A model generated the notes under the pieces. That model saw only the letters and a program-made list of their open reading frames with translations, was not told the origin of the DNA and did not search any database. Source: a virus (lineage: Duplodnaviria; Caudoviricetes). From it: a stretch of DNA of 48,720 nt. Position numbers and translations under genes: made by a program. Shown here one piece after another: positions 1 to 48,720 of this stretch; position 1 is the first letter of the stretch; each line of letters opens with the position of its first letter. The stretch is taken from IMG/VR virus record IMGVR_UViG_3300027255_000007, positions 1 to 48,720 of that record; one strand, written 5' to 3'.

Positions 1-1344
1 ATAGACCCTAAGTTAGGTAACACAGGTGAGTGGTTAGATGCACGAGTTGTATGGCAGAAATTGTTAGAGACTCGTTTCCGTACTGGTGAACCATACCTTA
101 ACTTCATTGATACAGCTAACAAAGCTCTACCACAAGCCCTTAAAGATAAGGGTTTAAAAATTCGTGGTAGTAACCTATGCAATGAGATTCATCTACCTAC
201 AAGTGATGAGCGTACAGCGGTATGCTGCCTAAGCTCTGTCAACCTAGAGTACTATGATGAATGGGTTGATACCTCAATGGTAGCAGACTTAATCACGATG
301 CTTGATAACGTTATTGAGTACTTCATTGATAACTGTCCTGACTCTTTATCTCGTGCTAAGTTCTCAGCATCAATGGAACGCTCATTAGGTTTAGGTGCTA
401 TGGGGTTCCATAGTTATTTACAGCGTCATAATGTAGCTCTTGAAAGTCAAAAGGCACAGATGCTTAACATCGATATGTTTGCATACATCAAAGCAGTAGC
501 TAAGATGCAGAGCAAATTGCTTGCTGTTGACCGTGGCGAGGCACCTGATATGGTGGGTACAGGTATGCGTAATGCGCATCTACTAGCTATCGCTCCTAAC
601 GCCTCTAGTAGTATCCTGCTGAGTACTTCCCCTAGCATTGAGCCTAGTAAAGCTAATGCCTATACCCATCGTACTCGTGCTGGATCTTTCTTAGTAAAGA
701 ATCCCTACCTTGAACAATACCTATCTTCTATTGGTCGTAATACTAATGACGTTTGGACTGACATTATTACTAATAGTGGTTCTGTACAACATCTGGATTT
801 TATTGAGGACTCTGTTAAAGAAGTATATAAGACTAGCTTTGAGCTTGATCAAATGAGTATCATCAAGCTTGCTGGTGATCGTCAACATTATATATGTCAA
901 GGTCAATCTGTTAACTTGTTCTTCCCTGCTGGAGTTGATCGAGCATATGTTAACAAGGTACACATTGCTGCCTGGACACACGGTCTCAAGGGTCTATACT
1001 ACCTACGTACTGAGGCTAAAGAACGTGCAGAGAATGTCTCTAAGAAGGTTGAGGCTAACAAACTAACGGAAGAGAAAAGGACAATCATCTATGGTAAAGA
1101 ATTTTGCCCGTACTGTAAGATGGCTAAGGATTTACTGGAGAGTAAAGGTATTGAATACGAATATATTGATATTGAATCTGAAGGTAAAACTGCTGCTGAG
1201 ATTACGGGACGTCCAGACGTTCGGACGGTACCTCAAATCTATCTGGAAGGACAATACGTAGGTGGATTTACAGAGCTACGTACTTACTTGTCTACACAAC
1301 CAACAACCCAAGAGACTGATGAATGTCTTGCTTGTGAAGGATAA
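1..1344 (+). CDS. nrdA: Class Ia ribonucleotide reductase alpha subunit (5'-truncated) with an internal C-terminal glutaredoxin domain
   Basis: Frame is open from base 1. Motifs SNLCNEI, AIAPNASSS, LKGLYYLRT and a C-terminal CLAC tail; CPYC/TVPQI/VGGF glutaredoxin motifs at ~1081-1290. Confidence 0.97.
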   Translation: MDPKLGNTGEWLDARVVWQKLLETRFRTGEPYLNFIDTANKALPQALKDKGLKIRGSNLCNEIHLPTSDERTAVCCLSSVNLEYYDEWVDTSMVADLITMLDNVIEYFIDNCPDSLSRAKFSASMERSLGLGAMGFHSYLQRHNVALESQKAQMLNIDMFAYIKAVAKMQSKLLAVDRGEAPDMVGTGMRNAHLLAIAPNASSSILLSTSPSIEPSKANAYTHRTRAGSFLVKNPYLEQYLSSIGRNTNDVWTDIITNSGSVQHLDFIEDSVKEVYKTSFELDQMSIIKLAGDRQHYICQGQSVNLFFPAGVDRAYVNKVHIAAWTHGLKGLYYLRTEAKERAENVSKKVEANKLTEEKRTIIYGKEFCPYCKMAKDLLESKGIEYEYIDIESEGKTAAEITGRPDVRTVPQIYLEGQYVGGFTELRTYLSTQPTTQETDECLACEG

Positions 1345-1346
1345 AC

Positions 1347-2309
1347 ATGTCGCTACTAGATTTTGCAAAGACCTATAAGCCATTCAACCATGAATGGGCT
1401 GTAGGTGTAACAAAGAAACATGAGGAAATTCATTGGGTTGAGGATGAAGCTGATCTTTCAGAAGATATTAATGACTGGAAGCTCAAGCTTAATCATGATG
1501 AGAAAGAGTTTATCACACACATTCTACGTTTGTTTACTCAAGGTGATGTACAAGTAGGTCAAAACTATTATGACTTCCTTATTCCTAAGTTTAAAAACAA
1601 TGAAGTACGAGTAATGCTAGGTTCATTTGCTAGCCGTGAAGGTACACATCAACGTGCGTATGCCTTGTTGAATGATACTTTAGGTTTACCCGATGAAGAG
1701 TATCATAAGTTCCTTGAGTATTCAGAGATGGCAGACAAGATTGAATTCATGTCTCAGTCAGATAACACTACCCAATCAGGTCTAGCGTTAGCACTAGCTA
1801 AGTCTGTATTCAATGAAGGTGTATCCTTGTTTGCTTCATTCGTTATGTTACTTAACCTGCAGCGCTTTGGTAAGATGAAGGGTATGGGTACAGTAGTTGA
1901 ATGGTCTATCCGTGATGAGACTGTACACGTAGAAGGTAACGCCAGATTGTTTAGGGAGTTCTGTAATGAGCATCCGAGAGTGGTTAATGACGAGTTCAAA
2001 GCTAAGATCTATCAGATTGCTAGGGATGTGGTGTCTCTTGAAGATAAGTTTATTGATCTTGCTTTTTCTAACTATACTATTGAAGGTATTACGAAGGAAG
2101 AAGTAAAGAAATATATACGTTATATTACTGATAGACGTCTTATTCAGTTAGGTCTGAAAACAAACTTTAAAGTTAAAGAGAACCCACTACCGTGGTTGGA
2201 CTGGGTACTTAATGGTGTATCTCATGATAACTTCTTTGAGAAGCGTGTCACAGAATACTCTGTTAACGGTATGGGTGGTGACTGGGGATGGAATACAGTC
2301 GGAGCCTAA
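1347..2309 (+). CDS. nrdB: Ribonucleotide reductase beta subunit
   Basis: Di-iron motifs EGTHQRAY, EGVSLF and DETVH; NFFEKRVTEY tail; directly follows nrdA. Confidence 0.97.
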   Translation: MSLLDFAKTYKPFNHEWAVGVTKKHEEIHWVEDEADLSEDINDWKLKLNHDEKEFITHILRLFTQGDVQVGQNYYDFLIPKFKNNEVRVMLGSFASREGTHQRAYALLNDTLGLPDEEYHKFLEYSEMADKIEFMSQSDNTTQSGLALALAKSVFNEGVSLFASFVMLLNLQRFGKMKGMGTVVEWSIRDETVHVEGNARLFREFCNEHPRVVNDEFKAKIYQIARDVVSLEDKFIDLAFSNYTIEGITKEEVKKYIRYITDRRLIQLGLKTNFKVKENPLPWLDWVLNGVSHDNFFEKRVTEYSVNGMGGDWGWNTVGA

Positions 2310-2316
2310 TAGAGAA
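2300..2316 (+). promoter_or_regulatory. Putative phage RNAP promoter (CGGAGCCTAATAGAGAA) upstream of the tRNA
   Basis: Matches the five-copy motif and overlaps the nrdB stop. Confidence 0.55.
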
Positions 2317-2400
2317 TCCCACTACCTTAGGGCGTTGTAGTACGTAAAGCTATCAGAAAGCTCATCGCTGTAAAGGATGAGCACCATTTATATTTAGTAT

Positions 2401-2477
2401 ATGCCTATAGCTCAGTTGGATAGAGCAACAGCCTTCTAAGCTGTGGGTCGGGAGTTCGAATCTCTCTGGGCATACCA
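2401..2477 (+). tRNA. tRNA-Arg, anticodon UCU
   Basis: Acceptor stem ATGCCTA/TGGGCAT followed by A-CCA; D arm GCTC..GAGC; anticodon stem ACAGC/GCTGT with loop CT-TCT-AA; T loop GTTCGAA. Confidence 0.95.
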
Positions 2478-2505
2478 TTAACCCTAAGGTGGGAAAGGAA
2501 TAATA

Positions 2506-2661
2506 ATGATTAATAAATATGATATAGAAGATATGTGCGATGAAGTAGCTGATCACGAGACTGAGCATAAGACTGTTAAGCCTACAACTATGTATAGTTA
2601 TATTGATATGGACATCTATTCTGATAACTTTAAATTTGAATTCAGTATGGAGATCGAATAA
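2506..2661 (+). CDS. Small acidic hypothetical protein (51 aa)
   Basis: AAGGA RBS; MINKYDIEDM...; stop overlaps the next ATG. Not in the ORF track. Confidence 0.6.
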   Translation: MINKYDIEDMCDEVADHETEHKTVKPTTMYSYIDMDIYSDNFKFEFSMEIE

Positions 2662-2771
2662 TGTCAGGTAAAGGTAGCGGTCGTAGACCTACTGATGAAC
2701 AAAAATATCAGGATAATTATGATAAGATCTTCGGTAAGAAAAAAGAACAAGACAAGAAGGAAAGTAAATGA
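2661..2771 (+). CDS. Small phage protein (36 aa, MSGKGSGRRP...NYDKIF)
   Basis: GGAG RBS; translationally coupled on both sides; GKGS-RP/NYDxIF pattern is common in aquatic phages. Confidence 0.7.
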   Translation: MSGKGSGRRPTDEQKYQDNYDKIFGKKKEQDKKESK

Positions 2772-3199
2772 GTTGTGAAACAAAGCTTAAATGTTTAATT
2801 GCCGATAACTTCTTTGGTTATTTTAAGGCGCATGTGTACCATGCCAATGTACAGGATAAAGACTTCAATCAATACCACGAGTTTTTTGGTGAAATTTATG
2901 AGTACCTTTATAGTAATCATGACGGCTTGTTAGAACAGTTACGCCAGATGGATGTAATGGTACCGCTATCTATTAAAGACTATATTGATAATTCAGTTAT
3001 TGATTTAGGTAATAAAGATAAAGACGTAGGTGATATGCTCCAGTCACTATTATCTACTATTGAAATGCTTATTAAAATTTCTCAAGGTCTTTATGAAGAA
3101 TCTGGTAAAGAAGGCCACGGTGGTCTAGAAACTTTTATAGGTGACTACCTAGTTGGCGTTACCAAATTACGTTGGAAGGTTAAATCATGTCTCAAATAA
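2768..3199 (+). CDS. dps: Dps/ferritin-like protein
   Basis: HANV..FNQYHEFFGEIY..DGLLEQLR resembles the Dps HWNV/H..F...Y/D..AER ferroxidase pattern; 143 aa. Confidence 0.8.
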   Translation: MSCETKLKCLIADNFFGYFKAHVYHANVQDKDFNQYHEFFGEIYEYLYSNHDGLLEQLRQMDVMVPLSIKDYIDNSVIDLGNKDKDVGDMLQSLLSTIEMLIKISQGLYEESGKEGHGGLETFIGDYLVGVTKLRWKVKSCLK

Positions 3200-3453
3200 G
3201 ACACTACAATTTATTCGCATTACAAGGTGACGCAGATGTTACTGATCAGGAAGTCTGTGATACTCTAGGTTTAGATCCTAACTTGGCTAATACACCTGAG
3301 ATTAATGAGGCTGCTATTGCCAAAATGTATAAAGAAAATTACAATGGTTATATTGCTCAGGGTATGAAGGAAGAAGATGCCCTAGCAATGGCCCATACAC
3401 AAGCATCAGGTACCAGAAATGTTATTAAAGAAGCAATGAAAAGAATAGATTAA
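3187..3453 (+). CDS. Hypothetical protein
   Basis: 88-aa ORF overlapping the dps end; last + strand gene before the terminator. Confidence 0.7.
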   Translation: MSQIRHYNLFALQGDADVTDQEVCDTLGLDPNLANTPEINEAAIAKMYKENYNGYIAQGMKEEDALAMAHTQASGTRNVIKEAMKRID

Positions 3454-3496
3454 AAAAAAAATAAAGCCCCTAGCTCAATTAAGAGTTTAGGGGCTT
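3452..3496 (-). terminator. Rho-independent terminator between convergent units
   Basis: Stem AAGCCCCTAG/TTAGGGGCTT with a 10-nt A run on its left (U tract on the - strand). Confidence 0.85.
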
Positions 3497-3505
3497 AAAA
3501 TTTCT

Positions 3506-6500
3506 TTAGTCAGGTTCAGTATCAAAGAATTTCATTATATCTGATTCTTTAATGTCTTTAACATTAAATCCTCTTCTGTCAAGATCTTTTATGTAGTCCT
3601 CAACAACACCACTATCATAGTCATAGTTATATTCACTATCCAGATCTTTAATAATATCCTCAAGTTTAACAGGAGTACCAACTTTAGAAGAAGAGACTAC
3701 AGGAGGTACCTCACCGCCTTCAGTAATTGAGTCGTTTATGGCTGGCACGTTGGGATTCTCGGCTCTTTGTTTTGCTTTAGCTAACAATGCTCTCCTAGCT
3801 TCTTTAGAAGCGTCAGGAACTTTCTTAGGTGCTTCTGCTTCCATAGGCTTAGCTTCTACGACTGCCTTAGGAAGGGGCTTAGAACTCTCAATCATTTCAG
3901 AAAGAACAGGTCTTGCGCCGCCAGTAGGCGAGAGCTGGTGTATACCTCCGTAACTAGCGACTTTTAAAAGATGCCTACCAGCTTTTAGCCCTTCTGCTTC
4001 TGATGTCTTAGCCCAACTAGAAAGTTCAGCATCAGTAATGCCTTGAATTTCTTCAAATAGCTGTAATAGTTTAGCAAAATCACCTGCGTCTACCGCCATG
4101 TTTTTACGTTGACTTTCTACTACTGCTTCTGGAGGTATCCAGGAGTAGTCTTGGGCTTCTAACAAAAGCTCCTCCATCTGCGCTACTTTCTTTTTCCAGT
4201 CTTCCTCGGTTCTAGGCAAACCTCTTGCATTTAACTTACCCATGTATATATCTTTATAACTACTGTTAGGCAGATATTGGTAAAATATACTATCAAAGAA
4301 ACCACCCATTGCTTCGTATTCACCTGCAGAACCAATACCTACAACGCCTTTAGTTCTAATTAAAGCTAATTCACTTGCCTTTGCTTCAGCATAGCCTCTA
4401 GCGATATCTCCATTAGTCTTTGCCATTCTTTTGACAGCCCTTGGGATCGCAATATTGTTATAAGCATTACGATAAATAAGAGAACTACCTCCAGTAGCGA
4501 TACTCGAGTCGTGAACCCAAGAGATAGGCCTAGGTTGTGGTCTATTCGAATTAACAAATAAAGTAGAAAGAGTTACCATACCCGCATCAATAGCCTGTGT
4601 AGGCATAACAGCTGCTTGTTTCGATAACGAGCTGCCAGCATATGTATAATAAGGTTTATACGTATCTGTTCTTTTGTCATAAAAACTTCTAACTGGTTTA
4701 TGAGCAGTAGGTTTTAATCCCATCTTCTTTTTAGGAATAGATTTAGTAACAAAGTTACCATCACTATCTCTAACAGAAAAGTCTATTGTTTCTACTTCAT
4801 TAGCTAGGTATTTAAAGCCGTATTGATCTGTAACGTAATTATTGATATTAGTATTTTTACGAACAGTAGTCATACCTGTTGAACTAATTAATACATCATC
4901 GCCAGTAATACCTTTGTAAATAATTGGCTTGTTGAGCATAGCCATGCCATAACCAAGTCCATTCAACTTTCTTACTGATTTAGAGTCTACTGCTTTTCTA
5001 AGAACTTTTTCTAAAGAAATGTTGGCGTATGCAGCAGCCTCTGATAAGGTTCCAAACTCAGGTTGCAAATGTTTTACAAACAACGGCTCAATATTTGTGG
5101 CCGATAAAACATCTTCAAGAAAACCTTGAAACATACCAGCATCTTTTGAATAAGATACCTGCATTAGAGGTGCCTTGAAGAACTCACCAGCCATTAAATG
5201 GAAATCATTATCATAAACTAACGGTAACTCTGCAAAAAATGCGCTAAAGGCATCTCGTTTTTCTTTATTATTAACGGTTAACTTATTAGTTTCCTCAATA
5301 AAGTTAGCCATAGTCTCATCCCTAAGATCCCTTAATGGTTTTTCTTCATTATATCTTTTAGATCTACCAAGTCTATCGGCGGTTGTAGGAATGCCATGTT
5401 GAAAGGCCTGGAGAAACAAACCGCTTTGAGTTCCATCACTAATACTAGTGTGTGTTACCCTTCTAGGTAATTTTTTAGTTGCAAGGTTACTATTATCATT
5501 TCTTAATTGAAATAAATCATCCCATAACGCTGCGTTAGCTAAGAATTCTCCCTTAGGGATTGCTGCTAAATATCTTTTTACGTTATTATGGTTATCGTTA
5601 GTATCACCCTCTGGATCTGTTAAATACTCTTGGTATTCCTTTCCAAGGTCTGCTAGCTTATTGGCGATTTTTAAGTCATATAACTGAATTAAATCTCTAT
5701 CTGGTAGCTTAAGTATATCATTCCTAGGCTCAACAGCGGTATAATAAATAAGAACCGAATCAACCATAAGACCAAGAGCACCTAGCTCACTAGGGTCTAA
5801 GGCAACAAGTTTGTTGTGACGCTCAACACCATTCTCTTTAAAGATTGGTACTGACTTTTCTTTTAATGACTTAATTTTTTCATCTGAGAAAACAGACTCA
5901 CCGTACACTGTATCTCTCTCTGCAAAGTTAAGAATGTCCCTAATCATATCCTTTGAACCCATAAAGTCAAGATCAAAACTGTTGGGGAAGTATCTATGAT
6001 TAACAATTGAGTGCATAAACTCTGCAAACCTAACACCTTTAGCTCCTTGGATTGCCTCAAGAACCATAGCTTTTTGCTTGATTATGTTACGCATAATTTG
6101 ATTAGCAGAATCTATAGGACTCCAGTTAATTCTTTTGGTTTCGTCCTTTGGAGGTTGTTGATTATTCTTTATTTTATTATAATCTTTTTTAGAAAGACCA
6201 TAATGTGCTGCCATAAAGTGAGTAGAGTATACTCCATCTTTGAGGCTATCAACCATATATTCAGGAGAAAGAACTGCTGAAATAAACCTATCAAGGATAG
6301 CAACGTGGGAGGGTAAGTACACATAAGGAACACTACCCTGAATGTCTTTTGCTGCTTCTGCCTTAGACATATCTAGGTCTTGACCAACTAAGCTCTTACT
6401 GGTTAAGGATTTTTTAGTTGTAGTCTGAGGAGAATTAATAGCTGAACCTGAAATTGCAGGAGTTGTTCCAGAAGATCTACGACCTAGTGCATTAGCTGTA

Positions 6501-7624
6501 ACCCTAGCTACATCACCTACTCTCTTAGCCATTTGTTTTGAATAATCAGTAGGTAAATATTGTAAATTACCTTTTGAGTCTCTATTCAGTAGGAAAGAAC
6601 CTTGTTGGATCTCAGCCTCAACAAAAGTTGCCGCTAGCTCTTCAAAGAAAGATGGGTTAGGGGTTTCTAAACCAAGAGTTTTAGCTATGTTTTTTGAGAA
6701 GTGAGTTATACTTTGAACAAGGTTATCGTAGTCAACTGCACCAGTGGCTGGGTCAACCACTAGGTCTTCCTCAAGCTCTTTCTTTGCAGTGGGTGTTTGA
6801 GATAGAGCAGCATTACTTGCAATACCTACTATGTCTGCAATTGATTGCATCTCACTATCGTTAAAACCAGAGTCGGCCATGATAGCAAAGCCCTTTGCCC
6901 TACGCTCACCATTCTTTCCTGGTTCAAAAACATTACTGTCTGTAGACAATAGGTTACGTCTGGCTTGAGAAGAAATATATTGAAGAACAGGAGCAGCTCT
7001 GTCAGCAGCGTTTTCAATTTCTGTTTCGGTATTACTGTAACGAGGTCTTTCGTTAGGAGTTAACAGATCAGAAATGGTATTAGCCTCTCCTAATATATTA
7101 CTAGCGGCCTTATTAAAGTCACCAAGCATTCTTTCACCAGTAATTGGATCAACAACATCCTGCATAGCTTCAAAGCCAGAAGTCATATCTCTATTTCTTC
7201 TTTGTTCCTGTTCATATTGTTGGGCGTAGTCACCTTCTATGATTGGAACATTAGGGTATGCCATTTGTTCAGGGGTTAAATAATCACTATCTAAGTTAGC
7301 AGGGTCTGGCATTGTTCTTTGCCTAGCAGCTAAAGGACTAGGGTCTAGATTAACAGCAGACTGTACCATTGACTCATTGATAACTGCTGGATTAACAGCT
7401 GGTGGAGGAGCCATTGGCCTATCCATTACTTGCTGTCTAGGGTCAGGAATTACAGGAGTGTACTCTTGTAATTGCCTATTCGCTTCTTCTCGACTACCTT
7501 CTTCAGGTAAAGGTGTTTCGCCGTAGCGACTATCCATTGTAGCTTGATCTACTGCTGGGGCTTGCGGGACTTCTACTTTGCCAGCACCAGGTGCCGTCCT
7601 GACTGGCTTTTTTCTAAATAGCAT
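3506..7624 (-). CDS. Divergent T7/N4-like single-subunit RNA polymerase, probably virion-packaged
   Basis: Motif A SDGTQSG, motif B KAPLMQVSY (K-x3-M-x3-Y) and motif C WVHDS in the correct order; last gene of the internal virion protein block. Confidence 0.8.
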   Translation of the reverse strand: MLFRKKPVRTAPGAGKVEVPQAPAVDQATMDSRYGETPLPEEGSREEANRQLQEYTPVIPDPRQQVMDRPMAPPPAVNPAVINESMVQSAVNLDPSPLAARQRTMPDPANLDSDYLTPEQMAYPNVPIIEGDYAQQYEQEQRRNRDMTSGFEAMQDVVDPITGERMLGDFNKAASNILGEANTISDLLTPNERPRYSNTETEIENAADRAAPVLQYISSQARRNLLSTDSNVFEPGKNGERRAKGFAIMADSGFNDSEMQSIADIVGIASNAALSQTPTAKKELEEDLVVDPATGAVDYDNLVQSITHFSKNIAKTLGLETPNPSFFEELAATFVEAEIQQGSFLLNRDSKGNLQYLPTDYSKQMAKRVGDVARVTANALGRRSSGTTPAISGSAINSPQTTTKKSLTSKSLVGQDLDMSKAEAAKDIQGSVPYVYLPSHVAILDRFISAVLSPEYMVDSLKDGVYSTHFMAAHYGLSKKDYNKIKNNQQPPKDETKRINWSPIDSANQIMRNIIKQKAMVLEAIQGAKGVRFAEFMHSIVNHRYFPNSFDLDFMGSKDMIRDILNFAERDTVYGESVFSDEKIKSLKEKSVPIFKENGVERHNKLVALDPSELGALGLMVDSVLIYYTAVEPRNDILKLPDRDLIQLYDLKIANKLADLGKEYQEYLTDPEGDTNDNHNNVKRYLAAIPKGEFLANAALWDDLFQLRNDNSNLATKKLPRRVTHTSISDGTQSGLFLQAFQHGIPTTADRLGRSKRYNEEKPLRDLRDETMANFIEETNKLTVNNKEKRDAFSAFFAELPLVYDNDFHLMAGEFFKAPLMQVSYSKDAGMFQGFLEDVLSATNIEPLFVKHLQPEFGTLSEAAAYANISLEKVLRKAVDSKSVRKLNGLGYGMAMLNKPIIYKGITGDDVLISSTGMTTVRKNTNINNYVTDQYGFKYLANEVETIDFSVRDSDGNFVTKSIPKKKMGLKPTAHKPVRSFYDKRTDTYKPYYTYAGSSLSKQAAVMPTQAIDAGMVTLSTLFVNSNRPQPRPISWVHDSSIATGGSSLIYRNAYNNIAIPRAVKRMAKTNGDIARGYAEAKASELALIRTKGVVGIGSAGEYEAMGGFFDSIFYQYLPNSSYKDIYMGKLNARGLPRTEEDWKKKVAQMEELLLEAQDYSWIPPEAVVESQRKNMAVDAGDFAKLLQLFEEIQGITDAELSSWAKTSEAEGLKAGRHLLKVASYGGIHQLSPTGGARPVLSEMIESSKPLPKAVVEAKPMEAEAPKKVPDASKEARRALLAKAKQRAENPNVPAINDSITEGGEVPPVVSSSKVGTPVKLEDIIKDLDSEYNYDYDSGVVEDYIKDLDRRGFNVKDIKESDIMKFFDTEPD

Positions 7625-7628
7625 TATT

Positions 7629-10600
7629 TTATTCCTTATTTAAACTAGAAAATAGTTCCTGTAATTGATCATAAGTTTGAGGAAATGAACCAATAAGAGG
7701 TGCCGCCCTTGCAAGTTGTTTACCTGCTTGTTCGTAATTACCTTCTGAGATTGCTCCACCTGCTCTAACAAACCTATCCCCCCATGCTACAGGAGCAATA
7801 TTACTCTTAGCTGTATCATAGGCCCATCCTGCTACCGTAGAACGATCGTTAGCTGGATTCATAGCATCATATATGCTTGTTGTTTTTCTGTCATATAAAG
7901 GCGATATAGCGTCTACTAATACCTCACCCTTACCTAATAAACCTGAACCATATATAGTTCTTTGTGCATTTTTAAATAGTCCATTAATGTATGGGCTATC
8001 TTCTCCGTATGCGAGTTGGTCTTTTAATCCCTGCCCTAAGGCAGACACTGCAAGAGCACCAACCATAACCGAGAAGGCTGAGTATCTCATACCTACATTA
8101 CCATTTTTAATGTAGTCTTTATACAACCTTGGTAACACTGATGTCTGATAAGCAGCAATATACCTAAGCATAATAGTAAAGATTCTAAACCTAGGGTCGT
8201 TGTAGTACTTAGGTATGTTGTGGATCTGAGGGTTGGGAACGTTAGAATCAACCATATTGGCAATGCCTGTTTGAATATTTTCTACAAACCTTTCAAAGTC
8301 AGGATCCAAATCCGCTTCAAACGTACCAACTTTATTTTGTCTTTTTAGGACAAGAAGGTCATACATTCTACCTAGGTTCATACTCTCATTAGGCCTTTTC
8401 TTCAGGTACCTCACAACAGTAGGTATATCTACGCCAAAAGATTGCAGTTCTTTCAATGATTGCATTTGAAAATTAGTTAAGTCCTTACCACTCTCTAAAG
8501 ACTCTTTAGGTAAATCTCTTATTGCTTCAACATAAGATGCAATACTATCTGAAGCTAAACTTAATGCTGCCAATCTGGTTGCATCAGTTGTTTGCTTTAG
8601 ACCAGTAATTTTAGCAAATAATGACATTACATTTCTCAAGCTACTATCAGCATACTCGAATCTAGATTCCGTGTTAAAACCTTGCTCTGAAAAGCCAAGA
8701 CTATGAAACAAAGTTCTACCTATATTTTCCAGATAGAGCTTATCTATTTTATCTAAAAGTTTATTTTGCTCTTTAGAACCAAACTCAGTGTTTAAAATTT
8801 CTTTTTCTAAACTATCAATAGTAGCTTTTAACCTCTGGTCTTTGTTCTTAATTGCTAAATTGTTAAGCTTTACTAGGCTTAAGCTCCAATTTACAAAGGA
8901 GTTACTATGCGCAAACACATCATCACCTATTTCGGCAAATAAATTTTTAGACCATAGCTGCAATTGGTCATTTACCTTTTCACCTCTAGTTCCTAATAAA
9001 GAAAAAGGTAAATCAACCATTCCAGATATCCCTGCTTTACCTAGCATAGCTAACATGGTCATAGTACTAAAGAAAGCATTAGTATTTTTTAATACAGGCA
9101 AACTTTCTAAAGTATTATATTCACCTTTTGCCATATCTACAAAGTCTTTTAATTCTTGTAAATACTTTTGGTATTCTTCTGGAGTTTTGAACTCACCTGC
9201 TTGATAGGCTTTGTCCGCTAACTTAAATAAATTAGCACCGTTCTTGCCTAAGAACCTGTTTGCAGCTGCTTCAGAAACAATTCTTTGTTTTATATCCTCT
9301 AAAGACTGAAAGAAATCTTTTTCAAAAATATTATTTAGCTGTTTATCTCTAAACAAACCTGCTTCTTCTAAAATCTTAGAAGAATTTTTTATTTTGATTG
9401 TGTCAGGAGATGTAAGATCGTCAACAATCCTAGTTGCTCTTCTTCTAGTTCCAGAGGTATTTGCCTCTCTATTTTCTTCCTTAGCTAATGCCTCCTCTTG
9501 TTTGATTAAAGCCTCAGTTAGTTTTTCTACAACCTCATTTTTATTTTTGTTAAGCTCATAGACGTTAATGCTAGGCCTAAACAAAGCGTTATCATCATCT
9601 ATCTGAGAAGGGTCAGCGTTATTTTCAGCGGCTAATTTTTTAACTGCCCTACTTAACTGCCTCATTTCATTTCTATAAATAGTTAATTCTCTAAAGTAAG
9701 GATGTTCTGTTGGTAGATCTTCACCTTTAGACCAATAATTATTTACAGCATCTAAAACAACACTACTAGCTTCTTGCACAGAAAGCCCCAAAGACTTAGC
9801 TAAATTTTCTGAGCTAGTATGCAGCTCTGTAAGCCGTCCTAATTCTCTTCTCTTAAATGAAGTATAAAAGTCACCAGGTATAACACCAAGTTTACCAATA
9901 AGAGAACTTATTTTAGCCTTATACTCTAGTAAGTTACCATTTTTATCAAATAAGTTACCTGTCATTTGGCTAACATGACCCTTTAACAATCTAAATGGGC
10001 TTGTAACTATGTTGATAAGGCCCTCTTTGTTGGCCATTTTAGGTGCCTCTGTTGCATCCTTGGGTGCTCCTTGACTCCAATCATGCGCATCGTTTTCAAT
10101 ATCTAATGCAACATTGAAAGTGTTAAATTGTCTATCTGAGCCTTGATTCTCTTGCTCCCACCTAGACCTAAGCTCTGCCTGAGCCTGTTGAATATCATCA
10201 AATTCTTTGGTAGTCATTTCATGCTTATCAATAGCCGCATGGAGTTTAGCACCGTAAACGGCTTCACTAACGGTTTTAAAACCGCCACCTATAACACCAC
10301 CTGCTATAAAAGATTGGACTAGATTTTTACTAAAATCTCTTTGGAATCTAGCGTCCAAATTCCATTGACCAGCAGCACCAATCATTTCTAATGCGCTCTG
10401 TGTTGTCTCAGTTAAACTTTCTCCAAAACCAGAAGTGCCAATCCTATATATGGCGTTGGTAGCAAAGTCTATTATTCCTTTTTGGGATTTAGCGAAGGCT
10501 GCACTGAATGATGTTGCAGCTATAATTTCTTTTTTAGTAGCATTAATAGCCATCTCTCTTGCAACATTTAATGATATAGTGTTACCAGACTTTTCAACTA

Positions 10601-11915
10601 GTGCTTTGGCTAAATTTTCTGTGCCCTTTTTAGTAAGGACACTCCCAACTTGTTTACCAAGTACAAGACTTAAACTTAACCTATCAAGCACAGCAGCAGT
10701 AAGACCAAAAGTCCCTGCCATTAAAGAATCTTTACGATCATCTGGCTGATCAGCATATATACCACCTATATAATAGATAGCACCAGGTAAAACAGAAATA
10801 CCAGCAGCAGCAAATGCAGGAGAACCTAACAAACTAGCTGCACCGCCAGCAGCCATACCACTAAATAAAGGAACCATTGCTGCAACGTTATTTATAAACC
10901 ATGAGCCCGTATCAGCTACTGCAGAGAAAGGATTGCTAGTATCAATATCTTCGTAGTCAGATAAGAACGTAGGAAGCTCTGACAAATCTAATGCAGCTCT
11001 TGTTTGCATTTTCCTAGCTTGCTTAGACAAATAATCCCACTTGTTTTCGTCACCAATGATTTCTAAGACACCACCCACACCTTTAGTAAAAGAGGTAGCA
11101 GAGCTATTAACGGCAGAGTATATTTGTTCTATACCTCTTGCTTCATTCATGATATTCCTATCACTAGGTAATTCACCAACATTACCAACTAGATTTTTAG
11201 GGGTTAACGCTGCATAAAGTAGCTTAGATTTTTCTTGCTTTAATTCTTTTTCAAATTCAACTCTACTGGCATCAGAGATATCTTCTTTTGTTAGAATCAC
11301 ATTAAGCTCTTCAATCCGTTTAGCTGCCTCAATAGCTGCTTCATGACCCACAGACTTTTTAAATGCTGCGAAGTCAGCAGGAGTTGCAACGGTCAATGAT
11401 GGGGAAAAGGTAACTCCTTGTGATTTATCGTAGGCTCTGCTCTCTGCAGCTAAAGCTCTTATTGGATCATTAGCATCGGCATCACGAAACATATTTCCAA
11501 TTGAATCGTACAGCAGCCTACTATCTAATGTTGCAGGGTCCGTCTTCATGGTTGGTGCTTGCATACCAGTAGTGACTAAGGTCTTACCTATATCTTCTCC
11601 AAAGGCATTAACCTTCCTAGCTAAGGTTCGGTCTGGATAGGTAGGATCAGGTCCTTCAGTTTCTAGCCTATTAAACTCACCAACCTCTGAGAGCCTATTA
11701 ACAAACTCTTGCTCACGGCTTCCTTTATAGGTACCTGGAACAACCATGCCAGCTCTAATTCTAGCCTTTTCAGAGGCATCAAACCCTAAAGTTCTATATC
11801 TTTCACCGTCTACTACATCTGTGTCAGCATCATAACTAACAGAGGAACCTACGGGTTTCCCATCAATAAATTTTACCTGTGATCCAGGATCTTTTTTATC
11901 ATCTTCTTCTTTCAT
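7629..11915 (-). CDS. Large internal virion/ejection protein with an N-terminal SNase-like domain and hydrophobic segments
   Basis: 1428 aa. DADT..YRTLGFDASE..DRTLA at the N-terminus; Gly/Ala-rich hydrophobic stretch at ~aa 340-410; synteny. Confidence 0.7.
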   Translation of the reverse strand: MKEEDDKKDPGSQVKFIDGKPVGSSVSYDADTDVVDGERYRTLGFDASEKARIRAGMVVPGTYKGSREQEFVNRLSEVGEFNRLETEGPDPTYPDRTLARKVNAFGEDIGKTLVTTGMQAPTMKTDPATLDSRLLYDSIGNMFRDADANDPIRALAAESRAYDKSQGVTFSPSLTVATPADFAAFKKSVGHEAAIEAAKRIEELNVILTKEDISDASRVEFEKELKQEKSKLLYAALTPKNLVGNVGELPSDRNIMNEARGIEQIYSAVNSSATSFTKGVGGVLEIIGDENKWDYLSKQARKMQTRAALDLSELPTFLSDYEDIDTSNPFSAVADTGSWFINNVAAMVPLFSGMAAGGAASLLGSPAFAAAGISVLPGAIYYIGGIYADQPDDRKDSLMAGTFGLTAAVLDRLSLSLVLGKQVGSVLTKKGTENLAKALVEKSGNTISLNVAREMAINATKKEIIAATSFSAAFAKSQKGIIDFATNAIYRIGTSGFGESLTETTQSALEMIGAAGQWNLDARFQRDFSKNLVQSFIAGGVIGGGFKTVSEAVYGAKLHAAIDKHEMTTKEFDDIQQAQAELRSRWEQENQGSDRQFNTFNVALDIENDAHDWSQGAPKDATEAPKMANKEGLINIVTSPFRLLKGHVSQMTGNLFDKNGNLLEYKAKISSLIGKLGVIPGDFYTSFKRRELGRLTELHTSSENLAKSLGLSVQEASSVVLDAVNNYWSKGEDLPTEHPYFRELTIYRNEMRQLSRAVKKLAAENNADPSQIDDDNALFRPSINVYELNKNKNEVVEKLTEALIKQEEALAKEENREANTSGTRRRATRIVDDLTSPDTIKIKNSSKILEEAGLFRDKQLNNIFEKDFFQSLEDIKQRIVSEAAANRFLGKNGANLFKLADKAYQAGEFKTPEEYQKYLQELKDFVDMAKGEYNTLESLPVLKNTNAFFSTMTMLAMLGKAGISGMVDLPFSLLGTRGEKVNDQLQLWSKNLFAEIGDDVFAHSNSFVNWSLSLVKLNNLAIKNKDQRLKATIDSLEKEILNTEFGSKEQNKLLDKIDKLYLENIGRTLFHSLGFSEQGFNTESRFEYADSSLRNVMSLFAKITGLKQTTDATRLAALSLASDSIASYVEAIRDLPKESLESGKDLTNFQMQSLKELQSFGVDIPTVVRYLKKRPNESMNLGRMYDLLVLKRQNKVGTFEADLDPDFERFVENIQTGIANMVDSNVPNPQIHNIPKYYNDPRFRIFTIMLRYIAAYQTSVLPRLYKDYIKNGNVGMRYSAFSVMVGALAVSALGQGLKDQLAYGEDSPYINGLFKNAQRTIYGSGLLGKGEVLVDAISPLYDRKTTSIYDAMNPANDRSTVAGWAYDTAKSNIAPVAWGDRFVRAGGAISEGNYEQAGKQLARAAPLIGSFPQTYDQLQELFSSLNKE

Positions 11916-11944
11916 AGATTCCTCTTGTTTATGTTATATGGAGT

Positions 11945-14656
11945 TTAGCGTATGAGTCTTAAATACGCAGACAAAGGACTTTCACCTTCTCTACGAGCCA
12001 AGGCTGCTGTGAGTCTTTCTTTATTATTAGGTTTTGCAACCCATTTGCCATAGTCTTTAACTAATTTTTCAACCTTCTGATCTAAATTACCTCCAGCAAG
12101 TTCTTGCCTTATTAGGTTATTTGCATCAGAACTCATAGGATTCCCAACTTTATCAGTAAAATACTTTTTATAACCAGGTTTTAATTCTACTACAGAGGAT
12201 GTGTATAGAGCAGAATGATACTTATCTATATATTGTGCTTCATTTTCTTCACTAGGGTCATATTGACCTATGGCTCTCATAGCACTTGCAGACATATTAC
12301 TTAGGTCTCTGGGTTGAATGTTTGAATTAAAGACTTCCATAGCCTGAACCACAGAAATTGTTTTTTCTGCGAGGGCACCGGCTATTTGGGTAGAATTAAC
12401 TTTAACGTTATTTCCTGCAATGAGGGGCGTGATTGTATCTGTAATAGCCTTTTTACCAACGCCTGTTAATCTTGCGTAATCATCTGTTGTCATTGCATAT
12501 GGTACTCTAACAAGTCCAAAAGTGCCATCGGGTTTTTGCATTTCTCGGAAGACGTTACCGTCTTTATCAACACGTACAGCTTGGGGTACACCGCTGATTA
12601 TACGAATATCTGGCTTAAGACCAGGTTCTTTCTCTCTTGTCTCTAAGTTTAAACGCTTTGCTAGATCATCTTGCATAAGGACTCTAAGAGCGAGGTCTGG
12701 TTGTCTTGAGTTCTTAACAAATTGATTGTAAGCTTCTTCACGAATTCTTGGATCGATCTTTGTAGAAGCAAGTGCATTAGTTAACAATGTTGAAATGCTT
12801 TCATCTCTTTCTCTAAGATTTGTATATTCCTCTCGAAGTTGACTTCTTTTTTCAGCATTAAGTGTTAGATTAAGCTCTATCTCTTTTTTCTTAAGATACT
12901 CGTTAAATCCTCTATCTTCTTTATTTAGTTCTCTTTGTAAAGCTCTTTGTTCTTCTCCAAACTTTCGGATTAAAGCCCTGTTTTCTGCGTCAACAGCTCT
13001 TACTTCTGCCCTATCTTCACCCTCTAGGGTCCTAATTTGGGATACAGTAGCGTCATAAATTTTTTCTTTTCTTTCCTGCTCTGCCTGTTGCGCTTTAGCT
13101 TTGGCTGCTTTTTCACTTGCTAATCTCTTTTCAGCAGATTGCATTGCGTAAATACCTGCGTACTTAAGTGAACCTCCAATAGAGCCTCCAGAGATTAGGC
13201 CTCCTGCAAGGAGAAGACCAAACCTAATAAACTCAGCACTAGTGAACATTTCACCAAAGCCTTTAGACAAGCCTTCCCAGAAAGTTGTAGGTAAATCTTC
13301 TTTTTCTTGTACTGGTTTATTTATATCCTTAAGACTTTCTTGTAAACTTTTAATTAAAGGTAAGTTAGCTCTTGAAGCTTGACCTAATAAAGAAAATCTA
13401 TTTTGATCTTCAGGGCTTAACTTCTTTACAGCAGAAGTTATTCCAGCATCTACTTCCTTACTGTCAACATCAATTTGACCATTAGGTACTTCAGCATGTA
13501 ATCCTGGATCAGTTACTGGCGGCGGTACTTGTGAGCCAGCATAGGCTCCTCCATTGTCAGACCTTTCTTTAGCGGCTGCTACAGCTTCTTCAACAGAGTT
13601 ATACGATTTGTATTTATCTGCTCCTGCTTTTAAAGCATTGGCTATAGCTGTGTTTTCATCTACAATTTTACCATTCCACAATGAGGGAATGTTAGTAGGT
13701 GCTCCGTTATTTAAACTAGGATCTGTAACTGTTATAGAAACCTCTGTTGATGTTGTGCCATCAGGGTTAATTATGGCTGGCCCACCATCATGAGCTATTA
13801 GCCTTAATTGCGACAATGCTTGATCAACTGTTTGCCCATTGTTAACTGCTAAAGGATCTGGTATTAATTTTTCATTTGAGGCCTGACCAGGTAATGGTAA
13901 GTTTAATTGTTTTAGAGCATCATATATACTTTGATCTGTACCTAAACGAGGAATTTCTTCCATTGGCATACTAACACTAGGCCCTGATACGGGAACCTTT
14001 TCGTTAACCTTTGTATCTACTCTAGAGTAAGGGTCAGTGCTTGAAAGATAATCTAAAGCTGTTTTGTTCTGAAGATTAGGATTAGTATCAATAGCACTTT
14101 TAGATAATGAATAACCTAGTGGAGCATTTGGTTGTGATCTTCTTACGTTATCATAACCCGTAGGCCCTACAACCCATGCTTGATTAATCATATTATCATC
14201 AATAGAATCAGGTGCAACTCCTTTACTAATAAGTTGCCTACGAATAGATTCTTTATAAGCATCCCTATATTGCTCTTGCACAGCAGGATCTTTATAATCC
14301 ATTCCTGCTAACTTAGGGTTGACCACAATTGCATCTTCCCTAGCTGCATCTGTCATTTGGTACAAACCAAAAGCAGAACTATCTTTATTTTTTGCCAAAG
14401 GATCGTTACTAGACTCTCTTTGTATTACCTGGGTATCGGTTAAACTTCTAGTTTGTGGTACTGGAACTCCTGATTGTACAGGAGGTACATCTACCCTACG
14501 AGGGTCTTGTTTAGCAAATGATTGTCTTGCATCTAATGCTACCTTATTAACTTGTTGTTGTGCCTTAGCTTGGTCAGCAAGTAATTTAGCTCGCTCTCTT
14601 TCTAATTTGAGAGCGTCCAATTGCTGTCTCGTGGACAGTGGTCCGTCATCATACAT
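11945..14656 (-). CDS. Internal virion protein with a lytic transglycosylase-like domain
   Basis: RESS..SAFGLYQM..AW.VGP lysozyme/SLT pattern; putative TM segment FGLLLAGGLISGG. Start moved to the ATG at 14656 behind GAGG. Confidence 0.75.
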   Translation of the reverse strand: MYDDGPLSTRQQLDALKLERERAKLLADQAKAQQQVNKVALDARQSFAKQDPRRVDVPPVQSGVPVPQTRSLTDTQVIQRESSNDPLAKNKDSSAFGLYQMTDAAREDAIVVNPKLAGMDYKDPAVQEQYRDAYKESIRRQLISKGVAPDSIDDNMINQAWVVGPTGYDNVRRSQPNAPLGYSLSKSAIDTNPNLQNKTALDYLSSTDPYSRVDTKVNEKVPVSGPSVSMPMEEIPRLGTDQSIYDALKQLNLPLPGQASNEKLIPDPLAVNNGQTVDQALSQLRLIAHDGGPAIINPDGTTSTEVSITVTDPSLNNGAPTNIPSLWNGKIVDENTAIANALKAGADKYKSYNSVEEAVAAAKERSDNGGAYAGSQVPPPVTDPGLHAEVPNGQIDVDSKEVDAGITSAVKKLSPEDQNRFSLLGQASRANLPLIKSLQESLKDINKPVQEKEDLPTTFWEGLSKGFGEMFTSAEFIRFGLLLAGGLISGGSIGGSLKYAGIYAMQSAEKRLASEKAAKAKAQQAEQERKEKIYDATVSQIRTLEGEDRAEVRAVDAENRALIRKFGEEQRALQRELNKEDRGFNEYLKKKEIELNLTLNAEKRSQLREEYTNLRERDESISTLLTNALASTKIDPRIREEAYNQFVKNSRQPDLALRVLMQDDLAKRLNLETREKEPGLKPDIRIISGVPQAVRVDKDGNVFREMQKPDGTFGLVRVPYAMTTDDYARLTGVGKKAITDTITPLIAGNNVKVNSTQIAGALAEKTISVVQAMEVFNSNIQPRDLSNMSASAMRAIGQYDPSEENEAQYIDKYHSALYTSSVVELKPGYKKYFTDKVGNPMSSDANNLIRQELAGGNLDQKVEKLVKDYGKWVAKPNNKERLTAALARREGESPLSAYLRLIR

Positions 14657-14660
14657 ATAA

Positions 14661-15179
14661 TTATCCTCGAAATAGTTTCCTGCCAAGATACAAACCAGCA
14701 AGAGTAAAACCGATAGGACCGAGTGCTGCTAATGCCGCACTACCTCCTGCTCCGAGCGCACCAGCTCCTGCTGTAGTAGCAGCAACAGGAGCAGCTGAGG
14801 CTAAAGGTGCTGCAACTGCAGCCGTTGGAATACCAGAACCGGCTAACACACTATTTAATGCGGTTTGTGATCCTATAGCGCTTATTCCAGGGGCTACAGA
14901 TGCGCCTTGTATTGCACCTGCTGTTGTTGGTATTGCAGAACTAATAGCCGCACTCGCTGATGGAGCTGCACTAGCCGCTTTAATACCAGCATCAAGTCCT
15001 GCAGCAGTGGCCTCGATACTTTTATTAAATACCATACTATTGATTTGTTGATCCATAGCGCTAGGGCCTAAGGGTGCGGGAGTAGGCTCACCAGCAGAAG
15101 ATTTAACATTAGCACCCATAGGAGCACCAACATCTTCTTTTGCCCATGCCCAATAGTCTTCCTTGTTAGGGTCTTTCAT
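14661..15179 (-). CDS. Ala/Gly-rich small internal virion protein
   Basis: Low-complexity Ala/Gly body with a hydrophobic C-terminus; lies among ejection genes. Confidence 0.65.
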   Translation of the reverse strand: MKDPNKEDYWAWAKEDVGAPMGANVKSSAGEPTPAPLGPSAMDQQINSMVFNKSIEATAAGLDAGIKAASAAPSASAAISSAIPTTAGAIQGASVAPGISAIGSQTALNSVLAGSGIPTAAVAAPLASAAPVAATTAGAGALGAGGSAALAALGPIGFTLAGLYLGRKLFRG

Positions 15180-15181
15180 AA

Positions 15182-15877
15182 TTACTTACCCCCACCCGTG
15201 GCTTGTTGCCTAGCAGGGTTACCATAAATAGTGCTAGCATATCGGCTGAGAGCCTGATACGGTGCATCGACTAGCTGTTGATCAATGGTTCTTTGCTGAC
15301 CGCCTAAGTTAGCTAAACCTGAAGCACCTCTAGAAGCAATATCACTACCAGCACCAACAGAACTACCTAATGCTTGTTCAGCGGCAAGTCTGTTCTGGAA
15401 CATTTTGTTTTCATAATCAGCATCTACAGCGGCTAACTTACCAACAGTATCGGCGTTCTGAGCACCCTGCATAACAGCTTGACGAGCAGAACCCAGTGTA
15501 CCTTGTTGACCAAAACCAGTATTTAAACTAGCAACATTCTTTTGTGCCTCGTTAACAATGTTTTGTTTCTGAGCAGCTAGAACTTCAGCGCTAGGTGCAG
15601 TTGCTAGGTTGGACAATCTATCCTGTTGTTGTTCAAGAGCTGATAGGCCACCAGTAGTAGCTTTCTCAATACCTGAAGCACCTGTAGTAAAAGCTCTTTC
15701 CTGTAAATCTGAAACACCAGCAACTTTATCTAATGCACCTCCACCGTATAATCTTTCTGCTTCGGCCCCTACTTTTTGGATAGATGGTCTCATCCATTCA
15801 GGAATAGTCTCTACGGTTTTATTAGCTTCACCTCCACCACCGTAACGCTTACTAACCTTTAATTTTTTAAATGACAT
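15182..15877 (-). CDS. Internal virion (pilot/ejection) protein
   Basis: GGGG..T.PEW N-terminus and Gln/Ala/Gly-rich body ending GGGK, typical of podovirus core proteins. Confidence 0.7.
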   Translation of the reverse strand: MSFKKLKVSKRYGGGGEANKTVETIPEWMRPSIQKVGAEAERLYGGGALDKVAGVSDLQERAFTTGASGIEKATTGGLSALEQQQDRLSNLATAPSAEVLAAQKQNIVNEAQKNVASLNTGFGQQGTLGSARQAVMQGAQNADTVGKLAAVDADYENKMFQNRLAAEQALGSSVGAGSDIASRGASGLANLGGQQRTIDQQLVDAPYQALSRYASTIYGNPARQQATGGGK

Positions 15878-15892
15878 TTGTTCTTTCTCCTA

Positions 15893-16309
15893 TTATAAGT
15901 CTTTCCGCATCACGGTATACACTTCTTTAAAGCCAGGTATTTGTTTAGGTAGGATCTTAGCCCAACCTTTACGTCCCCATTGTTCTATTGCTTTACAATT
16001 ATTATCTCTAGCAAATTGCTCTACAATATAATATTGATCAGCCCACTCAGACCAGTCAACACCAGAACAGGCTATGATATGTAACGTCCTATGAGTAGCA
16101 TAATCAAGGAACTGGGTTAGACCAATCCCTTTCAGTTCATTTTCATCTGACATGAACGCCCATAATTGGGCATCATAGTTAATTATCTTTTTAAAATAAT
16201 CCATTAGAGTGGACTCACCAACCCCATGATCTAAAGATTTTTTTAGATAAGAGGAGATAGTAGGCCAATACTCTAGCGCCTGTTCCGGTGTCACTAGTAT
16301 TGTTTTCAT
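15893..16309 (-). CDS. GNAT-fold virion assembly-associated protein
   Basis: FARDNNCKAIEQWGRKGWAKIL motif; sits just before the internal virion genes. Start set at the internal ATG. Confidence 0.65.
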   Translation of the reverse strand: MKTILVTPEQALEYWPTISSYLKKSLDHGVGESTLMDYFKKIINYDAQLWAFMSDENELKGIGLTQFLDYATHRTLHIIACSGVDWSEWADQYYIVEQFARDNNCKAIEQWGRKGWAKILPKQIPGFKEVYTVMRKDL

Positions 16310-16310
16310 T

Positions 16311-16583
16311 TTAAAGTTCCTTAATAATTGCTTTTTGCTCATCCCAACCTAGTTTAGGTATCAAAAGCTCAAGCAAAGGATTTTCCATATTTAATGATTG
16401 TCCAAAAGGAACATTAAAGGTTGCCCTAGGTCTTTTATTCCTAGCAATATCCTCTAAAGTAAACCATGACCCTACTATAACTGTATACTCATTAGTCAGT
16501 TTATCATAGGAAATTTCATGTACCTTATGATACTTAGTTACAGAGGTATCAGGTAAAGTTAAATCATATTCTATATATCTCAT
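16311..16583 (-). CDS. Hypothetical tail-associated protein
   Basis: 90-aa ORF tightly packed after the fibre gene. Confidence 0.6.
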   Translation of the reverse strand: MRYIEYDLTLPDTSVTKYHKVHEISYDKLTNEYTVIVGSWFTLEDIARNKRPRATFNVPFGQSLNMENPLLELLIPKLGWDEQKAIIKEL

Positions 16584-16584
16584 T

Positions 16585-19500
16585 TTATTGTCCAGTACTA
16601 ATACCTTGGGCTGCTAATGCGCTCATTAAATTGTTCCATTCAATCCTACCAACAATACCATTAGGGTTAAAAAACTCGATAATAGCAAAACCATTCGCAC
16701 CTCTGCCTCCACCTCCACAGCCTTGTTGGTTGCCTGACGAAGACCCGCCGCCGCCGCCAGCACCATAACCAGTACCGTCTTTACCTTTCATTGTAGCAAA
16801 GTTGTAAGGAGCATAGATACCTCCATCTCCCCCTACACCGTAACCAGTAGTGTTACCGCCTTTACCTCCAGGCTGAAAATAACCTAAGTCACCAGAGCCA
16901 GAGCTACCATTTGTAGTAGTACCTAAACCGCCAGCTCCTGGAGAATCCCCTGAAACATACGAAATAGGGCCTATAGCACCTTTACCGCCGAAAGCATAGA
17001 AATAACCCTCTGGTACACCTGCTACATAAGTGTTTCCGCCATCTGCACCATTACCTCCTGCAGACCTATTAAGGTTACCAGAGGTTGGACCATTAGGAGC
17101 ACCAGCACCACCAGATCCTACACTTAGATAAATGTATTCTCCTGGAGTCATGTTATGCCATGTCATAATAGACACACCACCGCCACCACCACCATCTCCG
17201 GACTCACCGCCTTCATTATAGGAGGCAGTTGCACCCGCACCTCCCCCTCCCCCACCGATTAACACTAATCTCATGGAAGTAAAGTCTTCAGGTATATAAA
17301 CGATATATGCTCCAGGCCCATACTCTGTTGTTGTTCCAGATAGTCTTGAAAGATCAATAGCACCAGCACCTAGAGTACCTGAAAAAGTGCCTGTTGCTCC
17401 TGTAATGTCTCCTGAAAAGAAGCCACTTGCGGCACTAATGTTTCCAGAAAATGAACCGGTAGCTGCAATCAACTCACCAGAAAACGTTCCACTAGCTGCT
17501 TGTAAGTTGCCACTAAAGGTTCCAGTAGCTCCAGATAAGTCACCGCTAAATGTGCCAGAATTTCCGTACAAAGGTGCTGTCATATAAACACCAGGAGGTA
17601 TTGTTTTACCAGTAACAGGGTCTGTAGTATAGGTAGCCTGAACAATTAGTGGAGCTATTGGTGGTTGATTTCCAGCTATTTCTTCCCAATGTGATGGGGT
17701 TTGATCAGGCAATGCAGAGTTATTAAAGTTCCTTTTTGATCGATATACTAAATCAATAAGTAAATCATTGTTGTAAAATCTAACCAGATCATTTATACTA
17801 TAATCAACAAAAGGTTGCCAAGTAGGGGCATTATCTACATCCGATTGAGTAAGACCATAAGCTGATAGGTAAGAAACTGCAATATCAGGAGATACCACAG
17901 AGAAACTATCAGCTCTAACAATAAAAGAACTTGTTGGTGTTCCATTATTAGCCTCGCTAGCTAAGCCAAAACCAGATACATAACCATTGTTATCAATTTT
18001 TACGGTATACTTACCAAACAATTGGCCTGTTTCAGTAGCCCTTGCAGTAGCTTCTGTTTGAATAGCAAGAGTATTAGTCCCAGATTCTGCTTGTAGCGTA
18101 CTTATTGATGTTGCTAAAGAGCCTTCGACTCCTACTCTAGTTTCAGTTTCAGTACGGATTGCCGCACTTAAACTAATAAAATTATTATCTAAGGAAGAAT
18201 ATAAATTACTAATGTTTGAAGCTATAGACTCTAACTCAGTAGTCCTTGTATTAGACTCTTCTACAATAAGTGAATTAAGGTTTGATAAATTAAAGTCAGT
18301 ATATTGAGTTAAACTTGATGTCAATGAATTGAAAGTAGAAGCTGCTGATTCATCTGCAGCTGTTCTTGCTGATGACTCGGATATAATAGAAGCATTAAGT
18401 TCGTTTACTCTTGTGTCTAACTCATTAGTAAGAGAAGAAGAAAGTACATCTACGGTATATGCAATAGCCTCATCTGCTGAAGACCTAGCCAAAACCTCTG
18501 ACTCAATAAACGCATTGGACTGAGCAACTTTACCATCAATTGTTTCACTAAACCCAACAGATAACGAATTGATACTAGAGGTTAAAGATTCAACATCTGT
18601 AACCCTTGCAATAGACTCATCAATAATTAGCGCATTTGTACTTGAAATATTACTCTCAAGACTAGCCGATAAGCTCGTAACTGACGATGCAAGAACCTCA
18701 TTCTCTGCAGTACGGGTTGTAATTTCAGTCTGTACTAAGGCATTTAAATCTGTTAAATCAGTACTTAAGCTAGAGTATACTGTGTCTACTTGAGTAGCTA
18801 CTGCTTCTACTGCAGAGGCTCTTGTCGAAGACTCTGATAAAATTAGGGCATTTGTATCTGAGATATTACTATCAAAAGTAGATATTACAGTGTTGATAGT
18901 TTCAGCAAGAGCTGAGTCACTGTTAACCCGAGTTGTTGCCTCTGCTTCTACAAGTGCAATAAGATCTGCTTGGTTAGTAGATACAGTAGAAAGGAAAGTA
19001 TCTACTGCATTACTTATAGCAGTAATATCTCCAGCATTGTTTGAAACATTTGTTTCTAGATTACTAATTGCAAGAGCTTGTGCCGCTACTGCTCCTGCAA
19101 TGCTATCATACTGACCAATAAGTTGCCAATAAGTATTATCCGTTGGCAAGTTACCTGTTGTTTCTAGAAGCGCCCTATAGATAGATCCATCATATTTAAC
19201 AATATTACCTGGTTGATATGTTTCTGTTGGAACATAGTCAGGCGTACCTACTAAGTCACTAATATCAGATTGGATGGTTGCTATAACATCGCTTATATTA
19301 CTAATACTAAGGTCAACACTTGATAATTGAGTATCTATATTATCTTTTGCAGACTTAATTCTAGAATTAACAGAGTCTAATAAAGTATCTGGGCCATCAA
19401 TAAGGTTAATTCTATTGGCAAGGTCTGAATATAATTGGCTAGAGGTTATTTGGTTTTCAAGTATACCTAATAACTCATTAACATCTGTGGATTGAGATTG

Positions 19501-19959
19501 AAGATTAGCAAGCCCTAAAGTAATAATATCTAAGTCAATTACCTGTTCTACATGAGGTACCCACACATTTGCAGGCTGTAAGATACTAGCTTGAAACTTA
19601 ATTTGCCTACCACCAATTACACTATACCACAGCTTATGTGTATTTCCAAAACCTTCTGTTTCAAACCAAGTATAATCTGCTGGATTGTTATTTGGAGTAG
19701 TTGAAGATGAGTTGTAAATACCATAAAATACCCTATCAACTGAAGATGTAGATATATTAGTACCTGTATTATCATCTGCATATCTTATATGTATATATTG
19801 GTATTTAAAGCCAACAATATTATTTTCAGAATCATATAAGATTCCATTGCTATAATTTAAGGTACCATTACCACCACCGACTCCAAGGCCGTTAAGAGCG
19901 ATATTAAACAGAAAGGAATCTAAATCCTCATTACCAGTAACTGGTGGTGTTAAACTCAT
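16585..19959 (-). CDS. Tail fibre/host-specificity protein
   Basis: Coiled-coil repeats; DUF1983-like YTVKIDNNGYVSGFGL..FIVRADSF; two CBM5/12-like modules; ATGTFSG 11-mer repeats; Gly-rich C-terminus. Confidence 0.85.
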   Translation of the reverse strand: MSLTPPVTGNEDLDSFLFNIALNGLGVGGGNGTLNYSNGILYDSENNIVGFKYQYIHIRYADDNTGTNISTSSVDRVFYGIYNSSSTTPNNNPADYTWFETEGFGNTHKLWYSVIGGRQIKFQASILQPANVWVPHVEQVIDLDIITLGLANLQSQSTDVNELLGILENQITSSQLYSDLANRINLIDGPDTLLDSVNSRIKSAKDNIDTQLSSVDLSISNISDVIATIQSDISDLVGTPDYVPTETYQPGNIVKYDGSIYRALLETTGNLPTDNTYWQLIGQYDSIAGAVAAQALAISNLETNVSNNAGDITAISNAVDTFLSTVSTNQADLIALVEAEATTRVNSDSALAETINTVISTFDSNISDTNALILSESSTRASAVEAVATQVDTVYSSLSTDLTDLNALVQTEITTRTAENEVLASSVTSLSASLESNISSTNALIIDESIARVTDVESLTSSINSLSVGFSETIDGKVAQSNAFIESEVLARSSADEAIAYTVDVLSSSLTNELDTRVNELNASIISESSARTAADESAASTFNSLTSSLTQYTDFNLSNLNSLIVEESNTRTTELESIASNISNLYSSLDNNFISLSAAIRTETETRVGVEGSLATSISTLQAESGTNTLAIQTEATARATETGQLFGKYTVKIDNNGYVSGFGLASEANNGTPTSSFIVRADSFSVVSPDIAVSYLSAYGLTQSDVDNAPTWQPFVDYSINDLVRFYNNDLLIDLVYRSKRNFNNSALPDQTPSHWEEIAGNQPPIAPLIVQATYTTDPVTGKTIPPGVYMTAPLYGNSGTFSGDLSGATGTFSGNLQAASGTFSGELIAATGSFSGNISAASGFFSGDITGATGTFSGTLGAGAIDLSRLSGTTTEYGPGAYIVYIPEDFTSMRLVLIGGGGGGAGATASYNEGGESGDGGGGGGVSIMTWHNMTPGEYIYLSVGSGGAGAPNGPTSGNLNRSAGGNGADGGNTYVAGVPEGYFYAFGGKGAIGPISYVSGDSPGAGGLGTTTNGSSGSGDLGYFQPGGKGGNTTGYGVGGDGGIYAPYNFATMKGKDGTGYGAGGGGGSSSGNQQGCGGGGRGANGFAIIEFFNPNGIVGRIEWNNLMSALAAQGISTGQ

Positions 19960-19961
19960 AG

Positions 19962-21506
19962 TTATCTCCTATCCGATGGGTATACATCAATACCTATTAA
20001 AGCTAATCTCCAATAGTCATCACTACTGATTTTATAATTAAGTAATCTGCCACTGGTTCTTGGGTCTACTTTATAACCTTGATTTCTTTCATTGTTAGGT
20101 AAGAATTCAAACACATCTCTTCCACTTGTATTAGACCAATCAGGATCTAATACATAATTATTTTGGCTAGTAACTGTAATGTTAATTGAAGAATCAAGAG
20201 GTACTTTATCAAATATAGGAGTAATTGAACTCATAAATAAACTACCAAGAGTATCTCCTGAGTTTAATTTTTCTCTTGCCACAAACGACTCATAGTTAAC
20301 AAAGTCATAACCATCCCACATTTGGTATCCTTCATCTACAACAAAAGAATAGTTACTATTATTTAACATAACCAATCGTTCGTCTGAGTAAGCAAAACCA
20401 TTTGAAGTAGAATAAGTTTCAAATATAGAAACAATATTAGGTAAGTCCCTTATTGTCCATGTATTGTTTTTATAATTATAGATTAGAGCTTCATTACAAA
20501 GACTATTAGAACCTTTAGGATAACAAACCCAGATCTCACCCGCCTTAGAATTTTTCTTTACAATTACTTTATCCGATTTACTTTTATTTAAATTATTAAA
20601 GAAGTAATCCTTAATTCTAGTGTTTGCAACAGACTCAATACCTCCTGAACCGCTATGAATATAGATATCGTTTCTATCTACAACAAAGTGTTTGCCTTCA
20701 AACTCAGCAAAACAGCCTTGGCTCAATATGCCATTACCTTTAGCATATGGTTGTAATCTTGTACCATTATTAATAGACAATACATGGATACTATCTGATG
20801 AATAAATATACATATTACCTCTAAGCTCACCCATATCTAATATAGGTGATGTGGAGTTTATTTCAAATTCATCTGCAGTATCGGTCGTTAAACCTGGTTG
20901 CCATACTGTTGGAAATTGTCCTGTTGCTGCTTGAACAGAAATTCTAATTGTTGAGGGCGCATTAACTATTGTACCATTATCGTTAATAGTAAGGTTTGCG
21001 GCAACAAGAGAATAACCAAGAGGTTTAATTACCTCAGCAGTTATCTCCATGCCTGTAATATAATTCCATCCAGGTAATTCTTGAGGCTCCGTTCCTGCAA
21101 CTAGATCACCATGTAACATATACAAGGGTGTTGATTTACTATTATTAAACACTACTGCATAACCACCATTAAAGTAAGTAGTATGCCAAACACTATTATC
21201 ATATTTAAGATCTGAACTATTTAATAGAGGAGAAGATGTATTACCTACAGAATCTACCCTAACAATGTATCCATCTTTAAAATAAATATTATAACCAATA
21301 CTAGGTTTTCTCCAGTGCATACCATATTCGATAGTTGAAGGAGTCCCTATCACCTGATACATAGCCTCACCTGTAATAGTCTCTACAGATTCATTATTAA
21401 ATCTTACATTCCTACCGTCAGTAAAAGCATTTTCCGGTAGCAATATGGAGGGTATATCTTTAATAATACCTGCTCTACCTAAATTCAAAATCTGTTTGGT
21501 TGGCAT
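19962..21506 (-). CDS. Tail nozzle/stabilisation protein
   Basis: 514 aa, beta-rich. GIIKD.P..LP.NAF...NVRF start and EIWVCYP motif; synteny. Confidence 0.75.
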   Translation of the reverse strand: MPTKQILNLGRAGIIKDIPSILLPENAFTDGRNVRFNNESVETITGEAMYQVIGTPSTIEYGMHWRKPSIGYNIYFKDGYIVRVDSVGNTSSPLLNSSDLKYDNSVWHTTYFNGGYAVVFNNSKSTPLYMLHGDLVAGTEPQELPGWNYITGMEITAEVIKPLGYSLVAANLTINDNGTIVNAPSTIRISVQAATGQFPTVWQPGLTTDTADEFEINSTSPILDMGELRGNMYIYSSDSIHVLSINNGTRLQPYAKGNGILSQGCFAEFEGKHFVVDRNDIYIHSGSGGIESVANTRIKDYFFNNLNKSKSDKVIVKKNSKAGEIWVCYPKGSNSLCNEALIYNYKNNTWTIRDLPNIVSIFETYSTSNGFAYSDERLVMLNNSNYSFVVDEGYQMWDGYDFVNYESFVAREKLNSGDTLGSLFMSSITPIFDKVPLDSSINITVTSQNNYVLDPDWSNTSGRDVFEFLPNNERNQGYKVDPRTSGRLLNYKISSDDYWRLALIGIDVYPSDRR

Positions 21507-21523
21507 AACTGCTCCTTATTTAT

Positions 21524-22207
21524 TTATACATTTTCTTTAACAAACATTTTAACTAGAGCGCCAACAATATCTGAACGCACAACATCGTCAACTGTAAATT
21601 CAATTACTGGAATCTGAATATTATTTTTATCGCATAATTTAGTAAACTTAGTAATACCGTTTCCATTACTAACATCGGACTGAGACGCATCTCCCGATAA
21701 AATCATTTTAGAGTTTTCACCTAAACGAGTAGTAATAGCTTTAATTTCATCAAATGTTAAGTTTTGAGATTCATCGATGATTACTAAAGAGTTTTCAAAT
21801 GACCTACCTCTAATGGTTTCTAAGGGTTGCATTTGAATTGTTTTCTTACTTACTAAATAATCATATTTAGTTTTACCAAATCTATTTTCTAATACTGAAG
21901 TAATAGGCATTAACCAAGGTGATAGCTTTTCCTCAACAGTCCCTGGAAATGCACCTAATGTTCTACCCGTAGGCACATTAGCTCTACTTAATATAATATA
22001 ATCGTAACCACCTTTTAAAAACATTTGGGCTACTTTACTAGCTGAACAAAATGTTTTACCAGTTCCAGCTGGCCCTAACGCTACTGTAATTTCAAATTCA
22101 CTTATAGCATCTAGAAGCATCTGTTGGTTACGAGTCTTTGGTTGGAAATGAAATGACCTATCTTCTCTAACCATACGTTCATTGCGTTGTTTGTTGTTTC
22201 TTTTCAA
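21524..22207 (-). CDS. phoH: PhoH-family ATPase
   Basis: GPAGTGKT, RGRSF, IIDESQN, GDASQSD and DVVRS motifs. Confidence 0.95.
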   Translation of the reverse strand: MKRNNKQRNERMVREDRSFHFQPKTRNQQMLLDAISEFEITVALGPAGTGKTFCSASKVAQMFLKGGYDYIILSRANVPTGRTLGAFPGTVEEKLSPWLMPITSVLENRFGKTKYDYLVSKKTIQMQPLETIRGRSFENSLVIIDESQNLTFDEIKAITTRLGENSKMILSGDASQSDVSNGNGITKFTKLCDKNNIQIPVIEFTVDDVVRSDIVGALVKMFVKENV

Positions 22208-22211
22208 GATT

Positions 22212-22228
22212 ATTCCTATTAGGTACCG
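22212..22228 (-). promoter_or_regulatory. Putative phage promoter (CGGTACCTAATAGGAAT) upstream of phoH
   Basis: Intergenic copy of the repeated motif, oriented into the late genes. Confidence 0.7.
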
Positions 22229-22230
22229 CC

Positions 22231-22692
22231 TCAGAATACGATGCCAGGCTTATAATGCGTCTTACCTGACTCCTTAGTTGCTGTCAACTCTTGGCCTTTA
22301 AGGTCATTCTCGTTGTAAGCCACATGAACCCAACCACTGTCAGGCACTCCAGGCTTATAAAACTCTAGTATTAACTGTGTAAATTTAAAATTATCTTTAA
22401 TGTATAATGCTAAATCTTTATTATCAACTCCAGGAATTTCAATATCAGCAGCGTAACCGAAACAATGGTGACTAGTTTTACTGCCACCTACTTTGGAATT
22501 AACTTCTGGGCTACGATACCCACTAGAAATAATTACTGGACCAAATTTATCTCTTAATGGTTGTAGAATATTATCAACTAATCTTTGTAAATTAGCTGTA
22601 ACGGTTTCATCAGGTGTATTATCTATACCGTAGCGTATAGCTAAATCTGATTTTGTAAGTTCTTCTAAACTAAAATTTTTACTTAGTTTCAT
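22231..22692 (-). CDS. Endolysin, peptidase M15A
   Basis: LSKNFSL.E, SGYRS, SHH..G.AAD and WVHV zinc-binding motifs. Confidence 0.9.
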   Translation of the reverse strand: MKLSKNFSLEELTKSDLAIRYGIDNTPDETVTANLQRLVDNILQPLRDKFGPVIISSGYRSPEVNSKVGGSKTSHHCFGYAADIEIPGVDNKDLALYIKDNFKFTQLILEFYKPGVPDSGWVHVAYNENDLKGQELTATKESGKTHYKPGIVF

Positions 22693-22892
22693 TAAATAAT
22701 ATCAGCCTTTCTAGGTTTACTTAAATCAAGACAAGTGGTCTGGAAAGCAATAACATCAGGATCTGCTCTAAGAACTAACTCTGCCCTGTTATTTTGATTA
22801 GTACATTCTTCGATGCTAGCTGATATAGCACCATTATCGAATTGACAAACATTGTTAGCTAAACAATAGAATAGCACAGGTAGGAATACCAT
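22692..22892 (-). CDS. Small Cys-containing protein in the lysis cassette
   Basis: Hydrophobic N-terminus; coupled to the endolysin. Confidence 0.55.
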   Translation of the reverse strand: MVFLPVLFYCLANNVCQFDNGAISASIEECTNQNNRAELVLRADPDVIAFQTTCLDLSKPRKADII

Positions 22893-22902
22893 AGTAACCT
22901 CC

Positions 22903-23331
22903 TTATTTAATGTTTAATTTACTGCTAATTAATTGTTTAACCATACCGCGCATACCATAGATAACTACAATCATACCGATAATAGTATACTGGTACCACT
23001 CAGGCATACTCTTAATTACTTCGAATCCAGCTAAAGAATACTTCTCCATACCTGGAATAAATGCCATGACCATAGGTGCTAAGAAAATAACTAGTACCAG
23101 TTCATCCTTCCAGCTCTTACCCATTTGTTCCATAGCAATTTTATCTAAATCAAAATCTTGTTGTTGACCTGATTCAGCAGCATTAATAGCAGCAATTGCT
23201 TTAGCTTTCTTAATATCAGCTTCAGCAGAGATCTCTATTAACCTAGCTTCTGCTTTAGCCTTTGTTTCTTCTTGTTTTCCTTTGAGCCAGGTACCACCTA
23301 TCTCAACAAGACTTCCAAGTAAGGGTAACAT
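22903..23331 (-). CDS. Putative holin (3TM type)
   Basis: SWKDE followed by TM segments, PEWY and YGMRG; upstream of the endolysin. Confidence 0.75.
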   Translation of the reverse strand: MLPLLGSLVEIGGTWLKGKQEETKAKAEARLIEISAEADIKKAKAIAAINAAESGQQQDFDLDKIAMEQMGKSWKDELVLVIFLAPMVMAFIPGMEKYSLAGFEVIKSMPEWYQYTIIGMIVVIYGMRGMVKQLISSKLNIK

Positions 23332-23349
23332 AGTACACCTCCTTAATAA

Positions 23350-23793
23350 TTAGAATTGTCCTTTAGTCATAATAACCCAGACAAGACCAGCAATAGCCGC
23401 TACACCTGTTATAACACAGATAGCAATTATTGTACCGTTAATCCAAGACCAAATAAGTTCTTTACGTTTAATCTTAGCGAGTAATATCTCTCTAGCTTCT
23501 GCCTCACGCTTACGTTTAGCTTCTGCTTGAAAATATAACCAATCATCCCATAGTCCAGGGCGACCTTGGTAAATAAACATTTCTTTTATTTGTTCTTCAT
23601 TTTGTTTAATAGATTCAAGAGCAAAGAAAGCTTCTGAGTCAGATCCTGACTGATTAGCCTTCTTAGCTATTTTAGCCTTGTTATCAAAGAATGAGAAGAT
23701 ATGCTGGCCAGCAGCCATGATGTCACCACCATTAGCAATCGTCTCCTTAATTACTGCAAAGGCAGCGTTTGCTACGGCAAGTTCAGCAAGCAT
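23350..23793 (-). CDS. Hypothetical membrane-anchored protein
   Basis: MLAELAVANAAF start and a C-terminal TM helix. Confidence 0.7.
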   Translation of the reverse strand: MLAELAVANAAFAVIKETIANGGDIMAAGQHIFSFFDNKAKIAKKANQSGSDSEAFFALESIKQNEEQIKEMFIYQGRPGLWDDWLYFQAEAKRKREAEAREILLAKIKRKELIWSWINGTIIAICVITGVAAIAGLVWVIMTKGQF

Positions 23794-23808
23794 ATTTATT
23801 CTCCATTC

Positions 23809-24030
23809 TTATTTTCTATATTCTGAAATCATAAACGAAAAGGCTGTAACTACACCTGCAATCCATAAGACAGGTTTTGCAGCAGTAGCAATCCATTCTA
23901 ACACGGTAAATGCACCCTGTGCTGCAGAAAAGGCCCTAACAACTTCTTGTGTTTCGTTATTTAATTTATCTACCTTAGCTTCTAAGGTAATTAACCTATC
24001 ATAAATTTCTTGGTGTGTTACTTCTTTCAT
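23809..24030 (-). CDS. Small coiled-coil plus TM protein (holin/XhlA-like)
   Basis: RLITLEAKVD coiled coil and a hydrophobic C-terminus. Confidence 0.6.
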   Translation of the reverse strand: MKEVTHQEIYDRLITLEAKVDKLNNETQEVVRAFSAAQGAFTVLEWIATAAKPVLWIAGVVTAFSFMISEYRK

Positions 24031-24240
24031 TTATTCCTCTTTAGGTCTTTCAAGCGAAGATGCCAGCATAGATACAAAGGCATTATGTCCTACTTGTAGT
24101 TGGTCAACATTGAATTTTGCTGATGAAAGCTTACGTTCTAAATCTGCAATATGATTAAGAATCATTTTTTCTTCTTCATTCATATCTGCAATTAGATATT
24201 CTTTATCATTAAGTGTAATGGTTGTTTTTGTATTTTCCAT
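24031..24240 (-). CDS. Hypothetical coiled-coil protein
   Basis: ITLNDKEY...DL.RKL pattern; operon packing. Confidence 0.65.
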   Translation of the reverse strand: MENTKTTITLNDKEYLIADMNEEEKMILNHIADLERKLSSAKFNVDQLQVGHNAFVSMLASSLERPKEE

Positions 24241-24276
24241 TTTATTTGTTTAGTCTTTATTTAAGTTATTTTAAAT

Positions 24277-24501
24277 TTAGCGTTTCCATTTATTTAAAGG
24301 GCAGCTGTTTGTCATAAACCGTACTTTGGCCCATGTTGGGCAACTGCACTCAGTGCATAAAGTCTTAGGTGCGTCCGGTATTAAATTACCAATGGCATCT
24401 ATAAAGAAGTATAACGGATCGTGGCTCATGTCTTTTTGTTTATCACATGCCAAGCAAATAGCCATACGTTCATCAATAATATCTTGTTCAGGTAATATCA
24501 T
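24277..24501 (-). CDS. Cys-rich protein (DUF6171-like)
   Basis: R..IC..C ... C.EC.C...AK......CP..KW; ATGA overlap with the upstream gene. Confidence 0.7.
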   Translation of the reverse strand: MILPEQDIIDERMAICLACDKQKDMSHDPLYFFIDAIGNLIPDAPKTLCTECSCPTWAKVRFMTNSCPLNKWKR

Positions 24502-24875
24502 CGTAATTCAGCCCATCTAGAAATGCTCATACCTCTTAATTGATACGTATTACCAGCAGGTACAATAAAGGAAAGAGGAAACCATGAATATTGTGGAATA
24601 CCACAGCAATCTTGCGTGTACGATTCTAGAATCGTAACACCATTTACTACGGCAATTGCACGTTTTGTACTGAGAGTACTTTGCGCCTGAATACTGGCCG
24701 TAACCTGAATAGGTTTACCTGTGTCATTAGTATACGTTGTATTTAGCGATCGGGATCCTGTAACATCTTGCCATGTTTGATCTACACCAATACTTGAACC
24801 ACCACCACTTGCAGCAGTGGTTTGTGTAGTTGAATCAGGAAAAGTTATCCCAGTGCTAGTTAATGTAGTTGCCAT
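24498..24875 (-). CDS. Small tail-fibre-related protein
   Basis: GITFPDSTTQTTA, QTWQDVTGSR..NTTYTN.TGKPI, FIVPAG and WAELR fibre-tip motifs. Confidence 0.7.
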   Translation of the reverse strand: MATTLTSTGITFPDSTTQTTAASGGGSSIGVDQTWQDVTGSRSLNTTYTNDTGKPIQVTASIQAQSTLSTKRAIAVVNGVTILESYTQDCCGIPQYSWFPLSFIVPAGNTYQLRGMSISRWAELR

Positions 24876-24877
24876 AT

Positions 24878-25234
24878 TTATCCCTCTGTATTAGCACTAG
24901 CAGCCCACGGCATTTGTGTGTCTACTACTGGTTTAACTTTTTCATCAATTTGTTCTTGGATCTTTAAATTCACATGCTCTTCATAACCGTCTACAACTAC
25001 AGATTGAATCCACGCAAGCACATCTGCTTCTGTAAGTTGATCAAAAGGAATAAATGGTCCTGAATCATCTGTAGGGTCTACTGTAAATGGTGTTGCACCA
25101 GCAAACATACCCTCATTACCATTTTCATCAAATCCCCTCTTTTCCCAGTAGGTCTGTACTACTGCACTTTTCTTACTATCTGTGACATCTTTAGTCTTTA
25201 GACCAGTAATTTTCCATGTATACGTAATCGCCAT
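24878..25234 (-). CDS. Tail fibre accessory/assembly protein
   Basis: YTWKI...FIPFDQLTEADVLAW...PW pattern; follows the long fibre. Confidence 0.65.
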   Translation of the reverse strand: MAITYTWKITGLKTKDVTDSKKSAVVQTYWEKRGFDENGNEGMFAGATPFTVDPTDDSGPFIPFDQLTEADVLAWIQSVVVDGYEEHVNLKIQEQIDEKVKPVVDTQMPWAASANTEG

Positions 25235-25247
25235 TTTCTTTTCTCCT

Positions 25248-25277
25248 AAAATAAGGAGGGAGCCGAAACCCCCTCCG
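25248..25277 (-). terminator. Terminator-like hairpin after the long fibre
   Basis: On the - strand: GGAGGGGGT-TTCG-GCTCCCTCC followed by TTATTTT. Confidence 0.75.
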
Positions 25278-25285
25278 TGGCTAAT

Positions 25286-28200
25286 TTAAATTAATTTTGA
25301 TTTAAGTTCTTCGATTTGCTTTTGTTGCTCTTTAATAGCCTCAATTAACAAACCTACCATATTACCATAGGCAACGGATAAATGTGCGCCATCTACAACC
25401 GCTTCAGGTAAAACTTCTTTTACTTCTTGAGCAATAACCCCAACCTGCCTAGTTTTATTATCACCGTCTTTTCGTGTGTATGTTACACCACGTAGCTTCA
25501 ATGTTTTCTCTAGTGCATTTGGTATTGTTTCAATATTATCTTTTAAACGAATATCAGAGGCAGCAACAATAGAGCCTGCTGCATTAATTGACGTACCTGT
25601 AGAAGACAAGTCTGCGTAATAAGCAGTGTTGTTGCTATCGTAGAAGATAGGGGCGCGACTTGAGCCATACGCAATGGTATAAGAAGTATAAACCCTAAAC
25701 TCGTCATTACCACCAGCAGTAATACCAACAATATCAGTGCCCGGTCTCCAGATACCTGTGTTTAAGTCAGCAGTCCATGTAAAGCTAGGGCTACTTACGG
25801 TGTCAGCATCAATACCTTGGAAACCGCCACTAGTTGTGCTAGTAGCGTTGAAGGTGGGTGCGTTAATAGTTCCCGTTGTAGTACCACCAGTTAATGGTAA
25901 CTTAGTGCTATCCGCTACGGTAATGTTTGCAGAGCCGTTAAACGACACGCCGTTGATTGTACGTGCAGTTTGTAGGGTTGTAGCTGTGACGGCGTTTTCG
26001 TTGTACTTCAAAGGCCTGTACGCAGTCACAGTAGTTTGTGTCGTACCTGTCAGGCTTGTTTGATGCGTAATTGAAAATTGATCTGCGTAATCACCGTCAA
26101 CCTGCGTATATCCATTGACAACACTAACAACATCTAGGCCAGTGTAAGATGCCGCAGGAATTGCTACCCAAAGGTTATATGCGCTGTCATAACCAAAACG
26201 AACTTCAATGCTTGTGCTTGACCCATCAATAAGACTAGCTTCCGGTGAGTACCAGTAGTTTCCACCATAGTTATACCCGCTTACTCGAATATCAAAGCTC
26301 CCGTAGCTTTGATAAACTCGAATAATAAAAGACATCATCCAGCTAGTAGCAGGGAGTATTTTAATTTTGTAATACCCAGAGTTACCCGCTGTAGTGCCGT
26401 AATGAATTCTTTGGTGAAAAGCACTGGAGGCTTTTGAGTTAAGCGTGGTTGCGTTACCCGCGCTGCCAGCAGATGAAGCATAGCCAGCGCTGTCAGCATA
26501 ACCTACTTGAACATCAGCGTGGCCACTATCTCCGTAATACCCATACAAACGCCAATAGCTCCCTGTCCAGTATGTTTGCACACTGTAGTCACTATTATCA
26601 TCACGGCGGTACAAACGAGTAACACCACGACTATTACGGCTATCGCTGTTCAGACTTGAGTTGTAAGTAGTTGTGACGTAGTTGCTGTGACTATGCCCCG
26701 GTAAAGCCGCATAGGTGCCTACGTTAGAAGAATCTACGACAGTGCGCCATGCTTGCCATGTGCCGTTGTTTTTTCCACGTAAAGCAATCTGACCAGAACG
26801 ATAGTCACCAGCAATTTGATGTTGCCAAGAATCGCTGTAACGCTGTGAGTACAAGGCTCCATCTGTTGAATTGCCACTGAAGTTTGTAACACCTGCTGTG
26901 TAGTAACTAATGCCGTTGCTATTTATTGTGTCTGCGTTAACAGCGCTGTTGCTGCCAGTGTTCACAAAACCCCATCCATCAATCTGATCCGCCGAGCCTG
27001 CTGTAGTAGCATAATCAGCAGTAGATGCAGAACCTGCTGAGTCAGCGTATCCAGCCGACATTTTGCGCCAAGAACCCCAAGTACCGCTTTCTAAGTCTCT
27101 AGCCCAGAGGTATGTTCCGCCACTTTGAGCCTGTCTTGCCCAGTAAAGTTGAGAGGCATACTGGCTTATAGAATACTCATTACCAAGACCTAACGTAAAC
27201 CCATAGAACTGATGAGATCCTACGCCAGTTGGTCCATTAGTGCCAGCTTGTACATACCTAGCGCCGAAATTGGGAACGCTATTAAAGTTGGTAGTAGTGT
27301 TGTGATTTGCACCCATGTTGTTAAACAACCGATGCTCGTCAGAAATACTATCAATGCTGTGATTATGGCTGTTATCACCAACCGTGGTAGCTACACTAAC
27401 AGTCCAGTTTCCTGAACCATCAACCGAAGCATTACCTGAACCAGTTACATCACCTGTTAAGGTTACGGTGTTAGTGCGTGCTGTAGTCCACTTGTCGGCG
27501 TTAGGGTGGTAGTTATCAGCAAAGACTCTTTGAGTTCCGCTTGCATAGATAAGCCCCGAAACTGTTAAGCGGCTGTCAGAACCTCTAAACAGTATTCCAC
27601 TGTGAGAGTAAATAGTGTTCGCAGCCGTACGAGCTGTTACAGGGTACTCTCCACTAAACGTAGTTCCGCCTTCTGATACATAACTGTGGGTGTGACTAGA
27701 CTCAGCGTACTTCCCATCAAGATCAACAGTAACTGCTGTCAAACCAGAACGGTTTAGCGTAAGAACACCCGTACCTGTATCAAAAGCAGCACTTGTCACA
27801 TAGTTATTAGTGTCGGTGTTGGTGTCAGACCAAGGGACGTTGACAACAGCTTGACCAGAATTATTAACCTGAACACCGTAAGTTCTTCCTGATGTAGCTG
27901 TTACGGCGTTTGCTGCTACTGTTTGGACAGTATCATCTTCAAGTTTAATCAGACCTAAAGTGCTTGCAGTTGCTTGGCTGTAAGTAGTGTCGGTGTCCAC
28001 CCAAGGGACGTTAACAACCATTTGATTAGCAGAGTTAAGCTGAATACCATAAGTGCGACTACCCGCAGCAGAAATAGGGTTTGCTGGTACTGATTGGTCT
28101 GCATCGCTAAACAATTCTACAAGACCAGGTATATTGGCAGTAGCGATATTGTAAGTTGTATTTGACCAAGGAACGTTAACAACCATCTGGTTATCAGAGT

Positions 28201-31200
28201 TAAGCTGAATGCCATAGGTTCTGCCAGCAGTCGCCGTTACAGCGTTTGCTGCTATTGATTGGTCTGTGTCACTAAACAACTCTACAATACCAGCCACAGT
28301 AGAAGTAGCAATGTTGTAGGTTGTATTTGACCAAGGAACGTTAACAACCATCTGATCTAATTCGTTAAGCTGGATGCCATAAGTGCGTCCAATTGCAGCG
28401 GAAATAGGGTTTGCTGTTATTGTTTGGTCTACGTCAGATTCTAATTTAACTATTCCTGCTACTGTTGAAGTAGCAAGACTGTATGTAGGAATATTGGCGT
28501 TAATTGTTAATGAGTCTGCTGCTGGATCTGTTGTTAAACTAATATTGCTACCTGCTACAAAAGTCAACGTATCGTTGTTATTATCAGCAATAACTGTAGG
28601 CTGGCCCGAAACGGCAATATTCTTAAAGATGTTCTGCTGAGATCCGCGATCCGTGTTTGTCAACGTAAGTGAAGTAGCATAAGCTTGGTTTGCTGTACCT
28701 AACTGACCGCCGCCAGACAAACCTGTGCTGGTGTTAACAGTGAACGAACCATCACCAACACTAATAGAATTACCACTAGCCGCTGTAACATGACCTCTAG
28801 CATCTACTGTGATAGATGGAATAGAAGTGCTTGAACCATAAGTTCCAGCGGTTACAGTTGAATCAGCGTGACTAATTGTTCGGTTAGAAGCTAAACTACC
28901 CCCTCCACTTAGACCAGTACCTGCAGATATTGTGGTTGACTTATCTGCCTTTAAACCAATATTAGTAGAGACTGTTGTAGCAAAGTTGGCATCGTCTCCT
29001 AGGGCTGCTGCTAACTCATTAAGTGTGTTTAATGTAGTAGGTGCAGTATCTACAAGACTAGAAATAGCGCTATCCGTATAATCATTAGCAGATGTTAAGG
29101 TATTAGTATCACCCGAAGATCTTGCAGAAGCCTCGTCTGAAATTGCCGTAGCCCTTGCAGTCGCCTCTGCATCAATTGCCGTTTGAAGTGCAGTATCAGC
29201 TGAAGCTCTTGTAGATGCCTCCGTATCTAAAGTGCTTTGCAAATTAGTAATAGCACTAATTGGGTGTTGATCCTCAGCACCTCTACCTGTTAAAGCAGAG
29301 TGGCTTGTAGCGCTAAAGGCAGTAGCAGTAGACACTTCACGACCTGTTAATCTATACACAGCAGCAATAGCAACGTGTGGTGTATTTTGAGTGTAAGCAG
29401 TGTCTACTCTTAGAATAACATGATACATTGGAACTAACTCAGGGACTGGAAGTCCATAGTCGCCAAATGTTTCGGCCTCAATATCTTCAATCTTGTTAGA
29501 TTGATTATGACCCATAATTGCTTTAACAGGATACACACTATCATTAGTAGCTACAATCCAGTAGCTCATGTAGTTGTTGTTAGTAACATCCACTAAACTA
29601 CCTACACCACCAGATACAGGGTTATATCTTGCAAGAGCAGTTCCTGCCACCCAAGGTACAGTACTTGCTGTAGTCTGAACATAAGTAGTTCCACTTAAGT
29701 ATACAGTAGGTATTACTGCAGCACCCTCTAGAACTTGTTGATAAGGTAGGCTAGGCGTAGCCGAATGAGCAATAGAGTGTACAACATCTTCGTCTGCAAT
29801 ACTAATTGGGTTGCTAAATGCAAGTGAAATATTAGCTTCATTAAGTAGCGTATAACTAGCATTACCACCTGACCGCCATACAGAGCCTTGTTCAATATGC
29901 TTAGACAGATGCCATTGGGTATCCCTATGCGCAGAGTGTCTTTCATCACCAAAGATAAGAGCCTTTTGAGCTACTGAATCCCAATAAACATAGGATACAA
30001 GAGCATTGGTAATGATTCCGCCATAATCGCCAATATTACCTTCAGCAAGGGCTTCTGTAGTTGGATTAAAATAAACATACCTACCACCAGACGTATTTGT
30101 AATTGTAATACTTAATGGTGAAGATACTTCATACTTTTTACCACGATAGTAAATTACAGTAGTAGTCGTGGGAGTTAATGTTAATACTCTTGTAACTGTA
30201 TTAAAAGATAATGTGCTGTCTGTTCTATTAACAAACCCAGTCATATCTAAAGTTACTGCACCAACATCTTCTGTAGCCCTAGAAGTTAAATAATATTTAT
30301 TTGCTGTACCTTCAGAAAGATCATCAGTATCAAATACTGACAAGGTAATTGCTGTGCCTTCCCATATAGTACCATTGTAAACATACATCTTCTTGGTTGT
30401 ACTATTCCAATAGAGTGCGCCTTCAAGTAAGGCATCTCCATCGTTATCTAATGTTGGTTCTTCTTCTTTAGGCCCAAGGTATCGATCATCAAATTGATCA
30501 TAGGAAAGAGCTGCTGATTCTGCTGATAGTGCTGAAGCAGCTGCCGATTGAGCAGAGGCAAAAGCAGATGCGGCAGAAGCCTGTGCGGAAATTTCTGAAT
30601 TAACTGCAGAATTAGTAGATTGAATATTAGAAGTATTTGCGTTAGTTTCTGAAACTAAAGCAGCTGCAGCACTCGTACTTGCGCTAGCTGAACTTTGTTG
30701 TGCATTATATGCGCTTTGTGAAGCAGAAGCTGAAGAAGCTAATGCAGAATTACTGGCGGATAAAGCAGTACCTTCACTAGCTAAGGCATTAGAAGCTGAG
30801 GAGGCTGCATTAATCGCATTTGTAGAAGCAGAATTTGCACTAGTGGCTGCATTAGATTCGCTGGTAGCAGCATTACTTGCACTGGTAAATGCGTTAGAGG
30901 CACTTGTTAAAGCGTTAGCTGCTGCTGTACTAGCAGTTGAGGCATCGGAAGCAGCTGTGCCTGCGCTAGTTGATGCAGAGTTTGAGCTAGCTAATGCAGC
31001 AGATGCGCTAACAGCCGCAGCATTTGCACTTGTTGCAGCATTGCTTTCACTTGTTTCCGCATTATTTTCGCTAGTAGCAGCATTACTTGCACTGGTAGAT
31101 GCAAGCTCTGCATTTTCTGCAGCAATAAGTTCAATAGCGGCAATAGCCTCTGCACTACTTGCAGCATTCGATGCGTAAGTTTCTGCACTACTTTCACTAG

Positions 31201-31906
31201 TAGCTGCATTAGTTGCGCTTGTTGCCGCATTACTTTCACTAGTAGCTGCATTAGCCGCACTAGTGGCTGCGTTAGAAGCACTTGTTGCGGCATTAGATTT
31301 ACTGGTGTCAGCATTAGATTCACTAGTAGCTGCATTAGTCGCACTAGTGGCTGCGCTGGATGCACTATTAGCGGCATTGGCCTCGCTAGTAGCCGCATTA
31401 CTCTCGCTAGTAGCCGCATTAGTTGCGCTAGTAGCTGCGTTAGTTGCGCTAGTGGCTGCAGCAGTTGAATTAATACCGGAGAGCTGAACATAAGTACCAG
31501 CAGTAGTTACATAGTCAAGAGCTGTAGCTTCATGTTGACCTGCTAAAGTACTCGAAGTTTCAGCCTGTTCTGCAGAAATTGCAGAAGCACTAGCACTGTT
31601 AGAAGCATTATCAGCAGCAACAATTGTTTGGTTTAACGCCTGATTTGCAAGTAGATTGGAAGATTCTGCTGCATCTGCACTTGCTTCAGCAGAATTTTTA
31701 CTTGCCAAAGCGCTTAGTGAACTTGCTAACGCACTAACTTCAGAAGCCTTGGCTGCCTCCTGGCTGTTGAGAGCATTTTCTGCAGCAATAGCTGTTTTGT
31801 TAAGCAGGGTTAAACCTGCAACTTGTTCGGTAGGGCTTGTTTGGCTATCATATACACCGCCATCGGGTGCATCTCCAGTAGCCCCTGGTGTTGAATTATA
31901 TCCCAT
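25286..31906 (-). CDS. Long tail fibre with a C-terminal peptidase S74 intramolecular chaperone
   Basis: 2206 aa. Ala/Ser heptad repeats, TLNTLNELAAALGDD, internal repeats, and SDIRLKDNI...GVIAQEV...LIEAIKE at the C-terminus. Confidence 0.92.
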   Translation of the reverse strand: MGYNSTPGATGDAPDGGVYDSQTSPTEQVAGLTLLNKTAIAAENALNSQEAAKASEVSALASSLSALASKNSAEASADAAESSNLLANQALNQTIVAADNASNSASASAISAEQAETSSTLAGQHEATALDYVTTAGTYVQLSGINSTAAATSATNAATSATNAATSESNAATSEANAANSASSAATSATNAATSESNADTSKSNAATSASNAATSAANAATSESNAATSATNAATSESSAETYASNAASSAEAIAAIELIAAENAELASTSASNAATSENNAETSESNAATSANAAAVSASAALASSNSASTSAGTAASDASTASTAAANALTSASNAFTSASNAATSESNAATSANSASTNAINAASSASNALASEGTALSASNSALASSASASQSAYNAQQSSASASTSAAAALVSETNANTSNIQSTNSAVNSEISAQASAASAFASAQSAAASALSAESAALSYDQFDDRYLGPKEEEPTLDNDGDALLEGALYWNSTTKKMYVYNGTIWEGTAITLSVFDTDDLSEGTANKYYLTSRATEDVGAVTLDMTGFVNRTDSTLSFNTVTRVLTLTPTTTTVIYYRGKKYEVSSPLSITITNTSGGRYVYFNPTTEALAEGNIGDYGGIITNALVSYVYWDSVAQKALIFGDERHSAHRDTQWHLSKHIEQGSVWRSGGNASYTLLNEANISLAFSNPISIADEDVVHSIAHSATPSLPYQQVLEGAAVIPTVYLSGTTYVQTTASTVPWVAGTALARYNPVSGGVGSLVDVTNNNYMSYWIVATNDSVYPVKAIMGHNQSNKIEDIEAETFGDYGLPVPELVPMYHVILRVDTAYTQNTPHVAIAAVYRLTGREVSTATAFSATSHSALTGRGAEDQHPISAITNLQSTLDTEASTRASADTALQTAIDAEATARATAISDEASARSSGDTNTLTSANDYTDSAISSLVDTAPTTLNTLNELAAALGDDANFATTVSTNIGLKADKSTTISAGTGLSGGGSLASNRTISHADSTVTAGTYGSSTSIPSITVDARGHVTAASGNSISVGDGSFTVNTSTGLSGGGQLGTANQAYATSLTLTNTDRGSQQNIFKNIAVSGQPTVIADNNNDTLTFVAGSNISLTTDPAADSLTINANIPTYSLATSTVAGIVKLESDVDQTITANPISAAIGRTYGIQLNELDQMVVNVPWSNTTYNIATSTVAGIVELFSDTDQSIAANAVTATAGRTYGIQLNSDNQMVVNVPWSNTTYNIATANIPGLVELFSDADQSVPANPISAAGSRTYGIQLNSANQMVVNVPWVDTDTTYSQATASTLGLIKLEDDTVQTVAANAVTATSGRTYGVQVNNSGQAVVNVPWSDTNTDTNNYVTSAAFDTGTGVLTLNRSGLTAVTVDLDGKYAESSHTHSYVSEGGTTFSGEYPVTARTAANTIYSHSGILFRGSDSRLTVSGLIYASGTQRVFADNYHPNADKWTTARTNTVTLTGDVTGSGNASVDGSGNWTVSVATTVGDNSHNHSIDSISDEHRLFNNMGANHNTTTNFNSVPNFGARYVQAGTNGPTGVGSHQFYGFTLGLGNEYSISQYASQLYWARQAQSGGTYLWARDLESGTWGSWRKMSAGYADSAGSASTADYATTAGSADQIDGWGFVNTGSNSAVNADTINSNGISYYTAGVTNFSGNSTDGALYSQRYSDSWQHQIAGDYRSGQIALRGKNNGTWQAWRTVVDSSNVGTYAALPGHSHSNYVTTTYNSSLNSDSRNSRGVTRLYRRDDNSDYSVQTYWTGSYWRLYGYYGDSGHADVQVGYADSAGYASSAGSAGNATTLNSKASSAFHQRIHYGTTAGNSGYYKIKILPATSWMMSFIIRVYQSYGSFDIRVSGYNYGGNYWYSPEASLIDGSSTSIEVRFGYDSAYNLWVAIPAASYTGLDVVSVVNGYTQVDGDYADQFSITHQTSLTGTTQTTVTAYRPLKYNENAVTATTLQTARTINGVSFNGSANITVADSTKLPLTGGTTTGTINAPTFNATSTTSGGFQGIDADTVSSPSFTWTADLNTGIWRPGTDIVGITAGGNDEFRVYTSYTIAYGSSRAPIFYDSNNTAYYADLSSTGTSINAAGSIVAASDIRLKDNIETIPNALEKTLKLRGVTYTRKDGDNKTRQVGVIAQEVKEVLPEAVVDGAHLSVAYGNMVGLLIEAIKEQQKQIEELKSKLI
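27825..28485 (-). repeat. Four ~165-171 nt tandem repeats (55-57 aa) inside the long fibre
   Basis: RTYGIQLN..QMVVNVPW unit; anchor CCAAGG[AG]ACGTT at ~27830, 28001, 28166 and 28331. Confidence 0.9.
30520..31780 (-). repeat. Ala/Ser/Asn/Thr 7-aa repeats (e.g. AATSATN, AATSESN) in the fibre N-terminus
   Basis: 21-nt periodicity is visible at ~31180-31460. Confidence 0.85.
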
Positions 31907-31916
31907 ATAAACCCCC

Positions 31917-32786
31917 TTAAATTAATCCATTACTATTAAAATGAACCTGAACGTTACCGCCCTTTGCTCTTCTAAAATTTTCTTCGTTATTCATTCTTTG
32001 GATTTCTTCTGACAGTTTTGCTGCATAATTATTTTCCATTTTCTCATCAAACAAATATGCACCAATATATTTAAGAGCACCAAAAAGCAAAGTTCTTTCA
32101 TTACTGTCTCTCATCCAATTAGGAGATTCCTTGCCAATATAACTATTATTTGTAACTGTAGGATCATACAATAAAGCCTCAGCCTCAGTTGAAAAGACTT
32201 TTGTCACTCCATTGCTAGTTGCAAAATATAAAGTAACACTTTCAGGTGCCGTAGACTCTTCTAAGTAAGGTTGATCTGAACCGGCTATCCCAACAATATA
32301 GTTTACAGGTACAACAGAGTAGGTTGCATTCAGGTCAGGTAATCTTCTATAGTATGCAATCTCAAGAACAACCCCTTCTTCAAGTTGAGGTGATATTTTG
32401 ATTTGGTCATTTAACCACATAAAGCGATAGCTACTATAATGTTCTGAGTATACATCAAGAAAAGTTCTACTATCAGATACTTCATTAAATACTACTGACT
32501 CATAGGAGCTATTAGTGTTTTGTGGTTTAACTCTAATATGAATAAAATTAAGCAAATTAGATGGGGGTTCAATTACGGAATATCTTGAATCCTCTTGGTT
32601 ATTTCCTGAAGAGATTGTATAAGTAAGCACATGCTCTAAAGGCGGGATACGTAATTCCCTGTAACAAAAATCAGCCGAATAGTTTAGGCAATCCTCAATG
32701 ACGCTATTTGGGATTGTAGCTACTTCCTTTTTGTTACTCCAGTCCCGTACTTTTTCTACGAGTGCGTCATACTTTGGTGTTGCCAT
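31917..32786 (-). CDS. Head-tail adaptor (SU10-like)
   Basis: RELRIPPLE, YYRRLP.L and LLFGAL motifs; located after the capsid genes. Confidence 0.75.
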   Translation of the reverse strand: MATPKYDALVEKVRDWSNKKEVATIPNSVIEDCLNYSADFCYRELRIPPLEHVLTYTISSGNNQEDSRYSVIEPPSNLLNFIHIRVKPQNTNSSYESVVFNEVSDSRTFLDVYSEHYSSYRFMWLNDQIKISPQLEEGVVLEIAYYRRLPDLNATYSVVPVNYIVGIAGSDQPYLEESTAPESVTLYFATSNGVTKVFSTEAEALLYDPTVTNNSYIGKESPNWMRDSNERTLLFGALKYIGAYLFDEKMENNYAAKLSEEIQRMNNEENFRRAKGGNVQVHFNSNGLI

Positions 32787-32798
32787 GTTTAATTCTCC

Positions 32799-33122
32799 TT
32801 ATAACGTTCGGACGTTACTTGTTTTAAGTGCGGGATAATCGCTATCAATAATTTGTTTTAATCTACGCATAGCAGCAGGGTCACTCATAAAGTTTGGTGA
32901 GTGTACATCAATGCCGTATTTTGTTAAGATATCAATAGCTACAATATCGGGAATAATAGCAAATGATCTATATTGCCTACCGCTATGCGAAATTGAATCT
33001 AATTCCCGTTGTTGTGCGGCATAATCTTTGTATGCCTGAACATCTTGTTCTAGTCTAAAGTCCTTACTGTCAGTAGATACTTTAAAACTATTTTTGTTAT
33101 TGTCTTGTGATAGAAAGCCCAT
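32799..33122 (-). CDS. Conserved virion-associated hypothetical protein
   Basis: QDV.....A.IP.....KYGID...YP.LK pattern, downstream of the capsid. Confidence 0.65.
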   Translation of the reverse strand: MGFLSQDNNKNSFKVSTDSKDFRLEQDVQAYKDYAAQQRELDSISHSGRQYRSFAIIPDIVAIDILTKYGIDVHSPNFMSDPAAMRRLKQIIDSDYPALKTSNVRTL

Positions 33123-33136
33123 GTGTCCTCTTTTGT

Positions 33137-33403
33137 TTAGTTGGAGTGTGCTACGGTAAAGATACCGTCATGACCCAATTGACCAAATTCATATAGTGCG
33201 TTAGTACCATCGTAAGCTGCCACGGTATCTGTTACGTATGTCAGTGCAGTACCAACAATCTTTTCATAAGATACAGAAGTAATTTTACCTCTGCTAACTA
33301 CTACATTACCGCTAAGTACTGGAGCAGAAATTGTAACAGAAGAAGTAGCACCAGGATAGTACGTTGCTGTACCGTTAGTCTGTGTGATTTTAATATATTG
33401 CAT
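33137..33403 (-). CDS. Hypothetical beta-rich protein (possible head decoration)
   Basis: GAGG RBS; immediately after the capsid gene. Confidence 0.6.
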   Translation of the reverse strand: MQYIKITQTNGTATYYPGATSSVTISAPVLSGNVVVSRGKITSVSYEKIVGTALTYVTDTVAAYDGTNALYEFGQLGHDGIFTVAHSN

Positions 33404-33420
33404 TGTTTCTTCCTCTAATT

Positions 33421-33450
33421 AAAAAGGGGCAAGGTTTCCCTCACCCCTTT
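33421..33450 (-). terminator. Terminator after the major capsid gene
   Basis: AAAAGGGG...CCCCTTTT inverted repeat. Confidence 0.75.
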
Positions 33451-33459
33451 ATAGGTTAA

Positions 33460-34539
33460 TTACTGACCAGACAGACCGAAGATCATACCGCAGCCCTTGG
33501 GGTTACGGCACTCCAGTGTACCTTCTTCAACAATTTGACCGATGATAGAGTCGCCCAACTGACCGAGGTCAACTTCTTGCATAGGACGCAGAGAAGCGTA
33601 GCTGAACCACATTGGATCATAGACCAAAGCAGTGAAGTTAGCAGCGTTGTCCAAACCAGAAATACCAGTGTTGGCAATACCCATCACATAGTTGGGAACA
33701 ACCATGATGTCGCCGAAGTCAGACATATAGATCTCAACTGATTGACGCAGCTTACCGTCTGCATCAACGTTACGGCGAACGTTACCGTCACCAGCATTAG
33801 AGCTAGATGAACCTGCAGCCTGTGCCTTAGCAGAGAACACACGGCGGTTTGCGGGAGAAACCATCAGCTTAGTAGCCTTACCACCGTTTTCGTAGATAGC
33901 TTGCATAACGGTGTCAATGTGTGACAATTGCAGGCTAGTCTTATCAGCAGAAGTAACGGTAGTGAAAGTACCAGCGGTACCAGCACCAGCAGTTGCAGGT
34001 GCGGTGTACTCAGAAGGAGTAGCCAACACGTTCAATGCAGTAGATGCATCGTTAACCCAAGCTTGGTAGCCGCCCATTTTACGGACGCCTGAACCGTTTG
34101 AGCTGTTCCAGCTGTTGATCATGTCGAATTCGACATCACGGCGCAGTTCGGTACCACGCTTCTTCAGCTGGTATGCGTATTCGTCAGCAACACCAGCTTG
34201 ATCAACGGCACGCTTAGTACCAGTAACCGTAACGGTCTTAGAGTTGATTTGGGTGTAGTTGCCTAAACGAGTACGCAGAGGCTCGGCACCTTGTGCAGCG
34301 GCTTGAGTAGCGTAAGAAACGCCTTCAGCAACAGCAGCAGAAGAGGGAGCAGCCAGCTCGTCAGTTTGCCACTCGTGGAACACAGCAGTAGCTTTGGCTT
34401 TGCCGATAGAAGACATAAATGGTGTCTCATCACGGCTGATCATTGAAATAAAGTTAGCCAGGTCTTCACGCTCAGAGACGTTCATAGAAGTACCGGTAGC
34501 AGCCTTAGGGCCGCCAGTGGCGAATGTACGTGCAGTCAT
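33460..34539 (-). CDS. Major capsid protein (DUF5309/SU10 type)
   Basis: REDL..I..I...ETPF, HEWQTDEL, NYTQI..K, ELRRDVE and E.TLE.RNP motifs; strong codon bias. Confidence 0.93.
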   Translation of the reverse strand: MTARTFATGGPKAATGTSMNVSEREDLANFISMISRDETPFMSSIGKAKATAVFHEWQTDELAAPSSAAVAEGVSYATQAAAQGAEPLRTRLGNYTQINSKTVTVTGTKRAVDQAGVADEYAYQLKKRGTELRRDVEFDMINSWNSSNGSGVRKMGGYQAWVNDASTALNVLATPSEYTAPATAGAGTAGTFTTVTSADKTSLQLSHIDTVMQAIYENGGKATKLMVSPANRRVFSAKAQAAGSSSSNAGDGNVRRNVDADGKLRQSVEIYMSDFGDIMVVPNYVMGIANTGISGLDNAANFTALVYDPMWFSYASLRPMQEVDLGQLGDSIIGQIVEEGTLECRNPKGCGMIFGLSGQ

Positions 34540-34572
34540 TTTTATTTTTCCTTTTATAGTGAGAAATTAAAT

Positions 34573-35721
34573 TCAAAGTTTTTTGCTCACTGAAGAAATA
34601 CGTTTCAGAAAATCAATTTCATCCTGTTTTGAACCTTGACCAGACAATACTTTAGATCTAGTGTTTGTAGCGGCTTGCTGTTCCTTTTGTGATTTAGGTG
34701 TTCCCTTCTTAGAGGGTACCGACTTCACTACGGGAGCTGCTTTACGTTTTACTGCACCAGTCTCTTTAGCTGTTTTTAACTTACGGTAATCATTGATGAA
34801 CTTAACAATTTGTGGATCATAGATAGACCCCAATAGGTCTTCCGAGATACCCTCTTGAATTGCGAATTCTCTAATAGACTTAGCGACTTTTTCTGAATAG
34901 TCAGGAACTAGCGTAGTAATACGCTCGTTATATGACTTCAGTAACTCTTGTCGTTCATTCTCCATTTGAGCTTCGAATTGAGAGGCAATTGCCTTTGCTT
35001 GTTCTTCTCGTTTATTACGAGATTTCCAGTACTTCTCCTGCACCGCTTCACGTTGTTCTTTAAGTTCACGAGCTGAATATGAGTCACCCTCATCACGAGC
35101 TTGTTCAATGTCCTTACTTAGTTTGTGATACTCTTCGGCAAGAGATGTTTCAGTGGCAGTTAATTCCTGTTGGATTATCTGCCCTAATTCAATAACTTCT
35201 TTAAGTTTTTCTGTCTTTTCTTGTTCAATCTGTTTTCTCAGTTCGCCAAGTTCGCGCCCTTTTTGAGATAGATGTTTATCAGTAGAATAGCCCTTACGGA
35301 TTTCTTCTAAGGTAACGTACTCTGTTTTACCGTCAACGGTTACAGGTACTTTGTATTCCCAATCAATATCATCTTCAGTCGGTAATTCAGCATCTTGGGT
35401 AGACGTATCATCCTCATCTGTCTTTTCTTCTTCAGAATCACTTGATTCTTCTTCTTCATCTAGGTCATTTTCAGATTCATCATCGGTCTCTTGCGGGGCT
35501 TCTTCTTCTTCCGATGAGTCTTCTGGACTCGGGACGCTGTCGTCTTCTTCTGGTAGAGATTCTTCTTTTTCAGGCAACCCTAGCAGATTAGCTGCTGGTG
35601 AGTTGCGAAGAATGTCATCAAGACTCTTTGCTTCCAAGTCTGCACTATAACTTCCGTCATCGAAACTCGCGCTCGAAATTTCCGAGGCAGGAGTGTTGGT
35701 AGAGAGTTGTTCTAGGTTCAT
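34573..35721 (-). CDS. Scaffolding protein
   Basis: Acidic N-terminus, VTVDGKTEYVTLEEIRKGY and a coiled coil; directly upstream of the capsid. Confidence 0.88.
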   Translation of the reverse strand: MNLEQLSTNTPASEISSASFDDGSYSADLEAKSLDDILRNSPAANLLGLPEKEESLPEEDDSVPSPEDSSEEEEAPQETDDESENDLDEEEESSDSEEEKTDEDDTSTQDAELPTEDDIDWEYKVPVTVDGKTEYVTLEEIRKGYSTDKHLSQKGRELGELRKQIEQEKTEKLKEVIELGQIIQQELTATETSLAEEYHKLSKDIEQARDEGDSYSARELKEQREAVQEKYWKSRNKREEQAKAIASQFEAQMENERQELLKSYNERITTLVPDYSEKVAKSIREFAIQEGISEDLLGSIYDPQIVKFINDYRKLKTAKETGAVKRKAAPVVKSVPSKKGTPKSQKEQQAATNTRSKVLSGQGSKQDEIDFLKRISSVSKKL

Positions 35722-35744
35722 AATTCTTTTACCTTTGTGTCCAA

Positions 35745-35981
35745 TTATTCAGCTTTAGCAGCTTTAGAAGCTTTTGCTTTAGCCATACGTTCTACGAATT
35801 CTTTAGGGTCTTTCTTTTTAAAAGACTCTACTACTTCAATTGCCTTGTTTAGTGTAACAAGGATTGGAGCATAATTCTGCGCACGTCCTACTCCACCGTT
35901 CTGCCCACACAAGGCTAACTCGCGGATGATTTCCTCCTGCGCTCTCTCTAGCACAGTCTTTGCCATATCATAATTACTCAT
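35745..35981 (-). CDS. Hypothetical protein
   Basis: ATGA-coupled ORF in the head operon. Confidence 0.65.
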   Translation of the reverse strand: MSNYDMAKTVLERAQEEIIRELALCGQNGGVGRAQNYAPILVTLNKAIEVVESFKKKDPKEFVERMAKAKASKAAKAE

Positions 35982-36328
35982 TCTCTGTCTTCCCCTTCTT
36001 GGGATTGTTTATTAATGTATTGCATATTGTTGCCATACATTTCGATACCGATTAATTTTTCCTTAACACTACCTAACGCCATAGCGGTATGGTAGAGATA
36101 CTCACGCTCTTTACTGCAATGAGGTTCTGTCTTTAGCCAAGTAACAAAGAGGTCAGCTAAGATCTCTGAGTATGCCTCACCAAAGAACTGTTCACGTTCT
36201 TGATTAGCGAATTGTGATTTTCCTAGAGCAATTTGTGCATCACGGAAAGGTTCAACTTTATATTCACCAGTTTCATGATTCATTTTTGGTTTCGTTCTCT
36301 TCTGAAACCCATCTTTATATTGATTCAT
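35978..36328 (-). CDS. Conserved head-operon hypothetical protein
   Basis: W..T......RE.LY pattern, commonly seen between portal and scaffold. Confidence 0.7.
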   Translation of the reverse strand: MNQYKDGFQKRTKPKMNHETGEYKVEPFRDAQIALGKSQFANQEREQFFGEAYSEILADLFVTWLKTEPHCSKEREYLYHTAMALGSVKEKLIGIEMYGNNMQYINKQSQEGEDRE

Positions 36329-36381
36329 TTCTTTACTTTAGAATATTCACCCGTACCTAATGGCAGAGGGGTGAATCATAT

Positions 36382-38595
36382 TTACATCATAGGTTGCTGT
36401 GGTTGTTGCTGTTCCATCATCTCTTGTTGAGGAGCTTCCTCAACTGAGTCAGCATCGATCATTTGTTTAGCAATAGCTAACAACTCCTCAGCGCTAGGTC
36501 GTGGGTCAAGTGTAACACCCTTCTCAGCGGCTTGAATAGAAAGCTTAGCCCATTCTTGATAGCTCTTATCCAAAGCAACCATAAGTTGTTTGGTGTTATC
36601 TTGCATAGCATTTCTGGATTGTACTCTAGTAAGTTCAACCGTAGCTTCTCTTTGGATAGCATCCAACTCTTTAATCTTTTCTTCAAGCTTACGGGCAGCG
36701 TCACCTGCTTGCTGTTCAGCTTGACGAGCTTGCATAGCTTGCTCAACGAACTTAAGATCAGTGTAGTCAACAAGAAAGTCTAATGGATCTAAGTCCATAG
36801 CCTCAAGAGTCTTACAAGCGATTTTAGCAGCAGCTTCAGGAGCTACTACACCACCTGCACCAGACTGTTGGAGTGCTGGAATCAACTGTTGACCAACCAT
36901 AGTCATCTTCTTAATAATATTGCTATTACTATTTTCACCAACATCGATGTCAACATACATTAACATATTGTCAGGTAACATACCAGGATCAATAGATTTA
37001 AACATATCGTTTTGATCGTAGTACTTTGCTTCTTTACCCCGAAGTTTAGTACGGAGGGTTTTATACACACCCTCAACTAAGCGCTTAAAGCCTGTCTCAG
37101 CAAATCTACGTGCCATAAACTGGATACGTACTTGAGCTGCTGACATAGCTCTCTGCATCTTTTCTTCGGAGTTGCCAGAAACATAAAGAGTGTCATTGAG
37201 GCCTTGAGCCGCTTTTGACAAGCCTGTAGCTTGCTCTTTATGTAACTGCAACATCTCTAAAAGAGGTACAGTTCCTGTACTGATAGTATCAGGAGTCATA
37301 GATGCTACCGCACCATTAGGATTACCGTTAGTAGCAACAATCTGCTTAGGCTTCATATTTTGAAGCGCAGAAAAATCTACCACGTTAGGATCCGCAAGTT
37401 TCGGTGCATAATTAGTTAGGTATACGTTCTCTACGAAACCACGCATAATAGCGGTAGTTGCTAGTGTAGAAGGACGAATCATGTCTGCTACTGACAAACC
37501 AAAGAATTCGTGAGGAATCTCGAATGGGCAGAGAGTAGCCAAAGGAACACAGTCACAGTCTTCTTCCAGGAGGATAGTTCCACCTGCAACAATAAAATGT
37601 TTTAGTTCCGCAATACCATCACCATCACGGTCAACTCTCAACCAACATTCAATGACAGTTACCTGTCGGTTAGCTTCTGTTGGGAAAAGTTCCCGTGAAT
37701 TACCCCCCAGCCAGTACTCTTCACCAGCAAGACGTTTCCGAGCAGCTTGCTCTTCGGTGTACTTGGTAGCCCAATCATAGCTACCGTCTCCAATATCGTC
37801 CCAGCTGATGTTCTCTGCAATATCAGGGTAAAACTTTCTAATCTCAGACCGAGTCATATCGATCTGAATACCTACAAAATTAGCTTCATCTAAAGACTTA
37901 GCGTCTCTAGTGATACGGAACGCTTCAGGATGAACGTTCTCAATCTTAATTCTTGTCTTATTATGTTGCTTCTTAAGGCGAACATCTTTGTATACTAAAT
38001 TGTATACAGCATTTCCTTCTTCATCAGTACCTAGCTCTTGCTCATAAGTCAAGTTACCAATAATCTCTGTATCAGTATCTGCCAAAAGAATATCTAAGTT
38101 CTCTTGACTAATAGAGTCATATTCCTCAAATGTATATTCAAAGTCTTCAATAAAGTCCCAACGGACAATACTATTTTTCCATAACAAAGAAGACTTAACC
38201 CATGTATTGAGGATCTCCCAACCAGGGTTCTGTTTGAAGATAGTATAGTTAACTAAATTAGAAGCAATCTTAGCATTATGATAATCCGTAGGTTTAGTAC
38301 CTGCTGGAATAAATCTGGCTAGCTTATTATTGTTGAACATTAGTTCAGCCAAGATAGCCGTATAGCCTTCAACAGCTTCTACGGTATCTGATGAAACAAT
38401 TTGAGATACACCTTGTGGGGCTAGGTGTTGAATAGGCATCATACCATATTCGTATGTAGCCTTTTGTCTTTCTCTTGCTAAATCAGCACTATTAAGGAAG
38501 TCACCAACAGAGTTCATTACACCCTGCTCGATCATTGCCTTTAACTCTTCATCGCCTACAGGTTCTTTATACCCGATAGTTTCATTTAATGCCAT
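36382..38595 (-). CDS. Portal protein
   Basis: S.IVS.D...VE, ECWLRVDRDGDGIAEL, PHEFFGLSVAD and ARRFAETG motifs. Start 38595 (AAAGG RBS) preferred over 38613. Confidence 0.92.
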   Translation of the reverse strand: MALNETIGYKEPVGDEELKAMIEQGVMNSVGDFLNSADLARERQKATYEYGMMPIQHLAPQGVSQIVSSDTVEAVEGYTAILAELMFNNNKLARFIPAGTKPTDYHNAKIASNLVNYTIFKQNPGWEILNTWVKSSLLWKNSIVRWDFIEDFEYTFEEYDSISQENLDILLADTDTEIIGNLTYEQELGTDEEGNAVYNLVYKDVRLKKQHNKTRIKIENVHPEAFRITRDAKSLDEANFVGIQIDMTRSEIRKFYPDIAENISWDDIGDGSYDWATKYTEEQAARKRLAGEEYWLGGNSRELFPTEANRQVTVIECWLRVDRDGDGIAELKHFIVAGGTILLEEDCDCVPLATLCPFEIPHEFFGLSVADMIRPSTLATTAIMRGFVENVYLTNYAPKLADPNVVDFSALQNMKPKQIVATNGNPNGAVASMTPDTISTGTVPLLEMLQLHKEQATGLSKAAQGLNDTLYVSGNSEEKMQRAMSAAQVRIQFMARRFAETGFKRLVEGVYKTLRTKLRGKEAKYYDQNDMFKSIDPGMLPDNMLMYVDIDVGENSNSNIIKKMTMVGQQLIPALQQSGAGGVVAPEAAAKIACKTLEAMDLDPLDFLVDYTDLKFVEQAMQARQAEQQAGDAARKLEEKIKELDAIQREATVELTRVQSRNAMQDNTKQLMVALDKSYQEWAKLSIQAAEKGVTLDPRPSAEELLAIAKQMIDADSVEEAPQQEMMEQQQPQQPMM

Positions 38596-38699
38596 TGTAA
38601 ACCTTTCAATCAATCAATCAAGCCTACAACGGCTGATATTAGGTGTCACTAGTTCCGTCCAACTGCTAGTGACCAACAGGTAGGACACAAGGGACTATT

Positions 38700-38996
38700 T
38701 TAGTTAGATGTGTCCAACAGGTCTTCCAGATAGATATCTGAAGGAGCGTTAGTAATAAGTGTTTTAACTTGGTTAGACAATAGTACTGCGTCTTCGTATG
38801 CAGCAGTTCCTGAAATAATCTTGAGGATTTCACTAGGAATCTCAACATAACTCTTTACTGCAACAATTCTAGTTTGTGCATTCCATGTAAACTTAACAAG
38901 ATAATAACCATTATCTGTTTTACCTACATATCGGTCTGTAACGTTAGTGTAGTTGCCACTACCACTGTTTTGCCATGTAATTACTGTTCCGGGCAT
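38700..38996 (-). CDS. Hypothetical protein
   Basis: AGGAG RBS; 98 aa. Confidence 0.65.
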   Translation of the reverse strand: MPGTVITWQNSGSGNYTNVTDRYVGKTDNGYYLVKFTWNAQTRIVAVKSYVEIPSEILKIISGTAAYEDAVLLSNQVKTLITNAPSDIYLEDLLDTSN

Positions 38997-39006
38997 TTAA
39001 TTCTCC

Positions 39007-39156
39007 TTATCTGTTATTTCTGATAGGTAGAGTTCTACCCGTACTTTTTTCAATTTTTTCTTTTGGCTGCAAAAGCTTAGGGTTATCCTTTTGCTTTAAT
39101 ACACTCTTAAATTGTTCTTTTTCTTTACCCGTTAGGGGTACATTCATTTGTGCCAT
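39007..39156 (-). CDS. Small basic protein (49 aa)
   Basis: The internal ATG of the track ORF lies just after the upstream gene's stop. Confidence 0.55.
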   Translation of the reverse strand: MAQMNVPLTGKEKEQFKSVLKQKDNPKLLQPKEKIEKSTGRTLPIRNNR

Positions 39157-39160
39157 ATAT

Positions 39161-39445
39161 TCACCATTTAACTTTGTCAGCCCAATATGCTGCTGATAAA
39201 GGGCCTTTAGCAATATTCTTAGCGTGCCGTGCCTTAAAGGACTCTCTACGCTTTCTATCTGAGTCTGATTCCCCTGAACTCTTAGGAGATCCAGAGGTAC
39301 CCTGCTCACCAAATCTAATTGTCTTTACCGTGTCACCACTTTTGGCAACAACAACATGACTCTTAGTAGGATGGCTAGGGGTTCTTTTAGGCTTATTGTA
39401 GCCAGATACACCAGCTCTTGTTAATCTTGAATCTTTTTCAGCCAT
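39161..39445 (-). CDS. Basic conserved phage protein (DUF6321-like)
   Basis: YNKPKRTP.HP.KSH.V, IRFG.QG and SFKARH...AAYWADKVKW motifs. Confidence 0.8.
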   Translation of the reverse strand: MAEKDSRLTRAGVSGYNKPKRTPSHPTKSHVVVAKSGDTVKTIRFGEQGTSGSPKSSGESDSDRKRRESFKARHAKNIAKGPLSAAYWADKVKW

Positions 39446-39456
39446 AGTATTTCTCC

Positions 39457-41088
39457 TTATAGCCAGTTAGTTTCTATCTGTTGAAAGTTGCCCATCTTCT
39501 GTGTAAAGGGTACATTATTATTCTTTAATCTATCACCATGTGTTCTAATAACTTCAAGGGCAATAGCTAGAGCAATAACAGTATCGTCATTATGACCAAC
39601 GATAGCATTAGTTTTTCCTGAGTCATCTGCCACATAATTCATTAGCTCCCCAATAACTAGTCTAGAAGGAATCCAGATATCCTCATTATCGATAGCATTC
39701 TTTAAGAATCCAATAATAGCTGGCTTAGATGCTGAGGTAGTCCTCCATCCAATCCTGTTACCTTCTTCTTTAGAAACATTAGCTAACTTAGTCTGATAGT
39801 ACATATTAACGTACTGCATCTGTGTAAGCCTATTTAATGTAGCAATACCCATAGAGTTAGACTCTACAGCTAAAAGAGCATTATTATAGTACCTACCTAA
39901 GTAAAACAAAAGATCACCAAACTTAGAGGGATCTATCATATTGTTTCTATATACAGCACATACTTCTCTATCTGCATTCATAACAACTGCAGCAGAAGAA
40001 TCTTTACCTACTCCTAAAGATACATCAGCACCAATAGTAAAGGAATCTCCAAACATAGGATACTTAAAGATCTCTATTGATCCCCTATCCTTATCTTCCA
40101 TCATATTAGACTCGAAGTTAAACTCCTTAGAAGCTAATATAGGTTGGGGTACTAGAGCAGCTAGCTTCTCAATATTAAATACGTTAGCCCCTGAAACAAT
40201 AAATGCTTCATCAGCTGTAGCGGGGTACTCCTGACGGAATTTATCCTCACCACCCTCAGCTATCTTTAGTCTCCTCCAGTAAAGTTGATCATCATCTAAC
40301 TTAAACCTAGTAACTAATATCTCTTCTTTATCGGTTCTTTCAAAGCCCTCTGGGGCTTCTCTACGGTATTCTTCCATAAGAAACCAAGGAACAAAAATAG
40401 GAATATACTCATTCTCTCCTTTAACGGCACCCTGCCATAACCTATGAAAGGCATTCCCTACTCCATTAGCAGTACTCTCTAGAATTACTTCTGTACCTTT
40501 AGCTTGTGAAATACCTTGGAACATACCCGCGAGAATCTTCTCATCGTGAGTCCAGAAAGCCACCTCAGAAAGATGCGCAATAGTCGGTGTAGTTCCTCGG
40601 CCTGCCTCCGGCGAGCCAGCTGTATATAATCTGTAACCTGAATCGTTGTGTTCAAACATGATCTCCTTAGCATTAGACTTCTTGAACTTAGGTTTAAACT
40701 GCTCAGGCATATTATCGATAGTATTCCTCGACATGCTAAACAAAGCATCCGAGGTAGCTGTATCATGAGCCATAACAACTGACTTGTTATAGGCATTAAA
40801 ATAACTCTTCCAGAAGACTCTACCAGTAGCATAGGTACTTAAACCCATCTGCCGTGCCTTCAATATAATCGCTCTAACTCTACCAGTTTCTTTCAACTGT
40901 TTCTCAATTTGTTCATTGACAATACTTTGAGCACTATTAAACGTAAATGGCTGAAAGCCCTGCGAAGAATCTTTAGGTAAGATCTTAATCTGTTCTTTAG
41001 CAAATAACTCAAAGTTATCCTTGTATTCAGCTAGCTTTTCTCTTCTCTTGAGTTCTCTCAGCGCTTCTAGCTTCTCTTTATTATTCAT
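39457..41088 (-). CDS. terL: Terminase large subunit
   Basis: ILKARQMGLST (Walker A), HLSEVAFW (Walker B), ESTANG, GADVSLG and HNDDTVIALA nuclease motifs. Confidence 0.96.
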   Translation of the reverse strand: MNNKEKLEALRELKRREKLAEYKDNFELFAKEQIKILPKDSSQGFQPFTFNSAQSIVNEQIEKQLKETGRVRAIILKARQMGLSTYATGRVFWKSYFNAYNKSVVMAHDTATSDALFSMSRNTIDNMPEQFKPKFKKSNAKEIMFEHNDSGYRLYTAGSPEAGRGTTPTIAHLSEVAFWTHDEKILAGMFQGISQAKGTEVILESTANGVGNAFHRLWQGAVKGENEYIPIFVPWFLMEEYRREAPEGFERTDKEEILVTRFKLDDDQLYWRRLKIAEGGEDKFRQEYPATADEAFIVSGANVFNIEKLAALVPQPILASKEFNFESNMMEDKDRGSIEIFKYPMFGDSFTIGADVSLGVGKDSSAAVVMNADREVCAVYRNNMIDPSKFGDLLFYLGRYYNNALLAVESNSMGIATLNRLTQMQYVNMYYQTKLANVSKEEGNRIGWRTTSASKPAIIGFLKNAIDNEDIWIPSRLVIGELMNYVADDSGKTNAIVGHNDDTVIALAIALEVIRTHGDRLKNNNVPFTQKMGNFQQIETNWL

Positions 41089-41121
41089 TACTTGTGTCCT
41101 ATAAAATACATAAAATGTATA

Positions 41122-41138
41122 TTTCCTATTAGGAACCG
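41122..41138 (-). promoter_or_regulatory. Putative phage promoter (CGGTTCCTAATAGGAAA) heading the late operon
   Basis: Motif copy ~35 nt upstream of terL. Confidence 0.7.
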
Positions 41139-41184
41139 ACTAATAACTCTTATTACATTTCTAAAAGTAATATTTTGTATTAGG

Positions 41185-41245
41185 TTTTGGGTAACCCCTA
41201 GGATTTTTTGGGGGAGGGTTTTTGGGGGAATGTTTGGGGGGTACC
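41185..41245 (+). repeat. T-run/G-run repeats (TTTGGGGG x3) at the late/early boundary; probable genome end or early promoter
   Basis: G runs at 41189, 41210, 41216, 41224 and 41236. Confidence 0.55.
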
Positions 41246-41395
41246 TCTCTCTGTGTCAAAGAATCAGGGTGTTGGTTTGGGTTCGCCCCTTCCTCGTTCG
41301 TGTCCCCCCTCTTCTGGTGGGTCGCTCTCCTGCGTGTTGCCGTCTTGCCCTGCGGTCCCGCGCTTCTTCTTCCTCTGTGGCTTCTGGAGTTCGTT

Positions 41396-41743
41396 GTGTC
41401 TCTCTCTTCTTTTGTTTCTTCTCTTCCCGTCCTTGGTGCTGCTTCCTCTGTCGCTGCTCCTCGTCCTTCCTCGCTGTTGGCTTCCGTTCCTCGTGCTCGG
41501 TGGTCTGCTCCCGTGTCGGTTGTGGCTGTGTCGGTGTCTGGTGTGGACTCGGTCTCTGTGGTCTGCTCGGACGGTCGTGTCCGTGTTTGTCGTCCTTCGT
41601 ACGCCTCTCGTGCCTTGGGTCGTTCGGTCTCGGTGGACCTTGTGTTCTCTCGTCTGTCGGCTCGTGTTGGGTCGTCTGTTCGCTTCTGTGCTGCGTTCGG
41701 TTACTCGCCTGATACCTGGTTCGTTGGTGTTGAAGCTGCTTAA
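41396..41743 (+). CDS. First early gene, adenine-depleted (115 aa), paralog of 43135..43488
   Basis: GGAG at 41386-41389 and a GTG start; 11 A in 348 nt; full-length alignment with 43135..43488. Confidence 0.8.
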   Translation: MSLSSFVSSLPVLGAASSVAAPRPSSLLASVPRARWSAPVSVVAVSVSGVDSVSVVCSDGRVRVCRPSYASRALGRSVSVDLVFSRLSARVGSSVRFCAAFGYSPDTWFVGVEAA

Positions 41744-41768
41744 CTCTTTTTCTTTCTTGGAGGTTCCT

Positions 41769-41936
41769 ATGTCTTTCTTCTTTCGCTTCTTCGGTCTTCT
41801 TGGCTTGCTCTCTATCGGGCTTGCTTTCCTTGGTGCGTTGTTTATGTTCCCGCCTGTGGAGTGCTTGTTGCTCCTCGTCTGTGGTGGGTTGTTAACCTTC
41901 GCTTGTTCTTTCGGTCTTAACTCTCTGGAGATGTAA
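41769..41936 (+). CDS. Small two-TM membrane protein, adenine-depleted (55 aa)
   Basis: GGAGG RBS and ATG at 41769; MSFFFRFFGLLGLL...; 12 A in 168 nt. Confidence 0.7.
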   Translation: MSFFFRFFGLLGLLSIGLAFLGALFMFPPVECLLLLVCGGLLTFACSFGLNSLEM

Positions 41937-41937
41937 A

Positions 41938-42432
41938 ATGAAACGCTTTAACACTGTTAACCTTCTTGTTCGTAAACGCGTTGACATCCGTGATGGTGTA
42001 ATGGTCTCACATCCTTGTGGGTCTTATGCGCCTGTCTCTTACCTTCGGTCTCGTCCTAAGCTCTCTCGGGCTGTTGCTGGTGATCTCCAGCAAGACGCTT
42101 CTTTCTCTGGTGACTTTGAATCTGAGATTCTTGATATGGCTCTTCGTGGCTGTGATATTCCTAACTCTGTGTACAGGCACTTAAAGTGGTGGCGGTCTAA
42201 GGGCTGTCCTCACTGGATGTCTGGTCGTGAACCTTCTGCTCCTCTTGTTGCTTGGTGGGATACTTACTCTTGGGTGTTCCTTCCTACCTTGAGCAGAAAG
42301 AAAAGCTCCGATTCAGACGCTGAGTACCGTGATGCTGTTGCTTATTACCGCGACATTGCCTTCCATAACCTTGCTGAGGCTAGGAGGCTCACTCGTGAGC
42401 AGTATGACTATTCTATTGACGCACCTTTCTAA
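41938..42432 (+). CDS. Early hypothetical protein
   Basis: GGAG RBS; 164 aa; ~18% A. Confidence 0.75.
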   Translation: MKRFNTVNLLVRKRVDIRDGVMVSHPCGSYAPVSYLRSRPKLSRAVAGDLQQDASFSGDFESEILDMALRGCDIPNSVYRHLKWWRSKGCPHWMSGREPSAPLVAWWDTYSWVFLPTLSRKKSSDSDAEYRDAVAYYRDIAFHNLAEARRLTREQYDYSIDAPF

Positions 42433-42442
42433 GGAAATTACT

Positions 42443-42775
42443 ATGACAAACGGACTTGACACTATTCACCAAGACATTACGACCTTGACCCTTCATGGGT
42501 ACGACCAAGACGTTGTTGATCGTCTTCAGGGATGTGACCTTCTAATTGCTTGGAGGGTTTCTTGTGACACTTTACAGGAGAGCGTTGACTACGCAATAGA
42601 GTCTTACACTGTTGACAATCCTCTTGTCACCGAGATGGCTCTGCAAAAGCTGCTTAATGCTGCTAGGATTAATTGTGAACTCTCTAGGTTCTTGGATGAC
42701 GATGACCCTGGTATGCGTAATGCCACAATGGACCAGATCAATGAGGGTTTGAATAACTACTACGGTAAGCCGTAA
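42443..42775 (+). CDS. Acidic early hypothetical protein
   Basis: TAAGGA RBS; start at MTNGLD; Asp/Glu-rich. Confidence 0.7.
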   Translation: MTNGLDTIHQDITTLTLHGYDQDVVDRLQGCDLLIAWRVSCDTLQESVDYAIESYTVDNPLVTEMALQKLLNAARINCELSRFLDDDDPGMRNATMDQINEGLNNYYGKP

Positions 42776-42864
42776 CAGTACTGCCCATAGGTCTCTACGG
42801 AGACCCTTGGAGAGCGCTGTGCTCGTCCCGTTCCTCAGGGGTTTCTGGGGTTAGGAGTTGTCAA

Positions 42865-43032
42865 ATGACAAACAAAAACTGGTGTGTGTGGTCTTGTGCC
42901 AATGGTCGTGAAGATGAGCTGTACGCTTCGGGCCTGTCTGAAGCTGACGCAGAGTTGGTTGCCACCGAGTGTAACATCGTTGCGGATGAGCTTGGTGAGC
43001 TTGTGGAGTTCCGTCCTGCTCCTGAACTCTAA
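42865..43032 (+). CDS. Small acidic early protein (55 aa)
   Basis: AGGAG RBS; MTNKNWCVWSC...PEL. Not in the ORF track. Confidence 0.7.
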   Translation: MTNKNWCVWSCANGREDELYASGLSEADAELVATECNIVADELGELVEFRPAPEL

Positions 43033-43134
43033 AGAGAGCTTTCCTAGTTGCATCCTTCAGGGTGCTTCTAAGAGGGTTTTCCTCTACACCGTTCCTATGC
43101 GGATCATAGGCTGTCATTACTCAAGGAGATTACA

Positions 43135-43488
43135 ATGACAACGGCTACTCTCAATCTTACCTCTGCTTTTACCTCTGCTTTCTCCTCTGCTGAGAACGCT
43201 CGACTAAGCAAGCTCTTCAGTTTGCCAGATGTTTCTGTGTCTGAACCAGTGACAATCAAGATCATCTTAAATCAAGGTGATCGTGTTGTTGCTATCTGTT
43301 CTGACTTTAGAACTAGGGCTGTTGTAACAAAGACGGTAAACAAAACTTTTAACACAACATTAACTACTAGCGATATATACAATCGCCTTGCTAAAAGGGT
43401 TAATCAAGAGGTAGTGTTCTTTGCTACTAGTGTTAATGGTCGCAAATACACAACTGACTCATACTTTGTTGGCTTGATTGCTATTTAA
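43135..43488 (+). CDS. Early hypothetical protein, paralog of the A-less gene
   Basis: AAGGAG RBS; shares the CSD.R.R, RL..RV and D..FVG motifs. Confidence 0.8.
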   Translation: MTTATLNLTSAFTSAFSSAENARLSKLFSLPDVSVSEPVTIKIILNQGDRVVAICSDFRTRAVVTKTVNKTFNTTLTTSDIYNRLAKRVNQEVVFFATSVNGRKYTTDSYFVGLIAI

Positions 43489-43498
43489 GGAGATAACC

Positions 43499-43606
43499 AT
43501 GTACTTCATCTACCATCGCTTGACACAAGTCTTAGTGGCGAAGACCACAAACCCAGCCATTCTCAACGAATACTCGCCTGAGAATTACCAAGTAATCATC
43601 TACTAA
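43499..43606 (+). CDS. Small early protein (35 aa)
   Basis: TAAGGAG RBS. Not in the ORF track. Confidence 0.6.
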   Translation: MYFIYHRLTQVLVAKTTNPAILNEYSPENYQVIIY

Positions 43607-43617
43607 GGAGAATACAG

Positions 43618-43770
43618 ATGAAACCACAACTCAAGTACATCTCAGGTAATCTCTACCTGATTTTCCCTTACGCTTCTGACGCAGATACCTGGGACTTCTG
43701 GGTAGGTACTGTATTACGCAGGAAGCGTATCAGTTTCGTTAACTACATGAACAGCTATAAGCTTATCTAA
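43618..43770 (+). CDS. Small early protein (50 aa)
   Basis: TAAGGAG RBS. Not in the ORF track. Confidence 0.6.
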   Translation: MKPQLKYISGNLYLIFPYASDADTWDFWVGTVLRRKRISFVNYMNSYKLI

Positions 43771-43781
43771 GGAGAATTGAC

Positions 43782-44024
43782 ATGTATATGCTGCTAACAC
43801 CACTAAATGAGGACAACGTAGGCACCTCGATTGAAGAAATCATTGAATCTCTCGCAGAATTTAGCTGTGAGGCAGTGCTTTCTGTAGATCATGCAGGAGT
43901 TCATAATGTATTTGCTACTGCAAAAGACCTAACTACCATCGAAAATCTCTGTAACACAGTAGATTTAGAGGGTTGTGTGGTAAATTACAACGAAGTGTAT
44001 GACCAAGAGGAGAAAGTACTATGA
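43782..44024 (+). CDS. Acidic hypothetical protein
   Basis: TAAGGAG RBS. Confidence 0.7.
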   Translation: MYMLLTPLNEDNVGTSIEEIIESLAEFSCEAVLSVDHAGVHNVFATAKDLTTIENLCNTVDLEGCVVNYNEVYDQEEKVL

Positions 44025-44269
44025 ATACCAAACAAACCTCAGCAATTCTCGATGCATATCTCGATTTAATTGGTGCATTTGAGGATACCTATGGACAACC
44101 TCATGACTGGACAGGTCATTTGCTAACAATAAAGAAGATGAGTGAGGTATTTAAAGAAGAACTTAGGGAAGCTGACCTAGATATCGACTACTTTGATGAT
44201 GTTATCAGGGGAAATGTTAAGCGATACAGAAGCCAAGAGTTGGCTCAAGAGGACATTTTAAGTAATTAA
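44021..44269 (+). CDS. Hypothetical protein
   Basis: ATGA overlap with the upstream gene. Confidence 0.7.
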   Translation: MNTKQTSAILDAYLDLIGAFEDTYGQPHDWTGHLLTIKKMSEVFKEELREADLDIDYFDDVIRGNVKRYRSQELAQEDILSN

Positions 44270-44431
44270 CATAGTACCTATATAGGTATACCCACAAAAG
44301 CCTCGTCTAGGTACCTTTCTGCTGCTCTCTGAGTATATTTCTCAGGGTATCGTAGCTGAGAATGTAGCTAGATGGAGGTTTTTGGGGTAAATCTTGTGCG
44401 GGTATCAAAAGTTAAACAAAGAAAGTAATAT

Positions 44432-44608
44432 ATGACTACAAAAACTCTCAAAGAACAGTTCACCTCAGAACTATTCGCCACCGACAAATCCCTAAACAAC
44501 TCTTACTGGAAACATGTAAAGAACCTCGACACACCAAATATTGTAACATTCCACATATTCCTCAACACACTCTTTAAAGAACTCGATAAGGAAAAGCTAT
44601 ATGACTAA
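44432..44608 (+). CDS. Small hypothetical protein (58 aa)
   Basis: MTTKTLKEQF...; overlaps the next start. Not in the ORF track. Confidence 0.55.
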   Translation: MTTKTLKEQFTSELFATDKSLNNSYWKHVKNLDTPNIVTFHIFLNTLFKELDKEKLYD

Positions 44609-44786
44609 AGAAGAACGAATACAAGAGCTACTTAGCGACACTACCCTGTATTGTTGCTATTGTGGTACTCAGAAACATTCCTTCCAATGTTGTGGTGAAG
44701 TACACTACCAAACGTTCTACGGAATGTCTGTTGAAGAGCAAAATGACTTTCTATCTTTTGAGGAGTTTGATAATGATCTACTTTGA
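44601..44786 (+). CDS. Small Cys-rich (zinc-binding-like) protein
   Basis: YCCYCG...CCGEVH motif; TAAGGA RBS. Confidence 0.7.
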   Translation: MTKEERIQELLSDTTLYCCYCGTQKHSFQCCGEVHYQTFYGMSVEEQNDFLSFEEFDNDLL

Positions 44787-45051
44787 TACTGCTTGGAGTC
44801 CACCTATGGCTATTTATAAAAGTAAGTATTCCGATTGTCCCTTCACATACATCGGTTATGATGCCTATGATAATAAAGTATTCTATCAAGGCAACTCCCT
44901 TGTATACCTAAAAGCCAATGCTGAAGCATATCTTAACAACCTATCTGATCATGAGTACAACGATGCAGAGATATATCTTATAGATATTGTTGCAGGTAAA
45001 CTTATAAATTTCAGGTTAAAATTCGGGCTAATTATCGAGGATAACGAATGA
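44773..45051 (+). CDS. Hypothetical protein beginning MIYFDTAWSPP
   Basis: GAGGAG RBS before the ATG at 44773. Confidence 0.65.
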   Translation: MIYFDTAWSPPMAIYKSKYSDCPFTYIGYDAYDNKVFYQGNSLVYLKANAEAYLNNLSDHEYNDAEIYLIDIVAGKLINFRLKFGLIIEDNE

Positions 45052-45257
45052 ACACTAAAGCCTATCCCATACTAACTCTCACACCTGTCATAGCTCCTTC
45101 CATATGGTACTCCAGAGATGTCTGGAATGTACCTAATGGACTGTACTATGATATCAAGTCCCTAGAGATGTACTTTGTGAGTAACAGTCGCTATGTACAG
45201 TCTGTAGGTTATTTACCATCAAACGCTATGGAGGTTCAAGATGAATTAGAAATCTAA
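45048..45257 (+). CDS. Hypothetical protein
   Basis: ATGA overlap; GAGG RBS. Confidence 0.6.
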   Translation: MNTKAYPILTLTPVIAPSIWYSRDVWNVPNGLYYDIKSLEMYFVSNSRYVQSVGYLPSNAMEVQDELEI

Positions 45258-45264
45258 CTTTAGC

Positions 45265-45281
45265 CGGTACCTAATAGGGAA
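45265..45281 (+). promoter_or_regulatory. Putative phage promoter (CGGTACCTAATAGGGAA)
   Basis: Consensus copy of the motif, intergenic. Confidence 0.7.
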
Positions 45282-45325
45282 TTTCCAGTAAATAGTATCA
45301 TATAGATATTATTAATAAAGAGAAA

Positions 45326-45360
45326 TAAAAAAGAGAATATCCTTAATGAATATTCTCTTT
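45326..45360. terminator. AT-rich hairpin between convergent units
   Basis: AAAGAGAATAT...ATATTCTCTTT inverted repeat. Confidence 0.6.
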
Positions 45361-45370
45361 AGAGTCTCTT

Positions 45371-45763
45371 TCAAGACTTATCTTCAAGACCTTCTTGAAA
45401 GATAATTCTCTGGAGTTCCTCATCCGACATATCAGAGACTCTAGTAGTAGTGTTCTGTTCAATACGTTGGAGTTTAGGTGCCTGATACTCTGCTAGCATA
45501 CTAGCATATCGAGCTGCATCTTCTAAGTTATCTTCTTGAAGAGCTTGTAGCATAGCCATCTTAATAACATCCAAGGAGGACATTTCTGGAAGTTCATCCA
45601 TGACTGCTTTAAAGTTCTTAGCAGAGAGTTTAAAAGCTTCTCTTGCTTGAATATTAGCTAGTCGTGATTGAACACTTTTCTTTTGGTTTTCCTTAGCTGT
45701 ATCTGAAGTAATTACTTTAAGATTAGCTAATGAGTTAACATTTCTTGCTTTTCCACCTGACAT
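45371..45763 (-). CDS. terS: Probable terminase small subunit
   Basis: NSLANLK N-terminus, EYQAPKL and C-terminal DMSDEEL; has its own copy of the promoter motif. Confidence 0.6.
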   Translation of the reverse strand: MSGGKARNVNSLANLKVITSDTAKENQKKSVQSRLANIQAREAFKLSAKNFKAVMDELPEMSSLDVIKMAMLQALQEDNLEDAARYASMLAEYQAPKLQRIEQNTTTRVSDMSDEELQRIIFQEGLEDKS

Positions 45764-45787
45764 ATGGTTCCTTTATAGTAGAGTAAA

Positions 45788-45804
45788 ATCTCTATTAGGT
45801 ACCA
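45788..45804 (-). promoter_or_regulatory. Putative phage promoter (TGGTACCTAATAGAGAT) upstream of the terS-like gene
   Basis: Motif copy ~25 nt before the start codon. Confidence 0.65.
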
Positions 45805-45848
45805 TCTAGCGAACTATTCGCTAACACTAAACTCTTAAAGGACACAAA

Positions 45849-46361
45849 ATGACTGATTCTATTAACAACACTGGTTCTAACGTTATGATCAAAGAAGTAA
45901 AGTTGTACTGGGCTAAACTCGATAAGCCAGTATCACCCTTCGGTACTGATCAATGGGAACTCTCTATTCAAGTTCCTAAGAAGCGTGAATCTGAACTTGC
46001 TAAGTTTGGTAAGGTGAAAGCTGGTTTTGAGCCTAATACTGTTGCAGTACAGCTCAAGAAGAAAGCTATTAAGAAAGATGGTTCTGAAGCTGCTAAGGTA
46101 CGAGTTGTAGATTCTTCTAAAAATCCTATCGACTCTAAGACCATCGGTAATGGTTCTGTTGGTAACGTTATTGTCTTCCAACAAGACTATCAGATCAAAG
46201 CACCTAACGGTAAAGTAACAAAAGAAGGTACCTCTACAATGTTGACTGCTGTACAAGTAGTTGACTTGATTAAGTACGAACCAAAGAACACTAACTTCGT
46301 AGACTTCGATGAAGAAATGCCTGAGGGTACTCCTGCTACTGAAGAAGAAGGAATGTTCTAA
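45849..46361 (+). CDS. Single-stranded DNA-binding protein (T7 gp2.5-like)
   Basis: WAKL..P, IGNGS.GNV and L.AVQVVDL..Y motifs; acidic tail ending in Phe. Confidence 0.85.
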   Translation: MTDSINNTGSNVMIKEVKLYWAKLDKPVSPFGTDQWELSIQVPKKRESELAKFGKVKAGFEPNTVAVQLKKKAIKKDGSEAAKVRVVDSSKNPIDSKTIGNGSVGNVIVFQQDYQIKAPNGKVTKEGTSTMLTAVQVVDLIKYEPKNTNFVDFDEEMPEGTPATEEEGMF

Positions 46362-46368
46362 ACACATA

Positions 46369-46412
46369 TCTCTATGAAGATTCCTAACGGATTCTTTGTA
46401 GAGATTTTTTAT
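46369..46412 (+). terminator. Long hairpin plus U tract after SSB (terminator or RNase III site)
   Basis: TCTCTATGAAGA...TCTTTGTAGAGA followed by TTTTTT. Confidence 0.6.
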
Positions 46413-46432
46413 TCAATCATAAAGGACACATA

Positions 46433-46627
46433 ATGACAAATCATCTCTCAGACTTTAAACAACGTAACAACAATTTTTATGTTGAGTCCATTAGTAATGC
46501 TTTCATTGTATCAATGGAAGTAGTTACAGAAAGCAGTGATTGGCTTACACTAAAAGTATCTGTACAAGATACTAACCAAGTTGCTATTCTGCTTAACGAG
46601 TATTTCATGCTAAAAGAAAGGAACTAA
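46433..46627 (+). CDS. Hypothetical protein
   Basis: AAAGGA RBS. Confidence 0.65.
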   Translation: MTNHLSDFKQRNNNFYVESISNAFIVSMEVVTESSDWLTLKVSVQDTNQVAILLNEYFMLKERN

Positions 46628-46629
46628 CC

Positions 46630-46794
46630 ATGAGTGTCATGAGTGATCTACATCTGCAAATTCATGAGCTATACAATGCTGGTGTTATACCAGAAGATAT
46701 TGCCTATGAACTCGATATTACTACAAACTGGGTACACGATGCCTTATCTGTTGTAATGTTTGTTGATATGTTAGAAGAGGAATATAATGATTAA
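46630..46794 (+). CDS. Small HTH-like protein (54 aa)
   Basis: ELYNAG..PEDIAYELDITTNWV pattern. Not in the ORF track. Confidence 0.55.
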   Translation: MSVMSDLHLQIHELYNAGVIPEDIAYELDITTNWVHDALSVVMFVDMLEEEYND

Positions 46795-47197
46795 GCGTAG
46801 AACTATCTACCTTGCAGGTCCAATGGAGCATGTATCTTCTGATGCTGCTTCTGGTTGGCGTAACACTGCTAAATCTCTGCTAAAAGATCACTATGATATC
46901 CTCGATCCATGTCGTAGACTACATAACTTCGAAAAGCGTTACATGAAACGTATCTTCGAGTTAGACCTACGAGATATTCGGGAAGCAGATATCTTATTAG
47001 TAAACCTTAATGACCCTAAACTAGCTAAACACGGTACTGCTATGGAAGTATTCTATGCCTCACATACACTAGGTAAACCTGTTGTAGCTTTCAAAGCTGA
47101 GGATGATCATATCCATCCTTTCTTTGAGTCATTAATTACTGAATGGCGATCTACCGTAGATAAAGCTTGTGAAACACTTATTGAGGAATACCTATGA
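46787..47197 (+). CDS. Nucleoside 2-deoxyribosyltransferase / nucleotide N-glycosidase-like protein
   Basis: IYLAGPM..WR, D...I.EADILL and GTAMEV.YA...KPV motifs. Confidence 0.85.
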   Translation: MIKRRTIYLAGPMEHVSSDAASGWRNTAKSLLKDHYDILDPCRRLHNFEKRYMKRIFELDLRDIREADILLVNLNDPKLAKHGTAMEVFYASHTLGKPVVAFKAEDDHIHPFFESLITEWRSTVDKACETLIEEYL

Positions 47198-47280
47198 AAG
47201 TATTGATAGTAGTACTGTCGTTAATATCATTAAAAATGATGCTTGCAATAATCTTCTCTAAAAAGAAACTAAAACTTTAA
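47194..47280 (+). CDS. 28-aa hydrophobic peptide
   Basis: ATGA overlap; GAGG RBS; TM segment followed by a Lys tail. Confidence 0.45.
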   Translation: MKVLIVVLSLISLKMMLAIIFSKKKLKL

Positions 47281-47290
47281 AGGAAATAAA

Positions 47291-47884
47291 ATGCCTAATT
47301 GGTGTGCAAACGCAGTAGTTATTACAGCCACAGAGCATGAAAGTGCTCAAATGATTCGTAGACTTGATACCCACCTTAAAGAAGGAGGTGGTCTAATGTC
47401 TTTCTTTATTCCAATCCCGCCAGAACTAAACGATCCACGTACTGGTTCATTCGGTGGTGAAGATGCAGATGAAAAGAATGCGCTAAGAGAATCTTTGCTA
47501 GAAAAATACGGTCATTCAGGTTGGTACGACTGGTGTTTATCAAAATGGGGAACCAAGTGGGATGCTCAATCAGATGATATGTTTTTCTCTATTGATGGTG
47601 ATAGTATGGAAATCTACTTTGATACTGCTTGGAGTCCCCCGATAAAATTCTATACAGAACTCTTTGAACGTTTTAACTTTAAGGTTAATGCCACGTTTGT
47701 AGAACAAGGTGTTAACTATATCGGTTACTACGTTAACGGTGACTATCAAGAAGAAGATTTTATGTCTGATGAACTCGACTATGATGATGATGACTACTAC
47801 GAAAAGATGGATGAACGTTTAGAAAGTTACTTTGAAAATACAAACTATACTCATCCCGCAATACCAAACCACACAGGAGGTTGA
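47291..47884 (+). CDS. DUF1281/YubB ferredoxin-like protein
   Basis: MPNWC.N, WYDW...WGTKWD and FDTAWSPP motifs. Confidence 0.85.
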   Translation: MPNWCANAVVITATEHESAQMIRRLDTHLKEGGGLMSFFIPIPPELNDPRTGSFGGEDADEKNALRESLLEKYGHSGWYDWCLSKWGTKWDAQSDDMFFSIDGDSMEIYFDTAWSPPIKFYTELFERFNFKVNATFVEQGVNYIGYYVNGDYQEEDFMSDELDYDDDDYYEKMDERLESYFENTNYTHPAIPNHTGG

Positions 47885-47885
47885 T

Positions 47886-48146
47886 ATGCCTTATATCACT
47901 AAACAACAACGCTGGGATGTTAACGTTGATTACGCTCACCGTATGCCTAATGACTCGGGTGAGCTTAACTATATCCTGACTACAGTCTGCTTAGACTATC
48001 TTGCGCATAAAGGAGAACGATATGTAACTATGAACGATGTAGTCGGTGCCTTAGAGAGTTGTAAACTCGAAATGTACCGCCGATTAGTTTCACCGTATGA
48101 AGACTCTAAAGTAAAGGAAAATGGCGATGTCTACACCTCAAACTGA
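47886..48146 (+). CDS. Conserved phage protein (DUF6899-like)
   Basis: MPYI..GELNY..GALE..KLE.YRR..PYED.K..ENGDV; AGGAGG RBS. Confidence 0.75.
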   Translation: MPYITKQQRWDVNVDYAHRMPNDSGELNYILTTVCLDYLAHKGERYVTMNDVVGALESCKLEMYRRLVSPYEDSKVKENGDVYTSN

Positions 48147-48516
48147 TTTCTATGATAAAATGGCCTCTAGTAAATGGCTTAAGTCTGCTAACAAGTGGTA
48201 CAATCAACCTATTATTGAAGAGGAGGAAGAAGAGGTAATGCGTAGTATTGAATACCTTAATGAGCTTACTAAGGATCAAATCAACCCTACACACTATAAA
48301 GGTGTAGCTGCTGGTAAACAATATATTGAGTTAATGCAAGATCTTCTTGAAGGATACTCAGGAGTTGAGGCTCATTTGCTAGGTCAAATCTATAAGTACT
48401 CTATGCGACTTGGAAAGAAAGATTCCAAAGAGCAAGATGCTACTAAGATCTCTTGGTATGCACAATGCCTAGCTAACTACTATCGCACTGGTAGAGTCGA
48501 AACTGGCTGGAAATAA
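48121..48516 (+). CDS. DUF3310 (T7 gp1.7/SaV-like) protein
   Basis: INPTHY, KY..R.GKK and QD..K..WY motifs; exact start uncertain. Confidence 0.8.
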   Translation: MAMSTPQTDFYDKMASSKWLKSANKWYNQPIIEEEEEEVMRSIEYLNELTKDQINPTHYKGVAAGKQYIELMQDLLEGYSGVEAHLLGQIYKYSMRLGKKDSKEQDATKISWYAQCLANYYRTGRVETGWK

Positions 48517-48526
48517 GGAGTAAGTT

Positions 48527-48720
48527 ATGAAGGTGTTTGTGTACTTCAACCTACACAAGCGCCTCTTTAGTGTTAAATCACTTGAGGGCGCTAATAAAGG
48601 TAAGGTTATCGGTCATAGTCATTCAATCGTGCTAGGTCATACTCAGTTTAAAGTATCTGAGGCTGGTCGTCAACGAGTACTGCGTGAAAGGAAAAAGAAC
48701 GTACACGCTGGTGTAGCTGG
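48527..48720 (+). CDS. Conserved phage hypothetical protein (3'-truncated)
   Basis: TAAGGAG RBS; VYFNLHK..FS...VSEAGRQRVLRE.KKNVHA. Confidence 0.75.
   Translation, partial: MKVFVYFNLHKRLFSVKSLEGANKGKVIGHSHSIVLGHTQFKVSEAGRQRVLRERKKNVHAGVA

Follow-up and report, generated by a model that had tools for sequence, protein, structure and literature searches.

Why should one strand of a phage genome do almost entirely without adenine just where its early genes begin? The question is raised by a 48,720-nt stretch of viral DNA (hereafter the window), which covers the greater part of a podovirus genome. Its late arm, on the minus strand, encodes terminase, portal, capsid and three large virion proteins; its early arm is on the plus strand. 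An earlier note on this DNA had counted a single A in the 280 nt from 41267 to 41546, and our count was the same; the lone A, at 41388, lies within a GGAG ribosome site, and the binomial probability of such a count at the window's 28.5% A is ~2e-39. Over the whole tract (41267-41936, plus strand) there are 25 A in 670 nt, and A-free runs reach 158, 121, 65 and 44 nt, compared with at most 37 nt elsewhere in the window. The first gene, ORF1 (41396-41743, plus strand; 115 aa; 3% A), does start with GTG and have 11 A in 348 nt, and it lacks Lys, Asn, Ile, Gln and His, as had been noted, as well as internal Met. The accompanying claim that these A occur only where the codon cannot avoid them was mostly right: they lie in four Asp, two Tyr and one Thr codons and in GAA and TAA, the latter pair holding the 2 of the 11 that are avoidable. 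The next gene (41769-41936), described as ~7% A, contains 12 A over its 168 nt (7.1%). The tract is A-poor all the way to 41936, the limit given earlier, but this limit was too short for synonymous sites, at which avoidance of A extends to about 43030. A occupies 0/96 fourfold-degenerate sites in ORF1, 4/85, 6/45 and 2/28 in the genes of the ramp that follows (41938-43032, plus strand), and 14/62 and higher fractions beyond.

The onset of A exclusion is sharp, at a conserved motif adjoining the terminase gene, and the effect fades over about 1.8 kb. Other bases shift as well: G+C is 56% in the tract compared with 40% in the window, T climbs to 41% and is the base at 63% of fourfold sites, and third-position G rises from 7% to 23%. 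Several simple sources of such a skew were considered and rejected. Nitrogen saving is contradicted by G going up rather than down, and avoidance of phosphorothioate sites by the abundance of GTTC and TGG. The ordering of A before T had no clear special effect (observed/expected at short gaps 0.77-0.87 within the initial 600 nt and 0.84-0.99 beyond). Adenine mutagenesis of the type driven by diversity-generating retroelements (DGRs) was likewise discarded, as no reverse transcriptase was found among 57 window ORFs, 45 ORFs of the relative G004 or the annotation of the cultured roseophage CRP-7, and a template repeat is absent from 40900-48720.

An assembly artefact was ruled out, since IMG/VR contigs, contigs from DNA runs and CRP-7 all show the tract. 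The earlier note had left open whether the sequence was genuine, and an independent IMG/VR contig with one mismatch over 29,273 nt indicates that it is; contigs of 4/4 DNA runs, three of which may represent the sample of origin (X8 carries no such mark), also cover the tract with no difference listed. Contigs from the RNA run X19 were rejected as evidence of transcription, as they cover ORF1 and terminase alike.

Relatives with normal A content in the orthologous region would have been another way out, but relatives proved largely A-poor there too. The best 80 of 224 terminase relatives were used; upstream DNA was present for 75 of them, and for 65 it extended over 700 nt or more. We found a 200-nt window with no more than 4 A in 38/65 IMG/VR loci, no more than 10 A in 52/65 and no more than 20 A in 62/65, the 65 loci including near-duplicates. 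Among 32 non-redundant loci, drawn from 52 that had both the boundary motif and sufficient sequence, A averaged 25% in the 150 nt upstream of the motif (n = 27) and 4%, 8%, 15%, 19%, 22%, 26%, 27% and 31% in successive 150-nt intervals downstream, returning to about 32% by 1.2 kb past the motif. Depletion is thus limited to the early side of the divergence point, and its depth differs between lineages. CRP-7, the closest cultured phage to the window (terminase 59% and portal 53% identical), shows A-free stretches at this junction that are 224, 168 and 104 nt long. There an unannotated plus-strand ORF of 128 aa (MK613349 57608-57994; L001:27609-27995) is A-free and preceded by a GGGG ribosome site; its match to the ORF1 family (85%, E 7e-6) may owe something to composition bias, and the GenBank gene gp72 was called across it on the minus strand. 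The terminase, portal, virion proteins and two-arm layout common to the window and its relatives place them all among CRP-7-type podoviruses. A general trait of podovirus ends was rejected as an explanation, with 0/9 positive among end stretches of T7, LUZ24, phiEco32, ICBM1 and IME234 and four whole genomes; the T7 left end has no A-free run longer than 24 nt in 3.2 kb.

The tract abuts the divergence point of the two arms. The terminase large subunit gene (39457-41088, minus strand; PHROG 2, E 8e-30; 59% identical to CRP-7), which had no match among prokaryote genomes, is the divergent first gene of the late arm and is faced by a predicted late promoter for a T7-like RNA polymerase (41126-41142, minus strand) that points away from the tract. 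This 17-nt motif recurs at 45261-45277(+), 45792-45808(-), 22216-22232(-), 2296(+) and 48040(+) and in the relative G002; at 3 mismatches it was not found in G004 or CRP-7. From its recurrence, the motif is likely to be the promoter of the phage's own T7-like RNA polymerase, the gene for which lies mid-genome in three near-complete relatives and CRP-7, a part of the genome that falls outside the window and is incomplete in G005. No copy is directed into the tract, and because the first rightward one is at 45261, the first 4 kb likely need the host polymerase. Backward transcription across the tract was rejected, as the promoter at 41142 faces away and that at 45808 meets a terminator-like site at 45360-45330.

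Between the late promoter and the tract lies a G+T-rich candidate terminal-repeat or packaging region (41150-41258, limits approximate; no strand assigned) carrying GGGGGTACC (41237-41245) and TCTCTCTGTGTC (41246-41257), both of which also occur in the T7 record, within its first 160 nt. In the records of LUZ24 and ICBM1, distant relatives by portal, the terminal repeat precedes the early genes. By analogy, from this layout and these T7-like words, the tract would be at a genome end, predicted to be the entering one. The most conserved block in 15 aligned loci is the boundary motif TGTGTC-AAAGAATCA (41252-41266, plus strand), a candidate for either a host-polymerase -10 element (AAGAAT, 41259-41264) or a cut site; a sigma-70 scan called no promoter at this motif.

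The remainder of the window and its relatives yielded observations apart from the tract. A lone minus-strand gene (45371-45763) with a weak PADLOC match to PDC-M07A (E 1e-4) sits amid the early arm (interval 45330-45808), between two phage promoters that face each other and with the terminator-like site nearby. A 32-nt direct repeat (44776-44807 and 47612-47643; 94%) is common to two early genes, each with a match to PHROG 12644, which are likely another paralog pair. Window positions 61-3199 and 21524-22207 encode a class Ia ribonucleotide reductase, a ferritin/Dps-like protein and PhoH; G004 and CRP-7 have a B12-dependent reductase in place of the class Ia enzyme. The contig L117:1-7277 (G001) extends the early arm by 7,083 nt with genes for dCMP deaminase, a MazG-like protein, DNA polymerase A, a 5'-3' exonuclease and a GIY-YIG protein.

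What does the A-poor DNA encode? Ten amino acids can be encoded without A, and ORF1 is composed largely of these. It consists of a low-complexity N-terminal tail and a basic domain (about residues 27-115). Its AlphaFold model (pLDDT 83, above 90 in the domain) is a five-stranded barrel with a helix between strands 3 and 4, the arrangement of an OB fold. The best structural match had Z 7.6 with an rmsd of 3.1 over 86 residues and OB folds account for the majority of the top 50, with no match reaching Z 8 and no Foldseek match at E 0.001; from the model, ORF1 is predicted to be an OB-fold protein. Sequence searches of ORF1 gave no match in Pfam, PHROG or PDB, those of ORF1 and its paralog none in ESM Atlas, and those of ORF1, the paralog and the tract region none in 50,697 phage records. 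A pN/pS of 0.09-0.46 in 7 pairwise comparisons shows that ORF1 is under purifying selection. SSB and PriB matched the model at Z 5-6.3, below carbohydrate-binding OB folds. Bacterial and T7-type SSBs carry an acidic C-terminal tail; ORF1 has none and stops a few residues past strand 5. A DNA mimic like Ocr was rejected for ORF1, a beta barrel with a core net charge of +5, compared with -28 for T7 Ocr.

A second copy of the fold lies 1.7 kb downstream of ORF1 (43135-43488, plus strand; 117 aa; hhalign 96%, E 2e-9, 85 columns). It is 28% A, with A at 14/62 fourfold sites, and 47% of its residues require A compared with 9% in ORF1; the normal A content of this paralog therefore argues that place and lineage, not the fold, govern A exclusion. 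A profile search from ORF1 found 41 proteins, many of ordinary composition. The fetched loci contain 56 distinct OB copies, of which 17 are A-poor, and every one of these is found 193-568 nt from the boundary motif; the remaining 39 have 18-34% A. Five of the latter are also within 540 nt of the motif. Such lineage differences include four copies near 500 nt with normal A and the first-position copy of L033 with 21% A. A-poor and A-normal members interleave in a tree of the family, with weak support. The loci of three distant OB homologues (P0049, P0066, P0071) were not found. Separately, L037 and L038 have OB copies 1,150 and 1,800 nt from the motif with fourfold-site A of 1/47 and 0/43, a longer ramp, and L043:4025-4660 (minus strand) holds a 212-aa ORF of about 1% A with A-free runs of 242 and 195 nt that matched neither the OB profile nor any homologue.

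Behind ORF1, ORF2 (41769-41936, plus strand) encodes a 55-aa hydrophobic, likely membrane protein with homologues in 6 other loci. ORF3 (41938-42432, plus strand; 164 aa), the first ramp gene, is mostly helical, and its model (pLDDT 70) resembled only a common helical arrangement, with no clear fold match. The ramp continues with ORF4 (42443-42775, plus strand; net charge -12) and ORF5 (42865-43032, plus strand; net charge -9). Together with CRP-7 gp01 (-13), these are small acidic proteins encoded directly behind the tract and are candidate DNA mimics, although none of the three matched a known family. No early ORF matched an anti-restriction family in searches whose Ocr component had no positive control. 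Between ORF4 and ORF5, a stem-loop with GAGAGCG..TGCTC (42775-42860, plus strand), a word that recurs behind the first genes in G002-G005, is a candidate RNA processing site that may resemble the RNase III sites of T7.

Upstream of ORF1, the untranslated leader (41267-41395, plus strand) is adenine-free except for the one A in its ribosome site GGAG (41386-41389), and 55 distinct leaders together have 253 A in 6,492 nt. It contains an RNA hairpin (41332-41363, within a structured element of 41332-41382, plus strand) with a loop able to pair with 41376-41382 near the ribosome site. Thirteen leaders have in common a hairpin of 9 pairs, 6 of which show two-sided changes; its G-U pairs are valid only on the plus strand, and 93% of alignment cells are paired compared with 28-56% when the alignment is slid, controls that lean in favor of a structure that was derived from the same sequences used to test it. 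Judged by this covariation, the leader is an RNA element on the plus strand, perhaps one resembling the T4 gene 32 operator. In 40/55 leaders a loop word is complementary to a word just 5' of the ribosome site, which makes a pseudoknot, a switch or an alternative fold a candidate; this third helix had no two-sided change in the counted 13-sequence alignment, and the leader had no Rfam match. The structure explains 52/78 GCGC in the tracts. The A-free leader of L016 contains a tandem duplication of ~60 nt, located roughly 370-530 nt upstream of where the terminase gene starts.

The suggestion that A is selected against at the start of the early arm gained support from fourfold sites, conservation and recoded starts and ribosome sites. 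In 23 distinct ORF1-family genes, A was found at 8/1,618 fourfold sites, compared with 1,071/3,637 in late genes, and the A-containing codons AGY for Ser and AGR for Arg were used 0/328 and 1/240 times. Ribosome sites are GGGG in 14/28 cases and starts are GTG or TTG in 14/28, and the slot can hold small hydrophobic genes unrelated to these, which are A-poor as well. At 125 of 153 variable sites A is absent from the alleles, with C, G and T interchanging freely. The exclusion thus reaches silent sites, ribosome sites, start codons and the choice of amino acids, independent of the protein fold. We conclude from these sequence patterns that it is selected and acts on the nucleic acid rather than through a need of the protein.

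What could impose such selection, or imitate it? A local strand-specific mutational process conferring no benefit, such as deamination of A to G in exposed single-stranded DNA, would account for the many A-to-G changes (ATG to GTG, GGAG to GGGG, Ile to Val, TAA to TGA in 17/23 stops) and the rise in third-position G from 7% to 23%, and deaminase-fold genes are present. However, in Ala, Pro and Arg codons the lost A became mostly T (GCG 0.16 and CCG 0.11, far under the late A+G share), changes from Lys to Arg (CGN) and from AGY to TCN take several steps, and A that is needed, in three Asp codons and one Tyr codon, is invariant. Because A is replaced by T as well as G, and most variable sites lack an A allele, selection fits better, and we consider mutation very unlikely. 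Evasion of AT-binding silencers through high G+C and loss of TpA, or codon choice that maximizes expression, would suit the G+C content of the tract and the preference for GAC over GAT (84:23) and TAC over TAT (45:3), but not the raised T or the substitution of amino acids. Moreover, GTG and TTG starts and GGGG sites are not optimal for expression. This account is scarcely credible. A thymine-free template for a host polymerase that pulls the DNA in, lacking thymine photoproducts, modified thymine and internal -10 elements, is improbable, though it has in its favor the marine source runs, the absence of a rightward phage promoter before 45261 and the presence of dCMP-deaminase, MazG and nucleoside-deoxyribosyltransferase genes. 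The ultraviolet version proposed in the earlier note is contradicted by the avoidance of A even between purines, where a template T is harmless (2/603 compared with 248/850 in late genes), and by GG (template CC) occurring at 0.87 of expectation and so not being depleted. As for modified bases, a thymidine-modification family is absent from the 45 early-arm ORFs of G004, and the DNA assembles out of ordinary libraries. PurZ was found in 0/5 records and 0/4 near-complete relatives (positive control 14/14), and a 2-aminoadenine (Z-genome) phage was thereby rejected.

The first RNA, rather than the DNA, may be the target, which is the chief competitor of the reading favored below, though an unlikely one. 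An A-free transcript would resist adenine-directed attack, by A-specific RNases, CmdT-like ADP-ribosylation or tRNA nucleases acting on A-containing codons, or could be produced with ATP in short supply or poisoned. Against the second form, ATP usually makes up the largest NTP pool, and translation requires it in any case. The idea of a virion polymerase making this transcript, another part of the earlier proposal, gained no support: three near-complete relatives and CRP-7 have an ordinary T7-like RNA polymerase gene, and the large virion proteins (1372 and 1428 aa) had no polymerase motif, by a simple motif search that is a weak test, and no Pfam or PDB sequence match. The onset at a candidate -10 element, the covarying structure of the leader on the plus strand, the A-free state of a non-coding leader and its ribosome site, and the lack of a tract-specific loss of G/C palindromes all favor an RNA-level cause. 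So does the finding, in the available text of one preprint, that CmdT modifies adenine in single-stranded mRNA (bioRxiv 2024.02.24.581662), but the same text has CmdT triggered by new capsid protein, not at entry. Furthermore, 232/381 residual A follow G, the CmdT context, though Asp codons force that; attack on tRNA leaves the A-free leader unexplained; and the fade crosses gene boundaries and the candidate processing hairpin. In a broader form, the A-free leader and first mRNA would answer a standing, undescribed adenine-directed barrier of marine bacteria that targets the first transcript or its synthesis, and several unrelated phage groups would have converged on a three-letter "boot" transcript encoding folded proteins of a ten-residue alphabet; we hold this to be rather unlikely.

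We favor the view that exclusion of A from one strand is a specificity-independent shield of the predicted first-entering DNA against adenine-based restriction, with a probability of roughly 0.45. The stealth leader of the earlier note is the best single model only in this adenine-specific form, as G/C-only palindromes are not purged further than in other early genes. In CRP-7-like podoviruses, the shield would extend over the leader and the first of the early genes. Bipartite type I sites and A/T-containing palindromes need A on each strand, and an A-less strand would offer none; asymmetric A-containing sites could occur in a single orientation, which would defeat enzymes requiring a head-to-head pair. 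The sense strand would be the one to lose its A, since a sense strand free of T lacks start and stop codons and F, L, I, V, M, W, C and Y. The tract end may enter first and slowly and be transcribed by the host polymerase, and its products or those of the ramp (the basic OB protein, the acidic ORF4 and ORF5) could then protect the remaining DNA, the shield lasting until early proteins exist. Stable cytosine-type palindromes would instead be purged word by word, genome-wide. Consistent with this model, the tract has few sites of the kind that require A on both strands: A..T pairs 7-10 nt apart number 2, 8 and 22 per 200 nt compared with 72, and 4-nt palindromes 10.5 per kb compared with 57. In the parts of the Murciavirus report available to us, only early-injected type I motifs confer sensitivity in this marine T7-like phage, and the type I (Mme2I) motif has A on both strands (PMC12455610). 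The accessible text of PMC6286503 likewise gives type I and III enzymes a need for head-to-head sites and fast specificity change, with no genome-wide avoidance of type I sites found, and that of PMC8919816 assigns 57-63% of predicted marine methyltransferases to m6A. In whole records of G003, G004, G002 and CRP-7 we also observed lineage-specific palindrome loss (CCGG 0 and CGCG 0 in G004; GGCC 1 and CGCG 1 in G003; CGCG 1 in CRP-7), with no avoidance of GANTC. From the near-absence of such palindromes, the clade is under restriction-type pressure, and the loss is possibly a readout of host restriction systems.

Several results count against a restriction shield. The portions of PMC8919816 at hand report type I motifs as undetected in pelagic genomes and term type I systems scarce there, which argues against it. 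The 150 nt upstream of the motif, which would enter first if they are a terminal repeat, have 25% A; depth depends on lineage, as with the first-position copy of L033; and ORF1, being basic, is unlike a DNA mimic. Onset at the candidate -10 element and the structured leader fit an RNA-level cause equally well. G/C-only palindromes are not scarcer in the tract, with observed/expected of 0.57 in 14 A-poor ORFs (three of them maybe mis-framed or over-long) and 0.53 in 184 normal early ORFs, over all eight words with a synonymous-codon shuffle; per kb they are more frequent in the window's tract (9 in 627 nt, 427 in 48.7 kb). An apparent tract-specific loss, six words being 2-3x scarcer (0.15 compared with 0.34-0.36), was rejected, as the words were chosen post hoc and the stricter eight-word shuffle gave no excess. 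Residual A still yields GTAC (15 observed, 6.6 expected) and GANTC (11 observed, 10.6 expected), and enzymes needing one site on one strand are not evaded by A exclusion. The family searches of the early ORFs also turned up no anti-restriction protein.

If the shield reading is true, the phage evades every type I and III specificity together by omitting one base from one strand, which would provide a design rule for DNA transfer into restriction-rich bacteria and a compositional mark of the entering end in uncultured phages. If the RNA reading is true, the tract points to an unknown adenine-directed defense. Either way, ORF1 and the paralog at 43135 are a natural experiment, one fold with 9% or 47% A-requiring residues. 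A-free genes are readily miscalled, given their GTG starts, GGGG ribosome sites and, in CRP-7, assignment to the wrong strand. With CRP-7 in culture, the question is open to experiment.

The earlier statement that no equivalent had been described held in a search of open-licence literature, which gave no account of an adenine-free phage leader. CRP-7 shares with the window the two-arm layout and, at the corresponding junction, A-free runs together with an OB-family ORF, but has about 3 kb of extra small genes separating terminase from tract; the accessible text of its description (PMC6918029) does not use the word adenine. ORF1 shares five-strand topology (Z 5-7.6), a basic surface and conserved aromatic residues with OB proteins such as SSB/PriB, the RecG wedge and AB5 toxin B subunits; unlike them, it occurs in several divergent copies per genome. 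Early single-strand binders include T4 gene 32, the leader of which has a pseudoknot, and N4 gp2. T7 is reportedly protected from EcoP15I by keeping type III sites in one orientation on one strand. The tract is similar in allowing asymmetric A-containing sites in a single orientation (the principle is given in the available part of PMC6286503), but is local rather than genome-wide and independent of any enzyme's word. In conjugative plasmids the leading region, too, is first-entering DNA with raised G+C and fewer palindromes; it differs in entering as a single strand and, in the text of the preprint available to us (bioRxiv 2025.04.03.647016), no single-base exclusion is mentioned and no general depletion of type II motifs is reported. 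A further parallel is the early-injected region of Murciavirus, where selection is focused on the short, variable early-gene end of a phage with staged entry, as is predicted here, and sites are allowed elsewhere; the available text of PMC12455610 also cites T5 first-step-transfer DNA as an example of leading-region site avoidance. Particular motifs are lost in Murciavirus and T5, whereas here a whole base is dropped from one strand and the proteins are recoded. By this analogy, the tract most plausibly works like an extreme, whole-base form of a leading-region restriction shield.
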